From NCBI GenBank assembly GCA_017936845.1, contig JAGBES010000023.1:26720-90719 (forward strand): a stretch of DNA of 64,000 nucleotides. The letters are read 5' to 3'. This document shows, one piece after another, positions 1 to 64,000 of this stretch (the first letter of the stretch is position 1; every line of letters starts with the position of its first letter). This DNA comes from Bacilli bacterium (GTDB lineage Bacteria; Bacillota_I; Bacilli_A; RF39; UBA660). The notes under the pieces are model-generated. The model was not told the origin of the DNA. It saw only the letters and a program-made list of their open reading frames with translations, and made no database searches. The position numbers and the translations under genes were made by a program.

Positions 1-36
1 ATGTTTACATGTACGTCCTAATTTTCTATAAGCCAT
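1..36 (-). CDS. rplQ: 50S ribosomal protein L17, 5' end only (runs off the window)
   Basis: The reverse complement of 1..36 reads ATGGCTTATAGAAAATTAGGACGT... (MAYRKLGRT...), a typical L17 N-terminus. The RBS AAGGAGG lies at 41..47, directly downstream of the rpoA stop. Confidence 0.6.
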   Translation of the reverse strand, partial: MAYRKLGRTCKH

Positions 37-50
37 AATATACCTCCTTA

Positions 51-1001
51 TTAATCATCTTCACGGAATTTAAGTCCCATATCTTTAATTTTATCAATAA
101 CTTCTTTTAAAGATTTTTTACCTAAATTACGTATTTTCATCATTTCTAATTCAGATTTTTCTGTTAAATCTCCTAGGGTGTTAATACCTGCTCTTTTAAG
201 ACAGTTATAAGCTCTTACAGAGAAATCTAAATCATCTATAGAAGTTTCTAATTTTTTAAGTTTAGAATCTTCTTGTTTAGCTGTCATTATACCAGTCATA
301 TCTGCTATTTCAGAAAGTTCTGTTAAGACATTAAAATGTTCTATTAATATTTTTGCTCCTAAAGCCATTGCTTCTTCTGGGCGAATTGATCCTTTTGTAT
401 TAACATACATAATCAATTTATCAAAATTTGCATCTTGTCCAACACGTGCACTTTCAACTTCATAACTAATTCTTTCAATTGGTGAATACATTGCATCTAT
501 AGGAATAAATCCAATTTTTAAATTTTCAATAAATTTTTTATTTTCATTAGATGGAACATAACCTCTACCATTAGCAACGATTAATTCCATATTTAATTTA
601 CCACCTTTTGATAAAGTAGCTATTACATGATCTGGGTTTATAATTTCAATATCAGCATCACCTTTAATGTCGGCAGCTGTTACTATTCTTTCTTCTTCTA
701 CATTTAAAGTTAATGTTTTTATATCATTTGAATTGTTTTTTAAAACTACACCCTTTAAGTTTAAAATGATTGAAGTAACGTCTTCTACAACTCCATCCAT
801 TGTTTGGAATTCATGCATTACACCATCTATTTTTACTGCTACTATAGCACTACCTGGCATATTTGATAACATTACTCTTCTTAAAGCATTACCAATTGTA
901 GTTCCAAATCCTCTTTCTAAAGGTTCTAATTCAAATTTTCCATAATTATTACTTTCAACATAATCAGTTATTTTATAAATTGGTTTTTCAAAATTTAACA
1001 C
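51..1001 (-). CDS. rpoA: DNA-directed RNA polymerase alpha subunit
   Basis: ORF 51..1052 is RpoA-like (FEKP...GTTIGNALRR, C-terminal domain). A GGGAG RBS followed by a GTG at 1001 gives an N-terminus VLNFEKP that matches canonical RpoA; the longer ORF would overlap rpsK. Confidence 0.9.
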   Translation of the reverse strand: MLNFEKPIYKITDYVESNNYGKFELEPLERGFGTTIGNALRRVMLSNMPGSAIVAVKIDGVMHEFQTMDGVVEDVTSIILNLKGVVLKNNSNDIKTLTLNVEEERIVTAADIKGDADIEIINPDHVIATLSKGGKLNMELIVANGRGYVPSNENKKFIENLKIGFIPIDAMYSPIERISYEVESARVGQDANFDKLIMYVNTKGSIRPEEAMALGAKILIEHFNVLTELSEIADMTGIMTAKQEDSKLKKLETSIDDLDFSVRAYNCLKRAGINTLGDLTEKSELEMMKIRNLGKKSLKEVIDKIKDMGLKFREDD

Positions 1002-1021
1002 TTTTGTACACTCCCTTTCTA

Positions 1022-1405
1022 TTATCCACGTGGACGTTTTGGTGGACGACATCCGTTATGTGGTACAGGTGTTACATCATTAATTGAAGAAATTTCAAGA
1101 CCAGCTGTTTGTAGTGAACGAATAGCTGTTTCACGTCCAGATCCTAATCCTTTTACATAAACTTCAACTTTTCTCATTCCCATATCATAAGCTGCTTTAC
1201 CAGCTGCTTCTGCTGCCATACCTGCAGCGAATGGAGTTGATTTTTTACTTCCTTTAAATCCTAAAGTACCTGCAGAAGCCCAACTTATTGCATTACCTTC
1301 TTTATCACTAAGTGTTACTATAGTGTTATTGAATGTTGAATGAATAAATGCTCTTCCTTCTGGTACATTCTTTTTAACTTTACGTTTTCTTGGTTTATAA
1401 GCCAT
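1022..1405 (-). CDS. rpsK: 30S ribosomal protein S11
   Basis: 127 aa carrying the S11 signature (NNTIVT...[16 protein letters not shown]...PHNGCRPPK). Confidence 0.95.
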
Positions 1406-1430
1406 TTTATAACCTCCTTTTCAGTTACAA

Positions 1431-1796
1431 TTATTTTTTCTTATTTGCTACTGTTTTTCCTTTACCTTTACGAGTTCTAGCATTTCTACTAGTTCTTTGT
1501 CCTCTAACTGGTAATCCTTTTTTATGACGAATTCCTTGATATGAATTAATTTCCATTTTAGTTTTAATATTCATATTTACTTCACGTCTTAAATCTCCTT
1601 CGATTGTATATTTTTCAATTTCATCACGAATAAGATTTAGTTCATCATTACTTAATTCATTTGTTCTTCTTGATGGATCAATTTTAGCATCTGCTAATAT
1701 CTTTTTTGATAAATTTCTACCAATACCATAAATATATGTTAATGATATTTCAATTGTTTTCTTATCTGGTATATCTACACCTTTAATACGTGCCAT
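1431..1796 (-). CDS. rpsM: 30S ribosomal protein S13
   Basis: 121 aa starting [10 protein letters not shown], with a basic C-terminus. Confidence 0.95.
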
Positions 1797-1810
1797 AAAA
1801 CACCTCCTTA

Positions 1811-1924
1811 TTAACCTTGTCTTTGTTTATGTTTTGGATTACTACATATTACTAATACTTTTCCATTTCTTCTGATAATTCTACATTTATCACACATTTT
1901 TTTTACTGATGGTTTTACTTTCAT
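1811..1924 (-). CDS. rpmJ: 50S ribosomal protein L36
   Basis: A 37-aa minus-strand ORF not in the ORF track: [37 protein letters not shown]. It sits between infA and rpsM as expected. Confidence 0.85.
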
Positions 1925-1934
1925 AATATCCCTC

Positions 1935-2198
1935 CTATTTTCTATAGGTTATACGCCCACGTGTTAAATCATATTCTGATAATTCTATAGTTACTGTATC
2001 ACCTGGTAAAATGCGAATATAGTTCATTCGGATTTTACCAGAAACGTGAGCTATTACAGTATGTTTATTTTCTAGTTCTACTCTAAATTGTCCTCCAGGT
2101 AAAACATCTAATACTTTTCCCTCTACTTCTATAGCAGACTTTTTATTTGAAGTATTTTCTTCTGTATTTTGTCTTCTATTTGTTTGTTTTTTTGGCAT
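1935..2198 (-). CDS. infA: translation initiation factor IF-1 with a basic N-terminal extension of about 15 aa
   Basis: The S1-like core AIEVEGKV...[29 protein letters not shown]...[11 protein letters not shown] is present. A strong RBS AGAGGTGA lies 5 nt upstream of the ATG at 2198. Confidence 0.9.
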
Positions 2199-2340
2199 TT
2201 TTTCACCTCTTTGTAATCAACATAAATACTTATCTAGTACCTAAGTTAAGCATTGGTTTAACACATATGCCTTTAGGTCCAGTATTTTTGACAAGTCTTG
2301 AGTAGTAATACTCCTTAGTATTACTCACTCTATTAACCTG

Positions 2341-2964
2341 TTATTTTAAAATTCTAACAATCTCATTAAATATTTCATCTTTATCTAATAAATTAATTGT
2401 ATATAATTTTTCTTGTTTTTTGTAAAATTCTAATACGGGTTGTGTTTCTTTAATATAAGTATCATATCTTTTTTCAAATACTTCTAAAGTATCATCAATT
2501 CTTTTTTCTAGTTTTGAATTACATATATCACAAATATCATTATTTGTAGGTCTTAATTTTTCAATTAAACTATTATAAACATGACCACAATTACTACATA
2601 TAATTCTTCCTATTATTCTATTTTCTAATTCTTTTTTAGGAACTTCTAAATATATGACAACATCAATATTTTTAATTATATTTTCTAAACCAATTGCTTG
2701 ATTTAAATTTCTTGGAAAACCATCTAATATAAATCCATTTTTAATATCATCTTTATTTAAACGATTTTTCAATAATTCAAATATAATATTATCATCTATC
2801 AAAACACCTTTTTTGATTTTTTCTTTTAGAGATTCATTTAAATCTGTTTGTGATCTTAATAAATCTCCTATAGATATATGAACTAAATTATATTTTTTAC
2901 ACAACATCTTCGCCTGGGTACCTTTACCAGCACCAGGTGGTGCGATTAGAATTAAATTTTTCAC
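2341..2964 (-). CDS. adk: adenylate kinase with a zinc-binding LID
   Basis: P-loop GAGKGTQ and the LID cysteines CSNCGH...CDIC. Confidence 0.95.
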   Translation of the reverse strand: MKNLILIAPPGAGKGTQAKMLCKKYNLVHISIGDLLRSQTDLNESLKEKIKKGVLIDDNIIFELLKNRLNKDDIKNGFILDGFPRNLNQAIGLENIIKNIDVVIYLEVPKKELENRIIGRIICSNCGHVYNSLIEKLRPTNNDICDICNSKLEKRIDDTLEVFEKRYDTYIKETQPVLEFYKKQEKLYTINLLDKDEIFNEIVRILK

Positions 2965-4226
2965 TTGCGTTTTCCCCTTCCTCTAGTATAATTACGAGTT
3001 ACAAGTTCACTTTCAAGTTGTTTATATACTTCTAAAGCTACTCCAACAACGATTAATAAACTTGTTCCTCCAATACTTACACTTGAAGGTAATTTTGAAA
3101 ATACACTAAACAATACAGGTATAGCTGCAACTATAGAAAGTGCGACTGCCCCAATTGCTGTAATGCGTTTTAAAATTGTTTTTATATATTTTGTTGTTTC
3201 TTCTCCAGGTCTTACTCCAGGAATAAAACCTCCGTTTTGTCCTAAATTTTCTGATAATTCATCTGGTTTAATTTGTAAAAATGTATAAAAATAAGCAAAT
3301 ACAAATATACATACAATATAAATTACAAATCCTGTTGGTGTTGTCATTGTTAACCATTTATTAACAAAAGTTGTAACTGCTGTCTTTTTAGCGACAGCTG
3401 CAACTATTCCAGGTAATGTAAGTATTATTGAAGCAAATATTACTGGCATTACTCCAGCTGAATTTAATTTAAATGGAATATAACTTGTTTGTTTTCCATA
3501 TATACTTGTTGTTTTATTAGCATATTGAATTGGAATTCTACGTTCTGCTGTCTCAATAAATACTACACCAAGTAAAATAGCTACATATAAAATTACAAAA
3601 CCTACAAATTTAAGTATACCAAGCCATCCACCATCTGGTACAAATGAATTATATGTTACATAAAACATATTAGGTAGTGTAGCAATTATACCCGCCATTA
3701 TTATCATTGAAACACCATTACCAATACCTTTTTCAGTAATTCTATCACCTATCCATAATAGTAATGATGTACCTGCTGTTAAAATAAGTGCAAATGTTAA
3801 GTAATCTAATGGACTACCATTATTTACAAATGCGAATGAAAATACATAACCTTGTATAAATGCTAATACTATTCCCATGTATCTTGTTATTTTATTTAAT
3901 TTATTTCTACCTGTTTGTCCTTGTTTTCCAAGTTCTGAGAAATAAGGGATTATATCCATTTGTAATAATTGCATTACAATTGAAGCATTAATATATGGAA
4001 TAACACCTAGAGCAAATATTGAAAATTGTTCTAATGCTCCTCCTCCCATAGCATTAATTAATTCAAAAAATCCTAAACTTGTATCCCCTAAACTATCTCT
4101 ATTAATTCCTGGAACAATTATTGATGTCCCTAACTTAAATACAAATAACATAAGAAATGTAAAATATATTCTTTTTCTTAAATCTTTATTTTGAGGTTTA
4201 AATAATTGCTTTATTTTTTTAAACAA
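2961..4226 (-). CDS. secY: preprotein translocase subunit SecY
   Basis: A 421-aa polytopic membrane protein with SecY motifs, placed between rplO and adk. Confidence 0.95.
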   Translation of the reverse strand: MFKKIKQLFKPQNKDLRKRIYFTFLMLFVFKLGTSIIVPGINRDSLGDTSLGFFELINAMGGGALEQFSIFALGVIPYINASIVMQLLQMDIIPYFSELGKQGQTGRNKLNKITRYMGIVLAFIQGYVFSFAFVNNGSPLDYLTFALILTAGTSLLLWIGDRITEKGIGNGVSMIIMAGIIATLPNMFYVTYNSFVPDGGWLGILKFVGFVILYVAILLGVVFIETAERRIPIQYANKTTSIYGKQTSYIPFKLNSAGVMPVIFASIILTLPGIVAAVAKKTAVTTFVNKWLTMTTPTGFVIYIVCIFVFAYFYTFLQIKPDELSENLGQNGGFIPGVRPGEETTKYIKTILKRITAIGAVALSIVAAIPVLFSVFSKLPSSVSIGGTSLLIVVGVALEVYKQLESELVTRNYTRGRGKRK

Positions 4227-4670
4227 TTAGATCACCTCTACTTTTCCACCTAATTTTTCTATCTCTTGACGAGCTTTTTCTGAAAATTTATGTGCTTTAA
4301 CTACTAATTTCTTTTCTAAAGTTCCATATCCTAAAACTTTTACTCCATCTAATTGATTTTTTAGTAATCCCATTTCTTTTAATAATTCTGGAGTAATAAC
4401 TGAATCATTCTCAAATCTATTTAAATCACTTAAATTAATTACAGCATATTCTGTTTTAAATCTAGCATTTGTAAATCCTCTTTTTGGTAATCTTCTATAT
4501 AAAGGTAATTGTCCACCTTCAAATCCTGGTTTATGACTATAACCGCTTCTTGATTTTTGTCCGTTTTCACCACGACCAGAAGTTTTTCCAAGTCCACTAC
4601 CAGGTCCACGACCTACTCTTTTACGAGTTTTAGTTGCTCCAAAATTTGGAGATATTGTATGTAGCTTCAT
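4227..4670 (-). CDS. rplO: 50S ribosomal protein L15
   Basis: 147 aa, glycine-rich and basic like L15, in the conserved position. Confidence 0.93.
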
Positions 4671-5209
4671 TATATAATTTCCTCTACTTTCTTACCTCTT
4701 AAAGCTGCAATTTCTTCAGCTGTTTTTTGTGATTTTAATGCTTCTAATGTAGCATATGCCATATTAATTTTAGTGTTTGATCCTAGTGATTTTGATAATA
4801 TATCTTTTACACCAGCAAGTTCAAGTACTGCACGAACTGGTCCACCAGCTTTAACTCCTGTACCTGGACAAGCAGGTTTAAGCATTACTCTACTAGCGCC
4901 TCTTACACCAATTGCTTCATGTGGGATTGTTCTATCTTCAATTAAAGAAATTGTAGTTACATTTTTAGTTGCTGCTCCAACAGCTTTTTTTATTGCATCT
5001 GGTACTTCATTTGCTTTTCCAGTACCTAAACCAACTTTACCTTTTCTATCTCCTACAACTACTGTAGCTGAGAAACGAAAATGACGACCACCTTTTGTTA
5101 CTTTAGTAACACGTCCAATATTAATTACTTCTTCTTCATATAATTTTTGTTGTTTTTCTCTTGGTTGTTTGTTTCTTTTTTGGCGTGGTTCTCTTTTATT
5201 TTCTTCCAT
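4670..5209 (-). CDS. rpsE: 30S ribosomal protein S5
   Basis: The S5 dsRBD and C-terminal domain ([13 protein letters not shown]...). No rpmD (L30) gene lies between rpsE and rplO. Confidence 0.95.
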
Positions 5210-5223
5210 TGGTTACCCTCCTT

Positions 5224-5586
5224 TTAGAATTTTAATCCATTTGAACGTGCAGCATCAGCTAATGCTTTTACACGACCATGATATAGGTATCCACCTCTAT
5301 CAAATACTACTTCTGTTATTTTAGCATCTTTTGCTCTTTTAGCTAAAAGTTCTCCAACTTTAGTAGCTGCTTCTACGTTTCCACCATTTTGTAGTTTTAA
5401 TTCTTTATCTATAGAAGAAGCACTAATTAATGTAGTTCCTTTTTCATCATCTATTATTTGAGCAAAAATATTGCCATTTGATCTAAATACATTAAGTCTT
5501 GGAACACTTGAAGTACCAGAAATTTTATTTCTAACACGAGCGTGTCTTGACTTACGAACATCATTACGAGCTACTTTTTTTATCAT
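5224..5586 (-). CDS. rplR: 50S ribosomal protein L18
   Basis: 120 aa with an L18 profile, in the conserved position. Confidence 0.93.
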
Positions 5587-5609
5587 AAGTATGCATCTCC
5601 TTTACTAAG

Positions 5610-6140
5610 TTATGCTGCCTTTTTTCCTTCTTTACGACGAACTACTTCATCTTTATAACGAATACCTTTACCTTTATATGGTTCAGGTTGTCTTACTTTT
5701 CTGATGTTTGCAGCAAATTCACCAATAAGACATTTATCTATTCCTGTTATAGTAAGTTCTGTATTACTTGGAACTTCTATTTTTAATCCTTCTGGAACAT
5801 CTAATTCAACAGGATGTGAATAACCAGCATTTATAACTAATTTGGAACCTTTTTGTGAAAAACGATATCCAACACCAATTATCTCTAATTTTTTTTCATA
5901 TCCTTCTGTAACACCAATAATCATATTTTTAATATTAGCATTTGTTGTTCCATGAAAATTCTTATAGTTATCATCTTTTCTTGTAACAATAACTTCATTG
6001 TTATTAACTTCAACATTAATATTTTTGTTAATTTCAGTAGAAAGTTCACCTTTAGGACCTTTTACTGTAACAATATTATCATTAACAGTTATAGTTACAT
6101 TTTCTGGTACGGTAAGTACTCTATTACCAATACGACTCAT
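5610..6140 (-). CDS. rplF: 50S ribosomal protein L6
   Basis: 176 aa starting MSRIGNRVLTVPENV. Confidence 0.95.
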   Translation of the reverse strand: MSRIGNRVLTVPENVTITVNDNIVTVKGPKGELSTEINKNINVEVNNNEVIVTRKDDNYKNFHGTTNANIKNMIIGVTEGYEKKLEIIGVGYRFSQKGSKLVINAGYSHPVELDVPEGLKIEVPSNTELTITGIDKCLIGEFAANIRKVRQPEPYKGKGIRYKDEVVRRKEGKKAA

Positions 6141-6158
6141 ATTAATCCTCCTAACTTT

Positions 6159-6551
6159 CTACCAAATATACGCTAATACTTCTCCACCTAAAGATTCTTT
6201 TCTTGCTTCTCTATCTACCATTAATCCTTTTGAAGTAGATATTATAGCAATACCAAGTCCATTAAGTACTCTTGGAAGTTCTTCAGCTTTAGCATAAACA
6301 CGTAATCCTGGTTTAGAAATTCTTTTTAAACCTGTAATTACACGTTCTTTATTTTGACCATATTTTAAATTTAAAACTATGATATCTTGTACATTATTTT
6401 TCTTAATTTTATAATCTGCAATATATCCTTCGTTTTTTAATATTTCTGCGATAGATATTTTCATTTTTGAAGCAGGTACTTCAACTTCTTTATATCTCAT
6501 TTGATTCGCATTACGAATTCTAGTAAGCATATCTGCGATTGGATCTGTCAC
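6159..6551 (-). CDS. rpsH: 30S ribosomal protein S8
   Basis: 130 aa starting [15 protein letters not shown]. Confidence 0.95.
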
Positions 6552-6563
6552 TTTAATCCCTCC

Positions 6564-6749
6564 TTACCAACTTGATTTTTTCATTCCAGGTATTTGTCCT
6601 TTATATGCTAATTCTCTAAAACATATACGACAAATTCCATATTTTTTTAGTACTGCATGAGGTCTACCACATCTATTACAACGAGTATACTCACGTACTT
6701 TAAATTTGTTTGGTTTGCTAGCCTTTACGACCATACTTTTCTTTGCCAT
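6564..6749 (-). CDS. rpsN: 30S ribosomal protein S14 type Z (zinc-binding, 61 aa)
   Basis: A CxxC...CxxC motif ([23 protein letters not shown]). Confidence 0.95.
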
Positions 6750-6768
6750 AATTTCCTCCTAATAATAA

Positions 6769-7308
6769 TTACTTCTTAAACGGCATACCGAAACCTTGTA
6801 ATAAAGCAAGAGCTTCTTCGTTTGTCTTTGCTGTTGTTACAAAAACAATGTCCATACCACGTACTTTTACTACTTTATCATATTCTATTTCTGAGAAAAT
6901 TAATTGTTCTGTTAAACCTAATGTATAGTTACCTCTACCATCAAAAGCCTTTTTAGATATTCCTCTAAAATCTCTTACACGTGGTAATGTAATACTAATT
7001 AGTTTATCTAAAAAGTTATACATATTTTCTCCACGTAAAGTAACTTTGCATCCTATACCTTGACCTTCTCTTAATTTAAATCCAGCTATTGCTTTTTTAG
7101 ATTTTGTTATGACTGGTTTTTGTCCAGTAATAATTTCTAGATCTGCTACTGCTGCTTCTAGTAATTTAGAATTAGTTGTAGCATCTCCTACACCCATATT
7201 AACAACAATCTTTTCAAGCTTTGGAATTTCCATTACATTTGAATAATTAAATTTCTCTTTTAAACTAGGCATGATTTCTTCATTATACTTTGCTTTTAGG
7301 CGGTTCAT
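6769..7308 (-). CDS. rplE: 50S ribosomal protein L5
   Basis: 179 aa with an L5 profile. Confidence 0.95.
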
Positions 7309-7325
7309 AATTACCCTCCTTCCAA

Positions 7326-7634
7326 TTAATCAAGACTTTCGTTTGATTTTTTAGAAATTCTTATTTTTTTACCTTTTTTATCAACAGTATGTCCTATTCT
7401 GGTTCCTTTTTTAGTTTTAGGATCTATTATCATAACATTTGAAGCATGTATTGGTGCTTCCATTTCTTCAATACTACCAGCTGTTTGTCCGTTTGGTTTA
7501 ATGTGTTTTTTTATCATATTAACACCTTCAACAACTACTTTGTTATCAGCTCTTAGTATTTTTTTAATTAGACCTTCTTTTCCTTTATCTTTACCAGCAA
7601 TAACAACTACTTTATCTCCAGTTTTAAAGTTCAT
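7326..7634 (-). CDS. rplX: 50S ribosomal protein L24
   Basis: KOW motif [14 protein letters not shown]. Confidence 0.93.
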
Positions 7635-7652
7635 ACTTTCCTCCTTTGAAAA

Positions 7653-8021
7653 TTATAATACTTCTTTAGCAAGTGATACAATTTTCATATAATCTTTATC
7701 ACGTAATTCACGTGCTACTGGTCCAAATACACGAGTTCCAACTGGGCTCTTATCATCTTTTATAATAACGCATGCATTATCATCAAATTTAATATAAGAT
7801 CCATCTTCTCTTTTTAGACCAAATTTACTTCTAACTATTACAGCTTTAACAACTTTTCCTTTGCCAACTGTACCGTTAGGAATTGCTTTTTTAACAGTTA
7901 CAACAACTGTATCTCCAATATTTCCGAATTTTCTTTTACTTCCACCTAGAACACGAATAACACTAACTTCACGTGCTCCTGAGTTATCAGCAACTTTTAA
8001 ACGGCTTTCTTGTTGAATCAT
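7653..8021 (-). CDS. rplN: 50S ribosomal protein L14
   Basis: 122 aa starting [16 protein letters not shown]. Confidence 0.95.
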
Positions 8022-8046
8022 ATATTGATCCTCCTCCCAGTTTCAA

Positions 8047-8301
8047 TTATAAAATAATTGCTTTTTCTACTATTTCTACTAAACGAAAATGTTTTGTTCT
8101 TGATAGTGGTCTTGTTTCCACTATACGAACTGTATCACCAATTTTTGCTTCATTTTTTTCATCATGAGCAGCATATTTTTTTGAAGACTTAACACGTTTT
8201 CCATATAATGGATCTTTTTTATAAGTCTCAACTAAAACAGTTATTGTTTTATCTGTTTTATCACTTACTACTTTTCCTATTAATTCACGTTTATTTTGCA
8301 T
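8047..8301 (-). CDS. rpsQ: 30S ribosomal protein S17
   Basis: 84 aa with an S17 OB fold ([14 protein letters not shown]). Confidence 0.93.
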
Positions 8302-8516
8302 TATTTAACCTCCTCACCTAGTTGACGTTCACGTAAAACTGTTTTCATACGTGCAACTAATTTTCTAAGTTCATTAATTCTTGAAGGTTTTTCTAAATTT
8401 CCAGTTGCTTGGTTAAAACGTAAATTAAATAATTCTTCTTTAGCAGATTCAATTTCTTTTAGAATTTCTTCATCTGATAATTTTCTAATTTCATTAATCT
8501 TCACGTTTTTCACCAT
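8301..8516 (-). CDS. rpmC: 50S ribosomal protein L29
   Basis: 71 aa, helical, with L29-like sequence ([15 protein letters not shown]). Confidence 0.9.
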
Positions 8517-8922
8517 CCTTCATAACAAATTTACATTTGATTGGAAGTTTATGCATAGCAAGTCTTAACGCTTCACGTGCTACTTCTTCACTAACTCCAC
8601 TTACTTCAAACATTATTTTTCCTTTTTTTACAACTGCAACCCATTTTTCTGGTTGTCCTTTACCTTTACCCATACGAGTTTCTAATGGTATTTTAGTTAA
8701 TGAAAGGTGTGGGAATATATTAATCCATACTTTTCCTCCACGTTTCATATAACGAGTCATGGCAACACGAGCAGCTTCTATTTGTTGTTGTGTTATCCAA
8801 TTTCCTTCCATAGCCATTAAACCATAATCACCAAAATGTAATTCAGTATTACCTTTAGCAACACCATCATAACGTAATCTATGTGGTCTTCTATATTTAG
8901 TTCTTTTTGGAATGACTGCCAT
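8494..8922 (-). CDS. rplP: 50S ribosomal protein L16
   Basis: The L16 N-terminus [15 protein letters not shown] begins at the internal Met, giving a start at 8922. The ORF track extends it to 8952, which would overlap rpsC by 56 nt. Either start overlaps the rpsC 3' end. Confidence 0.85.
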
Positions 8923-9574
8923 TTGTATTACCTCCTTCATTTTTTGAGGCAAGGATTTCTCCTTTATATATCCATACTTTTACACCAATTTTTCCATATA
9001 CAGTATCAGCTTCTTTGTGAGCAAAATCAACATCAGCTCTTAAAGTATGAAGTGGAACATTTCCTTCTACATAATGTTCTGTTCTTGCCATATCAGCTCC
9101 ACCTAAACGTCCTGAAACTGAAGTTTTAATTCCTTTAGCTCCAGCTTTCATAGCATTTCTTATTGCTTTCTTTTGAGCAACTCTAAATGATACACGACCT
9201 TCTATTTGATGAGCTATATTTTCAGCAACTAATGCTGCATCGATATCTGGATTCTTAATTTCCATAATTGATATTTGAATATTTTCATCTACTAATTTTG
9301 AAAGTTCTTTTTTTAATTTTTCTATATCATCTCCACCATGACCAATTACTACACCTGGTTTAGCAGTATTGATGATAACTTCAGTTTTGTTTGCATTTCT
9401 TTCAATAAAAATGCTTGAAACTGCTGCGTCTTTTAATTTTTTAGATAAAAATTTTCTGATTTTAACATCATTATTTAAAAACTTAGCGAAATCTTTATTA
9501 CCTGCATACCATTTAGATTCCCAAGTTTTATTTATACCTAGTCTTAAACCGACTGGACTTACTTTTTGACCCAT
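8897..9574 (-). CDS. rpsC: 30S ribosomal protein S3
   Basis: 225 aa with KH and S3-C domains ([18 protein letters not shown]). Confidence 0.95.
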
Positions 9575-9590
9575 CAGTTATCCTCCCTTA

Positions 9591-9947
9591 CTATTTTTCA
9601 TCACTAACAACTATTGTTATATGACTTGTTCTTTTCATAATTGGATCAATTCTTCCTCTTGATCCGAATTTCATTCTTTTCATAGTTTGACCTTCATTAA
9701 CATATGCTTCTTTAACATATAAATTAGTTTTATCTAATTTTAAATTGTTAGTAGCATTTGCTACTGCTGAAGTTAAAACTTTTTTTTCTATTCTTGCAGC
9801 TTCTTTATTAATATTACTTAATATTTTATCTGCTTCTTCTACGCTCTTACCACGTATTAAATCTATTACTAAACGGGCTTTACGAGGTGCAATTCTAACT
9901 GTTTTTGCAATCGCTTTTGCTTCCATTTTAGTCCTCCTTCCTGGCAA
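9591..9947 (-). CDS. rplV: 50S ribosomal protein L22
   Basis: 118 aa with an L22 profile. Confidence 0.93.
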
Positions 9948-9951
9948 TTAA

Positions 9952-10224
9952 TTATTTTTTATTTTTGTCGTCACCATGTCCACCAAATTTACGTGTTGGA
10001 ACAAATTCACCTAATTTATGTCCAACCATATCTTCTGTAACATAAACAGGAATAAATTCTTTACCATTATGAACAGCAAATGTATGTCCAATAAATTCAG
10101 GATAAATTGTTGAACGGCGAGACCAAGTTTTAATAACTTCTTTTTTTCCTGATTCGTTTACTTTTTCAACCTTTTTCATTAAATGTTTATCTATAAAAGG
10201 TCCTTTTTTTAAACTTCTAGCCAT
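9952..10224 (-). CDS. rpsS: 30S ribosomal protein S19
   Basis: [15 protein letters not shown]...GHKLGEF. Confidence 0.95.
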
Positions 10225-10239
10225 TTTATCATCCTTTCA

Positions 10240-11070
10240 CTATTTTTTACGACGACGAACAATTAATTTATCAGAATTTTTTTTGTTCTTACGTGTCTTA
10301 TATCCTAATGCTGGTTTTCCCCAAGGAGTAACTGGACCTTTACGACCTACTGGTGCTCTACCTTCACCACCACCATGTGGGTGATCATTAGGGTTCATAA
10401 CAGAACCACGAACAGTTGGTCTAATTCCCATATGTCTTTTACGACCAGCTTTACCAATATTTACTAATTCATGATCAGCATTTCCTACTTCACCAATTGT
10501 AGCTCTACAAGTGCTTAAAACTTTTCTAACTTCACCACTAGTTAAACGAAGTAGTGTATATTTACCTTCACGTCCTAATATTTGAACACTTGAAGCAGCG
10601 GAACGAGCTATTTGACCACCTTTTCCAGCTATTAATTCAACATTATGTACTAAAGTACCTTCTGGAATATTTGCTAGTGGTAAGCAGTTACCAACTTTGA
10701 TATCTGCATTTTCTCCACTTTCAATCTTATTTCCAACTTTTAAACCTTTTGGAGCAATTATATATCTCTTTTCTCCATCTGCATATGTAATTAAAGCAAT
10801 ATTTGAACTTCTATTTGGATCGTATTCAATTGATGAAACAGTTCCAATAACACCGTCTTTATTTCTTTTAAAATCAATAATACGATATTTTCTTTTAGCT
10901 CCTCCACCATGATGTCTTACTGTAATTCTACCAGTGTTATTACGACCACCTTTTTTCTTTAAAGTTACAACTAATGATTTTTCTGGAGTTGTTTTAGTAA
11001 TTTCGTCATTTATTAATGTTGACATTCCACGAGTACCATTAGTCATTGATTTATACGTTTTTATAGCCAT
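10240..11070 (-). CDS. rplB: 50S ribosomal protein L2
   Basis: 276 aa with the L2 signature ([12 protein letters not shown]...). Confidence 0.95.
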
Positions 11071-11087
11071 ATATATCCTCCTTTAAA

Positions 11088-11366
11088 TTAAAGTTCAATA
11101 GAACTTCCTTCTGCTAATTTTACTATTGCTTTTTTTACACGATTTGTTTTTCCAACATAACGACCTACTCTTTTTTTCTTAGGTTTTACATTAACAGTAT
11201 TAACTTTTTCAACTTTAACATCGAATAATTTTTCTACTGCTTGTTTTATTTGAGTTTTATTAGCATTAACATCAACACTAAATGTAATTATATTTTTTTG
11301 AGCTAATGCTGCACTCTTTTCAGTTATAATTGGTGCTTTAATAACATTTCTATATTCGCTTTTCAT
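11088..11366 (-). CDS. rplW: 50S ribosomal protein L23
   Basis: 92 aa with an L23 profile. Confidence 0.92.
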
Positions 11367-11989
11367 TAAACAAGCACCTCCTCAATTTTTTTAACTGCAT
11401 TTTCTGTAATTATCATATTATCAGCTGATATAACATCTAAAGTATTAATTTCATCTGCTTGTAATAAAATAACATTATTTAAATTACGAGTAGCTAAAAT
11501 CATATTTTCTGTTAACTCATCTACTACAATTAAAATATTTTTATTTGCTTTTAAATTTTCTAAAATTTTAATAGCATCTTTTGTTTTGTTTGATTCTAAA
11601 TTAAAGCTATCAACAACTATTAATTCTTTATCAATAAATTTATAAGATAAAGCAGATTTTAAAGCAAGTCTTCTTTCTTTTCTGTTCATCTTTTTATCAT
11701 AACTTCTTGGATGTGGTCCAAATACGATTCCACCATGTCTCCAATGTGGTGCACGAGTACTACCTTGACGAGCACGTCCTGTACCTTTTTGACGCCATGG
11801 TTTTCTTCCACCACCACTTACTTCTGCGCGTGTTTTAGTATCATGTGTACCTTGTCTCATTGAGTTTCTAGCTAATGTAATAGCATCATATAATACTGCA
11901 TCATTTGGAACTATTTCCCAAACTTCAGCATTTAAAGTTAAATCACTTACTTTTTCACCTTTTATATTTAATACAGATATTTTACTCAT
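11366..11989 (-). CDS. rplD: 50S ribosomal protein L4
   Basis: 207 aa with an L4 profile. Confidence 0.93.
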
Positions 11990-12001
11990 CTATATAACCT
12001 C

Positions 12002-12760
12002 CTAGTTTTCTTCTACAGTTTCTTCTATAGCTTCAGTAACTTCTTCTGATGTTTCAGTTGTAACTTCTTCTACAGGAGTTTCTTCTACTTGTTCTGTAAC
12101 GTAAGTATTTAATTCTTCTATTTCATTAACTGTGTTTGGATTTTTTACTGATGTTTTTATAACAACTAATGATTTTTTAGCTCCTGGAACATTTCCTTTT
12201 ACTAAAATTAAGTTGTTTTCTACATCAACAGATACAATTTCAAGATTTTGAATTGTAACAGTTAATCCACCCATATGACCTGGTAATTTTTTACCTTTAA
12301 ATACACGCATTGGTCTCATAGTTCCCATAGATCCTGGACCTCTATGATAATGTGATCCATGTCCCATAGGCCCTCTACTTTGATTATGTCTTTTAATAAC
12401 ACCTTGGAAACCTTTTCCTTTTGTAGTTCCTGTAACATCTACTACTTCACCTGGAACAAAAATATCAGCTTTTATTTCTTGTCCTAGTGAATATTCATTT
12501 ACATCTACACCTCTAATTTCTTTAAAGAAGCGCTTAGGTGTAGTTTTTGCTTTGTTGGTAATTCCAACTGAAGCCTTTGTAACTAGTTTTTCTCTTTTTG
12601 TATTAAAACCTAATTGAATTGCTTCGTAACCATCATTTTCTTTTGTCTTGATTTGTGTAACAACATTTGGTTCAACTTCAATAACAGTTACTGGAATCAA
12701 TTTTCCAGATTTTGTAAATACTTGAGTCATTCCTAATTTAAGACCTAAGATTCCTTTCAT
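12002..12760 (-). CDS. rplC: 50S ribosomal protein L3 with an acidic C-terminal tail of about 40 aa
   Basis: The L3 core ([15 protein letters not shown]...) is followed by the low-complexity tail [32 protein letters not shown]. Confidence 0.93.
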
Positions 12761-12776
12761 TTCATTTCCTCCTTAA

Positions 12777-13085
12777 TTATAACTTTATTTGAATATCAAC
12801 ACCACTTGGAATTTCTAAATGTTGTAACGCATCTATTGTTTCCTTACTTGGATTATTGATAACAATAAGTCTTTTGTGTGTTCTTTTTTCGAATTGTTCA
12901 CGAGAATCTTTATATTTGTGAACAGCTCTTAGAATAGTTATTTTTTCTACTTCTGTTGGTAGTGGAACTGGTCCGCTTACTTCGCCACCTGTTCTCTTAA
13001 CAGTTTCAACAATTTTCATACAAGCATTATCTAAACTTTTGTGTTCAAATGATTGTAATTTAACGTTTACTTTTGTTTTAGACAT
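12777..13085 (-). CDS. rpsJ: 30S ribosomal protein S10
   Basis: 102 aa; the first gene of the S10 operon. Confidence 0.95.
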
Positions 13086-13218
13086 ATTGTATCCTCCCTT
13101 CGCCTATATCTTGTATAGACTAGCTCCGTGTAAAAACCCGATATTCTTAAATTAAATCTTTACAACTTAACCTGGTGTATCGGCAACCTCACACATCATC
13201 GCTTGTCACACATTCAAA

Positions 13219-13247
13219 ATTATACACAATAATACTATGAAAATCAA
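13219..13247 (-). promoter_or_regulatory. sigma-A type promoter of the S10 operon (TTGATT-17-TATAAT)
   Basis: On the minus strand, TTGATT (13247..13242), a 17-nt spacer and TATAAT (13224..13219). This leaves a leader of about 125 nt before the rpsJ RBS AAGGGAGGA. Confidence 0.6.
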
Positions 13248-13261
13248 GTATTTTTAGAACT

Positions 13262-13300
13262 TTTTTTCTTTTTTTATACAAAAAAAGAAACAACTGTTTC
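13262..13300 (-). terminator. rho-independent terminator downstream of the LicD-family gene
   Basis: Hairpin AGAAACA-GT-TGTTTCT followed by a T-run, on the minus-strand transcript. Confidence 0.5.
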
Positions 13301-14341
13301 TTATCTATCAATAAATAGTATTATAGAAAAACCTATTAACATTATTCCTATACCTAATAGCTTAAAACTAAAATCATTAAACAATAATAAAGCTAATAAT
13401 GCTACAAAAATTGCTAGTGTTATTCCTCTTACTAATCTTGTTCCTTTTTTCTTATTAATAACATCTGGTATATCTGTTTTTAAATTTATATTAGCTATAT
13501 GTTTTGGATGTCTTTTAGAAACTGGTAATGTTTCTATCCATTCATTCCCATCCCATTTTTTTAAACAATTAGGGCCATACCATTCTTTTAATATTTTTTC
13601 TATATTATTATAAGAATAATACTTTCTACCTTCAAAATCATAAAGTTTAAAAGGATAAACATCTTCTTTTAAGAAAATAGGTTCTTTCATAAATTTTTCC
13701 CATGGAATTGCTATCGTCTGTGATACTTTTTTACTATTTTTATATTTTTTTCCATAATATTTAGAAAAACTTAAAATCATATTTTTTAGCCATACTGCTT
13801 TAAATCCTAAATTATCCAAAAATACAAGTAATGGCATTAATAATCTTATTGGTGTTCTATATAATTCATCTACTATTTTGTTATCTGCAACATTATCGTA
13901 TATTACAACATCTATAAAAATACCATCACCTTCACATCTATTTTCTAGTAAATAATTAACTTCTTGTATATAAGTATTCTTTTTTCTTACTTTCATAGAA
14001 GGTATTAATATATTATATTTTTTATCATTTTCATAACAATGAAAATAAAATTTATCTGATAAATCTTTATTCATTGCTTCAATAAATCTATCCCAATCTT
14101 CTCTTTTTATGCAAATATCCATATCATCATCCCAAGGGATAAATCCTTTATAATTGCATATTCCAAGTGCCGATCCAGCTATTAAACAATACTCAATTTT
14201 GTTTTTTGTGCATACCCTATGTATTTCATCCATTATATCGAGTATTTCTAATTGTAATTCTCTAACGGTAACACTAGTACCGTCATCAAATGTCTTTAAT
14301 ATATACTCATCTCGTTTTAATATACAATCTTTCTTTTTCAT
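13301..14341 (-). CDS. LicD-family nucleotidyl/phosphocholine transferase with a C-terminal membrane anchor
   Basis: 346 aa. N-terminal LicD motifs (ELQLEILDIMDEIHRVC...IEYCLIAGSALG...GFIPWDDDMDI). The C-terminal 45 aa are hydrophobic. Confidence 0.75.
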   Translation of the reverse strand: MKKKDCILKRDEYILKTFDDGTSVTVRELQLEILDIMDEIHRVCTKNKIEYCLIAGSALGICNYKGFIPWDDDMDICIKREDWDRFIEAMNKDLSDKFYFHCYENDKKYNILIPSMKVRKKNTYIQEVNYLLENRCEGDGIFIDVVIYDNVADNKIVDELYRTPIRLLMPLLVFLDNLGFKAVWLKNMILSFSKYYGKKYKNSKKVSQTIAIPWEKFMKEPIFLKEDVYPFKLYDFEGRKYYSYNNIEKILKEWYGPNCLKKWDGNEWIETLPVSKRHPKHIANINLKTDIPDVINKKKGTRLVRGITLAIFVALLALLLFNDFSFKLLGIGIMLIGFSIILFIDR

Positions 14342-14395
14342 AAGTACTCACCTTATATAATAATATCTTAATATAAAAAAAAAAGCAAGTATGAC

Positions 14396-14614
14396 TTACT
14401 TTACAAATGGTAATATTCCCATGAAACGTGCTTTTTTTACTTCATTAGCTACATGTCTTTGATGTTCTGAACATGTACCTGTTACTCTTCTTGGTAATAT
14501 TTTAGCTTTATCAGCACTTACATATCTTTTTATTATATCAGCATCTTTATAATCTACTGTTTTTCCAGCACACATTTGACAAACTTTTTTCTTTTTTCTA
14601 TAAAATTCAGCCAT
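14396..14614 (-). CDS. rpsR: 30S ribosomal protein S18
   Basis: 72 aa; a basic start, TGTC, and RFMGILPF. Confidence 0.93.
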   Translation of the reverse strand: MAEFYRKKKKVCQMCAGKTVDYKDADIIKRYVSADKAKILPRRVTGTCSEHQRHVANEVKKARFMGILPFVK

Positions 14615-14630
14615 TTTTTATCCTCCTTTA

Positions 14631-15086
14631 TTAATCTAGGAAGTTTTCATCTATTGACACACTATCTCCAAAATCTGCAAATGGATCATCTTCTATATTA
14701 ACATCATTAGTCTCTTTATCATTTTGATAATCATATGGTGTTACATCATTTGCACTATTTTGTCTTTGTGATTTGCTTTCTAAGAATTGAACACTATCAG
14801 CAACCACATCAGTTGTATATCTTTTATTTCCATCTTTATCATCATAACTTCCAGTTTGAATTCTTCCTTCTACTGAAACTAAACTTCCTTTATCTAGATA
14901 ATTGCAAACATTTTCTGCTTGTTTTCTCCATATTATACAATTTATAAAATCTGTTTCTCTCTCACCATTATTATTATTAAATGTTCTATTTACAGCTACT
15001 GTAAATCTTGAAAAAGGAACATTTGAACCAGTATATCTTAATTCTGGTTTTGCAGTTAATCTTCCTATTAACATTACTCGATTCAT
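14631..15086 (-). CDS. ssb: single-stranded DNA-binding protein
   Basis: An OB-fold N-terminus [19 protein letters not shown] and an acidic C-terminal DDPFADF...DF tail. Confidence 0.93.
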
Positions 15087-15100
15087 TTTATTACCTCACT

Positions 15101-15391
15101 TTATTTTTCAATTTTAGTAATTAAATGACGAATCAAATCACTACTAATTAAACCTAAACGATCAAATTCTTTAATTGCTTTATCATCATTAGCTTCTACT
15201 TCAAATACGAAATAGTATCCGCTTTTGAATTTTTTTATTTCATAAGCTAATTCTCTTTGACCCATTTCTTTTACTTCTGTTACTTTAGCACCATTATCAG
15301 TAATTACTTTTTTAAAGTTATCTACAACTTTTTTTGCATCACTTTCACTTAGTGTTGGTCTAACTATAAACATTATTTCATAATTTTTCAT
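15101..15391 (-). CDS. rpsF: 30S ribosomal protein S6
   Basis: 96 aa starting MKNYEIMFIVRP. Confidence 0.93.
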   Translation of the reverse strand: MKNYEIMFIVRPTLSESDAKKVVDNFKKVITDNGAKVTEVKEMGQRELAYEIKKFKSGYYFVFEVEANDDKAIKEFDRLGLISSDLIRHLITKIEK

Positions 15392-15454
15392 CTTTACACC
15401 TCCTTATGGTCTTTGGCAATTTCTTGCAAGGAGTAAATTTCTTACTCGTTTAAG

Positions 15455-15483
15455 ATTATAACAAAAAGTTATTTGTTTGTAAA
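15455..15483 (-). promoter_or_regulatory. promoter of the rpsF-ssb-rpsR operon (TTTACA-17-TATAAT with an extended -10 TG)
   Basis: On the minus strand, TTTACA (15483..15478), a 17-nt spacer and TGtTATAAT (-10 at 15460..15455). Confidence 0.55.
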
Positions 15484-15618
15484 TACCTTTTATTTTATTT
15501 CTTTTTCTATATTAAATCGATTGTTAATTCTTTATATTTTAAATATTATTCTTTTAACTTTAAAATATGATATGTAATTGACATATATTTAATTTCCCTA
15601 TTTTTAAATTTATAATAT

Positions 15619-16719
15619 TTATACATTAAATCTAAATAGGCAAATATCTCCATCTTTCATTAGATATTCTTTTCCCTCTAATCTTAATTTACCTGCTTCT
15701 TTTACTTTTAATTCATTTCCAAGTTTTTTTAAGTCTTCAAAGCTCATAACTTCTGCTTTAATAAATCCTTTTTCAAAATCGCTATGAATTATCCCAGCAC
15801 ATTCTGGAGCTTTCATTCCACGTTTAAAAGTCCATGCTCTACATTCATCTTGTCCTGCAGTAAAATAAGTTGCTAGACCAAGTAAATCATAAGTTTCTTT
15901 TATTAAACAATCTAATCCACTCTCTTTTATTCCTAGATCATTTAAAAATTCTGTTTTTTCTTCTGGTTCTAATTCACTTAATTCTGATTCTATCTTAGCA
16001 CTTACTACTATTACTTTTGCATTTTCTTCTTTAGCATAATTTCTTAAAGTTTCAACATGTTGATTATTATTTTCTATTAAATCTTCTTCGCTTACATTTG
16101 CCATATAAATAATAGGTTTTATTGTTAAAAAATTAAAATGTTTTAATGTTTCTAATTCTTCATCATTAAATGTTACTCTTCTTAATGGAATATTTTTTTC
16201 TAAAGATTCTTTTGCTTTTGTAAGTATTTCTACTTCTTTTTGTATTTCTTTGTCGCGTGTCATTGCTGCTTTTTTACCTATTCTTCCAATTCTATTTTCT
16301 ACGACTTCTAAGTCTGCCAACATAAGTTCTACATTTATTATTTCTACATCTCTTATTGGATCTACTTTCCCCTCTACATGAATAATATTACCATCTTCAA
16401 AACATCTTACTACTTCTACAATTGCATCTACTTCTCTAATATGTGATAAAAACTGATTTCCAAGTCCTTCGCCTAAACTTGCTCCTTTTACTAAACCAGC
16501 TATATCTGTAAATTCAAATGTTGTTGGTACCAAATTTTTAGGTTTATAAAGATTATTTAAAAAATCTAATCTATCATCTGGTACTGTTACTATTCCTACA
16601 TTTGGTTCTATAGTAGCAAAAGGATAATTGGCTGCTAGTATATTTTTATTTGTAATAGCATTAAAAAGTGTGGATTTACCTACATTTGGTAATCCTACTA
16701 TTCCTGCAGTTAAACTCAT
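15619..16719 (-). CDS. ychF: ribosome-binding ATPase YchF (Obg-family GTPase)
   Basis: The G1 motif GIVGLPNVGKSTLFNA and a C-terminal TGS domain. 366 aa. Confidence 0.95.
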   Translation of the reverse strand: MSLTAGIVGLPNVGKSTLFNAITNKNILAANYPFATIEPNVGIVTVPDDRLDFLNNLYKPKNLVPTTFEFTDIAGLVKGASLGEGLGNQFLSHIREVDAIVEVVRCFEDGNIIHVEGKVDPIRDVEIINVELMLADLEVVENRIGRIGKKAAMTRDKEIQKEVEILTKAKESLEKNIPLRRVTFNDEELETLKHFNFLTIKPIIYMANVSEEDLIENNNQHVETLRNYAKEENAKVIVVSAKIESELSELEPEEKTEFLNDLGIKESGLDCLIKETYDLLGLATYFTAGQDECRAWTFKRGMKAPECAGIIHSDFEKGFIKAEVMSFEDLKKLGNELKVKEAGKLRLEGKEYLMKDGDICLFRFNV

Positions 16720-16746
16720 ATAATCACTCCATTCAAACTGTTAATT

Positions 16747-16775
16747 AGTATATCATTTATTATATAATATGTAAA
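16747..16775 (-). promoter_or_regulatory. candidate ychF promoter (TTTACA-17-TATACT)
   Basis: Hexamers on the minus strand with a 17-nt spacing, about 30 nt upstream of the ychF RBS GGAGTGA. Confidence 0.4.
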
Positions 16776-16786
16776 TAATTAAAAAA

Positions 16787-16808
16787 ACTTTGAATATATT
16801 CAAAGTTA
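16787..16808. terminator. perfect 22-bp palindrome AACTTTGAATATATTCAAAGTT, a bidirectional intrinsic terminator
   Basis: A perfect inverted repeat, followed on the minus strand by TTTTTTTAATT. It overlaps the stop codon of the AbgT-family gene. Confidence 0.55.
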
Positions 16809-18332
16809 AATTGTACTCCCTACACCTATTCCTATTGGTATTCCTATAATATACCAAATTACTATGAATAATATTAAGAAAATTGATAAAATTAGTATTA
16901 CTGGACTTAATAGTTTAAATGTTCCAAAAATACTTATTCCAACATTCTCGTCTTTTTTATATTTTTCTAAAAATGCAAGCATAATTATAAAATATGCAAA
17001 AAATGGTGTTACTGATTTTCCTATTCCATCAGCAATTCTAAAGATAAATTGTGTAAAATCAGGTGTTATATTAGCTCTCATAAAAAGAGGTATAACTGTA
17101 GGTGATAATAATTTCCATTTTGTAATTGTATCAGGTATTAATATACTCATTACAATTACAGCTAACATAAATATTATTATAAGTGGTATACCTGATAATG
17201 GGATAGAACTTATAAATTCAACTATATTAGCACTTATTACCGTACCTATATTTGTCCATTCTAGTATTGAAATCATTACTGATGTAAAGAACATAAGAAC
17301 AAATACAAATCCTAAATTTTCAAAGTTTTTTGATAATCCTAAACTATATTCATGACTATTTTTTATATTTTTGGATATTTTTCCATATACAAATCCTGAT
17401 ATCATCATTATAAATGTTATTATTATTACAATACCTTCTCTAAATGGTGATGATGTTCCAAATAATTTAGATATATAAGTATCATTTTTTGAATTAAGTA
17501 ATATTCCAGCACCTGGTAATTTAATATCTAAAATCATATATATTACTAATATTATACAAATTAAAGAAACTAGATTAGCTATTATCACACCTTTTTTTGA
17601 ATAATTTAATTCTTCTATTTCTAAAGACATTTCTTTTTTAGGAAATTTTACAACTAAAAATTTATTAATAACTATAGTACTTATAAAAGATAACAAAAGA
17701 GTTGAAAAAATCATAATATAAATATTTGATAATAAATCATACTTATAATTTGGATCTACATTCAATGTAGCTGATGCTTGTGTTAAAATTCCCAATTGAT
17801 AATCATCATAGTTAAATATTATTCCTGTTCCGTAACCTATTGTTATTCCTATAAATGTTACAAGTATTCCTAATATTGGACTTCTATTTAAATATTTATA
17901 TATTAAAGCCATAAATGGAATTAAAAACATATAACTATATTCACCTATTATTGATGATATAATACCTATAAAAACTGTAAAATAAATTATTACATCAAAT
18001 TTAACATTTTTTAATCTAAACACCATTGCATTTAACAAACCACTTTTTTCTAGTATTCCTATTCCAACTAAAGAAATTATCATTATAGCTAGTGGTTTAA
18101 AATTAACAAAGTTTGTTACTACATTACCTACAATAAATTTAATTCCATTTAAACTAATTATATTGTTTACATATACTAAAGATGTTTCTAAAGTTCCATC
18201 ACCTATGTATGTCTTGTTTCCTTGAAATCCTAATAAAGATAAAACTAAACTAGAAATAGATATTAAGAATATTAAAAATAATATCGTTGAAACAGGTCCT
18301 TTTATGTTCTTTTGTCGTTTCTTTTTTTTCAT
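16806..18332 (-). CDS. AbgT/MtrF-family transporter (p-aminobenzoyl-glutamate transporter family)
   Basis: 508 aa, polytopic. The conserved C-terminal region FRIADGIGKSVTPFFAYF...YKKDE...WYIIGIPIG resembles the AbgT motif FRIAD...YKPD...WYLVGLPIG. Confidence 0.7.
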   Translation of the reverse strand: MKKKKRQKNIKGPVSTILFLIFLISISSLVLSLLGFQGNKTYIGDGTLETSLVYVNNIISLNGIKFIVGNVVTNFVNFKPLAIMIISLVGIGILEKSGLLNAMVFRLKNVKFDVIIYFTVFIGIISSIIGEYSYMFLIPFMALIYKYLNRSPILGILVTFIGITIGYGTGIIFNYDDYQLGILTQASATLNVDPNYKYDLLSNIYIMIFSTLLLSFISTIVINKFLVVKFPKKEMSLEIEELNYSKKGVIIANLVSLICIILVIYMILDIKLPGAGILLNSKNDTYISKLFGTSSPFREGIVIIITFIMMISGFVYGKISKNIKNSHEYSLGLSKNFENLGFVFVLMFFTSVMISILEWTNIGTVISANIVEFISSIPLSGIPLIIIFMLAVIVMSILIPDTITKWKLLSPTVIPLFMRANITPDFTQFIFRIADGIGKSVTPFFAYFIIMLAFLEKYKKDENVGISIFGTFKLLSPVILILSIFLILFIVIWYIIGIPIGIGVGSTI

Positions 18333-18340
18333 ATTTCCTC

Positions 18341-18523
18341 CTAAAGACTTATTATTTTCTTTAATTTTTTATTAAAGTCTATTCTCGGCATCATAATGCT
18401 TCTACCACAATTTTTGCATTTAATTTTTATATCTGCACCTAATCTTATTATTTCCCATTCATTTGTTCCACATGGATGTTGTTTTTTCATCATAACAATA
18501 CTACCTAATTTATACTCTTGCAT
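18341..18523 (-). CDS. DUF951 family small protein (YyzM-like, 4 Cys)
   Basis: 60 aa with HPCG...CKNCG, in the conserved position next to ychF, as in Bacillus. Confidence 0.7.
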   Translation of the reverse strand: MQEYKLGSIVMMKKQHPCGTNEWEIIRLGADIKIKCKNCGRSIMMPRIDFNKKLKKIISL

Positions 18524-19313
18524 TATGAACCACCACCTGATTATATGGAATTTCTATTTTTTGTTTATCAAATTCTAATTTTATTTGTTTTAAAACTTCT
18601 CTTTTTAAATCATATTGTTTCATAGGTTTTGTTTTGATCATTATTCTAAAATTAATCGAAGATGAATCAAGTTTTTCTATTCCTAATACTTGAATATCTA
18701 ATAAATCTTTATTATCATTTATTAGGTTTGAATTTATATTATTCAATACTTTTTCTACTTTTTCTATATTTGAATTATATGATACAGGTACATCAATAAA
18801 TTCATATGCATCATCTAAACTATGATTTATAACATCTGTTATATTACTATTTGAAATCATTTTAATATCACCTGTTATTGATTGAATCTTTGTTGTTTTT
18901 AATCCTAAGCTAATTACTTTACCTTTGAAATCACCTATTGTTACCGTATCACCGACTGCATATTCATTTTCAAATATGATTGAAAATCCTGCTAACAAAT
19001 CTTTTAGTGTATCTTGAAAAGCAAGACCAGCTACTAATCCAACAACACCAAGTGAAGTAATTATTCCTTTTGTTGATATATTATATACTTCTAAAATTGA
19101 TAAAAAACAAAAAATCAAAATAATATATTTTAATATATTATTTATCAAACTACAAATAGTTTTAGATCTTCTTTTATCCATTCTATTTAATCTTGATTTA
19201 AACATTCCTTTTATAGAATTTGTTAAAATAATATAAACAAATATACCAATTAGAATAATTATAATTGGATAAACTACTTCCTTTATTAAAACAATATCAA
19301 GTAATTTTTTCAT
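18510..19313 (-). CDS. small-conductance mechanosensitive channel (MscS family)
   Basis: 267 aa with N-terminal TM helices followed by an MscS beta-domain (GDTVTIGDFKGKVISLGLKTTKIQ). Confidence 0.8.
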   Translation of the reverse strand: MKKLLDIVLIKEVVYPIIIILIGIFVYIILTNSIKGMFKSRLNRMDKRRSKTICSLINNILKYIILIFCFLSILEVYNISTKGIITSLGVVGLVAGLAFQDTLKDLLAGFSIIFENEYAVGDTVTIGDFKGKVISLGLKTTKIQSITGDIKMISNSNITDVINHSLDDAYEFIDVPVSYNSNIEKVEKVLNNINSNLINDNKDLLDIQVLGIEKLDSSSINFRIMIKTKPMKQYDLKREVLKQIKLEFDKQKIEIPYNQVVVHNARV

Positions 19314-19318
19314 TTAAC

Positions 19319-20197
19319 CTACTCCTTAATGTTTAATACTTCTAGTATTCTATTTAAATCTGCTATATTAGTAAAAGATATTTCTACTTTATTTTCTTTT
19401 ACTACTACTCTTGTATCTAATTTATCTCTTAATATTTCTTCTACATATTTAAATTCATTGTTTTTTTCTTTTCTTATAGTTGGCTTTTTCTTTTTTTCTT
19501 CACTGCTAACTCTTTCAATATCTCGAACTGTTAAATCTTCATTTACTATTTTATTAGCAAGTTCTAGTATTTTATCATTATCTTCAAGTTTGCTAAGCAT
19601 TCTAGCATGGCCCATAGTTAAATTACCTTGGATAACCATTTTTTGAACTTCTTTTGGTAATCTAAGTAAACCTAAAATATTAGTGATATGACTTCTACTT
19701 TTCCCTACTTTTTTTGATAATTCATCTTGTGTTAAATTTAATTTTTCTATCATTGATTTATAAGCAATTGCTTCCTCTATTACATTTAAATTTTCTCTTT
19801 GTAAATTTTCTAGAAGTGCAATTTCCATCATTTGTGTATCACTAAATTCTCTTATAATAGCAGGTATCTTATTTAAACCAGCTAATTTAGAAGCCCTTAC
19901 TCTTCTTTCGCCTGCTATTATTTCATATCCTTTTATACTCTTCTTTACAATTATTGGTTGAAAGACTCCATGTTCTTTTATTGATTCTGATAATTCTTTT
20001 AATGCTTCATCATCAAATATTTTTCTTGGTTGATATGGATTTGGTCTTAGTTCATCTAAATTTATCTCTATTATTTCTTCATTTGTTGATTCTTCATATA
20101 TTGTTCTTTCCATTTGATCTAAGTCTAGATTTTCACCATTAAATAGTTGTTCTAATCCTCTACCTAGTGCCCTTTTTTTATTCTCCATTTCTATCAA
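19319..20197 (-). CDS. parB: chromosome partitioning protein ParB (Spo0J)
   Basis: ParB box GERRVRAS, an HTH, and a start that overlaps the parA 3' end. Confidence 0.92.
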   Translation of the reverse strand: MIEMENKKRALGRGLEQLFNGENLDLDQMERTIYEESTNEEIIEINLDELRPNPYQPRKIFDDEALKELSESIKEHGVFQPIIVKKSIKGYEIIAGERRVRASKLAGLNKIPAIIREFSDTQMMEIALLENLQRENLNVIEEAIAYKSMIEKLNLTQDELSKKVGKSRSHITNILGLLRLPKEVQKMVIQGNLTMGHARMLSKLEDNDKILELANKIVNEDLTVRDIERVSSEEKKKKPTIRKEKNNEFKYVEEILRDKLDTRVVVKENKVEISFTNIADLNRILEVLNIKE

Positions 20198-20963
20198 TCA
20201 CTTCCTTAGCTAAATTAATATATGCTTCTGTTCCTCTACTTGTTGGATCATAAGCTAATATTGGTTTTCCATGACTTGGTGACTCTGATAGTTTTACAAG
20301 TCTTGGAATTATTGTATCATATACTTTATCTGTAAAATAGCTTTTTATATCTTCTACTACTTCTAGACCTAAATTAGTTCTAGCATCTAACATTGTAAGC
20401 AATACACCTTCTATACTAAGTGTCGGATTTAGATTCTTTTGAGCTAATCTTATTGTATTTAATAATTGCATTATTCCCTCTAAAGCGAAAAATTCACATT
20501 GTACTGGAATAATAACTGAATCTGATGCTGTTAATGCATTTGTTGTAAGAATTCCTAAAGAAGGTGGACAATCAATAATTATATAATCAAATACTTCTTT
20601 TGCTTGATCTAAATATTTTTTTAATTGACTTCCCTTTACAAAAGATGGATCCATTTTACTCATTTCCATTAATTCAAAATCAACACCTGCTAAGTTAATA
20701 GTTGCTGGTATTAGATATAAATTTTTAAATTTTGTTTTTATTATTACTTCTTTAATTGTAGCTTCATCTTTTAATAATTCATATATACTTTTATCATAAT
20801 CAGTTTTGCTTATACCTACTCCTGTTGTTGAATTACCTTGAGGATCTAAATCAACTAAAAGTACTTTCTTTTTTAATACTCCTAATGATGCAGCAAGATT
20901 TATACTTGATGTTGTTTTACCAACACCACCTTTTTGATTAACTAAAGCAATAATTTTTCCCAT
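20178..20963 (-). CDS. parA: chromosome partitioning ATPase ParA (Soj)
   Basis: A deviant Walker A, KGGVGKTT. 261 aa. Confidence 0.93.
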   Translation of the reverse strand: MGKIIALVNQKGGVGKTTSSINLAASLGVLKKKVLLVDLDPQGNSTTGVGISKTDYDKSIYELLKDEATIKEVIIKTKFKNLYLIPATINLAGVDFELMEMSKMDPSFVKGSQLKKYLDQAKEVFDYIIIDCPPSLGILTTNALTASDSVIIPVQCEFFALEGIMQLLNTIRLAQKNLNPTLSIEGVLLTMLDARTNLGLEVVEDIKSYFTDKVYDTIIPRLVKLSESPSHGKPILAYDPTSRGTEAYINLAKEVIDRNGE

Positions 20964-21034
20964 GTTATCACCATTTTCTACTAATTATCTATTTAATATT
21001 TTATCATATTTTTTTATTATTTTAAAGAGTTTAA

Positions 21035-21074
21035 TCAAAAGAAAAAGAATTAGATATATTTTTCTAATTCTTTT
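21035..21074 (-). terminator. hairpin at the ftsH 3' end (AAAAAGAATTAGA / TCTAATTCTTTTT), a probable terminator
   Basis: A 13-bp inverted repeat spanning the ftsH stop codon, followed by a U-rich tract on the minus transcript. Confidence 0.35.
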
Positions 21075-23038
21075 TGTAATTGTTCTTTAGACATCTTAGT
21101 GTAACCTTTTATTTTATATTCACGAGCTAAATCTTTAAGTTCTGCTAGTGTTAAATCTTCAAGTGATAGTTCTTTAAAATCACTTTCATCTATTTCATCA
21201 TCATCACTAGGTAAACATCCATTTTTTACTAAGTAGTCAATTTGTTCTTTTGTTATTGTTTCACATTCTATTAATGTATTAGCTATTAAATCTAATAATT
21301 TTCTTTCTTTTTTAAGGATTCTAGTAGCTTCTTTGTAACATTCATCTATTATTTTTCTCATTTCTTGATCAATTTCAAAAGCTACTTGTCCTGAGAAATT
21401 ACGACTTTTATTATAATCTCTTCCTAAGAAAACACTACCTTCTTGTTGTTCTAATTGCATAGGTCCTAATGAACTCATACCATATTCTGTAACCATAGCA
21501 CGAGCTATTTTTGTTGCTTGCTCAAAGTCATTATGAGCACCTGTTGAAATTTCACCAATTACTAATTCTTCAGCAACACGACCTCCCATAAGTCCAATTA
21601 TTCTTTCTGTTAATTCTTTTTTAGTTGCTGTAAATCTTTCTTCTTTTGGAAGCATCATTGTATATCCACCTGCATATCCTCTTGGAATAATTGTTATTTT
21701 TTGGACATCATTTGCTCCATCTAATTTTATACCAAGCACTGCATGTCCTGCTTCATGATAAGCAACCATACGTTTTTCTTCGTCTGTATATTTCTTAGAT
21801 TTTTTTGCTGGTCCCATTAATACTCTATCATGAGCTTCATCTATTTCTGACATAGTAATTGCTTTTTTATTTTTTCTTACAGCAAGAAGTGCTGCTTCAT
21901 TTAATAAGTTTTCTAAATCTGCTCCACTAAATCCTACTGTACGACTTGCTATATTGGATAAATTTACATTTTTAGAAAAGATCTTATTTCTTGCATGTAC
22001 AGCAAGTATTTCTTCTCTTCCTTTTTTATCTGGTAAATTTACTTGTACTTGTCTATCAAATCTACCAGGTCTTAAAAGAGCTGGATCAAGTACATCTGGA
22101 CGGTTTGTTGCAGCTATTATTATGATTCCTTCATTTTCACCAAAGCCATCCATTTCAGTTAGTAATTGGTTTAAAGTTTGTTCTCTTTCATCATGTCCTC
22201 CACCAATTCCTGATCCTCTTTGTCTACCAACTGCATCTATTTCATCTATAAAAATTAAACATGGAGCATTATGTTTTGCTTGTTTAAACATATCTCTAAC
22301 ACGACTAGCTCCAACACCTACAAATAATTCAACAAAATCTGAACCACTTATAAAATAGAATGGGACATTGGCTTCTCCAGCTACTGCTCTTGCTAATAAT
22401 GTTTTACCTGTTCCTGGAGGACCAACTAATAATACTCCTTTAGGAATTCTTGCTCCTAATTTTTGAAATTTTTTTGGATCTTTTAAGAAATCAATTAATT
22501 CTTGCACTTCTTCTTTTTCCTCTTTAAGACCAGCAACTTCATTAAAAGTTACTTTTTTACTATCCTCATTTAATCTAGCTCTACTTTTACCAAAATCCAT
22601 TGATTTATTTGCAGAACTCATTTGTCTTGTAATAAAGAAAAATGCTACTCCTATTAATACCACAAAAGGTAAGATATTTAATGCTATATAAAGTAATGTG
22701 CTTGATGATGGATCTGCTGATGTTTTTATTTTAAATTCATTTGCTTCTTCGCCTATTAAAATTTGTGACATAACTTCTTCTGATAGTGGTGCTCTAAGGA
22801 AAAAGTTCTCATCTTTTTGATAATCCTTTAATTTTCCACTTATTTCATATACTTTAGCATTACTTCTTGGAGTAATGTTTATTTCTACTATATTACCTTT
22901 ATTCATTTGATTTATAAATTCATCATAAGTTAAATAATTAGTCTTTTTATTTGTAATATTTATAAAGTATAAAACTCCTAACATTATTAATAAAATCCCT
23001 AAATATGGGGTTAAACCTCTTCTTACTTTTTTATTCAT
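21050..23038 (-). CDS. ftsH: ATP-dependent zinc metalloprotease FtsH
   Basis: 662 aa with an N-terminal TM helix, AAA Walker [12 protein letters not shown], and HEAGH zinc motif. Confidence 0.96.
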
Positions 23039-23050
23039 TATAATTCCTCC

Positions 23051-24373
23051 TTACTGATACTTAAGTATTATATCATAATTTTTATCTTTTGTTTTATCAA
23101 ATTTAGATTTTTTTAATCCTGGTAACCAAACTACTATTCCTCTTGAATCTATAACTATTGGCCATGTATTTCTTTTATCAACATCTATTTTACTGTTGAT
23201 AAAAATATCATTTACTTTTTTTGAACCATTTAATCCTTTTACTTCTATTTTGTCACCATGTTTTCTATTTCTTACATATAAAGGAAATAAAACTTCATCT
23301 TTGCTTAATCTACAAATATAATTACTATCACTATCAGTACTTTCTATTACTTCAATTTGATGATTATTTGGTAATTTAACATAATCTATTATTTCAATCT
23401 CATAATCTTGTATTTCTTCTTTTTTTTGACTAAATTTTAATTTATTATAAGTTTTAATTACAATTAAATTATTTGGTAAATCTATTTTGGTATTTGCTCT
23501 TTTACTAAGTGTTAAATCATATATCATTGAAGCATGTACATCTGTTATTAAAAATAAATCTTCTTGATATATATCTTCTAGTATTGAATATATTAATTTA
23601 AAAGCAATTATATATTCAAGTTCTTTAAATTTATCTAAATCCAAAACATTATTTAAATAGATTTCTTCCTTTTTATTTTTAATTTCTTTATCTATATAAT
23701 TATTATATTCTGTTAATAATTTACTAAATTTATAAAATTTTAAATGAACATTTTTATCTTCCATTTTTAAATTTGGTAATATATTTTTACGATAACGATT
23801 TCTAGTATAATGTTCATCATAATTAGTTTTATCTATAAAATATTTTATATTATTTTCTTCATTATATTTTAAAATATCTTCTTTTGTTATTTCTATTAAT
23901 GGTCTTATTATTTTATAATTTTCTTTTTCTGTTTCTTTTGAAAATCCAGCATATCCTTTTAATGATGAACCTCTTACAATTCTCATTAAAATTGTTTCTA
24001 TTAAATCATCACCATGATGAGCTGTAAATAAATATGATGCATTATATTTTTTGATTAATTTATTAAAATATTCATATCTTTTATTTCTCGCTTCATTTTC
24101 AAAATTATCATCACTATAATTTTCTATTTTCATAGTTTCAAATATTAAATTATTTTTTTCACAATAATTTTTTACATATTCTTGTTCTTCTTGTTGACCA
24201 ATTCTTCCTGTATTATGATTTACATGAGCACATATAATTTGCATATTTTTTTGTTTTCTAACTTGCATAACTAAATGAAGTAATGCCATTGAATCTGGAC
24301 CACCACTTGTTGCGACTACTACTGTATCATCATTTTTTATTAGTTTATCTAAATATTTATATGCTTCATTCAT
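23051..24373 (-). CDS. tilS: tRNA(Ile)-lysidine synthetase
   Basis: PP-loop SGGPDS near the N-terminus. 440 aa; adjacent to ftsH as in Bacillus. Confidence 0.88.
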   Translation of the reverse strand: MNEAYKYLDKLIKNDDTVVVATSGGPDSMALLHLVMQVRKQKNMQIICAHVNHNTGRIGQQEEQEYVKNYCEKNNLIFETMKIENYSDDNFENEARNKRYEYFNKLIKKYNASYLFTAHHGDDLIETILMRIVRGSSLKGYAGFSKETEKENYKIIRPLIEITKEDILKYNEENNIKYFIDKTNYDEHYTRNRYRKNILPNLKMEDKNVHLKFYKFSKLLTEYNNYIDKEIKNKKEEIYLNNVLDLDKFKELEYIIAFKLIYSILEDIYQEDLFLITDVHASMIYDLTLSKRANTKIDLPNNLIVIKTYNKLKFSQKKEEIQDYEIEIIDYVKLPNNHQIEVIESTDSDSNYICRLSKDEVLFPLYVRNRKHGDKIEVKGLNGSKKVNDIFINSKIDVDKRNTWPIVIDSRGIVVWLPGLKKSKFDKTKDKNYDIILKYQ

Positions 24374-24422
24374 GAAATCACCTCTACATAATTTTATAAC
24401 ATTTTTATATATTAATCAATTT

Positions 24423-25085
24423 TTACCATTTAATTGGTTCAATATTATTTTTTATTAGGAAATTATTAGTTTTTGAAAATGGCTTACTACCAAAAAAGCC
24501 TCTAGATGCTGATAAGGGTGATGGATGAACACTTTCTAATATTAAATGTTTTTTATTTTTTATTAGTTCTTTTTTACTTCTTGCATAACTTCCCCAAAAT
24601 ATAAAAACAATTGGTTTTTCCCTTTCACCTAATATTTCAATTAATCTATCAGTAAATATTTCCCAACCTTTATTTTTGTGTGAAAGTGGAGTATCTTTTA
24701 CTACTGTCATTATCGAATTTAAAAGTAAGACACCCTGTTTTGCCCAATCTGTTAAATCTGTTTTAGTTCTTTTTATATGTAAATCAGAATCTAATTCTTT
24801 AAATATATTCATTAAAGACGGTGGCATTTTAACACCTTCTTTTACTGAAAAAGAAAGGCCATGAGCTTCATTTTCTCCATGATAAGGATCTTGTCCCAAT
24901 ATTACTACTTTTACTTCATCATAATCAGTATATCTAAGAGCATTAAATATATCTTTATATTTTGGATATATAGTTTTTTTATTATATTGATCTTTTATAA
25001 ATATACCTAAATTTTTAAAATATTCTTTTTTCATTTCTTCTTTTAAGATAACATCCCACTTCTTATTAATCATAAATTTCACCAA
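24423..25085 (-). CDS. ung: uracil-DNA glycosylase
   Basis: GQDPYH and HPSPLS motifs. 220 aa. Confidence 0.9.
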   Translation of the reverse strand: MVKFMINKKWDVILKEEMKKEYFKNLGIFIKDQYNKKTIYPKYKDIFNALRYTDYDEVKVVILGQDPYHGENEAHGLSFSVKEGVKMPPSLMNIFKELDSDLHIKRTKTDLTDWAKQGVLLLNSIMTVVKDTPLSHKNKGWEIFTDRLIEILGEREKPIVFIFWGSYARSKKELIKNKKHLILESVHPSPLSASRGFFGSKPFSKTNNFLIKNNIEPIKW

Positions 25086-25095
25086 TTATATTGTA

Positions 25096-26421
25096 TCATA
25101 CTTTAGATTTATTTAATCTTATTTCTACATTTTTTCTTAGCATTATAATACTATATATATTTATTATAGCTTCAATAGCTACTAATATATCTACAAATAA
25201 CCATATAGTATTTGATTTTATTAAACATCCTAGAAATAAAATTATAATAGTTAAAACTTTTAAATATAACAAATATCTTTTTTTTATATTTGTAAAAAAG
25301 TATTTTAAACTTGCTTCCCCATCATAATAACCTGTTAAAATAGTTGTAAAAGAAAATAATATAATTGATATAAACACTAAATAATTACCTATATTCCCCA
25401 AATGATAAGTAAAAGCATATTGTGTTATTTCAATTCCATTAACATCATTTAAAATTATATTTTGATATGGGCTTGTTAAAATAATAATAGCTGTTGATGT
25501 ACAAATAATAAGAGTTGTCAAATAAACCCCTATCATTTGAATATATCCTTGTGATATTGAATCATTTGTATCTACTGTAGATGAAGCAATTGCTCCTGTA
25601 CCTAGCCCAGCTTCATTTGAAAAAATACCTCTTTGCACACCTATCACTAAAGTACCCAAAAAACCACTAAAAAATGGTTTTAAATCAAATGCATCTTTTA
25701 TTATTGAAAAAAATATATCAGGTACTATATCTATGTTTTTTATACAAATTAAAATTGCAATAAAAACATAACTAATTGTCATAAATGGTACTATCTTACT
25801 TGCAGTTGCAGCTATTCTTTTTATTCCACCAAATATAATAAAAGATGTTATAACTGATATAAAAATACCTATTACTATAGGAGATATTGTAAATATTTGA
25901 TTAAGAGACTTTGTTATTGTATTTGATTGTATACTTAAAAAGCCACATACATAACTTAATATTACAATAATAGCATACACTCCTCCTAAAAACTTATTAT
26001 TTAACCCCTTTTTTATATAATAACTTGGACCACCTTTATACACATTATTCTCATCTTTTTCTTTATAAATTACACCTAGTACAGTTTCTACAAAGCTATT
26101 AGCAGCTCCTATTAAAGCTATAATCCACATCCAAAATATAGAACCTACTCCACCTAAATATATTGCTAGGGCTACTCCTGCTATACTTCCAACACCTATT
26201 CTTCCTGCTAAAACCATCATTAATGTTTGATATGGTTTTATTCCACTAGTTTCTTTCTTTATAAATAAACTTTTAAACATTGTTTTTATTTTAAACTGAA
26301 CCCCTTTTAATGAGAAAGTAAAATATAAGCCTGATAAAACTATAAATATAGTTGCTATAGCCCACAAAACTTTATTTAAAATAACCATAGTATCACCAAA
26401 AAACATTTTAAAACAAATCAA
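25096..26421 (-). CDS. sodium:alanine (AGCS family) symporter
   Basis: 441 aa, polytopic, with the AGCS signature GGPSYYI. The true start is probably the internal MVILNK, near 26388. Confidence 0.75.
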   Translation of the reverse strand: MICFKMFFGDTMVILNKVLWAIATIFIVLSGLYFTFSLKGVQFKIKTMFKSLFIKKETSGIKPYQTLMMVLAGRIGVGSIAGVALAIYLGGVGSIFWMWIIALIGAANSFVETVLGVIYKEKDENNVYKGGPSYYIKKGLNNKFLGGVYAIIVILSYVCGFLSIQSNTITKSLNQIFTISPIVIGIFISVITSFIIFGGIKRIAATASKIVPFMTISYVFIAILICIKNIDIVPDIFFSIIKDAFDLKPFFSGFLGTLVIGVQRGIFSNEAGLGTGAIASSTVDTNDSISQGYIQMIGVYLTTLIICTSTAIIILTSPYQNIILNDVNGIEITQYAFTYHLGNIGNYLVFISIILFSFTTILTGYYDGEASLKYFFTNIKKRYLLYLKVLTIIILFLGCLIKSNTIWLFVDILVAIEAIINIYSIIMLRKNVEIRLNKSKV

Positions 26422-26470
26422 TGTCTTAAAATGTCTTTTAATGTAATTTATTTATGTTTTAGATAATATT

Positions 26471-26878
26471 TTATTTAAATTTTCTAACAAGTTGTTTTTG
26501 CGGATATCTATTACAAGCATTAAACAAATTTTGATATTTATGTTTTGTCTTTTCTATTAATTGTTCTTTTATTTCTTCTTTTGTATAGATTTCTTGTTGT
26601 TCTAAAAACCATTTCTGTAAATTAAGAAAATTTTTCATATATTCATGGACACTATATGCAACTACAGGAATATATATTGCTACATTTTGTTTTTCAAAAT
26701 CGTCACATTTATCTAAATCAACATTGTAAGGATTTCCAGTTTCTAAATTTAAATATAATTTATATTCACCTTTAGGATTACCATCATAAGTAAGATAATC
26801 ATTATTTTGACCAAATTTTCTATCTTTTATATATGTTCCACTATAAATCATTATATTATCTTTTACTTCTTCTAGCAT
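26471..26878 (-). CDS. hypothetical protein (135 aa)
   Basis: Codon usage matches the surrounding genes; it is co-directional with and abuts ksgA. No family recognised. Confidence 0.5.
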   Translation of the reverse strand: MLEEVKDNIMIYSGTYIKDRKFGQNNDYLTYDGNPKGEYKLYLNLETGNPYNVDLDKCDDFEKQNVAIYIPVVAYSVHEYMKNFLNLQKWFLEQQEIYTKEEIKEQLIEKTKHKYQNLFNACNRYPQKQLVRKFK

Positions 26879-27717
26879 TTATTTTCCTCCTTTAAATTAT
26901 TTGCTATTTCTATAAAAATATCTATAGTTAATTGTTCTGCTCTAACTGATAAATCATAATTGTATTTTTTTAAGATTTCTTCTATTTTTAACAAATTATA
27001 TTCTTTTAAATTGTTTTTTAGAGTTTTTCTTTTTTGTTTAAAAGCATCTCTTATTAATTTAAAAAATAATTCTTTATTTGTTACTTCTTTTAAGTTTTCT
27101 TTTTTCTTAAATTCCACTACAATACTATCAACATTTGGTTTAGGTAAAAAAACGTTTTTACTTATATCAAGTAATTTTTTTACATCAAAATAATAATTTA
27201 GAAAAACAGATAAAGAACTATAGTCTTTACTACCTGGAGTTGCTTTAAATCTATCTCCTACTTCTTTTTGAACCATTACTACCATTTTATCTACTTTTAT
27301 ATTGTCTTCTATTATTTTTATAATAATTGGAGTTGTTATATAATATGGTAAATTGGCAACCACATATAATTTTTTATATTCATATTTTTTTATCTGTTCT
27401 AAAACATTTGCTTTTAAAAAATCTTGATATACTATTTCTACATTTTCTTTTTCTTTTAATGTTTCATTTAAAACTTCTTTTAAAGTTGTATCTATTTCAT
27501 AACATATAACATTTTTAGCTTTTTCACTCAATTTATATGTTAATGACCCTGCTCCTGGACCTATTTCTATTACCAAAGTTTCCTTATCAATATTAGCCGC
27601 ATTTATTATATTAGTTATTATATTTTCATCTATTATAAAATTTTGTCCATATATTTTTTTTAAATTGAATCCATGTTTATTTAATAATTCTTTCATTTTT
27701 ATTGGTGAATAGTACAT
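26872..27717 (-). CDS. rsmA: 16S rRNA (adenine1518/1519-N6)-dimethyltransferase
   Basis: KsgA motifs (LGQNFI..., a SAM-binding EIGPGAGSLT). An RBS GGAAGTGA precedes the ATG at 27717; the ORF track extends it to 27765. Confidence 0.9.
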   Translation of the reverse strand: MYYSPIKMKELLNKHGFNLKKIYGQNFIIDENIITNIINAANIDKETLVIEIGPGAGSLTYKLSEKAKNVICYEIDTTLKEVLNETLKEKENVEIVYQDFLKANVLEQIKKYEYKKLYVVANLPYYITTPIIIKIIEDNIKVDKMVVMVQKEVGDRFKATPGSKDYSSLSVFLNYYFDVKKLLDISKNVFLPKPNVDSIVVEFKKKENLKEVTNKELFFKLIRDAFKQKRKTLKNNLKEYNLLKIEEILKKYNYDLSVRAEQLTIDIFIEIANNLKEENKC

Positions 27718-27795
27718 GATATCACTTCCTAGTAAAATTATATAAAAATTTATTATAAAAAACAATATAGGTTCTTAATAAAATTAAAAAGATGG

Positions 27796-28479
27796 TTACC
27801 ATCCCCATCTTTGTACACTAAATTTAATATTTCTTCCTGTTAAATTATCTGAACCTGCCATAGCATTTGTTGTATAAGCTAAGTCCATCCATACTTCTCC
27901 ATTTGCCCAAGCTTGTCTCATGCTTCCACCTGTATCAAGTACAATACCTACAAATGGTTCAACCCCAGGTTTATTTACAACAATAATTGTACCACATTTA
28001 AATTTTGTTGTTGCTGCAGCTAATATTCTTACTTTTCCATATTCAGAATCATCATAATAAATACCATCTTTTACTAAATTATGTTTTGTTTTTGTTGTAC
28101 AAGCTAAATTTCCTTTACCTGTACATCCTTTACAATCTGGACCATAACCAGTTAATCTTCCTGTATATTCTGCTAAAGCTACTGTTGGTTTTTCAGTAGT
28201 TAATATTTTGTTATTTGTAGTATTTTCTGGCTTTATATTACTTGAACTTTTAGTATATGAAGATTTTGTATTACTTATTTCTTTTTTCTCTTTATTATTA
28301 TTTGGTTTTATCTCACTATCTATTTTAATAAGATTTATAGCATAATTATTTTCAGTTACTATCATATTTTGATGAATATTTTCATTTTCTGAATAAATAT
28401 TTATATTAAATATTGATATAAAAGCTATAAATAACATTCTAAAAAATTTTACAATTATTTCAAGTAAATACAGATTCAT
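27796..28479 (-). CDS. 3D-domain (MltA-like) cell-wall protein, YabE/YuiC-like
   Basis: A signal anchor, a low-complexity linker, and a C-terminal 3D domain (TASG...DLGT...DTGG), next to ksgA as yabE is in Bacillus. Confidence 0.7.
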   Translation of the reverse strand: MNLYLLEIIVKFFRMLFIAFISIFNINIYSENENIHQNMIVTENNYAINLIKIDSEIKPNNNKEKKEISNTKSSYTKSSSNIKPENTTNNKILTTEKPTVALAEYTGRLTGYGPDCKGCTGKGNLACTTKTKHNLVKDGIYYDDSEYGKVRILAAATTKFKCGTIIVVNKPGVEPFVGIVLDTGGSMRQAWANGEVWMDLAYTTNAMAGSDNLTGRNIKFSVQRWGW

Positions 28480-28517
28480 CTTTCCACCTCTTAAGTATAA
28501 AAATCATATCATTTTTT

Positions 28518-29267
28518 TTACCTTAAGTCAAATTGTGATATTGCATTTAAACTGGTAATTTTTTCTACTTCTTCTTCACTTATATTTTTAATTTCAGCTA
28601 TTTTTTTAGATACATATTTAACATTAATAGGTTGATTTTTCTGACCTCTTAATGGTTCTGGTGACAAATAAGGACTATCTGTTTCTAATAATATGTCTTT
28701 TAAATCAATATATTCTACTATTTCTTTTAGTTTTTTACTATTTTTAAATGTTAATACTCCACCTATACCTAATTTTACATTTAATTTTATTAATTCTTTT
28801 GCTATATCTAAACTATAACTAAAGCAATGCATATCTATCTTTAAATCTTTGTATTGTCTTAATATTTTTAATGTATCTAAAGCAGCATCTCTACTATGAA
28901 TAACTACTGGTAATTTATATTTTCTCGCTAATTCAAGTTGATATATAAATACTTCTTTTTGGAATTTCTCATTTTCTCTTCCATAATGATAATCTAATCC
29001 TATTTCACCTATTCCTACTATTTTCGGATTAGTTAAATTTTCTTCTATTTTTTTCATTACACTTAAATCATATTTATCCAACTCAGTCGGATGTAAACCT
29101 ATTGTTCCATAAATATTTTTATATTTATTACATAAATTAATTACATTTAAAGATGTTTCTAAATCTACACCACTTGCTATCATAATATTATCTTTCATAT
29201 TATTTATTATCTCTTCCATGTTATCATAATCGTTCTTATCTAAATGACAATGTGTATCTATTAGCAT
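28518..29267 (-). CDS. tatD: TatD-family metal-dependent DNase/hydrolase
   Basis: MLIDTHCHLD...; 249 aa. Confidence 0.9.
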   Translation of the reverse strand: MLIDTHCHLDKNDYDNMEEIINNMKDNIMIASGVDLETSLNVINLCNKYKNIYGTIGLHPTELDKYDLSVMKKIEENLTNPKIVGIGEIGLDYHYGRENEKFQKEVFIYQLELARKYKLPVVIHSRDAALDTLKILRQYKDLKIDMHCFSYSLDIAKELIKLNVKLGIGGVLTFKNSKKLKEIVEYIDLKDILLETDSPYLSPEPLRGQKNQPINVKYVSKKIAEIKNISEEEVEKITSLNAISQFDLR

Positions 29268-29311
29268 AATATCACCCTCACAAAAAAATTATATCACAAA
29301 TTGATATAATT

Positions 29312-29482
29312 TTATCTTTTAAAACTTATTATTAAATAATGAATCATACAACTTATTACAAATAGTAAATAAAATAAATCCAATGGTTTTCTATCTACTA
29401 TAAAACTACCTAATACTAGCATGCTTAGAAATGATAAAAATATCATCACATATTTCATCTCTTTAGCACTTTCAGGAGTCAT
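29312..29482 (-). CDS. small membrane protein (56 aa, two predicted TM helices); not in the ORF track
   Basis: GGAAG RBS 7 nt before the ATG at 29482. The protein is MTPESAKEMKYVMIFLSFLSMLVLGSFIVDRKPLDLFYLLFVISCMIHYLIISFKR. The stop is followed by the hairpin TTATATCA-ATTTG-TGATATAA and a T7 run (29288..29311). Confidence 0.4.
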   Translation of the reverse strand: MTPESAKEMKYVMIFLSFLSMLVLGSFIVDRKPLDLFYLLFVISCMIHYLIISFKR

Positions 29483-29601
29483 AAGCTAGCTTCCTTTCTA
29501 TTCTAAAATAAAACTACCTTTAAAATATAACATAAAGTTAATTCAAATACAAATATTTTATTTAATTTTTTGTCGACAAATTGCTACATTTTACACTATT
29601 T

Positions 29602-29629
29602 TACAAAAAAATTAGACATTATTGTCTAA
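29602..29629 (-). terminator. metG intrinsic terminator (TTAGACA-AUAA-TGTCTAA plus U7)
   Basis: A 7-bp stem whose loop contains the metG stop codon, followed by TTTTTTTG on the minus strand. Confidence 0.6.
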
Positions 29630-31175
29630 TTAATTCCTTTAATTTTTCTTCTTTATTAATACGATTAAATAATGGTTCTGGATTATTCAAATGTAAACCT
29701 ACATCCATTCCTTTAAAATTTATACTGTCTATAAATTTATTTTCTGTATTAAGTTGATGAAATATTTTATCTGCTGTATCTGGTAAATAAGCTTGTAATA
29801 AAACTGCTCCTGATCTTATTGATTCTAGTAAGTTATATAAAACAGTCTTTAATCTTGCTTCTTTTTCTTTATCTTTTGCTAGAATCCAAGGCATTGTTTC
29901 ATCTATATATTTGTTACATCTTCTAAATACTTCAAATATATTATCTATTGCATCTGCACATCTTAAATCATCCATATTTTTTTCTACTTTTGAAGGCATT
30001 TCCAAAACTAATTTTTTTAATTCTTCATCGATAGGTTCAAAACATGTAGGTTCATATACTATTCCATCAAAATATTTATGACACATTGAAATAGTTCTAT
30101 TTACTAAATTACCTAAAATATTTGCTAAATCAGAATTAATTCTTTCAATTAAAAGTTCATATGTAAATATACCATCTTGAGCATAAGGAATTTCATGTAA
30201 TAAATAATATCTAATAGCATCTACTCCAAATTCTTTTACTAATTGATCAGCATATATAATATTTCCTTTTGACTTACTCATTTTATCTTCTCCTGATAAA
30301 ACCCATGGATGACCAAATATTTTTTTTGGTAATGGTAAATCTAATGCCATTAACATAATTGGCCAGTAAATTGTATGAAAACGTAATATATCTTTTCCTA
30401 TTAAATGCACATCTGCAGGCCAATACTTTTTAAATTCTTCTGTACTATTATCTATATCATATCCTAAGAAAGTAATATAATTACTTAATGCATCAATCCA
30501 TACATATATAACATGTTTTTCATCAAATGAAACTGGAATTCCCCATTTAAATGAAGTTCTTGATATACATAAATCTTGTAAACCAGGTTTAAGGAAATTA
30601 TTTACAATTTCATTTTTTCTACTTTCTGGCTTTATAAAATCTGGATGACTTTCTATATACTCTTCTAATCTCTTAGTATAATTTGATAATTTAAAAAAGT
30701 ATGCTTCTTCACTTGCTTTCGTTACTTCTCTACCACAATCTGGACATTTAGAGTCAACTAATTGAGATTCAGTAAAAAAAGATTCACATGGAGTACAATA
30801 TAGTCCTTCATATTTTCCTTTATATATATCACCTTTATCATATAATTTTTTAAATATTTTTTGTACTTTTTCCTTATGTACAGGATTTGTTGTTCTTACA
30901 AATTTGTCATAGCTTGTATTCATTACATCCCATATGTTTCTAACCTCTAAAGAAATATTATCAACATATTCTTGAGGTAAAATTCCTTGTTCTTCTGCTT
31001 TCAATTCTATTTTTTGACCATGCTCATCTGTTCCAGTTTGAAAATAAACATTATATCCTGTTAATCTTTTATAACGAGCAATTGCATCAGCCAATACTAT
31101 TTCATAAGTATTTCCTATATGTGGTTTTGCTGAAGCATAAGCTATTGCTGTTGAAATATAAAAATTCTTTTCCAT
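29619..31175 (-). CDS. metG: methionyl-tRNA synthetase (short form, 518 aa)
   Basis: HIGN (HIGH-type) and KMSKS motifs. An RBS AGGAGGGA precedes the ATG at 31175 (MEKNFYI...); the ORF track extends the gene into dut. Confidence 0.93.
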   Translation of the reverse strand: MEKNFYISTAIAYASAKPHIGNTYEIVLADAIARYKRLTGYNVYFQTGTDEHGQKIELKAEEQGILPQEYVDNISLEVRNIWDVMNTSYDKFVRTTNPVHKEKVQKIFKKLYDKGDIYKGKYEGLYCTPCESFFTESQLVDSKCPDCGREVTKASEEAYFFKLSNYTKRLEEYIESHPDFIKPESRKNEIVNNFLKPGLQDLCISRTSFKWGIPVSFDEKHVIYVWIDALSNYITFLGYDIDNSTEEFKKYWPADVHLIGKDILRFHTIYWPIMLMALDLPLPKKIFGHPWVLSGEDKMSKSKGNIIYADQLVKEFGVDAIRYYLLHEIPYAQDGIFTYELLIERINSDLANILGNLVNRTISMCHKYFDGIVYEPTCFEPIDEELKKLVLEMPSKVEKNMDDLRCADAIDNIFEVFRRCNKYIDETMPWILAKDKEKEARLKTVLYNLLESIRSGAVLLQAYLPDTADKIFHQLNTENKFIDSINFKGMDVGLHLNNPEPLFNRINKEEKLKELIRQ

Positions 31176-31185
31176 TGTATCCCTC

Positions 31186-31650
31186 CTAATAATCACTAAT
31201 TCTTTCAGTAAATTTATCTAATTCATTATCTACTTTTAAATATTTTATGAACATACCTTGACATATCCCATCACCTTTTTTGACAATATAATCTTTATCA
31301 CCTTCATTTTTTAAAGCTAAAAACATATGTCCTTCATTATCTTTATTATTATAATAATCTTTATCTATTACTCCAACTTGATTACAAAGTCTTACATTGT
31401 ATTTAAATCCCATGCTACTTCTAACTATTAATAATAAAACTTCATCATCCATCATATTAACTTTTATACCAGTTGGAACTTTTTTTATTTCACCTGGTTT
31501 TATAGTAAAATCTTCTATTGCTTCAAAATCATAACCAGCCGCAAATTTTGTTTCTCTTTTTGGTATATTATATGAATTATATAAATCTTTATCATCTTTA
31601 ATATCTTTTTTAAATTGTTCAAAACTTATTTTTTCAAAATATCTTTTCAT
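31186..31650 (-). CDS. dut: dUTP diphosphatase (trimeric dUTPase family)
   Basis: AAGYDF, RSS, GVID.DY and KGDGICQ motifs. Its stop lies 10 nt upstream of the metG start. Confidence 0.8.
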   Translation of the reverse strand: MKRYFEKISFEQFKKDIKDDKDLYNSYNIPKRETKFAAGYDFEAIEDFTIKPGEIKKVPTGIKVNMMDDEVLLLIVRSSMGFKYNVRLCNQVGVIDKDYYNNKDNEGHMFLALKNEGDKDYIVKKGDGICQGMFIKYLKVDNELDKFTERISDY

Positions 31651-31653
31651 AAC

Positions 31654-31860
31654 TCCTCCAAAAAAAAATTACTCCCAACTAAGGGCGTAATTACGCGATA
31701 CCACCTTATTCATAACCAAAATAGTTATCTCAAACATTTAACGCATGTATACGTCTTAATTTACATATCAATTAAGCAGTTTAGGAACCATTCGAAATAT
31801 AATTAGAATATCTAGCTCTCACCTTACCTAGACTCTCTTTAAAACAATTATATTTTTCTT
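31654..31860 (-). promoter_or_regulatory. structured 5' leader with a T-box-like motif, a terminator-like hairpin and a U9 tract upstream of dut-metG (candidate T-box riboswitch)
   Basis: The minus-strand RNA contains AAUAAGGUGGUAUCGCG (T-box consensus AAUUAGGGUGGNACCGCG, with a UGGU bulge that could pair with the tRNA NCCA end). This is followed by the GCGUAAUUACGC and CCCUUAGUUGGG hairpins and UUUUUUUUU, then the RBS GGAGGAG. Upstream lies an AGAGAG...GGUGAGAGCUAG stem-I-like region. Confidence 0.4.
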
Positions 31861-31902
31861 TCCATCAAAACCTTTATTTTCGTTATTATATCATAGTTTA
31901 TT

Positions 31903-32430
31903 TTATTCTTCAAGATATTTAGATAAAAAACTAGTTGACATATTTACTAATTGTTTTTCTATTTCTTTTATTTCTCCTTCATCTTTTATAAAAATAATTG
32001 AACCATTTATATCACCATTTGATATTATTGTATTTAATAAATAGTTTTTATTTACACTTATATCATTTGTAATATTTATATTTTTCGTTTCTAATATATT
32101 AGTACGTTTTTTCATTATATCTATAACATCATTAGTTAATTCTTTATTTAATAAATCTTTTTTTAAATTACCTGTAACTGCTATTATAGTATTATTATCA
32201 GTAATAATAACATTATTTTTAATAAAACTATAAATAGAATCAGTCAATTTTTGAGCTAAATCTGTGATATTTTTTATATTTGAATACTTCTTTAATATTA
32301 TTTTTTCATCTTCATCTATATATATTTCTATATTTTCTCCTTCATTTATTTTTAATTTTTTTCTTATTTCTTTTGGAATAACAATTCTACCTAATTCATC
32401 TATTCTTCTAATTATTCCAGTTGCTTTCAT
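31903..32430 (-). CDS. SpoVT/AbrB-family transcriptional regulator (AbrB-type swapped-hairpin N-domain plus a C-terminal GAF-like domain of about 120 aa)
   Basis: The N-terminus MKATGIIRRIDELGRIVIPKEIRKKL...IEIYIDEDEKIILKKY resembles AbrB/SpoVT. Its 175-aa length matches SpoVT, and it sits near mfd and pth as spoVT does in Bacillus. Confidence 0.75.
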   Translation of the reverse strand: MKATGIIRRIDELGRIVIPKEIRKKLKINEGENIEIYIDEDEKIILKKYSNIKNITDLAQKLTDSIYSFIKNNVIITDNNTIIAVTGNLKKDLLNKELTNDVIDIMKKRTNILETKNINITNDISVNKNYLLNTIISNGDINGSIIFIKDEGEIKEIEKQLVNMSTSFLSKYLEE

Positions 32431-32535
32431 ATTTTACCTCACTCTCTAGAAATATTTTGGTTAAATATGTTATTTTTATACACTATTTGAAATGTAAAAT
32501 TTAGTGTAAACAATTAAAAAAATAATATTATTTAA

Positions 32536-32562
32536 TTGACTAATAATTTTAGGTGTTATAAA
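32536..32562 (+). promoter_or_regulatory. candidate promoter for the small plus-strand ORF (TTGACT-15-TGtTATAAA)
   Basis: TTGACT at 32536..32541 and an extended -10 TGtTATAAA at 32557..32562. The 15-nt spacer is short. Confidence 0.35.
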
Positions 32563-32600
32563 ATTAAAATAACAAAAGAGATAGAAAGAAGGTATTATTT

Positions 32601-32729
32601 ATGATAAGAAGAGATGACTCAATGAGATCATTCAGATTAGAAAAACCAAAAAATCCAGTAGGAAGACCTGCTACTAAAAGAGATTTTAAACTTTGCGATG
32701 ATGTTCCATCATTCAAATTATGTAAATAA
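32601..32729 (+). CDS. small basic peptide (42 aa): MIRRDDSMRSFRLEKPKNPVGRPATKRDFKLCDDVPSFKLCK; not in the ORF track
   Basis: RBS AGAAGGT 7 nt upstream of the ATG at 32601, followed immediately by an intrinsic terminator. The peptide has net charge +6 and 2 Cys. Confidence 0.45.
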   Translation: MIRRDDSMRSFRLEKPKNPVGRPATKRDFKLCDDVPSFKLCK

Positions 32730-32730
32730 A

Positions 32731-32758
32731 AAGTAGAAAATTCTACTTTTTTATTTTA
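32731..32758. terminator. bidirectional intrinsic terminator between the convergent small ORF and the PHP gene
   Basis: Hairpin AGTAGAA..TTCTACT with T-runs on both sides. Confidence 0.55.
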
Positions 32759-33589
32759 CTCTATAAAATTTAATTTATTTATTATTTCTTCTCCAATTAT
32801 TGTATTTGCTAATTCTTTTGTTCTTTCAAATGATAATACTTGATTTTTATGATGAGCATCTATTCCATAAAAAACTTTTACATTATAATTTGATACTATT
32901 TTCCAAAAATCTTTGCATGGATAACTTACTTTTTTAATTTTTTCTTCTAAATTTAAATCTTTATTTCTATTAAAAACATTTTCATATATATTAGAGATAT
33001 TTATTTCAAGTGGAATATTATATTTTAAAGCAGCTTTACAAATAATATGTGCGACTTCTATACAAGTATTATCAAAAGATTTTTTTGTATATATATATAA
33101 ATCTGGATGTGCTACTATATCTGGAATATGAAGTTCCATTGCCTTTTCTATATAATGTGCATATTCTATTAATTCTTCATCTGATAATGTTTCACCATTT
33201 CTAATAAACTTTAAATTTTTATTATTGTCATATATAAAATGTTGTCCTAAAACAATTATATCTGATTCATCTTTTAGTTCTTTTAAATTATCTTCTTCAC
33301 CTGGTAGATATTCAACTTCATATCCTACTTTTATCTCTAATTTATCTTTATATTTTTCTTTCAATTTGTTTATATTTTCTAAGTATTCTTTTCTTTCTTT
33401 ATATTCCATACGCATATTTTTTCTTAAATCTATTTTATTTTTTTCTGGACAATGATCAGTAAAAGCCATTTTTTCAAATCCTAAATTAATATATTCTAAA
33501 ACATAATCTTCATCAGTCATATCCAAATCTGCATGACCACATCTATAAGTATGATTATGATAATTAAACTTTTGCATATTATTCACCAC
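32756..33589 (-). CDS. PHP-family phosphoesterase (histidinol-phosphatase HisJ-like)
   Basis: An N-terminal YHNHTYRCGHA motif and a PHP fold. 277 aa. Confidence 0.75.
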   Translation of the reverse strand: MVNNMQKFNYHNHTYRCGHADLDMTDEDYVLEYINLGFEKMAFTDHCPEKNKIDLRKNMRMEYKERKEYLENINKLKEKYKDKLEIKVGYEVEYLPGEEDNLKELKDESDIIVLGQHFIYDNNKNLKFIRNGETLSDEELIEYAHYIEKAMELHIPDIVAHPDLYIYTKKSFDNTCIEVAHIICKAALKYNIPLEINISNIYENVFNRNKDLNLEEKIKKVSYPCKDFWKIVSNYNVKVFYGIDAHHKNQVLSFERTKELANTIIGEEIINKLNFIE

Positions 33590-36500
33590 TTTTCATTGAA
33601 CTTTTTATTTTTTCTAATAATTCTATTAAATAATAGATAAAATGTTTTTCAAGTTTTACAGTATCCAATGTTATTTTTAACATACCTAAACTCATACTAA
33701 ATCTAAACATTCGACTTATATCACTAACCGATATAAATAATTTTTCTGTATCTAAATTATTTGTCATTTCTTTTGATAATATAATTTCTATAAAATTCTT
33801 AGTTTGTCTTATATTTGTAATATTAAGATTTGCTGCCATCTTTTCAAATAATTCTTCATGCATATAAATAATCATCTTATCTGATAAAGTACCAAACCTA
33901 TCTTCTAATTCTTGTTTTATATTGTTTAAAGATTCATAAGAATCAATAGTATTAATTTTTTTATGAATTTCTATTTTTAATTCTTCTTCATCTATATAAT
34001 TATCATCTATACTTGTTTCAATATTAATTAAAGGCTTCTCTATTATTTTTTCTTCTTTTTCTATTTTTTTACCTTTTAATTTTTCTACTTCTTCATTTAA
34101 CATATTTAAATAAAGTTCTATACCAACTGTATCTATAAAACCAGCTTGTTCACTACCTAATATATCTCCGGCTCCTCTTATAGATAAATCACGCATAGCA
34201 ATAGAAAATCCACTCCCTAATTCAGTAAATTCTTTTATTACATTTAATCTTTTCTTTGCTACATCTGAAAGTATTTTTCCTTTTGTATACATTAAATAAC
34301 AATAGGCGATTTTGTTACTTCTACCGACTCTTCCTCTAATTTGATATAATTGCGATAATCCAAATTTATCGGAATCTAATATTAATAGAGTATTTACATT
34401 AGGAATATCTATACCTGTTTCTATTATCGTTGTACAAATTAGTATATCTGCTTCTTTATTTATAAAAGAATTCATTATATTTTCTATTTCTGTTTTATTC
34501 ATTCTACCATGAGCACTTAATATTTTAGATTCTGGTATTAATTTTTGTATTTGGTCTACTTTTTTATTCATATTTTCTATGTCATTATATAAGATAAATA
34601 TTTGACCATTTCTCGATAATTCTTTATATATAGCATCTTTTATTATTGCATCATTTTCTTCTAATACATAAGTTTGAACAGGATATCTATCACATGGTGG
34701 TGTTTCAATAAGTGATAAACTTCTAATACCTGCCATAGACATCTGTAAAGTTCTAGGTATAGGAGTTGCTGATAATGTTAAAACATCTATATTTGTTTTA
34801 TATTCTTTTATTTTTTCTTTATGTTTGACTCCAAAACGTTGTTCTTCATCAATTACAAGTAATCCTAAATCTTTAAATTTAACATCATTACTCAATATTC
34901 TATGTGTACCAATCAAAATATCTATTTTTCCTTCTTCTAAGTCTTTTAATATTTTTTTAACTTTAGAAGAAGATACAAATCTATTTAAAACCTCAATATT
35001 AACTGCAAAATCACTAAATCTATTTATAGCACTTTGATAATGCTGATTTGATAATATAGTTGTTGGACATAAGAATGCTACTTGTTTATTAGACATAATT
35101 GCTTTAAACATTGCTCTAAAAGCTACTTCTGTTTTTCCATATCCTACATCTCCACATAAGAGTCTATCCATTGGATAATTATTTTCCATATCATTTTTTA
35201 TTTCTTCTATTACTTTTAATTGATCTTTAGTTTCTTCATATTCAAATTTACTATCAAATATAGCTTGTTCTTCTGTATCTTTAACAAATGAAAAGCCAAT
35301 ACTTGCTTCTCTTTTGGCATATAATTCTAATAATCTAGAAGCAATATCTTCTATTTTCTTTTTAACTCTTAATTTAGTTTTAGCCCATTCAGATCCACCT
35401 AATTTATTTAATTTAGGTACTATTCCTTCATTAGATGAATATTTTGAAATTAATTCTATTTTTTCTACTGGTATATATAACTTATCATCACCTTTATATT
35501 CAATTAATAGATAATCTTTCTTCATTCCATTTTGTTCTAATGTTTTAAGTCCAACATATCTTCCTATTCCGTGAATATTATGAACTACATAATCACCTTT
35601 ACTTAGTTTTGTAATATCATTTATTTTTTTTCCAAATTTAAAATTAGTTTTATAATTAATAATCTTATTATTTTTTCCAAATATTTCATTTTCACTTATA
35701 ATTATATAATTATTATAGCTAAATCCTTTTCTAATTTTTTTTATTATTAAATTTATTTTATCATCATATATTTCATTTTCATTTGTAATAATAAAATTTT
35801 TATTTTCTAAATTATCTACAAATTTATTTAATGAATATCTGTTATCAAAACATATTATAACTATTCTTTCTTTTAAATATTTATTAAGTCTCTTATTAAT
35901 TTCATTAATATCTTTAGAAAAAGGTTCTATTTCAAAGATATTTTTATTTTGTGTATTATTAACATTATTATCAAAATTACTTAAATATATAGGATTTTTT
36001 ACTGATATTTCTTCTAAATAATTCATATATTTAGTCTTTTTATCTATCTCTAAAGATAAATTATAGTCCTCTATTTCTTGTAATAATTTGGTATATTCTA
36101 TTTCTATTTCATTATAATTATCAAATATAGTATAATTATCTTCTAAATAATCATTTATATTATAAACATCTATATATCTATTTAAATATTTTTGTTTTCT
36201 TATTATATCTTCATTATATTCATTTATTATAAATTCACTATTTGGGCTTATTATAGTCTCATCTAATTTATTTATAGTTCTTTGATCATCTGTATTAAAT
36301 ATTCTAATAGATTCAACAGTGTCTCCAAAAAATTCAATTCTAATTGGATTTATAACATTTATAGGAAATATATCCACAACATATCCTCTAATAGCCATTT
36401 CTCCTGTTTTTGTTACAATTGTTTCCCTTTTATAACCAATATTATAAAATTTTTCTATTAATTTTTTTATATTGTAATCATTATTTACTTCTATTTTAAT

Positions 36501-36866
36501 AAATGATTCTTTAAATAATTTTTTACTAGGTAAATATCTCAAATATCCCATTAAATTAGTAACTATTATTTTTGGTTGCTTTTCTATTATACTTGTTAAA
36601 GTTTCTATTCTTTTCATTTCAAGTTCTGGAGAGATTGCTAGAGCTTCACTTGTTAAAAAATCATCCATAGGAAATAATAATACATCACTTGTATAACAAG
36701 ATAAAGATTGAAAAACTTGATTTGCTTGATATAATGTATTTGTTACATAAAGTATATTTTTATTAGATTTTTTATATAAATTATATGTATAAAGAACTTT
36801 TAATTCATCTGTTATACCATATAAATCACTACCTAACGATGTTATTATATTATTAAATACTGACAT
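33579..36866 (-). CDS. mfd: transcription-repair coupling factor Mfd
   Basis: 1095 aa. UvrB-homology N-terminus, RNAP-interacting domain, DEAD-box-like motifs GDVGYGKTEVA and DEEQRFG, and a TRG motif. Confidence 0.95.
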   Translation of the reverse strand: MSVFNNIITSLGSDLYGITDELKVLYTYNLYKKSNKNILYVTNTLYQANQVFQSLSCYTSDVLLFPMDDFLTSEALAISPELEMKRIETLTSIIEKQPKIIVTNLMGYLRYLPSKKLFKESFIKIEVNNDYNIKKLIEKFYNIGYKRETIVTKTGEMAIRGYVVDIFPINVINPIRIEFFGDTVESIRIFNTDDQRTINKLDETIISPNSEFIINEYNEDIIRKQKYLNRYIDVYNINDYLEDNYTIFDNYNEIEIEYTKLLQEIEDYNLSLEIDKKTKYMNYLEEISVKNPIYLSNFDNNVNNTQNKNIFEIEPFSKDINEINKRLNKYLKERIVIICFDNRYSLNKFVDNLENKNFIITNENEIYDDKINLIIKKIRKGFSYNNYIIISENEIFGKNNKIINYKTNFKFGKKINDITKLSKGDYVVHNIHGIGRYVGLKTLEQNGMKKDYLLIEYKGDDKLYIPVEKIELISKYSSNEGIVPKLNKLGGSEWAKTKLRVKKKIEDIASRLLELYAKREASIGFSFVKDTEEQAIFDSKFEYEETKDQLKVIEEIKNDMENNYPMDRLLCGDVGYGKTEVAFRAMFKAIMSNKQVAFLCPTTILSNQHYQSAINRFSDFAVNIEVLNRFVSSSKVKKILKDLEEGKIDILIGTHRILSNDVKFKDLGLLVIDEEQRFGVKHKEKIKEYKTNIDVLTLSATPIPRTLQMSMAGIRSLSLIETPPCDRYPVQTYVLEENDAIIKDAIYKELSRNGQIFILYNDIENMNKKVDQIQKLIPESKILSAHGRMNKTEIENIMNSFINKEADILICTTIIETGIDIPNVNTLLILDSDKFGLSQLYQIRGRVGRSNKIAYCYLMYTKGKILSDVAKKRLNVIKEFTELGSGFSIAMRDLSIRGAGDILGSEQAGFIDTVGIELYLNMLNEEVEKLKGKKIEKEEKIIEKPLINIETSIDDNYIDEEELKIEIHKKINTIDSYESLNNIKQELEDRFGTLSDKMIIYMHEELFEKMAANLNITNIRQTKNFIEIILSKEMTNNLDTEKLFISVSDISRMFRFSMSLGMLKITLDTVKLEKHFIYYLIELLEKIKSSMKSGE

Positions 36867-36920
36867 ATTACACCTCCTCTTAACAAATAAATTATATAAT
36901 AAATTATATAATTTAACAAT

Positions 36921-36949
36921 AAAAAAACTGATAAATAAATGTCAGTTTT
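36921..36949 (-). terminator. weak AT-rich hairpin with a U-tract between pth and mfd
   Basis: AAAACTGA-N10-TCAGTTTT followed by TTTATTG on the minus strand. Confidence 0.25.
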
Positions 36950-36998
36950 GTTAAAGTTATTATAATATAAAATTTAAATACATATTTCAAATAAAAAT

Positions 36999-37562
36999 TC
37001 AATTTTTTCTATTATATTTATTCATTAATTCATCAAATGATAAGTTTAAATAATCATCAAATATATTAGGTATTATATTTATTACTTCATTCAATTTATC
37101 ATTTTCTTCTTTACTTATTTTACCTAATACATAATCTTTTGTATCAATTAATTTATTATTAGAAATTCCTATCTTTAATCTTTTATATTCTTGAGTTTTT
37201 AAATGTAGTTCTATATTCTTAAGTCCATTATGCCCACCTGAACTACCTTTTTGTTTTAATTTGTATTTTCCAACTTCTTGATCTAAATCATCACTTATAA
37301 TTAATATATCATTTATATCTATTTTAAAGAAATCTACATATTTTTTTATAACTTCACCAGATAAATTCATATATTTAGCCGGTTTTAAAAATATTATTTG
37401 TTCATTATTTATATTTATTTTTTCATAATAACCGTCAAATTTTGATTTAGTTAATTTAAAATTATATTTTCTTGCTATAGCATCTATTGCCATAAAACCA
37501 ATATTATGTCTTGTATTTTCATATTCTTTTCCCACATTTCCTAGGCCTACTACTAATTTCAT
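36999..37562 (-). CDS. pth: peptidyl-tRNA hydrolase
   Basis: MKLVVGLGNVG...HNG; 187 aa. Confidence 0.93.
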   Translation of the reverse strand: MKLVVGLGNVGKEYENTRHNIGFMAIDAIARKYNFKLTKSKFDGYYEKININNEQIIFLKPAKYMNLSGEVIKKYVDFFKIDINDILIISDDLDQEVGKYKLKQKGSSGGHNGLKNIELHLKTQEYKRLKIGISNNKLIDTKDYVLGKISKEENDKLNEVINIIPNIFDDYLNLSFDELMNKYNRKN

Positions 37563-38405
37563 TTAATCACCTCTATGATAAATATTATAAATTTCACTTT
37601 TTACAATATTTCTTTCTTTAGCTACTTTCTTTATTGCTTCTTTTGAATCATATCCTTCTTTAATATATAAATTAACGTGTTCTATAATTGTCAAATTTTC
37701 GTAAGTATTAGTATCTGTATTACCTTCTACTATTAAAACTATTTCTCCTTTTACTTCATCAAGTTCTTTTATTACTTCTTCTATAGTACCTCTATATACT
37801 TCTTCAAATTTTTTTGATATTTCCCGGGAAATACTTATTTGTCTATTTCCCAACACTTCTTTTATATCATTTAAAGTTTTTATAATGCGATGTGGTGCTT
37901 CATAAAAAATCAAAGTTGTTTTTAAATTTTTTATTTCTTCTAGTTCTTTTTTCCTTTTTGAATCTTTACTATTTAAAAAGCCAAAGAAAGTAAATGGACT
38001 AGGATTTATACCTGATACTGTTAAAGCAGGAATAAGAGCAGTTGGACCTGGTAATGATACAACGTTAAAATCATTTTTTATTGCAATTTTAACTAATTCA
38101 TATCCTGGATCACTTATTACTGGTGTTCCCCTATCTGTTACTACTCCAACATTATATCCTTGATTTAAATAATCTAATAATATATTTTCATTTTTTGTTT
38201 CATTATAATTATGACTAGAAATTAACTTTTTATTGATATTTAAATAATTTAATAATTGTCTTGTAACTCTTGTATCTTCTGAAAATATAACTTCTACTTC
38301 TTTTAACACATTTATTGCACGTAATGTTATATCTTCCATATTTCCAATTGGAGTTGGTATCAAATATAATATAGGCTTTTTATTTATATAACTTTTTTGT
38401 GACAT
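37563..38405 (-). CDS. rsmI: 16S rRNA (cytidine1402-2'-O)-methyltransferase
   Basis: TP-methylase fold (LYLIPTPIGN...). 280 aa; a yabC/yraL homolog. Confidence 0.88.
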   Translation of the reverse strand: MSQKSYINKKPILYLIPTPIGNMEDITLRAINVLKEVEVIFSEDTRVTRQLLNYLNINKKLISSHNYNETKNENILLDYLNQGYNVGVVTDRGTPVISDPGYELVKIAIKNDFNVVSLPGPTALIPALTVSGINPSPFTFFGFLNSKDSKRKKELEEIKNLKTTLIFYEAPHRIIKTLNDIKEVLGNRQISISREISKKFEEVYRGTIEEVIKELDEVKGEIVLIVEGNTDTNTYENLTIIEHVNLYIKEGYDSKEAIKKVAKERNIVKSEIYNIYHRGD

Positions 38406-38409
38406 ATTA

Positions 38410-39132
38410 TCATTCCTTAAAATATTTTTTTATTTGTTCTGTGTAATCACCATTTTCATAGTGTGAATATAATGGTGGTAATATTTTTAATCCTGGTTTA
38501 CCATTTTTTACACCTTCTATTAATAAAATATTTGCTTCTTTTTCAAGACCAGGATATACAAATCTTATTTTTTTTGGTTCTATTCCATTTTTTTTCATTT
38601 CTAATACTATATCCATTAATCTTTCTGGTCTATGTACAATAGCTAAACAACCTTTATTTTTTAATAATTTTCTACTTATTTTCATTATTTGTGATAAATT
38701 TAATTTTATTTCATGACGAGCTATTGTTTTAGTTTCTTTGTCATTTAATTTAGAATTTGGATTTAATTTAAAAAATGGTGGATTACATGTTATAACATCA
38801 AATATTTCTGTTTCTAATTGTTCTGAATAAATATTTATATCTTCATTTATAATATTAATTTGATTTTCTAAATTATTATACTTTACTGATTTTATAGCTA
38901 AATCATAAGATTCTTTTTGTATTTCAACACCTATTATTTTTGCATCTGTTTTTGTTGATAAAATAAGTGGGATTACAGCATTTCCACATCCTATATCTAA
39001 AATATTTTTAATATTTTTATTTAAAGTTACAAAATTAGGAAGTAACACTGAATCTAAAGAAAAACTAAACATTTCTGTATCTTGATATATTTTTAAATTT
39101 TTATAATCCAATAAATAATTAATTACTTCCAT
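38410..39132 (-). CDS. tRNA1(Val) (adenine37-N6)-methyltransferase family protein (YabB/TrmN6-like)
   Basis: SAM-binding motif DIGCGNA, an NPPF motif, and the conserved position between yaaT and rsmI. Confidence 0.75.
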   Translation of the reverse strand: MEVINYLLDYKNLKIYQDTEMFSFSLDSVLLPNFVTLNKNIKNILDIGCGNAVIPLILSTKTDAKIIGVEIQKESYDLAIKSVKYNNLENQINIINEDINIYSEQLETEIFDVITCNPPFFKLNPNSKLNDKETKTIARHEIKLNLSQIMKISRKLLKNKGCLAIVHRPERLMDIVLEMKKNGIEPKKIRFVYPGLEKEANILLIEGVKNGKPGLKILPPLYSHYENGDYTEQIKKYFKE

Positions 39133-39919
39133 TTAAATTTATTTCTATTTTTCCTTTTTGAGTTTCTACTTCATATTTTTCATTTAATATATCTACTGAT
39201 ACTACTTTTCCTTCTTCGTTATTATCCATTTTTATTGTTTCACCTATTTTAGGTAACTTTTTTCTACATTCTTTATAACAATCATTTTCATATTTTAAAC
39301 AACATAAAAGTCTTCCACACAAACCATTAATTTTTGTTGGATTAAGGGCTAAATTTTGATTTTTTGCCATTGAAATAGAAACTGAATCAAAATCATTTAA
39401 AAATCTCGCACAACATAATTTTTGTCCACAACTTCCTATTCCTCCTACTTCTTTTGCTTTATCTCGTACACCTATTTGTCTTAATTCTATACGAGTATGA
39501 TAAATATTGGCCAAATCACGTGCTAAATTTCTAAAATCAACTCTTGTATCTGATACAAATCTAAATATTAATTGTTCTCTATCATGTGTGTAATATGCAT
39601 CTAATATTTTAATATCTAATTTATATTCTTTAGCAAGTTCTATACATTTTTTTAATGCTTTTTCTGAATCTCTTTCATTTTTTTCAGCTGTGTGATAATC
39701 TTGTTTTGAAGCTATTCTAACAATTTTTCCTAATTTTGTTTTTAATTTTGATGAATCTATAGGATGAATTTCTGTTTCTATAGTTCCAAATCTTAAAGTA
39801 TTATCTATATCTACTATTACATTCATATTTTTTTTTATTTTTAATTTATTTGTATAAAAATAAATTATTTTATTATTTTTTCCAATTTTTATTCCTACTA
39901 TATCATCCATTTTATTCAC
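39119..39919 (-). CDS. PSP1-domain protein YaaT/RicT
   Basis: PSP1 domain with a C-terminal Cys cluster GSCGQKLCCARFL...CCLKYE. Adjacent to holB, as in Bacillus. Confidence 0.85.
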   Translation of the reverse strand: MNKMDDIVGIKIGKNNKIIYFYTNKLKIKKNMNVIVDIDNTLRFGTIETEIHPIDSSKLKTKLGKIVRIASKQDYHTAEKNERDSEKALKKCIELAKEYKLDIKILDAYYTHDREQLIFRFVSDTRVDFRNLARDLANIYHTRIELRQIGVRDKAKEVGGIGSCGQKLCCARFLNDFDSVSISMAKNQNLALNPTKINGLCGRLLCCLKYENDCYKECRKKLPKIGETIKMDNNEEGKVVSVDILNEKYEVETQKGKIEINLNGSN

Positions 39920-40820
39920 CTCGTACTAATTCAATTATTAATTTATCTAATAACAAGTTTTGATTTGCATTTACTTTTATATATTCTTTTAATTCTATTA
40001 TCTTATTTATTTTATTTATTAATTGATCAACTGTATTTTTTTGTGATATTTCTAATAATGTGTCTTTTTTTATTTCAAATACTTCTAATTTTCTATTAAG
40101 TTTCAAATTTAACAAATCTTTATAATAAAGCAATAATAATTCAAATCCAATATTATAGTTTGTTCTTTCTTTAAAATAATCATGCCATAAATTTTGAGTA
40201 ACTAATAATGTATTTAATTTTTCTATTTCTAAATTTTTTACAAATTTATTAATTATATCTAATTTTAATTCTAATTCTTCTTCTGAAATTAATAATTCTA
40301 ATAAATTTGTTTTCTTTGATTTTGCTAGAGAAATTATTTGACATCTTGATATTATTGTATTTAATAATTGATACATATTATTAGTTATTAATAGTGCAAT
40401 TATTCCTTCTTCTGGTTCCTCTAAAAATTTTAAAATTGAATTAGAAGCTTGTACATTTAATTTTTCTGCATTTTTTATTATATATATTTTTTTATTTGAT
40501 TGAATACTTTTTGTATTAAATGATTTTTGTAATTCATCTAATTGTTCTTTTTTTATCCACATACCATCAGCATCTATTATTTTTATATCATCAAAGGAAT
40601 TATTATCTATTTTATGACATTGAGTACATTTTACACAATTTAAATTATTACTATAATTATAAGGACAAAGAAGCATTTTAGCAAAGGCTAATACTATTTT
40701 GTATGCATTTGGATTACCATTTGCTTCAAATAAGTATGCATGTGAATATTTATTTTTTGTTATAGCATTTTTTAGTGTTTTATATACTATTTTTTGTTCT
40801 TCTATATATTCATCTAACAT
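39912..40820 (-). CDS. holB: DNA polymerase III delta-prime subunit
   Basis: AAA+-like N-terminus (HAYLFEANGN...) with a zinc module CxxC. 302 aa. Confidence 0.85.
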   Translation of the reverse strand: MLDEYIEEQKIVYKTLKNAITKNKYSHAYLFEANGNPNAYKIVLAFAKMLLCPYNYSNNLNCVKCTQCHKIDNNSFDDIKIIDADGMWIKKEQLDELQKSFNTKSIQSNKKIYIIKNAEKLNVQASNSILKFLEEPEEGIIALLITNNMYQLLNTIISRCQIISLAKSKKTNLLELLISEEELELKLDIINKFVKNLEIEKLNTLLVTQNLWHDYFKERTNYNIGFELLLLYYKDLLNLKLNRKLEVFEIKKDTLLEISQKNTVDQLINKINKIIELKEYIKVNANQNLLLDKLIIELVRGE

Positions 40821-40830
40821 AATAATCCTC

Positions 40831-41016
40831 CTAATATATTAATGCTTGTATTAATATTAATGAAAAAAGTGATGGATATCCTAATATGACTAATAAAAAT
40901 ACTGTTACCAAATTTATTGGAATCATCGTTCCAAATGAAACTGCTAATAAATTATATCCATATAATAAAAAAGAACTAAAAATTACTTTTTTTACTAGCT
41001 TAAATATATTTTTCAT
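40831..41016 (-). CDS. BofA-like small membrane protein (61 aa)
   Basis: Two TM segments. The IPINLVTVFLLVILGYPS stretch resembles the conserved BofA segment VPINLVTTAISGILGIPG. It follows recR, as bofA does in Bacillus. Confidence 0.45.
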   Translation of the reverse strand: MKNIFKLVKKVIFSSFLLYGYNLLAVSFGTMIPINLVTVFLLVILGYPSLFSLILIQALIY

Positions 41017-41053
41017 TTTATCACCTAATTCATAATATGAAAAATATATTTTT

Positions 41054-41653
41054 TTATGAAATGGATACTCTATCCTCTAGTGCCATTTCTAATGTTAATG
41101 TATCTATATATTCCATATCAACACCTATAGGTACTCCATGAGCTATTTTAGTTACTTTAATATTTTTATTTTCCAGCAATTTTGAAATATATAATGAAGT
41201 TGTTTCTCCTTCTATACTTGGTTTTAATGCTAAAATAATCTCTTTTATTTCTTCATTTTCTATTCTATCTATTAATGAAGTTATATTTATATCTTCTGGG
41301 TTTATTCCATCTAATGGTGATATTAAACCATTTAATACATGATATAATCCATTATAAGTACCTACTTTTTCTAAAACTATCACATTTTTAGGATCTTCTA
41401 CAATACATAATGTTTTATTATCACGATTTTTATTTTTACATATTTCGCACAATTCTCCTTCACATAGATTATTACATTTTTTACAACGACTTATCTTAAT
41501 TTTTATATCTTCTAATGTTGTTGAAAATAATTTTAAAATATCATCATCCATTTGCAAAGTTGAAAGGGCTAATCTTTCTGCTGTCTTTTCCCCTATTCCA
41601 GGTAATTTTTTAAAACATTCTATTAAATTTTTTATTGTCGATGGATAATTCAT
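41054..41653 (-). CDS. recR: recombination protein RecR
   Basis: HhH, a C4 zinc finger (CKKCNNLCEGELCEIC) and a Toprim domain. 199 aa. Confidence 0.93.
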   Translation of the reverse strand: MNYPSTIKNLIECFKKLPGIGEKTAERLALSTLQMDDDILKLFSTTLEDIKIKISRCKKCNNLCEGELCEICKNKNRDNKTLCIVEDPKNVIVLEKVGTYNGLYHVLNGLISPLDGINPEDINITSLIDRIENEEIKEIILALKPSIEGETTSLYISKLLENKNIKVTKIAHGVPIGVDMEYIDTLTLEMALEDRVSIS

Positions 41654-41949
41654 TAAAATAAACCTGGCATTCCTTGTGTAAATTTACCCATTTTTTGTTC
41701 TGTATCTTTATCGATTTTTTTCATAGCATCATTTATTGCAACCATTAACATATCTTGTAACATTTCTATTTCATCAGCTTCTATAGTTTCATTTTCTATT
41801 TTTATTTCTACTACTTCTTTTGTTCCTTTTAATTTTACTGTTACAATTGATGATTTTCCTTCATATATTGTTTCATCTATTTTTTTCTTTTCTTCCATCA
41901 TATCTTTTTGTAATTTTTGAGCTTGTTTCATCATTGCTTGTATATTCAT
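41653..41949 (-). CDS. ybaB: nucleoid-associated protein YbaB/EbfC
   Basis: 98 aa, in the dnaX-ybaB-recR synteny. Confidence 0.88.
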   Translation of the reverse strand: MNIQAMMKQAQKLQKDMMEEKKKIDETIYEGKSSIVTVKLKGTKEVVEIKIENETIEADEIEMLQDMLMVAINDAMKKIDKDTEQKMGKFTQGMPGLF

Positions 41950-41964
41950 TATTATTCCTTCTTT

Positions 41965-43590
41965 CTAATCATATTGTAATATATCACTAAATTCATTTTC
42001 TAAATTATTATCAAGTGATAACATATTTTCTATATTTGGTTCTTCTATATATTCATATACTTTCTTTTTATTATTAAATTCATCTTTTATTATATTCCAA
42101 TTATTTATATCAGTTGATATTAATTTATACGGTTCATTAAATACCTCTTTAAATAATTGATCTATCTCAATTATCTTTGAATTAAATATATTTGACAATC
42201 TAGAATCATCATATATAATTATTACATTATTATTTCCAACTGCTTTTATCGTTCCCTCTAGTATAAGAGAAGTTATCTCACTATATTTTGGTTCCATTAG
42301 CATTATTCTAATTTCATCTATTTTATTTTTAAATTCTATTAATTGTTTTTTGTTAAAATTACACAAAGTATTATTTATTCTTATATTTTCTATATTTTTA
42401 ATTATTTCTGGATTAATATTTTCTACTTTTATGTTATTAAATTTTTCTTTTTTTTGTTCTACTTGTTTTTGTTTATTTGTTGATTTTTGTTCTATTTTTT
42501 CGTCATTATTATTTTTTTCTTTATTTAAAATTTTTATTATAATTATTTCAAATATCAATTTTGGATTATTTGATTTTTTCATTTCTAAGATTCCATTATT
42601 AAAATATTCTATATTTTTTATTATTTCTTCTTCGGTTATTTGTTTTGATATTTCCTCATAAATTTCATATGATGATATGTTTTGTCTTAAATATTCTTTA
42701 GCATTAAGTGCTAATAAAATATTTCTATAGAAATTAATTATTTCTTCTGATAATTTTACAAAATTTTTACCATTATCATCATATTTATCTATAATTGAAA
42801 AAATTTGATTATACTCTTTATTTTTTATTTGTTCTATTAATTCTTTTAATTCATATTGTGGAATTGTTCCGTTTATTTCATGAACAGAATTTATTGTTAT
42901 TATATTATCTTCATATGCTATTACTTGATCTAAAATACTCAAAGCATCTCTCATACCACCATCTGCTAATCTTGAAATTTCCGTAATTGCTTCTTCTTCT
43001 ATATTAATTTTTTCTTTTTCTACTATATATTTTATTCTTTCTTTTATTTTTGAAACTGATATTTTTTTAAAATCAAATTTTTGACATCTAGACAATATTG
43101 TATTTGGAATTTTATATATTTCAGTTGTTGCTAATATAAATATAACATGTGCTGGTGGTTCTTCTAAAGTTTTTAATAATGCATTAAATGCTCCTATAGT
43201 AAGCATATGTACTTCATCTATTATATATATTTTATATTTTCCAGTTGCTGGTACTAAATTAACATTGTTTCTTAATTCTCTTATTTCATCTACTCCATTA
43301 TTTGATGCAGCATCTATTTCTATTATATCAATAGATTGTTTATTATTTATTTGTGTACAATTAACACAATCATTACAAGGTATCATATTTTTTAAATTTA
43401 AACAATTAATGGTCTTTGCTATTATTTTTGCAGTACTTGTTTTTCCTGTTCCTCTTGGACCACTAAATATATATGCATGGTTTATTTTATTATTTTTTAT
43501 TGCATTTTTTATTGTTTTAATTATTATATCTTGACCTACTACTTCATCAAAAGTTTTAGGTCTATATTTTCTATATAAAGTTTGATACAT
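41965..43590 (-). CDS. dnaX: DNA polymerase III subunit tau/gamma
   Basis: AAA+ motif GPRGTGKTS and a zinc module. An RBS GAGGTGA precedes the ATG at 43590 (MYQTLYRKYRP); the ORF track GTG start at 43605 is probably too long. Confidence 0.93.
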   Translation of the reverse strand: MYQTLYRKYRPKTFDEVVGQDIIIKTIKNAIKNNKINHAYIFSGPRGTGKTSTAKIIAKTINCLNLKNMIPCNDCVNCTQINNKQSIDIIEIDAASNNGVDEIRELRNNVNLVPATGKYKIYIIDEVHMLTIGAFNALLKTLEEPPAHVIFILATTEIYKIPNTILSRCQKFDFKKISVSKIKERIKYIVEKEKINIEEEAITEISRLADGGMRDALSILDQVIAYEDNIITINSVHEINGTIPQYELKELIEQIKNKEYNQIFSIIDKYDDNGKNFVKLSEEIINFYRNILLALNAKEYLRQNISSYEIYEEISKQITEEEIIKNIEYFNNGILEMKKSNNPKLIFEIIIIKILNKEKNNNDEKIEQKSTNKQKQVEQKKEKFNNIKVENINPEIIKNIENIRINNTLCNFNKKQLIEFKNKIDEIRIMLMEPKYSEITSLILEGTIKAVGNNNVIIIYDDSRLSNIFNSKIIEIDQLFKEVFNEPYKLISTDINNWNIIKDEFNNKKKVYEYIEEPNIENMLSLDNNLENEFSDILQYD

Positions 43591-43660
43591 TTCATCACCT
43601 CGCACTATTCAATTATATCATTTTTTATTTATTTTAAAAAGATTTTAATTTATATTTTAT

Positions 43661-43679
43661 ATGTTTCACGTGGAACATT
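43661..43679. repeat. palindromic element copy 1 (ATGTTTCACGTGGAACATT, GG variant)
   Basis: A near-perfect 19-bp palindrome centred on CACGTG, lying between dnaX and tadA. Confidence 0.9.
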
Positions 43680-43704
43680 AAATATTATATTTTTAATAAA
43701 AAAC

Positions 43705-43724
43705 AATGTTTCACGTGAAACATT
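43705..43724. repeat. palindromic element copy 2 (AATGTTTCACGTGAAACATT, a perfect 20-bp palindrome), which also forms the tadA terminator hairpin
   Basis: A perfect palindrome that overlaps the tadA stop. On the minus-strand RNA it is followed by GUUUUUUAUU. Confidence 0.9.
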
Positions 43725-44151
43725 ATCTTATATTTTGAAAAAATTTTTGAATTAAATAAAATATTTGTTTATTTTCTATTTTTTTTATTTCATATTTATT
43801 ATTTTTAAAAATTTTATTATTTTCTATATTTCCAAAATTTTTATTTGAAACAGAATAATATATTTTTTTTATTCTTGACTGAATTATTGCTCCTGAACAC
43901 ATTATACATGGCTCCATTGTTGAATATAATATACAATCATCTAAATGCCACGTTTTTAATTTTTTACAAGCTTTATTGATTGCTAATATTTCAGCATGAT
44001 AAGTAGCTATTTTATTTTTTTCTTTTTTATTATATGCTTTAGCAATTACTTTATCATTTTTTACAATAACACATCCTACAGGAATATCTCCTTTTTTATA
44101 TGCTTTTAATGCTTCTTTATATGCAATTTTAATATATTTTTTATTTTCCAA
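43723..44151 (-). CDS. tadA: tRNA-specific adenosine deaminase
   Basis: CDA zinc motifs HAE...PCIMC. An RBS AGGTGA precedes the TTG at 44151; the ORF track starts at the GTG at 44160. Confidence 0.85.
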   Translation of the reverse strand: MENKKYIKIAYKEALKAYKKGDIPVGCVIVKNDKVIAKAYNKKEKNKIATYHAEILAINKACKKLKTWHLDDCILYSTMEPCIMCSGAIIQSRIKKIYYSVSNKNFGNIENNKIFKNNKYEIKKIENKQIFYLIQKFFQNIR

Positions 44152-44162
44152 TATTATCACCT

Positions 44163-44246
44163 ACAAAAAAAAGCACACACATTTAGAGGCTATTAAGGCT
44201 GCTATCTTCCGATTCTGACCTAGTTCAAACATAAATGTTGTGCCTC
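44163..44246 (-). ncRNA. ffs: small (4.5S-type) signal recognition particle RNA
   Basis: The minus-strand RNA 5'-UUAGAGGCACAACAUUUAUGUUUGAACUAGGUCAGAAUCGGAAGAUAGCAGCCUUAAUAGCCUCUAA...U8 matches the SRP domain IV consensus (E. coli AGGUCAGGUCCGGAAGGAAGCAGCC), with compensatory changes AUC/GAU flanking the GGAA tetraloop. A terminal helix UUAGAGGC/GCCUCUAA closes it. Confidence 0.75.
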
Positions 44247-44250
44247 TAAT

Positions 44251-44279
44251 AATATACATTATTATTATTAATTTTGCAA
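44251..44279 (-). promoter_or_regulatory. SRP RNA promoter (TTGCAA-17-TATATT)
   Basis: Hexamers on the minus strand with a 17-nt spacing; the predicted TSS falls at the 5' end of the UUAGAGGC helix. Confidence 0.5.
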
Positions 44280-44316
44280 TAATTAATATTAATTATATTA
44301 TAAAATATTTATTAAT

Positions 44317-44334
44317 ATGTTTCACGTGAAACAT
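44317..44334. repeat. palindromic element copy 3 (ATGTTTCACGTGAAACAT, a perfect 18-bp palindrome)
   Basis: Lies between gyrA and the SRP RNA promoter. Confidence 0.9.
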
Positions 44335-44355
44335 TATAATTTTTTATTTATATGT

Positions 44356-44374
44356 ATGTTTCACGTGGAACATT
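44356..44374. repeat. palindromic element copy 4 (ATGTTTCACGTGGAACATT, identical to copy 1)
   Basis: A direct repeat of copy 1, 695 bp away. Confidence 0.9.
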
Positions 44375-44419
44375 CTTTATTTTAATATAATTAATAAAAA
44401 AAGTAGTATTTTATTAACA

Positions 44420-46879
44420 CTACTTTTCACTATTTTTTTCTAATTCTGACTCTTCTTCTTTATCATCTTCTTGATGTTCTATAATTGCTACATTACTTAC
44501 TAATTGATTTTCTTTTAAATTAATTAATCTAACTCCTTGAGCAACTCTTCCTGTTGTAGAAATTTGTGATATAGGTAATCTAATAATAATACCATTATTT
44601 GTTATAATCATTAAATCTTCATCACCATTTATTATTTTAAATGATACTATATTACCATTTTTTTCAGTAACATTTAGTGCTTTAACACCTTTACTTCCTC
44701 TATGAGTTTGACGATATTCTTCTACACTGGTTTGTTTTCCATAACCTTTTTCAGTTACTACTAATACATTTTGATTTTGCTCTGCTATTTCACAACCAAC
44801 ACAAATACCAGAACCTATACTTATTCCTCTAACTCCTGATGCAGATCTACCCATAATTCTTATTTCAGATTCTTCAAATCTAATCATTCTTCCATTAGAT
44901 GCACCTATAATAATATTTTTATTTCCATCTGTTTTTTTAACAGAAATTAGTTTATCATCATCTTTTAAAGTTATAGATATTTTTCCATTTTTTCTTACAC
45001 TATCAAATTCTGATATGTTAGTTCTTTTAATTAATCCTTTTTGTGTACAAAATACAATAAATTGATTTTTATCTTCTTTTTCAATAGAAAGCATAGCTGT
45101 TACATTTTCATCTTTTTCAATTGGAAGTAAATTAATTATTGGTAAACCTTTTGATTGTCTACTAAATTCAGGAACTTCATAACCTTTAATTTTATATACT
45201 TTTCCTCTATCGGTAAAGAATAATATATAATCATGAGTTGTCATTGATATTAAATTTTTAACAAAATCTTCTTCATTTGTTGTCATTCCTTTAATACCTA
45301 CTCCACCTCTATTTTGAGTTTTATATGTTTCATTATTAACTCTTTTTATATAACCTTTTTCAGTTAGTGTAATAATTACATTTTCTATTGGAATTAAAGA
45401 TTCATCTTCTATATAATCGATTGAAGTCATATCTATATTTGTTTTTCTTTCATTTGCATATTTTTCTTTTATTTCTATTAATTCTTCTTTTATTACATTT
45501 AAAATCTTTTCATCACTTGATAATATATCTTTTAAATAATCTATCAATTTATTTAATTCTTCTATTTCATTTAATATTTTACTTTTTTCTAATCCCGTTA
45601 ATCTTCTTAATTTCATTTCAAGTATAGCTTCAGATTGAATTTCATCTAAATTAAATCTATTCATTAATTGTTCTTTAGCTATTTCATCACTTTTTGATTC
45701 CTTTAGAATTTTAACAACTTCATCTATATTATCAAGAGCAATTTTTAATCCATTTAATATATGTACACGATCTTCTGCTTTTTTTAAATCATATTTTGTT
45801 CTTCTTATAATTACTTCTTTTTGAAAATCAATATAATTTGAAATAATTGCTTTTAAGCCTAAAATTTGTGGTGTACCTTGATTTAACATTAACATGTTAA
45901 TTCCATATGTTGTTTGTAATTGCGTATGTTTATATAAATTATTAAGTACAACATTTGGATTTGCATCTCTTTTAAGTTCAATAACTATTTTTAATCCATC
46001 ACTAAAAGATGTTTCTTCTCTTAAATCTGAAATACCATCAATTGCTTTATCTCTTACAAGTTCTGCAATTCTCGTAATTAAAGATGAAGTATTTACTTGA
46101 TATGGAACTTCTGTAATTATTAATTCTGATCTATCTTTTTTATCTACTATATCAACTTTTCCACGTAAAGTAATAGTTCCTTTACCTGTTTCATAAGCTT
46201 TTTTTATTCCACTATTTCCTAAAATAAATCCTCCTGTTGGAAAATCTGGTCCTTTAATATAATTCATTAAACCTAAAGTATCTATTTCAGGATTTTCTAT
46301 ATAAGCTACACATCCATCTATTACTTCTCCTAAATTATGTGGAGGAATATTTGTAGCCATACCTACAGCAATTCCCATAGTACCATTTACTAATATATTA
46401 GGAAATCTACTTGGTAAAACAACAGGTTCTTCACGAGTAGCATCAAAGTTTGGTGTAAAATCTACTGTGTTTTTCTTAATATCTCTTACCATTTCCATAG
46501 CAATTTTAGAAATTCTTGATTCAGTATAACGATAAGCTGCTGCTTGACTTCCATCAATTGCTCCAAAGTTACCATGTCCATCTATTAATGGATGACGATA
46601 ACTAAAATCTTGAGCCATTCTAACCATAGCATCATATACTGCTGTATCACCATGTGGATGATAATTACCTATAACAGCTCCAACTGTTTTAGCACATTTT
46701 ACATATCCTTTATCTGGAGTAAATCCAGATTCTAACATTGTATGTAAAATTCTTCTATGAACTGGTTTTAATCCATCTCTCAAATCAGGTAAAGCACGAG
46801 CTATTATAACACTCATTGAATATTCAATAAATGAATCTTTCATTTCTTTTACTATATTATTTGATTCTAATTTATCCAT
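44420..46879 (-). CDS. gyrA: DNA gyrase subunit A
   Basis: 819 aa, with the active-site region AAMRYTE and an acidic C-terminal tail. Confidence 0.96.
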
Positions 46880-46888
46880 AATTCACCC

Positions 46889-48817
<1,929 letters not shown>

Positions 48818-49921
48818 TTACATCTCCTTTTTTAATATTTTTCCATTTTTTATTTTAATGATTTTCGCATTATTTAATATTTTTTTATCTATATTGTTCA
48901 AATCTGTTGTTGTTATTATTACTTGATTATCTTTATTTATATATTTTAATAAATTATTTTTTTTATTTTCATCTAACTCACTGAACACATCATCTAATAA
49001 TAATATAGGATTAGTTCCTACATATTTCTTAAATATATCTATTTCGCCTAATTTTAATGATATAATAGCTAATCTTTGTTGACCTTGTGAACCATAATTT
49101 TTTAAATTTAAATCACCAACATAAAATTCAAAATCATCTCTATGTGGACCAATTAATGTATTTTTAAATTTTATTTCTTGATCTTTTACTTCATCAAATT
49201 TTTCTCTCAAGCTTTGTTTTATTTCATCTCTAGTTAAATTTTTTATTTCTATAGAAGTCTTATATTTTATATTAAAATTTTTTAAATTAGTTATATTATA
49301 AAATATATTTTCTATATTATCATTAAGTTTATTAATAAATTTTTCTCTTATTTTATATATTATTATTGCTTTTTCTATTAAATAATTTGTCAAAATATTT
49401 AAATAATTAATATCAATATAATTATTTTTTAAGTAATCATTTCGCATTTTTAATAATTTATTATAATCATTCAATATTACAAAATAATTACTATTTAATT
49501 GAGATAATTCTAAATTTAAAAATCTTCTACGTGTTATTGGAGATCCTTTTATTAACTCTAAATCTTCTGGGTAAAAAATTATAATATTCATTTTAGAAAT
49601 ATAATCACTACTTTTTTTCATTATATTATTATCTATTTTTAATATTTTTTTTTTATTTTCCATATCTATTTCTAAATTTGTTTTAATAGTATCTTTATTT
49701 AAAATTCCTTTTATAATACAATTTTTTTCATTTTTTTTTATCAAATTATTATCTATAAAAGATCTATGTGATTTAGTTAATCCTAAAACATATATACTTT
49801 CTAATAAATTTGTTTTACCTTGACCATTATCACCTATTAATATATTTATATTTTTTTTTAATCTTAATTTTAAAATTTCATAATTTCTAAAATTAAGTAT
49901 TTTTAATTCAGAAATATACAT
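48818..49921 (-). CDS. recF: DNA replication and repair protein RecF
   Basis: Walker A GDNGQGKTN and an SMC-like signature. 367 aa. Confidence 0.92.
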   Translation of the reverse strand: MYISELKILNFRNYEILKLRLKKNINILIGDNGQGKTNLLESIYVLGLTKSHRSFIDNNLIKKNEKNCIIKGILNKDTIKTNLEIDMENKKKILKIDNNIMKKSSDYISKMNIIIFYPEDLELIKGSPITRRRFLNLELSQLNSNYFVILNDYNKLLKMRNDYLKNNYIDINYLNILTNYLIEKAIIIYKIREKFINKLNDNIENIFYNITNLKNFNIKYKTSIEIKNLTRDEIKQSLREKFDEVKDQEIKFKNTLIGPHRDDFEFYVGDLNLKNYGSQGQQRLAIISLKLGEIDIFKKYVGTNPILLLDDVFSELDENKKNNLLKYINKDNQVIITTTDLNNIDKKILNNAKIIKIKNGKILKKEM

Positions 49922-50041
49922 ATTATACCTTCTTTTTATTTATTTTACACTTTTTTAGTGTTTTTTTATTTTTATATACTCCTATACACCATCAATATTA
50001 TATCATAAAAAAGTATAAAATAAAAAGAATTTATATTTTTT

Positions 50042-50491
50042 TTATAAATTCTTTCTTTTTCTAAGTACTGATTCCAACATTGTTGCTCTTAAAATTTGAT
50101 TTTGTAATGATTCATAAGAAATATTAACTATTATTTCTTCATTATTATTAAATATAATTTTAGAAGAACCATTAAATTTTTTGTAACTATTTATATTATT
50201 AAGTGATATCCAAAAACAATCTGAAAATCTTGGTGAACTAGTTGGAAAAAAAATAATTTCTCTTGTTTCTTCTACGACAATTGGACATTTATAATTTATT
50301 CCTATTAAATTTTTAGTACCCTCTTGTCTACCTATATATGAACTTCCAAAATACTTACAACTATAATCTACTATTTCAGTTGTTTTTCTTTTAACTATAA
50401 AATTATTATCAATTTCAATAACTTTCGAAATTTTTGAATCAATTGGTATAATAGCTAAAGTATTTATATTTATTTCATAATTTTCTAACAT
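50042..50491 (-). CDS. comK: competence transcription factor ComK homolog
   Basis: 149 aa. SCKYFGSSYIGRQEGT, PIVVEETREIIFFPTSSPRFSDCFWIS and ISYESLQNQILRATML match the conserved ComK blocks SCRFFGSSYAGRKAGT, PPIMVDPSNQIFLFPTLS...CGWIS and ISYNSFENQVYRTAWL. A strong RBS AAAGGGGGAGGTG is present. Confidence 0.75.
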   Translation of the reverse strand: MLENYEININTLAIIPIDSKISKVIEIDNNFIVKRKTTEIVDYSCKYFGSSYIGRQEGTKNLIGINYKCPIVVEETREIIFFPTSSPRFSDCFWISLNNINSYKKFNGSSKIIFNNNEEIIVNISYESLQNQILRATMLESVLRKRKNL

Positions 50492-50571
50492 ATAACACCT
50501 CCCCCTTTTTAAATTAATATCTCTTATATACTTTTTAGTTGTCGAAATTTATCATATTTTGTCATATAAAT

Positions 50572-50608
50572 AAAAAAAAATTAAAATTCAACAAATATTG
50601 AATTTTAA
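50572..50608 (-). terminator. dnaN intrinsic terminator
   Basis: The palindrome AATTCAACAAATATTGAATT directly after the stop, followed by UUAAUUUUUUUUU on the minus strand. Confidence 0.6.
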
Positions 50609-51726
50609 TATGTTCTAATTGGAACTATTAATTGAATTAAATCATCATTATTTGGATTTTTAAGAATTATAGGTTTTATTTCTCCATTAAATAATATTTC
50701 TATTTCTTCACTTTCTAATGATTTAATAGCTTCCATCATATATTTTGAACTAAATGATATTTTTATATTATTATTAGTTTTATTATTTATTATTAAATGT
50801 TCTTCTACATTTCCTATTTCAGGAATATTTGAAGATATTATCATATTATTTCCATCTATTTGCATAGTTATTATATTTTTTTCTTCTTCACTTGTTAATA
50901 ATGAAGCTCTATCAATAGCATCAAAATAATCATTAATATTAGCAACTAATTTATTTTCAAATTCTATAGGTATTAATTTAGAAGTATCTGGAAAATTACC
51001 ATTAATAAGTTTACTCATTAAAATAATATTATTAAATTTAAATATTACTTTATTATTAAATATATGCATTTCTAAGTTATCATCGTCTACATTATATAAT
51101 CTAGTTAATTCAACTAAATTCTTTGTAGGAATTATAATATTAATTTCTTCTGGATAAGATTCATTTAATTCTATTTTTTTTCTAGCTAAACGATATGAAT
51201 CAGTAGCTGTACATTCTAATATATTTTCATTTATTTTAAAATTAATACCTGTTAATACTGGTCTTGACTCTTGTGTAGAAGTTGCAAAACTTGTTTGTTT
51301 TATTATATTTGTAAATATTTTTTTTCCTATTTTTAATGGATTTTTACTATCTTCTAATTCTAAATCTGGAAAATCCATAGGATTATTACAATTTAATGTA
51401 AATGAAGAATTATCTGTAGTTATTAAAATTTTATTATCTATTACTTCTTCTATACATATTATAGAATTAGGTAGTTTTCTAACTATTTCATAAATAAATT
51501 TTCCTGATATTAATATATCTCCACATTTTTCTATATTTTCAATATCTTCTTTTTTTATAAATGCTTTTATAGCTATTTCATTATCAGTACTTAATAGATA
51601 TAATCCATCATTAGTTAATTCCATTTTTATACAATTTAATATTGGAATAATATTTTTATTTGATATTCCTTTTATTGCATAATTTAAATATTCCATTAAT
51701 ATATTTTGTTTTATTTCAAATTTCAT
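50605..51726 (-). CDS. dnaN: DNA polymerase III beta sliding clamp
   Basis: 373 aa with a three-domain clamp profile, immediately downstream of dnaA. Confidence 0.93.
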   Translation of the reverse strand: MKFEIKQNILMEYLNYAIKGISNKNIIPILNCIKMELTNDGLYLLSTDNEIAIKAFIKKEDIENIEKCGDILISGKFIYEIVRKLPNSIICIEEVIDNKILITTDNSSFTLNCNNPMDFPDLELEDSKNPLKIGKKIFTNIIKQTSFATSTQESRPVLTGINFKINENILECTATDSYRLARKKIELNESYPEEINIIIPTKNLVELTRLYNVDDDNLEMHIFNNKVIFKFNNIILMSKLINGNFPDTSKLIPIEFENKLVANINDYFDAIDRASLLTSEEEKNIITMQIDGNNMIISSNIPEIGNVEEHLIINNKTNNNIKISFSSKYMMEAIKSLESEEIEILFNGEIKPIILKNPNNDDLIQLIVPIRTY

Positions 51727-51866
51727 AAAATCACTCCTTTTATTATTATTATTATTTTATAAATATTATTATTATAGATGTAGAAAATGTGTAAAACTTT
51801 TATTTTCATTATTTTACAACAATAATTAATGTTTATAAAAAGTTTATAATTATAATATAATACACA

Positions 51867-53213
51867 TTATTTTATTTGATTAATTAGTTTATTAATTTCA
51901 AATTCAAAATTTTGATCTTTTTTTATTTGTTTTTTAATTTTATCGACAGAGTGCATAACAGTTGTATGATCTTTCCCACCAAATTCAATTCCTATTTTAG
52001 TCAGAGGTTCTTCTAAAATAATTCTACAAATATACATTGCAATTTGTCTTGGAAATGCAATTGTACTTACTCTTTTTTTACTTTTTAAGTCTTCAACTTT
52101 TATATTATAATGATTAGCAACTATTTGTTGTACTTGATCTATTTTATTTTTAGAAATAATTGTTTTTGAAAAATAATCTTGTAAAGCTTCAATAGCAAGT
52201 GATAATGTAATATCACTACCATTCATCATTGTTGCATAAGCAACTACTCTAGTGATAGCTCCTTCAAGTTTTCTAATATCTCCAGTACAATTACTAGCAA
52301 TATATTCTTTAACATCTTTAGGAAAACTACTATTTAACATATTAGATTCAATTTTGTTATCAATAATATGCATTCTAAGATCAAAATCAGGTGGAAAAAT
52401 ATTAATTGTTAATCCCCAATTAAATCTTGTTAATAATCTTTCTTCTAATAGTTTTAAATCCTCTGGAGATCTATCAGAAGAAATAATTATTTGTTTATTA
52501 TTTCCGTAAAGATCATTAAAAGTATTAAAAAATTCTTGTTGTGTTTGATTTGCATTTCCTAAATATTGAATATCATCAATTATTAAAACATCAATATCAC
52601 GATATTTCTTTTTAAATATTTCTACATTATCAAAATTATTTTTATTTTTCTTCCTTGTAATTCCAATAAAGTCTTCAACAAATCTTTCACAAGTAACATA
52701 TAAAACTCTCTTATTTTTATTTTGTACAATATAATTTCCAATAGCATGCATTAAATGTGTTTTACCAAGTCCACTTTTTCCATATATAAATAAAGGATTA
52801 TACATTTGTCCAGGATTTTCAGCAACTGCAAGTGCAGTTGCATGAGCAAATTTATTACTTTCACCTACTACAAAATTATCAAAATTATATTTAGATATAA
52901 GATTTGTTTCGAAATTATTATTAGGTACCCCTATTTCATCAGTATTTATTTCTATATTATTTTCTATTTCCTCTTCTAATAAATAATCAAATTTAAAATT
53001 AGAACCAGATATTTCAGTAAATACTTCTTCAATTAAATCATTATAATTTTCTTTTAAATTCTTTTTTTGAATATGCATTGATACAACTACAATAGCTTTA
53101 TTATCAACAATTTTATAAAGTTTTGAATCAGCAAACCAAGTATCATAAGAAATTTTAGAAATTTTAGTTTTTATTTTTTCTAAAAAAATATTCCAAAGCT
53201 TATCAATATCCAT
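51867..53213 (-). CDS. dnaA: chromosomal replication initiator DnaA
   Basis: AAA+ motif GKSGLGKTHL and a C-terminal DNA-binding domain. 448 aa. Confidence 0.96.
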   Translation of the reverse strand: MDIDKLWNIFLEKIKTKISKISYDTWFADSKLYKIVDNKAIVVVSMHIQKKNLKENYNDLIEEVFTEISGSNFKFDYLLEEEIENNIEINTDEIGVPNNNFETNLISKYNFDNFVVGESNKFAHATALAVAENPGQMYNPLFIYGKSGLGKTHLMHAIGNYIVQNKNKRVLYVTCERFVEDFIGITRKKNKNNFDNVEIFKKKYRDIDVLIIDDIQYLGNANQTQQEFFNTFNDLYGNNKQIIISSDRSPEDLKLLEERLLTRFNWGLTINIFPPDFDLRMHIIDNKIESNMLNSSFPKDVKEYIASNCTGDIRKLEGAITRVVAYATMMNGSDITLSLAIEALQDYFSKTIISKNKIDQVQQIVANHYNIKVEDLKSKKRVSTIAFPRQIAMYICRIILEEPLTKIGIEFGGKDHTTVMHSVDKIKKQIKKDQNFEFEINKLINQIK

Positions 53214-53289
53214 ATTATTTAACCTTCACCACCTTTAAGAATAAATACAAATATATTTTACCTTAAAAATAAATAAAAAGCAAAGAAAA

Positions 53290-53522
53290 TGTGGAAAAAT
53301 ATAATAATTATATATTTTACACATATAAAAATATTAAAAATAAAGAAAAAAAAGAGTTTTATACATTATTTGTGGAAAACTTAATGTTAAAAAAAATAAA
53401 TGTTAAAAAATAATTAACAATATATGTGGAAAAAATAAAATTTAATTAAAAATAATAATAAAAAAATATATAATAATGTGTAAAAAAATAAAAAAAATAA
53501 TAATATTGAAAATTTTTCCACA
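53290..53522. promoter_or_regulatory. oriC DnaA-box cluster in the dnaA/rpmH divergent spacer
   Basis: TGTGGAAAA at 53290-53298, 53371-53379 and 53426-53434. The reverse form TTTTCCACA at 53514-53522. Degenerate TGTGTAAAA at 53477-53485 and its reverse at 53315-53323. All lie within 240 bp of AT-rich DNA. Confidence 0.7.
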
Positions 53523-53536
53523 ATATAAAAAATAAA

Positions 53537-53565
53537 TTGACAAATAATAAAAAAATCTATATAAT
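53537..53565 (+). promoter_or_regulatory. consensus sigma-A promoter of rpmH (TTGACA-17-TATAAT)
   Basis: Perfect hexamers at 53537..53542 and 53560..53565, upstream of the rpmH RBS GGAGGTG. Confidence 0.65.
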
Positions 53566-53607
53566 TAACTAAGCAAACAAATTTTATCGATACAGGAGGT
53601 GTATAAT

Positions 53608-53730
53608 ATGAAAAGAACTTATCAACCAAATAATAGAAGAAGAAGTAAAAAACAAGGTTTTTTTGCTAGAATGAAAACAAAAATAATAAATAACAGAAGA
53701 AGAAAAGGACGTAAAGTATTATCACGTTAA
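53608..53730 (+). CDS. rpmH: 50S ribosomal protein L34
   Basis: A 40-aa ORF not in the ORF track: [40 protein letters not shown]. Confidence 0.9.
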
Positions 53731-53758
53731 TAAAATCACTGTATTAATAGTGATTTTT
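53731..53758 (+). terminator. hairpin plus T-tract between rpmH and rnpA (attenuator/terminator)
   Basis: AATCACT-gtattaat-AGTGATT followed by TTTTTT. Confidence 0.5.
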
Positions 53759-53779
53759 TAATATAAGAGGATGATCTAA

Positions 53780-54115
53780 TTGAAAAAAATAAATATATTA
53801 AAAGAAAATAGAGATTTTTCAAGAATTGTAAAAAATAATAAACCATTTAAATATAAAGGATATGTAGTTTATTTAGAATTGAAAAAAGAAGAATATTATA
53901 AATTTGGTATAAGTGTTAGCAAGAAAATAGCAAATGCTGTTGGTAGAAATAAAATAAAACGCCAAGTAAGAGAAATTATTTCTAAAAATATCTATGAAAA
54001 AAATTTTAATTGTATTATAATAATAAGAAGAAGTTATTTAGAAAATAACTTTGAACAAAATAAAGAAGATTTATTGTTTATATTAAAAAAATTAAAATTA
54101 ATAAAGGAGAATTAA
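53780..54115 (+). CDS. rnpA: ribonuclease P protein component
   Basis: TTG start with an RBS AAGAGGATGA. Basic, 111 aa, with an RNR-like motif region. Confidence 0.88.
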   Translation: MKKINILKENRDFSRIVKNNKPFKYKGYVVYLELKKEEYYKFGISVSKKIANAVGRNKIKRQVREIISKNIYEKNFNCIIIIRRSYLENNFEQNKEDLLFILKKLKLIKEN

Positions 54116-55069
54116 ATGAAAAAAAATAAATATATAAAAATTTTAATATTATTAATGTTAGTATTAACATTAACAGGATGTACAAAATATGGAAAAGATA
54201 ATAATAAAAAAGCAATAGTTAATGAAAAAACTGGACAAAGATTAGTAACAAATATATTATGTAAACCAACAGATAAAGATATGATTGAATTATATGATTC
54301 ATATAATAAATCCTCAAAGAAAAAAGTTGATTTAGAAAAATTAGATAATTGTAAAAATATGAAAATACAAGGTGAATATCAAGATTTATGGACTAATATA
54401 TTCGTAAAACCATTAGCTTGGTTTATAATTAAAATAGGAAATTTTTTAAAAAGTTATGGATTAGCATTAATAATAGCTACATTGATAATAAGATTAATAG
54501 CTTATCCATTTACAAAAAAAGCAGCAATGCAATCAGAAAATATGAAAAAAGCAAGTCCTGCGTTAGAAAAATTAGAAAGAAAATATCAAAATAAAACAGA
54601 TCAAGAATCAATGATGAAAAAATCACAAGAAATGATGATTATATATAAACAAAATAATATTAATCCAATGTCTACATGTTTATTTACATTTTTTCAAATT
54701 CCATTATTCTTTGCATTTTATGAAGCAATTAGTAGAATACCTATAATTTTTGAAGAAAAATTTTTAGGATTTGAATTAGGAACAAGTCCAATAAATGCTG
54801 TAACAATGGGTGATTATAAATATTTGATATTTATAGTTTTAATAGGAGCAGCAACATATTTTTCATTTAAATTAAATAGTGGTTCAGCAATGAATAAAGA
54901 ACAAGAAAAACAAATGAAAATGATGTCTAATGTTATGGTAATAGTTATGACAATAACAGCATTTTCAATATCAACAGGAATAGCATTTTATTGGATAACT
55001 ACAAATGTATTTACGATTATTCAAAACCTATTAGTAAAGAGAGGTAAGAATAAAAATGAAAATAATTAA
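54116..55069 (+). CDS. yidC: membrane protein insertase YidC/Oxa1-family lipoprotein
   Basis: Lipobox LTLTGC and a polytopic core. 317 aa. Confidence 0.9.
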   Translation: MKKNKYIKILILLMLVLTLTGCTKYGKDNNKKAIVNEKTGQRLVTNILCKPTDKDMIELYDSYNKSSKKKVDLEKLDNCKNMKIQGEYQDLWTNIFVKPLAWFIIKIGNFLKSYGLALIIATLIIRLIAYPFTKKAAMQSENMKKASPALEKLERKYQNKTDQESMMKKSQEMMIIYKQNNINPMSTCLFTFFQIPLFFAFYEAISRIPIIFEEKFLGFELGTSPINAVTMGDYKYLIFIVLIGAATYFSFKLNSGSAMNKEQEKQMKMMSNVMVIVMTITAFSISTGIAFYWITTNVFTIIQNLLVKRGKNKNENN

Positions 55070-55667
55070 TTATGAAGCTAAAACAGAAGAAGAAGCACTA
55101 AATAAAGTTTTAAAAGAATTAGAATGTGAAAAAAATGAAATCATATCTAAAACTACATATATAGAGGGAAAACTATTTAAAAGTGCTAAATATCAAATAG
55201 AAGCAGTAAAAGTAGAAGAAATTATAAAATATTTAAATGATTATTTTAAAGAATATTCAAAATTAATAAATATAGATATTAATTCAGATATATTATATAA
55301 TAATGATTGTTTTAATGTGGTATTAGTAACTTCTAATAATTCTATATTTATAGGAAAAGAAGGAAAAAATTTAAATGCATTACAAAATATAGTAAGACAA
55401 AATTTAAAAATAGAAACAGGTATGTTTATAAAAGTAAATATAGATATAAGTAATTATAAAATAAAAAAATTGAATATTTTAGCTAAAGAAGTAAAAAAAA
55501 TAGCTAAAGAGGTAGAAAAAACAAAATTAAATGTATCACTTGATCCAATGAATTCATATGAAAGAAGATATATACACAGTATAATAAATGAATATAAAGA
55601 TTTAGAAACTGAAAGTGTTGGAGAAGGAAAAGAAAGACATATTATAATAAAATATATAGAAAAATAA
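55056..55667 (+). CDS. jag: Jag/KhpB RNA-binding protein (Jag_N, KH and R3H domains)
   Basis: R3H motif region SYERRYIHS. 203 aa, downstream of yidC. Confidence 0.85.
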   Translation: MKIINYEAKTEEEALNKVLKELECEKNEIISKTTYIEGKLFKSAKYQIEAVKVEEIIKYLNDYFKEYSKLINIDINSDILYNNDCFNVVLVTSNNSIFIGKEGKNLNALQNIVRQNLKIETGMFIKVNIDISNYKIKKLNILAKEVKKIAKEVEKTKLNVSLDPMNSYERRYIHSIINEYKDLETESVGEGKERHIIIKYIEK

Positions 55668-55697
55668 ATATATGTTTTTTTTTTAGGAGGTATAAAA

Positions 55698-57053
55698 ATG
55701 GATGATACAATCGCAGCTATATCAACATCAAGTGGTGTCGGAGCAATATCAATTATAAGAGTAAGTGGAAAAGATTCTATACAAATAGTTAATAAAATAT
55801 TTAAAGGAAAAAATTTAAATAATGTAAAAACACATACTATTAATTATGGATATATCGTTGAAAAAGAAAAAAAGATAGATGAAGTATTAGTAACAGTAAT
55901 GAAAGCTCCTAAGACATTTACAGCAGAAGATACAGTAGAAATAAATTGTCATGGTGGAATAATAACAACAAAAAAAATATTAGAATTATTAATTTTAAAT
56001 GGTTGTAGATTAGCAGAACCGGGTGAATTTACAAAAAGAGCATATTTAAATGAAAGAATTGATTTATTAGAAGCTGAAGCAGTAATGGATATAATAAATT
56101 CTAAAACAGAAAAATCATTATCTCTAGCAATTAATCAATTGAGTGGAAATACTTCAAATTTAATAAATAAACTAAAAGAAAAAGAATTAAAAATATTATC
56201 AAATATAGAAGTAAATATAGACTATCCAGAATATGAAGATATAGAAGTATTAACAAATGATAAAATATTACCAAAATTAGAAGAAATAAAAGAAGAAATG
56301 AAAGATATAATAAAAAATAGTGAAGAAGGAAAATTAATAAAAGAAGGAATTAATACTGCAATAATAGGAAGACCAAATGTAGGAAAAAGCAGTTTACTTA
56401 ATTTACTATTAGAAGAAGAAAAAGCAATAGTAACAGATATAGAAGGAACAACAAGAGATATAATAGAGGGGAAAATAGTATTAAATGGAATAATACTTAA
56501 TATATTAGATACAGCAGGCATTAGAAAAACTGATAATATAGTAGAAGAAATAGGCGTAAAAAAAAGTATAGAATTAATAGATAAATCAGATTTAATACTA
56601 TTTGTACTTAATAATAATGAACAATTAACAGAAGAAGAAATGAATATAATGGAAAAAGTAAAAGAAAAAAAATATATAACAATAATTAATAAATGTGATT
56701 TAGAAAATAAATTAGAAATAGAAAAGTTAAATTTAAAAAATATAATATATATGAGTACTTTAAATAAAGAAGGAATTATAGAATTGAAAAATAAAATAAT
56801 AGAAATCTATGATTTAGAAGAAATAGAAAATAATGATATGACATATTTAAATAATGCTAGAAGTATTGCTTTATTAAAAGAATCATTAAATTTGGTAGAA
56901 AATGCTATAAAAAATATAAAAAATGCTTTTCCAATTGATATTGTAGAAATAGATATTAAAGAAAGTTGTACAAAATTAAATGAAATTTTAGGTGAAAATT
57001 ATAATGAAAATTTATTAAATGAGTTATTTTCAAATTTTTGTTTAGGTAAATAG
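55698..57053 (+). CDS. mnmE: tRNA modification GTPase MnmE
   Basis: G1 motif GRPNVGKSSL, G3 motif DTAG, and a C-terminal CLGK. Confidence 0.95.
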   Translation: MDDTIAAISTSSGVGAISIIRVSGKDSIQIVNKIFKGKNLNNVKTHTINYGYIVEKEKKIDEVLVTVMKAPKTFTAEDTVEINCHGGIITTKKILELLILNGCRLAEPGEFTKRAYLNERIDLLEAEAVMDIINSKTEKSLSLAINQLSGNTSNLINKLKEKELKILSNIEVNIDYPEYEDIEVLTNDKILPKLEEIKEEMKDIIKNSEEGKLIKEGINTAIIGRPNVGKSSLLNLLLEEEKAIVTDIEGTTRDIIEGKIVLNGIILNILDTAGIRKTDNIVEEIGVKKSIELIDKSDLILFVLNNNEQLTEEEMNIMEKVKEKKYITIINKCDLENKLEIEKLNLKNIIYMSTLNKEGIIELKNKIIEIYDLEEIENNDMTYLNNARSIALLKESLNLVENAIKNIKNAFPIDIVEIDIKESCTKLNEILGENYNENLLNELFSNFCLGK

Positions 57054-57189
57054 TATGAAAAAAATAAAGATTAATAGATTTAAATAAAATATAATGTAAT
57101 TATAAAAAATTAAATGAAATATTTAATTTTTTTTCTTGTTAACAGTAGAAAATAATAGTATAATAATTTGCGTATAAAGAGGTGTAACT

Positions 57190-59064
57190 ATGAATTATGA
57201 AATAATTGTTGTAGGTGGAGGACATGCAGGTTGTGAAGCAGCTTTAGCCTCAGCTAGAAAAGGACATAATACTTTATTAATAACAGGAAATATTAATAAT
57301 ATTGCTGATATGCCATGTAATCCATCAATTGGAGGAAGTGCTAAAGGAATAGTTGTTAGAGAAATAGATGCTTTAGGTGGAGAAATGGGTGTTAATGCTG
57401 ATAAAGGATTAATTCAAATAAAAATGTTAAATAGTGGTAAAGGTCCTGCAGTTCAAGCATTAAGAGCACAAGCTGATAAAATAACATATCCAAAAGAAAT
57501 GTTAAAAACATTAAAAAATACCAAAAATTTAGAAATAAAAGAAGGTATGGTAGAAGATTTAATAATAGAAGAAAATAAAGTTAAAGGAATTATTTTAGAA
57601 GATAACACTAAAATATTATCAGAAATTGTTATTTTAACTACTGGTACATATTTAAAAGCAGATATAATGGTTGGTGATACTAGAAGAAGAGAAGGTCCAC
57701 ATGGCGAAAGACCATCAAATCATTTAAGTGATAATTTAAGAAAATATGGTTTAAAAATAATAAGACTTAAAACAGGTACACCACAAAGAATAGATAAAAA
57801 TTCTATAGATTTTACTAAAACAAAAAAAGAATTAGGAGATAATGTATATAGAACATTTAGTTTTGATAGAAAAGCATCATATGACATAGATAAACAAGTT
57901 CCATGTCATTTAGTTTATACAACAGAAGAAACACATAAAATAATAAGAGAAAATTTAAATAAATCAAGTATGTATGGAGGACTTAATGATGTAACAGGAG
58001 TAGGTCCTAGATATTGTCCATCAATAGAAGATAAAGTAGTAAGATTTGCAGATAAAGAAAGACATCAATTATTTTTGGAACCAGAAAGTTTATATTATGA
58101 TGATATTTATTTACAAGGTTTTTCAACATCAATGCCATATGATGTACAAGAGAAAATGGTTCATTCAATAAAAGGACTTGAAAATGCTAAAATATTAAAA
58201 TATGCATATGCTATAGAATATGATGCTATTTATCCAACACAAATGAAATTATCGTTAGAAAATAAAATAATAGAAAATTTATTTACAGCCGGTCAAATAA
58301 ATGGAACAAGTGGATATGAAGAAGCAGCAGGTCAAGGACTTATAGCTGGAATAAATGCTGCCTTAAAATTAGAAGGAAAAGATCCATTAATATTAAAAAG
58401 AAATGAAGCTTATATTGGAGTATTAATAGATGATTTAGTAACAAAAGGAATTAGAGATCCATATAGATTATTAACTTCACGTGCAGAATATAGATTATTA
58501 CTTAGAAGTGATAATGCAGATTTAAGGTTAAGAGAATATGGTCATCAAGTAGGATTAATAAATGATGAAAGATATAATAATTATTTAAATAAAATAAAAA
58601 AAATAGAAGAAGTAAAAGAAATATTGAATAATAATAAAATTACACCAACAGAAGAAGTGAATAAATTTTTAGAAGAACATAATTCATCAATATTAAAAGA
58701 TGGTATAAGTTTATATAATTTACTTAAAAGAACTGAAATAAATATGGAAAATATAAAAAATTTTATAGAACTAAATTATGAAGAAGAAATATTAAATGAA
58801 GTAGAAATTGATATAAAATATGAAGGATATATTAAAAAAGCTAATCAAGAAGCAGAAAAAATGTTAAAATTAGAGAATAAAAAAATACCAAAAGATATAG
58901 ATTATTCAAAAATAAAAAATATAGCAAGTGAAGCAAAACAAAAATTACAAGAAATAAATCCAGAATCATTAGGTCAAGCACTTAGAATAAGTGGTGTAAA
59001 TCCAAGTGATATTTCAATTTTATCTGTTTACTTAAAAAGAAATTATAAAAATGAATCAAAGTAG
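57190..59064 (+). CDS. mnmG: tRNA uridine 5-carboxymethylaminomethyl modification enzyme MnmG
   Basis: FAD-binding motif [12 protein letters not shown]. 624 aa. Confidence 0.96.
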
Positions 59065-59755
59065 ATTTATAGAAGAATTACAAAAATTAAATATAGAAAT
59101 AACAGATAAACAATTGAAAGATTTAGAGACTTATTATGAAATGTTAATTGAGTATAATAAAAAAATGAATTTAACAGGAATAACAGAAAAAGAACAAGTA
59201 TATTTAAAGCATTTTTATGATTCACTTACTATAATGAAAATAATAGATTTAAAAGAACAAGAAACACTTTGTGATATAGGTACAGGAGCAGGTTTTCCAG
59301 GAATGGTACTTAAAATATTTTTTCCTAAACTAAAAGTTACATTAGTAGATTCCTTAAATAAAAGAGTAGAGTTTCTAAAAGATGTCAAGAAAAAATTAAA
59401 TTTAGAAAATTTAGAGATAATACATTCTAGGGCAGAAGAATTTGCTAAAGAAAATATAGAAAAGTTTGATGTAGTAACAGCACGAGCAGTCGCACATTTA
59501 TCAATTCTTTTAGAATATTCACTTCCAATGATAAAAATAAATAAATATTTTATTGCTATGAAAGGAAATATAAAAGAAGAATTAGAAGAAAGTAAAAATG
59601 CTATAAAAATATTAAATTCAAAATTAGAAAAAGTGATAGAATTTAAATTACCAATAGAAGAAAGTACTAGAAATTTAGTTAAAATAGTAAAAATATCTAA
59701 AACAAATATTAAGTATCCAAGAAAATATAGTGAAATTAAAAAGAAAAAATTGTAG
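59051..59755 (+). CDS. rsmG: 16S rRNA (guanine527-N7)-methyltransferase
   Basis: SAM motif [10 protein letters not shown]. 234 aa. Confidence 0.93.
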
Positions 59756-59851
59756 TTTTTCTTTTTTTATTGAAATTATTTCCCGGAAAATATTGAAAAT
59801 TAAAAAAAAATATAGTATTATTATATGGAATAGGAAAAGGGGAAGATAAAA

Positions 59852-61372
59852 ATGAGAATGAGGAAGGAAGTTTTTATTCTTAGCATTGATGATATTTTAC
59901 CAAATAGATTTCAACCAAGAATAAAATTTGACGAAAAAGCAATTTTAGAATTAGCAGAATCAATAAAAAAACATGGTGTAATACAACCAATTATTGTTAG
60001 AAAAATATCGGATAAATATGAAATAATTGCGGGAGAAAGAAGATATAAAGCAAGTGTTATTGCAGGAAGAAAAACAATACCAGCTATAATAACAGATGTA
60101 GATGATAAAGAGAGTGCTGAAATAGCTTTAATAGAAAATGTTCAAAGACAAGACATGACACCTATAGAAGAAGCAATATCTTATAAAAAAATATTAGATA
60201 TGGGTTATTTAAATCAATCAGAATTAGCTTTAAAATTAGGAAAAACTCAATCAACAATTGCTAATAAATTAAGACTTTTAAATTTATCGGATGAAGTACA
60301 AGAAGCATTATTAGATGAAAAAATATCTGAACGTCATGCAAGATCTTTATTAAGATTACAACAAAAAGATCAAAAAGATGTATTAAATAAGATAATAACA
60401 GAAAGATTAACAGTTAGAAAAACTGATCAATTAATAAATCAAATTTTATCAAATGATAATGATTCAAAAAATAATCAAAATAGTGAAAAAATAATTACAA
60501 AAAATAATCAAATAATAGAAGAAAAAGGTGATAATATGAATAATGAGAATAATAATATAAATAATAGTTTTAATATACCAACAAATCCAATAATAGAAAA
60601 TGAATCAAATTCAAATCCAGGATTTATGAATATATCAGATATAGAAAATAATGCGCAAGATATAAATAATAATCCACAACCTCAAAATAATCCATTTAAT
60701 CCTTTTGGAAACTCACAACCATTTAATCCATTTATGCAACCAACAGAACAACCAATTCAACAAATGGAACAACAAGTTGAACCACAACAATTTAATGAAC
60801 CAATAGCACAAGAAAATAATCAAATGGAACAACCATTTAATCCATTTATGCAACCATTAGAACAACCAACTCAACAAATGGAACAATCAGTAGAACCACA
60901 ACAATTTAATGAACCAATAGCACAAGAAAATAATCAAATGGAGCAACCATTTAATCCATTTATGCAACCAGTAGAACAACCAATTCAACAAATGGAACAA
61001 TCAGCAGAACCACAACAATTTAATGAACCAATAGCACAAGAAAATAATCAAATGGAACAACCATTTAATCCATTTATGCAACCAACAGAACAACCAACTC
61101 AACAAATGGAACAACCATTTAATTCATTTGTTCAATCAACGCCAATTTATGATCAATCTTACTCAGATTATCCATTACCAGAAGATAAAGAATTAACTCC
61201 ATTAATGCCAAATATGCAACAAGAACCAGAAAGAAGAGCTGACTTGAGAACTGTTATTAATATTATAAGAGATTGTACTAATTCAATAGAAGCAATGGGA
61301 TATAAAATAGATGTTGATGAATTAGATTTTGAAAATACATATGAATTTTCAATAAAAATTGAAAAAGAATAA
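59852..61372 (+). CDS. ParB/Noc-family protein (N-terminal ParB domain plus HTH) with a long Q/P/N-rich tandem-repeat linker and a short C-terminal domain
   Basis: The N-terminal 190 aa carry ParB motifs (IIAGERRYKAS, an HTH). Residues ~290-420 consist of three and a half copies of a 38-aa unit (PFNPFMQPxEQPxQQMEQxxEPQQFNEPIAQENNQMEQ). The gene sits in the noc position after rsmG, but without a parA partner. Confidence 0.85.
   Translation: MRMRKEVFILSIDDILPNRFQPRIKFDEKAILELAESIKKHGVIQPIIVRKISDKYEIIAGERRYKASVIAGRKTIPAIITDVDDKESAEIALIENVQRQDMTPIEEAISYKKILDMGYLNQSELALKLGKTQSTIANKLRLLNLSDEVQEALLDEKISERHARSLLRLQQKDQKDVLNKIITERLTVRKTDQLINQILSNDNDSKNNQNSEKIITKNNQIIEEKGDNMNNENNNINNSFNIPTNPIIENESNSNPGFMNISDIENNAQDINNNPQPQNNPFNPFGNSQPFNPFMQPTEQPIQQMEQQVEPQQFNEPIAQENNQMEQPFNPFMQPLEQPTQQMEQSVEPQQFNEPIAQENNQMEQPFNPFMQPVEQPIQQMEQSAEPQQFNEPIAQENNQMEQPFNPFMQPTEQPTQQMEQPFNSFVQSTPIYDQSYSDYPLPEDKELTPLMPNMQQEPERRADLRTVINIIRDCTNSIEAMGYKIDVDELDFENTYEFSIKIEKE
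60719..61114 (+). repeat. 114-bp in-frame tandem repeat, about 3.5 copies at more than 95% identity, inside the ParB/Noc-like gene
   Basis: Units begin at 60719, 60833, 60947 and 61061 (partial), and differ by only a few substitutions. Confidence 0.9.
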
Positions 61373-61424
61373 TTAAATATTCTTTTTTTTTAAATTATGA
61401 TATAATAATAAGGGAGGAATAAAC

Positions 61425-61667
61425 ATGCAAGAAAAAAAAGATTTATATGTTAATGAAGAAGTTTTAAGAAAATGTGGTAAATCAAATGAAGAAATAAAAC
61501 AATTAGCAATAAAAAATGGTAGAGAATTTGCACGACAAAATTATGAAAATTTTAATATACTAGGAAAATTTTACCTTCAAAATTTTATGTTAGGAATTCA
61601 ATTAGAAACACAAAAAATAGAAGAAGAAGAAAAACAATTAGCTGAAGAAAAACCAAAAGCATTATAA
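61425..61667 (+). CDS. hypothetical protein (80 aa)
   Basis: A strong RBS AAGGGAGGA, an intrinsic terminator immediately downstream, and a charged helical sequence. No family recognised. Confidence 0.5.
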   Translation: MQEKKDLYVNEEVLRKCGKSNEEIKQLAIKNGREFARQNYENFNILGKFYLQNFMLGIQLETQKIEEEEKQLAEEKPKAL

Positions 61668-61692
61668 GAAGATAATCTTCTTTTTTATTTAT
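61668..61692 (+). terminator. intrinsic terminator (AGAAGAT-A-ATCTTCT plus T-tract)
   Basis: A hairpin followed by TTTTTTATTT. Confidence 0.55.
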
Positions 61693-61755
61693 AGTAAAAA
61701 TATTGTTTTATTATAAATAAAATGATAAAATACATACAATTAAAGGAATGATAAT

Positions 61756-63705
61756 ATGTTCAAATTAGAGTCAAAATATAAACCAAGTGGAGATCAACCA
61801 CAAGCAATAGAAAGTTTAGTAAATGGAATAAAAAATGGTGAGAAATACCAGGTTTTACTAGGAGCAACAGGAACTGGTAAAACTTTTACGATTGCTAATG
61901 TAATTGAAAAAGTGCAAAAGCCTACACTCGTTTTAGCTCACAATAAGACCCTTGCAGGACAACTTTATGCAGAGCTTAAAGAATTGTTTCCTCACAACCA
62001 CGTATGCTATTTTGTATCATATTACGATTATTATCAACCAGAAGCATATGTAGCTAAAACAGATACATATATAGAAAAAGATGCATCAATAAATGATGAA
62101 ATAGATGAATTAAGACATTATGCAACATCATCACTTTTAAATTATGATGATGTAATAGTAGTATCATCAGTTTCATGTATTTATGGAATAGGTGAAATAG
62201 AAGAATATAAGAATAAGATGTTAACGCTAAGTGTTAATGATAAATTAAATAGAGATGATCTATTAATGAAATTAATAGATATGCTATATGAAAGAAATGA
62301 TATAGAATTAAAAAGGGGAACTTTTAGAGTAAGAGGAGATATATTAGAAATAATGCCAATAAATCAACATGGCAAAGCTTTAAGAATCGATTTTTTTGGT
62401 GACGAAATAGATAATATATATGAATATGATACAGTAACAGGAGCACTTATAAATAGTAAAAAAAGCATAAGTTTATTTCCTGCTAGTCACTTTGTAACAA
62501 ATGAAGATAAATTAAAACTTGCTATAAAAAATATAAAAATAGAATTAGAACAACAATTAGAAAAATTTAAGAAAGAAAATAAGTTATTAGAATATCAAAG
62601 ATTAAAAGAAAGAACAAATTATGATTTAGAAATGTTAAGTGAAACAGGTACATGTAGAGGAGTAGAAAATTATTCAAGACATCTTGCCTTAAAAGAAGCA
62701 GGAGCAACTCCTACAACATTAATAGATTTTTTTCAAAATAATTTTTTATTAGTAGTAGATGAATCACATGTAACACTTCCACAAGTAAGAGGTATGTATA
62801 ATGGAGATCAAGCAAGAAAAAAAGTACTAGTAGATTATGGATTTAGATTACCAAGCGCTATGGATAATAGACCACTTAAATATGAAGAATTTGAAAAAAA
62901 AATAGATCAAATGATTTGTATATCTGCAACTCCAGGCGATTATGAAATAGAAAAAGCAAATGGTAAAATAATAGAACAAATAATAAGACCAACAGGATTA
63001 TTAGATCCAAAAATAAAAATAAAACCAACATTAAATCAAATAGATGATTTAATAGAAGAAATAACTGAACAATGCAAAAATAACGAAAGAACATTAATAA
63101 CAACATTAACAATTAGAATGGCAGAAGAATTAACAAACTATTTAAAACAATTAGATATAAAAGTTGCATATTTACATAGTGAAGTAAAAACATTAGAAAG
63201 ACTAGAAATAATAAGAGATTTAAGAATAGGAAAATATGATGTATTAGTAGGGATAAACTTACTTAGAGAAGGACTTGATATACCAGAAGTAAGTTTAGTA
63301 GCAATTATGGATGCTGATAAACAAGGTTTTTTAAGAAGTGAAAAGAGTTTAATTCAAACAATAGGAAGAGCAGCTAGAAATTCAAATGGGAGAGTTATAA
63401 TGTACGCAGATGTAATAAGTGACTCAATGAATTATGCTATAAAAGAAACAGAAAGAAGAAGAAATATTCAAGAAGAATATAATAAAAAAAATAATATAAT
63501 TCCAAAAACAATAATAAAAGATATAAAAGAAGTAGTAAGTAATAATAAAGAAATAAAGCAAGAAAATAATAAAAAATTAACAAAAACAGAAACAAAAGAA
63601 ATGTTAAATAAATTAGAAGAAGAAATGCGTTTGGCTGCAGCACAATTAGATTTTGAAAGAGCAATGGAATTAAGAGATATAATTTTTGAAATGAAAAGTG
63701 AGTAA
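61756..63705 (+). CDS. uvrB: excinuclease ABC subunit B
   Basis: Helicase motifs GATGTGKT and DESH, a beta-hairpin and a C-terminal UVR domain. 649 aa. Confidence 0.96.
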
Positions 63706-63756
63706 TCACTTTTTTTCTTTAAAATAAATGTGATATAATAAAAATGGAGGAATAAT

Positions 63757-64000
63757 ATGAAAATACCAAGAATAAAAAAAATTAGATTATTAGAAAATGC
63801 AATATATATAGTTGGGTATGCATTAATATTAATAATAATGTCAATAATATTTAAAAATACGATTCAAATAGATAATAGCTATTTAGGAATATGGGGATTA
63901 TTAATTTCATTAGTTATATATATATTAAATAAAACTGTAAAACCAATAATAGTAAAATTAACTATTCCTATAACAGCACTTACACTTGGAATATTTTATC
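63757..64000 (+). CDS. DUF360 / phage-holin-4_2 (YvlD-like) membrane protein, 5' portion only (runs off the window)
   Basis: RBS GGAGG; a hydrophobic sequence with the motif LNKTVKPIIVKLTIPITALTLGIF, similar to the YvlD-family RPIL...LPLNLLTLGLF. Confidence 0.5.
   Translation, partial: MKIPRIKKIRLLENAIYIVGYALILIIMSIIFKNTIQIDNSYLGIWGLLISLVIYILNKTVKPIIVKLTIPITALTLGIFY

Follow-up and report, generated by a model that had tools for sequence, protein, structure and literature searches.

Four predicted parS sites flanking ffs and tadA in the oriC region of an uncultured Bacilli bacterium

The stretch of DNA analysed here (64 kb, called the window throughout) belongs to an uncultured low-GC gut Bacilli lineage. 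Along the minus strand the locus reads gyrA, palindrome copies 4 and 3, ffs, tadA, palindrome copies 2 and 1, and dnaX, which agrees with the first-pass annotation in that the palindromes flank tadA and the SRP RNA gene. The features are, by coordinate:

41965-43605, minus strand: dnaX
43662-43677: core of copy 1, putative parS; TGTTTCACGTGGAACA on the plus strand, equal to TGTTCCACGTGAAACA on the minus strand; in the tadA-dnaX spacer; exact match to TGTTNCACGTGAAACA; conserved in the same-species contigs L001-L005
43707-43722: core of copy 2, putative parS; TGTTTCACGTGAAACA, a perfect palindrome; directly after the tadA stop codon; exact match to the consensus
43723-44160, minus strand: tadA (tRNA adenosine deaminase); NF008113, 97 bits, under the curated cut-off of 150
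44156-44254, minus strand: ffs (small SRP RNA); Rfam RF00169, 58.7 bits
44318-44333: core of copy 3, putative parS; a perfect palindrome; in the gyrA-ffs spacer, as part of a 39-bp tandem unit
44357-44372: core of copy 4, putative parS; the C/G variant found in copy 1; in the gyrA-ffs spacer
44394-44428, minus strand: gyrA terminator, a hairpin (-12.0 kcal/mol, z = -3.7) followed by UUUUUUU; separate from the parS copies
44420-46879, minus strand: gyrA

For the orthologues of tadA, cytidine/deoxycytidylate deaminase Pfam families were recorded.

The motif ATGTTTCACGTG(G/A)AACAT was found four times when the whole window was scanned, always within positions 43661-44374. Its 18-mer ATGTTTCACGTGRAACAT starts at 43661, 43706, 44317 and 44356 and has no further copy in the 64 kb; eight strand-matches were counted against 0.08 expected, a number reached in none of 100 dinucleotide shuffles. 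Three of these starts are those first reported, while that of copy 2, given earlier as 43705, is correct for the 20-bp palindrome AATGTTTCACGTGAAACATT only. The description of the copies themselves stands: the inner ones (2 and 3) are palindromic without a mismatch, over 20 bp and 18 bp, and the outer ones (1 and 4) share both a single-base G-variant and their orientation and lie at a distance of 695 bp. The four sites span 712 bp, in intergenic DNA, and are arranged as two tandem pairs, which tandem-unit scoring resolved into units of 39 bp and 45 bp.

The 16-bp cores of the palindromes are TGTTTCACGTGAAACA and TGTTCCACGTGAAACA, the second on the minus strand, and all four fit the chromosomal parS consensus TGTTNCACGTGAAACA on one strand with no mismatch. 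The variant TGTTCCACGTGAAACA, which is the original B. subtilis parS site, fits TGTTNCACGTGAAACA too. This consensus has been listed for B. subtilis, Corynebacterium, Burkholderia chromosome I and Hyphomonas, among others (PMC7022226). Allowing up to two mismatches to the 16-bp core, no additional site was identified in the window, and at three mismatches six scattered hits were added. Nine other CACGTG hexamers are present in the window, in unrelated sequence contexts and nearly all overlapping long ORFs. The four sites do not match the 14-bp core of the Noc-binding site (NBS), ATTTCCCGGGAAAT, as they carry CACGTG where it has CCCGGG.

The window is the oriC region of the chromosome, and the sites are thus origin-proximal. 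The origin is marked by

51867-53213, minus strand: dnaA; TIGR00362 DnaA, 494 bits

and the start codon of this gene is 8.8-9.6 kb away from the parS cluster. A sign change of the GC skew falls in the interval 52-56 kb (at about 53 kb), and near 53.2-53.8 kb coding passes from one strand to the other, with dnaA, dnaN, recF, gyrB and gyrA on the minus strand to one side of the origin and rnpA, yidC, jag, mnmE, mnmG and rsmG on the plus strand to the other.

Three genes for partition-type proteins were identified in the same window, 23 kb separating the parAB pair from the palindromes:

19319-20197, minus strand: Spo0J-type ParB, the predicted parS-binding CTP clamp; 292 aa; TIGR00180 parB_part, 215 bits
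20178-20963, minus strand: ParA/Soj partition ATPase; directly upstream of parB and overlapping it; ParA-family NCBIfam hits
59852-61372: Noc-like ParB-family protein; 506 aa; adjoins rsmG; best solved relatives Noc 7NFU and 7NG0

The Spo0J-type ParB was detected by a phmmer scan over all six-frame ORFs, and the view that the Noc-like gene at 59852 was the only ParB-family gene of the window was rejected on this account. Among solved structures its best match is B. subtilis Spo0J (6SDK, 229 bits, versus 163 bits for Noc); those of its partner are ParA 8RAY (261 bits) and Soj 6IUB (224 bits). A ParA/Soj ATPase, which most but not all such systems have, is present beside the ParB. In the work of Jalal et al. 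(2020, PMC7383237) the specificity residues were R173/T179/A184/G201 in ParB and Q/K/K/R in Noc, and R173 was invariant in the parS-specific variants. The Spo0J-type protein has R173, I179, R184 and G201 at these positions, in 'GKSRSHITNILGLLRL...TMGHAR'; two of them, R173 and the small residue G201, are of the parS type. The Noc-like protein has Q173/K179/N184/R201, which predict specificity for NBS and not for parS; given the invariance of R173, it is not expected to be a reader of parS. In a 93%-identical contig, no soj or spo0J was found in the 10 kb downstream of the noc-like gene.

The locus was then compared with that of other strains and species. Same-species contigs, recovered via an exact RecR look-up, contain four to five parS copies in the same two spacers. 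Upstream of ffs some strains have two units and others three units of 39 to 40 bp, and strain L004 has a perfect palindrome at copy 1 where the window has the G variant. Across species, a DnaX-anchored scan with one genome per GTDB species gave 64 loci, the closest of which come from MAGs labelled uncultured Bacilli, Lactobacillales, Erysipelotrichaceae, Mollicutes or Tenericutes, with DnaX identities of 40-83%. The ffs/tadA-dnaX arrangement was present in 54 of the 64, and in 48 gyrB-gyrA also fell within the fetched DNA. Counting parS at one mismatch or less, sites (1-11) were identified between gyrA and dnaX in 52 of these 54 syntenic genomes, and upstream of ffs in 51, with copy numbers from 0 to 11 over the whole set. 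Outside the gyrA-dnaX interval there were none in the 618,779 bp of flanking DNA from the 54 related genomes. The sequence of the site is conserved to the base between genomes whose DnaX proteins are only about 41% identical.

Strict tandem repeats make up the arrays of the closest relatives: L009 has 11 units of 37 bp, L010 has four of 37 bp, and the units of L021 are 53 bp long, so that upstream units measure 37-53 bp. The gyrA-ffs spacer of the relatives is 0.1-1.9 kb long, and its length follows the number of parS copies (Spearman rho 0.72, p = 6e-9); long spacers (1.1-1.9 kb) have 18-19% GC and no open frame of more than 65 codons. Apart from the window species, only L008, L009 and L014 have copies between tadA and dnaX; in these three, parS stands directly after tadA in the position of copy 2. 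As the downstream copies are restricted to these closest relatives, the symmetric bracket around ffs and tadA, which the first-pass annotation had described, is not conserved: the conserved feature is the parS array in the gyrA-ffs spacer, and the bracket is a species-level accident.

Based on the exact match to the consensus, the position near the origin, the partition genes in the same window and the parS sites found between gyrA and dnaX throughout the lineage, the four palindromes are with little doubt predicted to be chromosomal parS, the cis-acting centromere-like loading sites of a ParABS system. The first-pass annotation had not recognised them as such. As textbook parS, they are not a new regulatory or mobile element. 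Going by reviews of ParABS (PMC7333895, PMC7022226), ParB dimers would nucleate on each 16-bp palindrome and bind CTP. The CTP-bound ParB would then close into clamps and slide onto the flanking DNA, giving a partition complex which would stimulate ParA and load SMC condensin at the origin, with the outcome that newly replicated sister origins would be individualised and segregated. CTP-dependent clamp formation is documented for the ParB family (PMC7053999, PMC8429893). Both pairs of sites go back to local tandem duplications, the duplicated units being 39 to 45 bp long, and the copy number drifts, with two or three upstream copies among strains and 0-11 among species.

Because every parS is palindromic, and because copy 2 comes after a stop codon and has a U-tract next to it, this copy might serve as a terminator for tadA. 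Copy 2 abuts or overlaps the TAA stop of tadA (43723-43725), and in the transcript GUUUUUUAUU comes next. Its RNA forms a 13-bp hairpin (43695-43734, minus strand) and then the U-tract, with a folding energy of -13.9 kcal/mol and z = -5.3; one of 200 shuffled sequences folded as stably. A scan for consensus terminators between 43400 and 44600 called none, copy 2 included. Copy 2 escaped it because the scan needs at least three G-C pairs, which is too strict for a genome of 25% GC, and folding was used in its place. The U-tract after the tadA-proximal copy is present in L008 and absent from L009. The statement made earlier that copy 2 acts as an intrinsic terminator therefore holds for the stop overlap, the hairpin and the U-tract, while termination itself is only plausible; parS copy 2 plausibly doubles as the intrinsic terminator of tadA, a role of secondary importance. 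Copies 1 and 4 fold no better than shuffled sequence (z = -0.67 and +0.17), the hairpin of copy 3 is weak (-7 kcal/mol), and, as had been noted, a U-tract is missing after copies 1, 3 and 4.

Three rival explanations were weighed. According to the first the palindromes are the operators of some other dimeric factor (Rex/CRP/cre-like, PadR-like with ATGT-N-ACAT, or an E-box-type CACGTG binder) which regulates or insulates ffs-tadA. Palindromic, intergenic sites on both sides of a transcription unit would suit such a factor, and copy 3 overlaps a weak -35-like hexamer in a promoter-like match upstream of ffs. Promoter-like matches, however, are at background level in this AT-rich DNA (19 versus 12.5 +/- 3.8 expected), so no conclusion was drawn on an overlap between parS and an ffs promoter. 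The site is not known to match the consensus sequences of Rex, CRP or cre. The 16-mer is an exact ParB site, and both a parS-type ParB and a ParA are encoded in the window. In relatives, spacers of 1-1.9 kb hold as many as 11 copies, variable in number and spacing, which does not suit an operator, and the bracket is not kept. The operator explanation is thus very improbable; what survives of the proposed dimeric regulator is that these are predicted sites of a dimeric helix-turn-helix DNA-binding protein, and the insulating operator set does not.

According to the second they belong to a REP-like palindromic element, or to a generic family of terminator hairpins, dispersed in the genome. It is true that the sites are palindromic, intergenic and in tandem units, and that copy 2 folds well and has a U-tract next to it, but the other three copies do not share these folding properties: 1 and 4 do no better than shuffled sequence and 3 is weak and without a U-tract. 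No more copies occur in the 64-kb window, nor in the 619 kb that flank the orthologous intervals of the 54 genomes. This bears out the observation that the four copies are specific to the locus, and it speaks against dispersal. Conservation to the base at about 41% DnaX identity is, moreover, unlike that of REP families, and this explanation has hardly any likelihood left. The third, that they are recombination scars or att-like repeats delimiting a mobile ffs-tadA cassette, can practically be dismissed: the outer copies are indeed identical direct repeats 695 bp apart around two genes, but the order gyrA-ffs-tadA-dnaX is kept in 48 species-level genomes with or without downstream copies, no recombinase gene was found near the locus, copy 1 switches between the G variant and the perfect one in strain L004 without rearrangement, and what 54 genomes conserve is the array upstream of ffs, the pairs being tandem duplications.

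The predicted parS sites resemble those of the B. subtilis parS/Spo0J-Soj system in their identical 16-bp sequence (TGTTNCACGTGAAACA), in their proximity to the origin, and in the Spo0J-like ParB with a Soj-like ParA adjacent to it. The B. subtilis sites are scattered across a large ori domain and often lie inside genes; here, in contrast, two tandem pairs in intergenic DNA place all four sites within 712 bp, and parAB is found 23 kb from them and not beside noc and rsmG. Ten parS sites are known in B. subtilis, eight of them in the ori domain (PMC7022226). Dense parS near oriC, with 10-23 copies, has been described for Streptomyces coelicolor, Listeria innocua, Myxococcus xanthus and Corynebacterium glutamicum (PMC7022226, PMC7333895). 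Relatives of the window organism similarly reach 10-11 near-identical copies. Unlike those dense clusters, the arrays here are confined to a single non-coding spacer, that between gyrA and ffs, and form strict 37-53-bp tandem repeats in the closest relatives. The sopC centromere of plasmid F consists of 12 tandem 43-bp repeats, and the ParB homologue SopB binds to a 16-bp inverted repeat in each of them. The array of L009 is similar to it, with 11 tandem 37-bp units containing one 16-bp ParB-type palindrome each, and the 39- and 45-bp pairs of the window are a short version of the same arrangement. The sites in the window differ from sopC in being chromosomal, in having the universal parS sequence and in their far lower number.

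The value of the finding is one of annotation: the sites, which mark the centromere of the chromosome in an uncultured, low-GC lineage of gut Bacilli, should be labelled parS. That the array keeps its position (gyrA-ffs) across dozens of species is of modest interest for chromosome segregation. The expansion and contraction of the tandem repeats, even between strains, bears on why the number and clustering of parS sites vary, a question raised in PMC7333895.

The NBS (TATTTCCCGGGAAATA) is a related 16-bp palindrome which is bound by a ParB paralogue, and the window contains an exact NBS as well as a Noc-like gene, although the four sites described above are parS. NBS and parS differ at two positions per half-site, NBS being read by Q173/R201 and parS by R173/G201 (PMC7383237). 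The exact 16-bp NBS is at 37819, inside an rsmI-like gene, in a position conserved in at least ten relatives, and a one-mismatch NBS was located at 59778, a short way upstream of the noc-like gene. Of the 120 homologues closest to the Noc-like protein, 115 have QKNR at the specificity positions and three have QKKR. The paralogue of this lineage carries a long Q/N/P-rich insert. Nucleoid occlusion by Noc needs an N-terminal amphipathic helix that targets the membrane (PMC8429893). Where the conserved PN..QPR motif could be located in a homologue, no more than 14-17 residues precede it, and these proteins therefore lack the membrane-targeting helix; the alignment with the solved structure of Geobacillus Noc sets in at about residue 24 of the latter.

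In more distant relatives exact NBS were found interleaved with parS in the gyrA-ffs spacer. A literature search returned only papers on engineering and specificity, and no natural co-array of parS and NBS was described in them. It is possible, though only tentatively proposed, that the gyrA-ffs spacer is a fast-evolving composite tandem-repeat centromere on which two ParB-family CTP clamps load side by side, 'Noc' having been repurposed as a second organiser of the origin region, and that the window species represents the parS-only form. The interleaving of NBS, paired with a Noc paralogue without membrane anchor, is of modest interest; it concerns the relatives rather than the window, and is more interesting than the parS finding itself. 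In numbers, 51 NBS were counted in 63 kb of gyrA-dnaX intervals and 16 in 619 kb outside them, and the sites (N, NBS; P, parS) of L039 alternate strictly, as N-P-N-P-N-P-N-P, while L031 has seven NBS and two parS.

A second protein of the ParB family, a Noc-like paralogue, is encoded in the window together with two candidate copies of the Noc-binding site (NBS), a 16-bp palindrome related to parS.
37819-37832: exact NBS core, ATTTCCCGGGAAAT, within an rsmI-like methyltransferase gene (37563-38405)
59778-59791: NBS copy with one mismatch, ATTTCCCGGAAAAT, some 60 bp 5' of the noc-like gene
59852-61372, plus strand: 506-aa Noc-like paralogue of ParB; its specificity residues, Q/K/N/R, are of the NBS type

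The residues QKNR or QKKR were found in 118 of the 120 closest homologues of the Noc-like protein. Its N-terminus is too short for the membrane-targeting amphipathic helix of Noc, since the stop-to-stop frame begins at 59834, and a short N-terminus is common to those of the 120 homologues with a recognisable PN..QPR motif. The protein has a short C-terminal domain and an insert of about 230 aa; this insert is rich in Q, N and P and includes several tandemly repeated units, each about 44 aa long. No soj or spo0J gene was found 3' of the noc-like gene. The one-mismatch NBS upstream of this gene may be a sign of autoregulation or of a loading site. The position of the NBS within the rsmI-like gene is also kept in the relatives' loci L008, L009, L014, L019, L020, L022, L023, L025 and L029.

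In relatives, the same non-coding gyrA-ffs spacer holds parS interleaved with exact NBS (TATTTCCCGGGAAATA), at approximately positions 4200-5500 of the locus. Such interleaving was observed in loci L026, L028, L030-L036, L038-L046, L048-L050, L053-L056, L063 and L069 of the DnaX-anchored scan. Across the relatives' loci, 51 NBS lie in 63 kb of gyrA-dnaX intervals, as against 16 in the 619 kb outside them. The spacer of L039 reads N-P-N-P-N-P-N-P (N, NBS; P, parS), while that of L031 contains seven NBS and two parS. A literature search found no description of natural parS/NBS composite arrays.

The parS sites differ among strains of one species, as was seen when the same-species contigs L001-L005 were compared with the window (44317-44374 and 43661-43678). 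Two or three tandem units of 39 to 40 bp each are present upstream of ffs, and single parS copies swap among TGTTTCACGTGAAACA, TGTTCCACGTGAAACA and TGTTCCACGTGGAACA. Within genomes, parS variants are homogenised in L054 (4998-5381), L056 (5054-5385), L034-L041 and L069. Almost all parS copies of L054 and L056 have the non-palindromic centre TGTTTCACATGAAACA, and TGTTCCACGTGGAACA is the near-exclusive form in the L034-L041 group. This homogenisation per genome points either to concerted evolution of the array or to parS and ParB having co-evolved. In the fetched gyrA-dnaX intervals, L025 and L051, both syntenic, had no parS at up to one mismatch and L017 had a single site with one mismatch; the centromere of these relatives may be elsewhere or may have diverged.

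Three other features were identified in the window.
50042-50491, minus strand: ComK-family gene (PF06338, 152 bits), between dnaN and recF
31678-31877, minus strand: T-box leader (Rfam, 93 bits, exactly the gathering score)
13100-13207, minus strand: S10-Clostridia ribosomal-protein leader (Rfam, 37.3 bits)

The dnaN-recF position in Bacilli is usually occupied by a small S4-like gene; the ComK-family gene is also kept in the same-species contigs. The two leaders are ordinary features. Locus L018 (CAZKKR010000001.1) shows gyrA-parS-ffs-tadA-dnaX synteny of the Bacilli type with a GC content of 28%, but the MAG to which the contig is assigned has the title "uncultured Muribaculaceae bacterium"; this probably reflects a mistake in binning or labelling.

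Follow-up and report, generated by a model that had tools for sequence, protein, structure and literature searches.

What are the four copies of a 16-bp palindrome that stand, in two close pairs, around the small ffs-tadA unit near the replication origin of this uncultured member of the Bacilli? The first-pass annotation read their core as the Firmicutes parS consensus and the imperfect copies, which carry a G, as the B. subtilis parS on the complementary strand. Both readings are borne out in the window (the whole stretch of DNA analysed here, 64 kb long): a pattern search with the parS consensus TGTTNCACGTGAAACA returned four sites that match with no mismatch on at least one strand, the G variants reading as TGTTCCACGTGAAACA on the minus strand (Table 1), and a direct read of the window gave AATGTTTCACGTGAAACATT at 43705-43724. 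By chance, only 0.10 matches per window are expected even when up to two mismatches are allowed (dinucleotide-preserving shuffles), and the eight strand-matches to the consensus were reached in none of 100 shuffles; no fifth credible parS appeared in the 64 kb, even at three mismatches. At positions 2 and 7 of the half-site, all four carry G and A, respectively, which is the parS pattern; they are therefore not NBS, the related motif bound by Noc, which has A and C there.

Table 1. Coordinates of the features discussed (positions in the 64-kb window, except for the tandem arrays, which are given in the coordinates of the related loci that carry them).
Feature	Position	Strand	Remarks
Spo0J (canonical ParB)	19319-20197	-	predicted binder of the four parS sites
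Soj/ParA Walker ATPase	20178-20963	-	directly upstream of spo0J; KGGVGKT motif; ParA-family matches
NBS, perfect	37818-37833		TATTTCCCGGGAAATA; inside rsmI-like ORF
dnaX	41965-43590	-	true start ATG at 43590 (MYQTLYRKYRP)
dnaX extended -10 element	43612-43620	-	TGATATAAT; promoter and ribosome-binding site pattern kept in relatives
parS-1	43662-43677		G variant, TGTTTCACGTGGAACA on + strand, TGTTCCACGTGAAACA on - strand; between tadA terminator and dnaX promoter
Putative intrinsic terminator of ffs-tadA unit	43698-43729	-	parS-2 palindrome with extended arms (AAGAUAA...UUGUUUU) and U6 tract
parS-2	43707-43722		perfect palindrome TGTTTCACGTGAAACA; begins 1 nt past tadA stop codon
TadA-type deaminase ORF	43723-44160	-	MafB19-deam / dCMP_cyt_deam_1 matches
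ffs (small SRP RNA)	44156-44254	-	Rfam RF00169, 58.7 bits (gathering score 40)
parS-3	44318-44333		perfect palindrome TGTTTCACGTGAAACA; ~64 bp upstream of ffs 5' end
parS-4	44357-44372		G variant, TGTTTCACGTGGAACA on + strand, TGTTCCACGTGAAACA on - strand; same orientation as parS-1; directly past gyrA terminator
gyrA intrinsic terminator	44398-44428	-	hairpin, then U-tract; -13.1 kcal/mol, z -4.3 (RNA folding)
gyrA	46879-44420	-	upstream end of minus-strand locus
oriC region	53214-53779		dnaA-rnpA spacer; GC-skew minimum; four TTTTCCACA boxes
NBS with one mismatch	59777-59792		TATTTCCCGGAAAATA; rsmG-noc spacer, 60 bp upstream of Noc-type gene
Noc-type ParB paralog	59852-61372	+	506 aa; adjoins rsmG; intact ParB_N and HTH_ParB domains
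L008 tandem parS array	18848-19472		24 x 26 bp, 100% identity
L002 tandem parS array	18872-19223		10 x 37-38 bp
L030 tandem parS array	18939-19588		10 x 63 bp
L028 tandem parS array	18853-19252		7 x 64 bp
L027 tandem parS array			7 x 42 bp

The four copies are non-tandem and lie within 711 bp of intergenic DNA. On the minus strand, the order from 5' to 3' is gyrA, the gyrA terminator, parS-4, parS-3, ffs, tadA, parS-2, parS-1, the dnaX promoter, and dnaX; the description of two closely spaced pairs around a tiny transcription unit is therefore accurate, with start-to-start spacings of 45 bp in the left pair and 39 bp in the right pair, which flank ffs and the tadA ORF. The true start of tadA is likely a TTG at ~44151, past an AGGTGA ribosome-binding site. 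The terminal 3' helix of ffs and its U8 run abut or overlap the ribosome-binding site or start of tadA (44151-44165 in the window, 19393-19397 in the related locus L002), so that tadA apparently relies on the ffs transcript being read through or processed. The order of the genes here, ffs-tadA-dnaX, differs from that of B. subtilis, which we take to be tadA-scr-dnaX.

The origin was placed by the GC-skew minimum at ~53-54 kb of the window, the divergence of dnaA and rnpA, and four TTTTCCACA boxes at 53290-53522. DnaA boxes counted over the whole window are not enriched (27 observed vs 24 expected), and the informative signal is confined to the local TTTTCCACA cluster at 53.3-53.5 kb. The parS cluster (43.66-44.37 kb) is thus ~9-10 kb from oriC, in agreement with the distance of about 9 kb first proposed. 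Among other features of this chromosomal region, a ComK-family ORF (50042-50491, minus strand; Pfam E-value 1.6e-44) lies between dnaN and recF, a position that it keeps in essentially all loci of the clade covering that interval; a T-box leader (31678-31877, minus strand) scores exactly the Rfam gathering score; and an S10-Clostridia ribosomal-protein leader (13100-13207, minus strand) precedes a ribosomal protein operon.

The window also encodes a candidate reader of these sites. The helix-turn-helix of its canonical ParB, GKSRSHITNILGLLRLPKEVQKMVIQGNLTMGHAR, gives R-I-R-G at the four specificity positions (the equivalents of R173 and G201 are present), and the protein carries a GERRVRA CTP-binding motif and an N-terminal LGRGL peptide. 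The four positions are RTAG in ParB and QKKR in Noc (Jalal et al., PMC7383237); R173 and G201 do not vary among ParB orthologs, and every parS-specific variant has R173 (PMC7383237). In the PDB, the best match of this protein is B. subtilis Spo0J (6SDK, 229 bits, vs 164 bits for Noc), the reverse of the ranking obtained for the ParB-family paralog next to rsmG. Residues, CTP-binding motif, and PDB ranking together indicate that the window encodes the cognate reader of parS. Its neighbor Soj is 62% identical to B. subtilis Soj, to be taken as an approximate value, and the Soj assignment rests also on the KGGVGKT motif and the ParA-family matches; the Spo0J assignment was re-checked against the PDB sequences.

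The soj-spo0J pair lies between ftsH and an mscS-like gene, ~33 kb from oriC and ~23.5 kb from the parS sites, and is not adjacent to them; the scan of the 64-kb window found no parS inside spo0J. Judging from these sequences, the predicted partner of the four parS sites is the soj-spo0J pair (19319-20963), and not the Noc-like protein beside rsmG. Among the related loci, L025 and L038 keep the Bacillus-like order rsmG-noc-soj-spo0J, and L034 has rsmG-soj-spo0J; in L025 and L038, which extend as far as the gyrA-ffs spacer, that is still where the parS cluster lies, and the L034 contig stops in a parS array just beyond gyrA.

The rsmG-adjacent paralog had been noticed earlier as an orphan ParB/Noc-like protein of either Spo0J or Noc specificity. 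Its HTH residues are Q-K-N-R, its orthologs in the clade likewise have QKNR, and its PDB matches are led by Noc (7NFU, 194 bits), followed by B. subtilis Noc (7OL9, 174 bits) and Spo0J (6SDK, 166 bits); it is therefore Noc-type and not Spo0J-type, and the parS partner is the separate soj-spo0J pair. The combination of Q173 and R201 with a single lysine at 179 or 184 leads to a preference for NBS (PMC7383237). Genomic NBS motifs accompany these residues of the QKKR type: the window contains two (Table 1), and the one in the rsmG-noc spacer is found at the same position in L002, L003, L009, L011, L016, L019, and L025. Given the QKNR residues and the separate NBS motifs, we predict that the Noc-type paralog binds NBS and leaves the four palindromes unbound, and the conserved NBS upstream of its gene suggests loading or autoregulation at its own gene. 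It may nevertheless be an NBS-binding protein with a different function. B. subtilis Noc needs an amphipathic membrane-targeting helix at its N terminus (aa 1-14) to function (PMC4331003); in the paralog, only ~6 residues precede the ParB N-domain, the frame offers no start further upstream, and the helix is absent. In addition, its score against the NCBIfam Noc model (287.5) is below the cut-off of 315. The Q/P/N-rich linker of the protein contains a 114-bp (38-aa) repeat in 3.5 tandem copies (60715-61114, 95% identity), and orthologs in the clade are 440-809 aa long. An 80-aa ORF (61425-61667, plus strand), which lies between this gene and uvrB, has no match in Pfam or NCBIfam.

We collected relatives of this genome by a DnaA-based scan of species-representative genomes, which yielded ~50 loci of one clade; these are MAGs of uncultured gut "Bacilli" or "Mycoplasmatota" (GC 22-31%, DnaA 57-96% identical to that of the window), including one complete chromosome of 1.256 Mb (OZ006994.1, from which L008 comes). 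The sequence scanned comprised the 64-kb window and 10 kb on either side of dnaA in the relatives. Gene order around oriC is conserved among them, and the gyrA-ffs spacer carries between 1 and 24 parS copies in all loci whose sequence continues for more than ~150 bp beyond gyrA; parS-3 is positionally homologous to this clade-wide cluster. In 51 related sequences (988 kb), we found 171 sites at up to one mismatch, all of them in the gyrA-dnaX interval and none outside it. At this locus, ~36 related genomes strictly preserve the 16-mer amid changing surroundings: positions 2-4, 6-11, and 13-15 are 100% conserved (a result partly constrained by the retrieval of sites at up to one mismatch), position 5/12 is T/A or C/G, and spacing (26-435 bp), copy number (1-24), and flanks are variable. 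Such freedom of spacing, copy number, and flanks around an invariant core is the mark of selection for a 16-mer that a protein binds. In 94% of the clade sites, the base next to each end is A or T, a preference that is weaker in unrelated high-GC contigs (~60% vs a background of 22%); the effective motif extends over 18-20 bp, as (A)A-TGTTYCACGTGRAACA-T(T).

Many of the clusters in the relatives are perfect or near-perfect tandem arrays (Table 1), whose period differs between species (26, 28, 37, 42, 53, 63, or 64 bp). Ten short-read contigs end inside arrays, so that the counts for these are minima. The parS array and tadA are separated by ffs in each of the seven loci tested; sites are also found past tadA only in the window, in its nearest relatives (L001-L003), and in L005 and L048. 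This restricted distribution indicates that the layout of two pairs seen in the window is a local version of a centromere that the whole lineage has at gyrA-ffs.

The first-pass annotation also claimed that one of the sites doubles as the tadA terminator. As RNA, parS-2 with its flanks is predicted to form a 13-bp stem (AAGAUAAUGUUUC/GAAACAUUGUUUU) followed by Us, with a folding energy of -13.9 kcal/mol (z -4.9; none of 200 shuffles was as stable), on a par with the gyrA terminator (-13.1 kcal/mol); a stable stem-loop followed by a U-tract at the end of the unit is what a Rho-independent terminator would look like. A generic terminator scan of 43400-44600 returned no matches, and it missed this site because it required at least three G-C pairs and the stem has only two. 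Comparison with the relatives points the same way: in most of them an unrelated terminator (A-tract, hairpin, and T-tract) encloses the tadA stop codon and is followed by the dnaX promoter, and in the window, L001, and L003 this terminator is replaced by a parS with extended arms. The same placement of a parS after the tadA stop is seen in the closest relatives L001, L002, and L003; in L003, the site is a perfect 26-bp palindrome. The arm extensions of parS-2 exceed what ParB needs. Folding and positional homology with the terminators of the relatives thus favor the claim, and on this sequence evidence we consider it reasonably likely that site 2 doubles as the stem of the ffs-tadA intrinsic terminator. 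A dual role would not be general, since a separate terminator coexists with the post-tadA parS in L002, L005, and L048, and it is not the reason for the existence of the motif.

Could the palindromes then act purely at the RNA level, as terminators or as REP-like stabilizing hairpins around ffs-tadA, with a coincidental match to parS? Site 2, with its strong hairpin and U-tract at the tadA stop, and site 3, with a modest hairpin (-7.0 kcal/mol), would be in keeping with this; however, sites 1 and 4 are imperfect palindromes whose RNA folds (-3.1 kcal/mol, z -0.37, and -1.5 kcal/mol, z -0.47, respectively) are no better than those of shuffled sequences. Because the imperfect G variants fold poorly as RNA, selection appears to act on the DNA 16-mer and not on the hairpin. 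Moreover, sites 3 and 4 lie between the separate gyrA terminator and the ffs promoter, and are therefore probably barely transcribed, the 16-mer fits the 16-bp protein-binding consensus exactly, and up to 24 repeats spaced at 26 bp, as found in relatives, would make no sense for a terminator. A purely RNA-level role, which accounts neither for three of the four sites nor for the arrays of the relatives, is very improbable. We give about as little credence to the possibility that the sites are bound by the Noc-type paralog and represent nucleoid-occlusion-type sites and not a Spo0J centromere. Its gene is the ParB-family gene closest to oriC and its ParB_N and HTH_ParB domains are intact, but its residues lack the R173 that parS-specific variants always have (PMC7383237), the four sites bear the parS bases and not those of NBS, genuine NBS motifs exist separately, one of them conserved in relatives, and a canonical ParB is encoded in the same window.

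The remaining alternatives accept a DNA-level role and assign it differently. Operators of another CACGTG-recognizing transcription factor, controlling ffs, tadA, or dnaX, would suit the placement of sites 1 and 3, which lie ~20-40 bp upstream of where the -35 regions are predicted in the dnaX and ffs promoters, respectively. No candidate regulator is encoded nearby, however; a copy number of 1-24 and a varying distance to ffs among relatives are atypical for an operator; and the identical motif occurs across phyla, where it usually adjoins parA-parB in unrelated metagenomic contigs (among the matches listed), so that we attach barely any probability to this explanation. An equally faint chance is left to the idea that a mobile element or plasmid centromere once inserted around ffs-tadA and left these repeats behind as relics, which would then not be a working chromosomal centromere; in its favor, the repeats bracket a small gene pair and the two outer ones have their variant base in common. 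The parS region contains no mobility genes, the window's parS region had no match among phages, and the L008 tandem array had none among plasmids (PLSDB); we dropped a mobile-element or plasmid origin for this lack of plasmid or phage similarity. Furthermore, parS is found at this locus in genomes with DnaA identities of only 57-96%, which implies long-term vertical retention.

We conclude that the four palindromes are very probably chromosomal parS sites that make up the origin-proximal centromere of this genome, with the window's Spo0J as their predicted partner. The identification put forward in the first-pass annotation is upheld by the exact consensus, the proximity of the origin, the parS-type ParB and the Soj encoded in the window, and the deep conservation of motif and position in relatives. 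In the mechanism that we propose, dimers of Spo0J would recognize each 16-mer through the helix-turn-helix, bind CTP, close into clamps, and slide onto the flanking DNA, including oriC 9-10 kb away; the partition complex would interact with Soj/ParA, and, by analogy with B. subtilis, SMC would probably be loaded at these sites. Several adjacent parS sites probably raise the loading rate. More speculatively, parS on both sides of the strongly expressed ffs could permit loading on either side of a transcriptional roadblock. The Noc-type paralog would ignore the four sites and bind its own NBS motifs.

Across the lineage, parS shows a satellite-like pattern: the gyrA-ffs spacer holds anywhere from 1 to at least 24 copies, which are homogenized within genomes. 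An evenly balanced case can be made that the centromere of this lineage left the usual rsmG-parA region, that it has since evolved fast in the gyrA-ffs spacer with a functional turnover of copy number, and that one copy may have been co-opted as the ffs-tadA terminator in the subclade of the window.

These results give the repeats a concrete, conventional function, and locate the centromere in an uncultured, low-GC lineage of the gut that is poorly known, has small genomes (1.26 Mb in the complete relative), and has kept a full Soj/Spo0J/parS set together with a Noc-type paralog. They also call for caution in annotation: parS should not be assigned to the nearest ParB-family gene before the four specificity residues have been checked. 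The lineage-wide arrays could serve as a natural series for relating the number and spacing of parS to ParB loading, and site 2 is a candidate for a single DNA palindrome that serves both a DNA-binding protein and RNA termination. Current models are unchallenged by these findings.

Closely spaced parS sites are not a novelty in themselves. A metagenome scan for three consensus sites with periods of 24-54 bp gave at least 120 contigs (L081-L200) over a wide range of GC (25-67%), and we therefore rejected novelty of the arrangement in favor of a common architecture. Among the matches listed, most triplets are in the rsmG-parA spacer, upstream of parA, a large group with GC of ~55% has an exact 39/39-bp spacing, and triplets next to gyrA, tadA, or dnaX occur only in low-GC contigs of this clade. 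The present case stands apart in its location, in being uncoupled from parAB, and in its turnover of copy number. A literature search found no description of natural chromosomal tandem parS arrays, which is absence of evidence only.

In model species, chromosomes carry 2-22 sites of the consensus TGTTNCACGTGAAACA, for example 10 in Corynebacterium, 22 in Myxococcus, 5-7 in Caulobacter, and 3 in Mycobacterium (PMC7022226 Table 1). Among the closest known systems is parS/Spo0J-Soj of B. subtilis, with 10 sites, eight of them in the ori domain. Similar to B. subtilis, the window has the identical 16-bp sequence (TGTTCCACGTGAAACA and the T variant are both within the consensus), sites near the origin, a ParB with RxxG residues together with Soj, and a coexisting Noc paralog with NBS. 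In B. subtilis, however, the sites are dispersed over many kb and mostly within genes, whereas those of the window are intergenic and gathered around ffs-tadA; in addition, spo0J contains no parS here and soj-spo0J stands beside ftsH, far from oriC. The related Noc-NBS system, a ParB-family protein with a related 16-bp palindrome, is likewise represented in the window, but the four sites differ from NBS at both discriminating positions of each half-site.

In having several consensus sites close together near oriC, the locus resembles the clustered parS of Corynebacterium, Myxococcus, Caulobacter, and Mycobacterium, and its spacing resembles the 37-50 bp typical of the metagenomic parS triplets. 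Those other clusters are usually in or next to rsmG-parA-parB, whereas in this clade they occupy the gyrA-ffs(-tadA-dnaX) spacers, uncoupled from parAB, and in relatives of the window, unlike in those clusters, they expand into perfect tandem arrays of up to 24 x 26 bp. The sopC centromere of plasmid F consists of tandem repeats (12 x 43 bp). Similar to sopC, the L008, L002, and L030 arrays are head-to-tail repeats with one ParB-type palindrome in each unit; unlike sopC, the window has four non-tandem copies of the chromosomal consensus, and the L008 array bears no similarity to the plasmids in PLSDB.

What the first reader, a model, noticed from the sequence alone, without database searches (positions are those of the whole stretch)
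59852..61372. Orphan ParB/Noc paralog next to rsmG carries a recently expanded 38-aa Q/P/N-rich tandem repeat
Its N-terminus is a canonical ParB/Noc DNA-binding module. The middle third is three and a half near-identical 114-bp repeats encoding PFNPFMQP.EQP.QQMEQ..EPQQFNEPIAQENNQMEQ, plus further N/Q/P-rich sequence. The repeats are almost identical at the DNA level, which suggests recent or ongoing copy-number change. The gene lies in the noc position, after mnmG-rsmG, but the real parA-parB pair is about 40 kb away on the other strand. It is therefore an unpartnered ParB-family protein with a prion-like or condensate-like low-complexity linker next to oriC.
Basis: seen in the sequence. Interest (0 to 1): 0.65.

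Follow-up and report, generated by a model that had tools for sequence, protein, structure and literature searches.

The report
Noc protein with variable repeat linker
This gene is the nucleoid-occlusion (Noc) relative of ParB in an uncultured gut bacterium; it lacks Noc's usual membrane-binding tip and instead has a long floppy acidic linker whose 38-residue "FNPF" repeat changes in copy number between strains.

Summary
ORF 59852-61372 (+, 506 aa) has ParB_N and HTH_ParB domains. It contains a 114-bp in-frame tandem array (60715-61114, 3.5 copies, 95% identical).

It is a Noc-type paralogue, not Spo0J:
- Its best structural and HMM matches are Noc.
- Its DNA-specificity residues are Q-K-N-R, against Q-K-K-R in Noc and R-x-x-G in ParB.
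- A perfect Noc-binding site (NBS) lies in the window, and a one-mismatch NBS abuts the gene's own promoter.
- In 80 related genomes, NBS-like sites occur only upstream of this gene.

The true ParA-ParB pair (20963-19319, minus strand) and four parS sites are also present.

Three features are unusual. The N-terminal amphipathic membrane helix that defines canonical Noc is absent across the family. The DNA-binding and dimerisation domains are separated by a roughly 255-aa disordered linker with net charge -32. The linker carries conserved short motifs.

The family is large, with more than 150 clusters at 50% identity, and comes almost entirely from uncultured gut Bacilli/Mycoplasmatota. About half of 192 inspected members carry an internal GKFFNMF motif that resembles the Noc membrane helix. 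The window's clade has [F/M/I/V]NPF arrays instead, with different periods in different species.

Within a species, protein lengths differ by exact multiples of the repeat unit. Here that is 0.5 to 4.5 copies.

The prion-like reading is weak. Multivalent partner binding by the linker is my favoured reading, but it is inferred and not shown.

The parts
59778..59791 (.). NBS-like palindrome ATTTCCCGGAAAAT, one mismatch from the Noc-binding site ATTTCCCGGGAAAT. It ends 2 nt before the -35 of the gene's promoter-like site.
   Evidence: 0.16 sites expected by chance in the window. The same position is conserved in L001-L005 and L017. In 80 related loci all 51 NBS-like sites lie within 800 bp upstream of the gene.
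59793..59821 (+). Promoter-like site TTGAAA-17-TATTAT, matching 10 of 12 positions.
   Evidence: It is the best-scoring site in the region, but such sites are not above chance in this AT-rich DNA. The -35 and -10 columns are conserved in alignment A3.
59852..61372 (+). Noc-type ParB paralogue, 506 aa. An in-frame stop lies at 59831, so no N-terminal extension is possible.
59870..60145 (+). ParB N-terminal (CTP-binding) domain, aa 7-98, including GERRYK (G61, E62, R63, R64 invariant in the family).
   Evidence: AF2 pLDDT 70-89.
60149..60445 (+). HTH DNA-binding domain, aa 100-198. Specificity positions are Q133, K139, N144 and R161.
   Evidence: Residue roles are from PMC7383237.
60467..61231 (+). 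Disordered acidic linker, aa 206-460: Q 46, N 43, P 36, E 31, net charge -32.
   Evidence: AF2 pLDDT below 50 across almost all of it; composition.
60569..60595 (+). Conserved linker island FNIPTNPII, aa 240-248.
   Evidence: Alignments A1 and A2.
60614..60664 (+). Conserved linker island NPGFMNISDIENNAQDI, aa 255-271, with a weak predicted amphipathic helix at 261-267.
60715..61114 (+). Tandem array of 114 bp (38 aa), 3.5 copies. Each unit starts with an FNPF motif and contains no K or R.
61169..61210 (+). Conserved island YPLPEDKELTPLMP, aa 440-453, just before the C-terminal domain.
61232..61369 (+). C-terminal dimerisation domain, aa 461-506, predicted as helix-strand-strand.
   Evidence: AF2 pLDDT 83-91. 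On its own it matches positions 210-255 of the Noc profile TIGR04285.
37819..37832 (.). Perfect NBS ATTTCCCGGGAAAT, inside an rsmI-like methylase ORF.
19319..20197 (-). The genuine ParB/Spo0J. Specificity residues are R-I-R-G and the N-terminal ALGRGL peptide is present.
   Evidence: Best PDB hit is B. subtilis Spo0J at 229 bits against Noc at 164 bits.
20178..20963 (-). ParA/Soj ATPase partner of the genuine ParB.
43662..44372 (.). Four perfect parS sites, at 43662, 43707, 44318 and 44357. These are the targets of the genuine ParB, not of the gene under study.
   Evidence: 0.10 expected by chance.

Best explanation
The ORF is the Noc (nucleoid-occlusion-type ParB paralogue) of an uncultured, very AT-rich (24.6% GC), small-genome gut Bacilli/Mycoplasmatota lineage.

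**Shown or strongly supported:**
- It has a CTP-binding ParB N-domain.
- It has an HTH with NBS-type specificity residues Q-K-N-R.
- It has a ParB/Noc C-terminal dimerisation domain.
- Cognate NBS sites are present, including one abutting its own promoter.
- It lacks the N-terminal amphipathic membrane helix of canonical Noc.
- Its DNA-binding and dimerisation domains are separated by a ~255-aa acidic, disordered linker.
- The centre of that linker is an in-frame 38-aa tandem array. Each unit displays one FNPF motif, and the array gains and loses whole units between strains.

**Inferred mechanism:**
- The protein loads at NBS sites as a CTP-gated clamp, like Noc.
- Its effector end has moved from the N-terminus into the linker.
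- In many relatives the linker carries one invariant GKFFNMF motif that resembles the Noc/MinD-type membrane helix.
- In this clade that motif is gone. It is replaced by multivalent [hydrophobic]-NPF arrays on an acidic, proline-rich tether.
- Because the tether is strongly acidic, I think the arrays most likely bind a protein partner by avidity. A membrane-associated or division-machinery component is the likeliest candidate, rather than lipid directly.
- This would still couple NBS-marked DNA to the cell periphery or divisome.
- Unequal recombination or slippage between the 114-bp units tunes the valency and reach of the linker.

The confidence of 0.55 is for the whole statement. Identity as a Noc-type, NBS-directed paralogue with a disordered, copy-number-variable linker is about 0.85-0.9. 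The effector-arm and protein-partner step is about 0.35-0.4.
For: **Identity as Noc-type**
- The top PDB hits are Noc: 7nfu 194 bits, 7ng0 193 and 7ol9 174, against ParB at 166-169. The ParA-adjacent paralogue shows the reverse pattern, Spo0J 229 against Noc 164.
- TIGR04285 (Noc) is the best NCBIfam model at 287.5 bits. A linker-deleted construct aligns end to end with it (profile 2-255 of 255) at 299.1 bits.
- The specificity residues are Q133, K139, N144 and R161, against R-I-R-G in the in-window ParB. Jalal et al. show that Q173 and R201 switch specificity and that one K at position 179 or 184 suffices (PMC7383237).
- The window holds a perfect NBS at 37819 and a one-mismatch NBS at 59778. 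In 947 kb from 80 related genomes, all 51 NBS-like sites lie within 800 bp upstream of the gene and none lie elsewhere. The promoter-proximal position is conserved.

**Missing membrane helix**
- An in-frame stop lies 21 nt upstream of the ATG.
- No N-terminal extension carrying an MTS-like sequence is present in 82 loci or in 142 further representatives, and none has the FSRFFG-type N-terminus.
- The canonical N-termini MKHSFSRFFGLGEKEQE and MKHPFSRLFSFGEKEQE were verified against the PDB.
- That N-terminal helix is conserved and essential in canonical Noc (PMC4331003).

**Linker**
- AF2 gives pLDDT below 50 for aa 205-460, while the flanking domains are confident.
- The family's median linker is ~297 aa.
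- The top 150 representatives at 50% identity are all 406-834 aa long.

**Motifs**
- G-x-F-F-N-M-F is invariant in 53 aligned members and present in 99 of 192 non-redundant members. It is nearly exclusive of tandem arrays (Fisher p = 2e-8, not corrected for phylogeny).
- In 24 of 26 species-level repeat consensus units the core NPF is kept, although periods range from 15 to 50 aa. The two exceptions are the proteins that retain GRFFGMF.
- NPF is about 5-fold enriched, and hydrophobic-NP[F/Y] about 22-fold enriched, in 88 non-tandem linkers. Permuted tripeptides are not enriched.
- NPF occurs at 0.04 per 1000 aa in the neighbouring ORFs, against 11.9 per 1000 aa in this protein.

**Copy-number variation**
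- The flanks are 99.8% and 98.5-99% identical in strains carrying 4.5 and 1.5 units. The extra unit has a private SNP.
- In-species lengths are 392/430/506/544 aa. Two other species show the same pattern with 24-aa and 17-aa units.
Against: - The score stays below the curated Noc cut-off of 315 bits, even after deleting the linker.
- Position 184 is N rather than the near-invariant K of Noc. Actual NBS binding has not been tested.
- Many of the upstream NBS sites in relatives lie inside the 3' part of rsmG, so coding constraint may help to conserve them.
- No partner for NPF is known in bacteria. A literature search found none.
- In the broader family, 98 of 142 representatives have no NPF at all. 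NPF is therefore a sub-clade feature and not a family-wide requirement.
- One in-species allele has only 0.5 units (P0123), so a full array may be dispensable.
- AF2 gives no confident structure or docking for any linker motif.
- Copy numbers come mostly from short-read metagenome assemblies, and some of these break inside the array.
- The motif statistics are inflated by shared ancestry.
Confidence: 0.55

Rival explanations
1. Neutral repeat turnover. The protein is a Noc-type clamp, but the array is functionally inert. It is slippage- or recombination-prone DNA tolerated in an already long disordered spacer, and any linker of sufficient length would serve.
For: - Periods, spacer sequences and copy numbers differ freely between sister species.
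- Alleles from 0.5 to 4.5 copies coexist in one species.
- Most differences between units are non-synonymous.
- Most members of the broader family have no NPF.
Against: - The NPF core is retained in 24 of 26 independently structured repeat units, while everything around it changes.
- NPF is otherwise almost absent from the neighbouring proteome.
- Arrays appear exactly where the invariant GKFFNMF motif has been lost.
- Linker length stays at or above ~138 aa in all members.
Confidence: 0.27
2. Condensate or prion-like linker. The Q/N/P-rich repeats would drive phase separation of Noc-DNA complexes, with F and M residues as stickers. The result would be a cohesive or brush-like layer around the origin-proximal nucleoid.
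For: - Q+N makes up 35% of the linker.
- Aromatic FNPF motifs are regularly spaced in a polar disordered chain.
- AF2 predicts disorder.
- From general knowledge, not tested here: ParB-family proteins are known to form condensate-like foci.
Against: - Proline at 14% and a net charge of -32 with almost no basic residues are atypical for amyloid-type prion domains. They also favour self-repulsion.
- Most relatives have non-repetitive linkers that are less rich in Q and N.
- No predictor or experiment was run.
Confidence: 0.12
3. Origin-region regulator rather than division inhibitor. The conserved NBS at its own promoter would mean the protein mainly autoregulates, or organises and silences the rsmG-noc/oriC-proximal region, much like KorB or other ParB-like repressors. 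The linker would recruit some unrelated factor.
For: - The NBS-like site abuts the -35 and keeps its position across genomes that share only ~45-58% protein identity.
- All 51 NBS-like sites in 80 loci are upstream of the gene.
- The membrane helix needed for nucleoid occlusion in B. subtilis is absent.
Against: - A second, perfect NBS lies 22 kb away inside an unrelated gene. That fits scattered chromosomal sites.
- The sampled loci cover only about 6 kb either side of the gene, so the genome-wide NBS distribution is unknown.
- Autoregulation and nucleoid occlusion are not mutually exclusive.
Confidence: 0.15
4. It is the ordinary chromosomal ParB/Spo0J or a plasmid-type ParB, or the repeat is an assembly artefact.
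For: - It has the ParB_N and HTH_ParB domains plus a standard C-terminal domain.
- Some short-read assemblies break in the array.
Against: - A separate R..G-type ParB with the LGRGL peptide sits beside ParA, and four parS sites are present.
- The gene under study carries Q and R at the specificity-switching positions.
- The array recurs with consistent unit-specific SNPs in more than 10 independent assemblies, and it stays in frame in every full-length version.
Confidence: 0.03

Closest known systems
Noc of Bacillus subtilis and Geobacillus thermoleovorans (TIGR04285; PDB 7ol9, 7nfu, 7ng0, 6y93)
   Same: - It occupies the same position after rsmG.
- It has no ParA partner.
- It shares the ParB_N CTP-binding domain with GERRxR.
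- Its HTH carries Q and R at the specificity-switching positions and K at position 179.
- NBS palindromes are present in the genome.
- It has the C-terminal dimerisation domain.
- These Noc proteins are the best hits in the PDB and in NCBIfam.
   Different: - There is no N-terminal amphipathic membrane-targeting helix or spacer; about 25 residues are missing.
- A ~255-aa acidic disordered insertion separates the DNA-binding and C-terminal domains. The canonical profile is 255 positions in total.
- Position 184 is N instead of K.
- The score falls below the curated cut-off.
- The linker contains a copy-number-variable tandem array.
Chromosomal ParB/Spo0J (PDB 6sdk, 1vz0, 4umk)
   Same: It has the same fold and domain order, and it is presumed to share the CTP-gated clamp chemistry.
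   Different: - It lacks the R173/G201 parS-specific residues.
- It has no LGRGL ParA-contact peptide.
- It has no adjacent parA.
- The genome has a separate bona fide ParB and parS sites.
MinD/Noc-type short amphipathic membrane-targeting sequences
   Same: About half of 192 inspected family members carry an invariant G-[K/R]-F-F-N-M-F followed by acidic residues. This resembles S-R-F-F-G-L-G-E-K-E at the Noc N-terminus and has a comparable hydrophobic moment, 0.43-0.51 against 0.56-0.60.
   Different: - The motif is internal, sitting in the middle of a disordered linker rather than at a terminus.
- It is absent from the window protein itself.
- The resemblance is a short-motif lead, not demonstrated homology or membrane binding.
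Eukaryotic multivalent NPF-motif tails (Eps15/epsin-type adaptors binding EH domains) and FG-repeat nucleoporins; analogy only, from general knowledge
   Same: Both have arrays of short aromatic motifs spaced along a polar, proline-rich disordered chain. The motif is conserved while the spacers drift.
   Different: - No EH-domain or other NPF receptor is known or was found in bacteria.
- This is a bacterial, cytoplasmic DNA-clamp context.
- This is an analogy of architecture only.
SlmA, the nucleoid occlusion factor of E. coli; analogy only, from general knowledge
   Same: It is a DNA-site-specific factor that blocks division over the nucleoid by contacting a division protein directly. That is the kind of mechanism a helix-less Noc might need.
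   Different: SlmA has an unrelated TetR fold. No evidence here shows that the linker contacts FtsZ.

Membership tests
Noc (nucleoid occlusion protein, TIGR04285) | ParB-type N-terminal CTP-binding domain with the GERRxR box | tested here: met
   ParB_N has E 2e-33. G61, E62, R63 and R64 are invariant in the family.
Noc (nucleoid occlusion protein, TIGR04285) | NBS-type specificity residues Q173/K179/K184/R201 (Caulobacter ParB numbering) | tested here: met
   The residues are Q133, K139, N144 and R161, so 3 of 4 match and both specificity-switching residues are present. One K at position 179 or 184 is sufficient according to PMC7383237. Binding itself was not measured.
Noc (nucleoid occlusion protein, TIGR04285) | Cognate NBS palindromes in the genome | tested here: met
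   One perfect and one single-mismatch site lie in 64 kb, against 0.16 expected. In 80 related genomes, 51 of 51 NBS-like sites lie upstream of the gene. The genome-wide distribution was not testable.
Noc (nucleoid occlusion protein, TIGR04285) | N-terminal amphipathic membrane-targeting helix (aa ~1-10), conserved and essential in canonical Noc | tested here: not met
   The protein starts MRMRKEVFIL, directly at strand beta-1, and an in-frame stop lies at 59831. No such N-terminus is seen in 82 loci or in 142 representatives. The reference sequences are and the functional role from PMC4331003.
Noc (nucleoid occlusion protein, TIGR04285) | Score above the curated whole-protein cut-off of 315 bits | tested here: not met
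   The native protein scores 287.5 bits. The linker-deleted construct scores 299.1 bits and aligns end to end.
Noc (nucleoid occlusion protein, TIGR04285) | C-terminal dimerisation domain | tested here: met
   AF2 predicts helix-strand-strand at pLDDT 83-91. The domain matches Noc profile positions 210-255.
Noc (nucleoid occlusion protein, TIGR04285) | Position downstream of rsmG (gidB) near oriC, with no cognate ParA | tested here: met
Noc (nucleoid occlusion protein, TIGR04285) | [quoted passage not shown] | not testable with these tools
   This needs biochemistry and cell biology.
Chromosomal ParB/Spo0J | parS-specific residues R173 and G201 | tested here: not met
   These positions hold Q133 and R161. 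The other in-window paralogue has R and G.
Chromosomal ParB/Spo0J | Adjacent parA and an N-terminal LG(R/K)GL ParA-stimulating peptide | tested here: not met
   The neighbours are rsmG and an 80-aa ORF followed by uvrB. The ALGRGL peptide is present only in the protein encoded at 19319-20197.
Prion-like (Q/N-rich) domain | Q/N-rich composition with few charged residues and few prolines | tested here: inconclusive
   Q+N is 35%, but proline is 14% and there are 37 acidic residues, giving net charge -32. No PLAAC-type predictor was available.
Protein-coding VNTR (in-frame variable tandem repeat) | Unit length is a multiple of 3, with whole-unit copy-number differences between otherwise near-identical strains | tested here: met
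   The unit is 114 bp. Alleles of 4.5, 3.5, 1.5 and 0.5 copies occur with flanks 98.5-99.8% identical. The same pattern holds in two other species. Caveat: these are short-read assemblies.

The most novel reading that the evidence does not exclude
A large uncultured clade of Bacilli has re-engineered nucleoid occlusion. Noc has lost its membrane helix. It acts instead through a long acidic disordered arm whose multivalent hydrophobic-NPF motifs (or a single internal GKFFNMF motif in relatives) either engage the division machinery directly or form a steric, cohesive brush around NBS-marked DNA. Direct engagement could target FtsZ, FtsA or SepF, which would be a SlmA-like mode evolved on a ParB scaffold. 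Strain-level copy-number changes would then tune division control. This would be the first bacterial NPF-type linear-motif system and a membrane-independent Noc mechanism.
Probability: 0.2. Interest if true: 0.8.

Novelty: new variant of a known kind. Interest (0 to 1): 0.55.

Why it matters
Current models of Noc rest on three parts: a CTP-gated DNA clamp, an N-terminal amphipathic helix that ties DNA to the membrane, and short linkers. Here a large natural family keeps the clamp and the NBS specificity but has no N-terminal helix. The family has more than 150 clusters at 50% identity and hundreds of gut species.

In place of the helix there is a 140-490-aa disordered arm between the DNA-binding and dimerisation domains. 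The arm carries either an internal helix-like motif or expandable NPF arrays.

This gives a natural experiment on two questions. The first is which part of Noc really delivers nucleoid occlusion. The second is whether the effector can be moved, multiplied or exchanged. It also provides a clean example of an in-frame variable repeat inside a core chromosome-maintenance gene, and of an NBS conserved at the noc promoter.

The organisms are uncultured, so the value is mainly as a source of testable chimeras in B. subtilis.

Tried and rejected
- **Linker domains.** Pfam and NCBIfam found no domain in the linker or in the downstream 80-aa ORF.
- **Structure prediction.** AF2 was run on the window protein (24-sequence alignment) and on a GRFFNMF-bearing relative (53-sequence alignment). 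The linkers are disordered. Only weak helices or hairpins appear at the conserved islands (pLDDT ~45-65), and no confident docking is seen. I therefore ran no fold search.
- **Linker-deleted construct.** I tested whether the insertion alone kept the score below the Noc cut-off. It does not: 299.1 bits against 315.
- **Hidden N-terminal helix.** I looked for one through upstream alternative starts in 82 loci and found none.
- **Literature.** I searched for long-linker Noc, Noc in Mollicutes, ParB low-complexity linkers and bacterial NPF motifs. Nothing relevant turned up.
- **Downstream ORF.** A tblastn search of the 80-aa ORF against all loci shows it is conserved only within the same species.
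- **DNA-level role for the repeat.** I considered one, such as DnaA boxes or NBS half-sites inside the unit. None is visible by eye. Sister species keep the peptide motif but not the DNA sequence, so I rejected this.
- **Frameshift phase variation.** Rejected, because the unit is a multiple of 3 and all full-length alleles stay in frame.
- **Direct lipid binding by the array.** Judged unlikely, because the repeat has no K or R and a net charge of -20.
- **Resemblance to the FtsZ C-terminal peptide.** The FNIPTxPI island looks somewhat like DIPTFL in the FtsZ C-terminal peptide. This is from memory only, was not tested, and is not relied on.
Full report
**1. Observation**

The ORF at 59852-61372 (+) encodes 506 aa. 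Pfam finds ParB_N (aa 7-98) and HTH_ParB (aa 100-198) and nothing further.

Tandem Repeats Finder reports a 114-bp unit, 3.5 copies, at 60715-61114. It has 95% matches, no indels and a score of 723. No other array in the 64-kb window scores above 118.

The three full units differ at 4-7 nucleotides, and the variable amino-acid positions are four codons. The other 34 codons encode the same residues in all three units and, apart from one synonymous change in the last codon, are identical at DNA level.

The window has 24.6% GC and spans the replication origin region:
- dnaA lies at 51867-53213 (-).
- rnpA, yidC, jag, mnmE, mnmG and rsmG run rightward, ending just before the gene.
- A ParA-ParB pair sits at 20963-19319 (-), about 40 kb away.

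**2. Which ParB-family protein is it?**

Four lines of evidence point to Noc-type.

*Reciprocal structure-database hits.* The gene's product hits Noc best, with 7nfu at 194 bits, 7ng0 at 193 and 7ol9 at 174, against 166-169 for ParBs. The ParA-adjacent protein hits B. subtilis Spo0J best, at 229 bits against 164 for Noc.

*NCBIfam.* The Noc model TIGR04285 is the top hit at 287.5 bits, covering profile positions 2-218. The isolated C-terminal 57 aa match positions 210-255. A construct with the linker removed aligns end to end at 299.1 bits. That is still below the curated 315-bit cut-off.

*Specificity residues.* Jalal et al. showed that four residues set parS against NBS specificity. ParB has R173, x179, x184 and G201. 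Noc has Q, K, K and R. Q173 and R201 are the switching residues, and one lysine at 179 or 184 is sufficient (PMC7383237). The window protein has Q133, K139, N144 and R161. The ParA-adjacent protein has R-I-R-G and the N-terminal ALGRGL ParA-contact peptide.

*DNA sites.*
- Both site types are present in the window: four perfect parS at 43662-44372, a perfect NBS at 37819-37832, and a one-mismatch NBS at 59778-59791.
- The one-mismatch NBS ends 2 nt before the -35 of the best promoter-like site upstream of the gene.
- I scanned 947 kb from 80 related genomes. It contains 51 NBS-like sites with two or fewer mismatches. All of them lie within 800 bp upstream of the orthologous gene, in 48 of 80 loci, and none lie elsewhere.
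- Some of these sites sit at the same promoter-proximal position as in the window. Others lie inside the 3' part of rsmG.

So the protein is Noc-type, and being 'unpartnered' is the normal state for Noc.

**3. How it differs from canonical Noc**

*The N-terminal membrane helix is absent.*
- Adams et al. found the first ~15 residues extremely conserved in all Noc proteins they examined. Deleting 10 residues abolishes membrane binding and function (PMC4331003).
- I verified the canonical N-termini against the PDB: MKHSFSRFFGLGEKEQE and MKHPFSRLFSFGEKEQE.
- The window protein starts MRMRKEVFIL, directly at the first strand of the ParB N-domain. An in-frame stop lies 21 nt upstream of the ATG.
- None of 82 loci has an N-terminal extension carrying such a sequence.
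- In 142 further representatives the conserved PNRFQPR motif starts 12-19 residues from the N-terminus in all but four (two start at 23 and 31, and two carry a variant of the motif). None has the FSRFFG-type N-terminus.

*A long disordered linker separates the two folded parts.*
- The DNA-binding and dimerisation domains are about 255 aa apart.
- AF2 predicts this stretch as disordered, with pLDDT below 50. Residues 1-205 and 465-504 are confident.
- The linker contains 46 Q, 43 N, 36 P and 31 E. It has 37 acidic and 5 basic residues, for a net charge of -32. The repeat region has no K or R.

**4. The family**

Homologues are abundant. The top 150 representatives at 50% identity are all 406-834 aa long and still score above 478 bits.

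The genomes are almost all uncultured gut 'Bacilli', 'Tenericutes', 'Mollicutes' or 'Mycoplasmatota' MAGs. Hosts include ruminants, rabbits, mice, chickens and humans. One is a circular 1.26-Mb chromosome. Assigning them to an order such as RF39 would be my inference only.

The window protein equals MBP3461681.1 (a 'Bacilli bacterium' MAG) from residue 3 onward.

Among 192 non-redundant members the linker is 138-487 aa, with a median of 297.

Conserved islands punctuate the linker:
- FNIPxxPI
- NPGFMDIxxIExxAxDI
- YPLPExxELTPLMP, in the close clade

About half of the members (99 of 192) carry one G-[K/R]-F-F-N-M-F motif followed by acidic residues. G, F, F, M and F are invariant in 53 aligned sequences. 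The motif resembles the S-R-F-F-G-L-G-E-K-E core of the Noc helix and has a similar hydrophobic moment. This is a lead, not proof of homology or of membrane binding.

**5. The repeats**

The window's clade lacks that motif and carries tandem arrays instead: 31 of 34 array-bearing proteins lack it. Fisher's test gives p = 2e-8, but this probably reflects one or a few evolutionary events.

Across about 25 species the arrays have periods of 15-50 aa and 1.6-12.6 copies, with unrelated spacers. Even so, 24 of 26 unit consensus sequences keep a [F/M/I/V]NPF core. The two exceptions are the proteins that still have GRFFGMF.

The head of the window unit, FNPFMQPTE, matches P0022's FGMFNQPTS at 5 of 9 positions. 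This suggests the unit may derive from that motif, but that is inference.

NPF is otherwise rare:
- All six occurrences in the window's 73 ORFs are in this protein.
- Neighbouring ORFs in the 82 loci have 0.04 per 1000 aa, against 11.9 per 1000 aa here.
- In 88 non-tandem linkers of close relatives, NPF is about 5-fold enriched and hydrophobic-NP[F/Y] about 22-fold enriched over shuffles. Permuted tripeptides are not enriched.

In the wider family, however, 98 of 142 representatives have no NPF. NPF is therefore a sub-clade feature.

**6. Copy-number variation**

- Contig L081 has flanks 99.84% identical to the window and one more unit, which carries a private SNP.
- Contig L082 has flanks 98.5-99% identical and two fewer units.
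- Members of the same 90%-identity cluster are 392, 430, 506 and 544 aa long, corresponding to 0.5, 1.5, 3.5 and 4.5 copies.
- Alleles of equal length differ in which units they contain, which points to independent events.
- Two other species show the same pattern: 404/476/500/524 aa with a 24-aa unit, and 478/512/580/597/614 aa with a 17-aa unit.

There is a caveat. These are mostly short-read assemblies, and some break inside the array (fragments P0124, P0126 and P0127). Exact counts need long reads.

**7. Mechanism**

I take the CTP-gated loading at NBS and the C-terminal dimerisation from homology with Noc. I infer that the effector function, which in canonical Noc is the N-terminal helix, has moved into the linker.

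The array is strongly acidic, proline-rich and free of basic residues. Direct binding to anionic lipid therefore seems unlikely. A multivalent display of NPF motifs for a protein partner fits better with a conserved motif, drifting spacers and variable valency.

The rivals are:
- neutral turnover in a tolerant spacer
- a condensate or brush role
- a mainly autoregulatory or origin-organising role

None of these is excluded. The ordinary-Spo0J reading and the assembly-artefact reading are effectively excluded.

**8. Novelty**

I found no paper describing Noc homologues without the N-terminal helix, with long linkers, or with NPF arrays.

The protein fails two membership tests for canonical Noc, namely the N-terminal helix and the curated score. 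It passes the DNA-specificity, NBS, C-terminal domain and synteny tests. I classify it as a new variant of a known kind.

Noticed in passing
window 43662-43722 and 44318-44372: Four perfect parS sites (TGTTNCACGTGAAACA) lie in two tandemly duplicated pairs. They flank a tadA-like deaminase ORF (43723-44160, -) between dnaX and gyrA, about 8-9 kb from dnaA. This looks like a compact centromere cluster.
   Followed up: partly
window 37819-37832: A perfect 14-bp Noc-binding site, ATTTCCCGGGAAAT, lies inside an rsmI-like (TP_methylase) ORF at 37563-38405 (-).
   Followed up: partly
L016, L030, L046-L048, L053, L054, L059, L066, L076 (about 280-320 bp upstream of the noc-like gene): In L053 a perfect NBS is embedded in the 3' part of the rsmG coding sequence, where it encodes G-N-I-S-R-E-I. 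The other listed relatives have a perfect NBS at the same distance upstream of the noc-like gene, which I assume falls in rsmG too (only L053 was inspected). L053 also has an inverted half-site arrangement, GGGAAATATTTCCC, in the intergenic promoter region.
   Followed up: partly
window 50042-50491 (-): A ComK-family ORF (PF06338, E 2e-44) sits among the origin-proximal replication genes next to dnaN (50605-51726). This is unexpected in such a small, AT-rich genome.
   Followed up: no
window 61425-61667 (+): An 80-aa ORF lies directly downstream of the noc-like gene. It has no Pfam or NCBIfam match. It is conserved (99-100%) only in same-species contigs and is absent from the 80 other loci by tblastn.
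   Followed up: yes
window 18510-23038 (-): The soj-spo0J pair has moved away from noc, unlike the rsmG-noc-soj-spo0J order in B. subtilis. It now sits between ftsH and an mscS-like channel gene on the other replichore.
   Followed up: partly
representative proteins P0150-P0291: A few family representatives have Q-T-N-R, Q-T-T-R or Q-T-G-R at the four specificity positions. They have no lysine or arginine at either permissive position. According to PMC7383237 that combination is non-functional in the Caulobacter ParB background.
   Followed up: no
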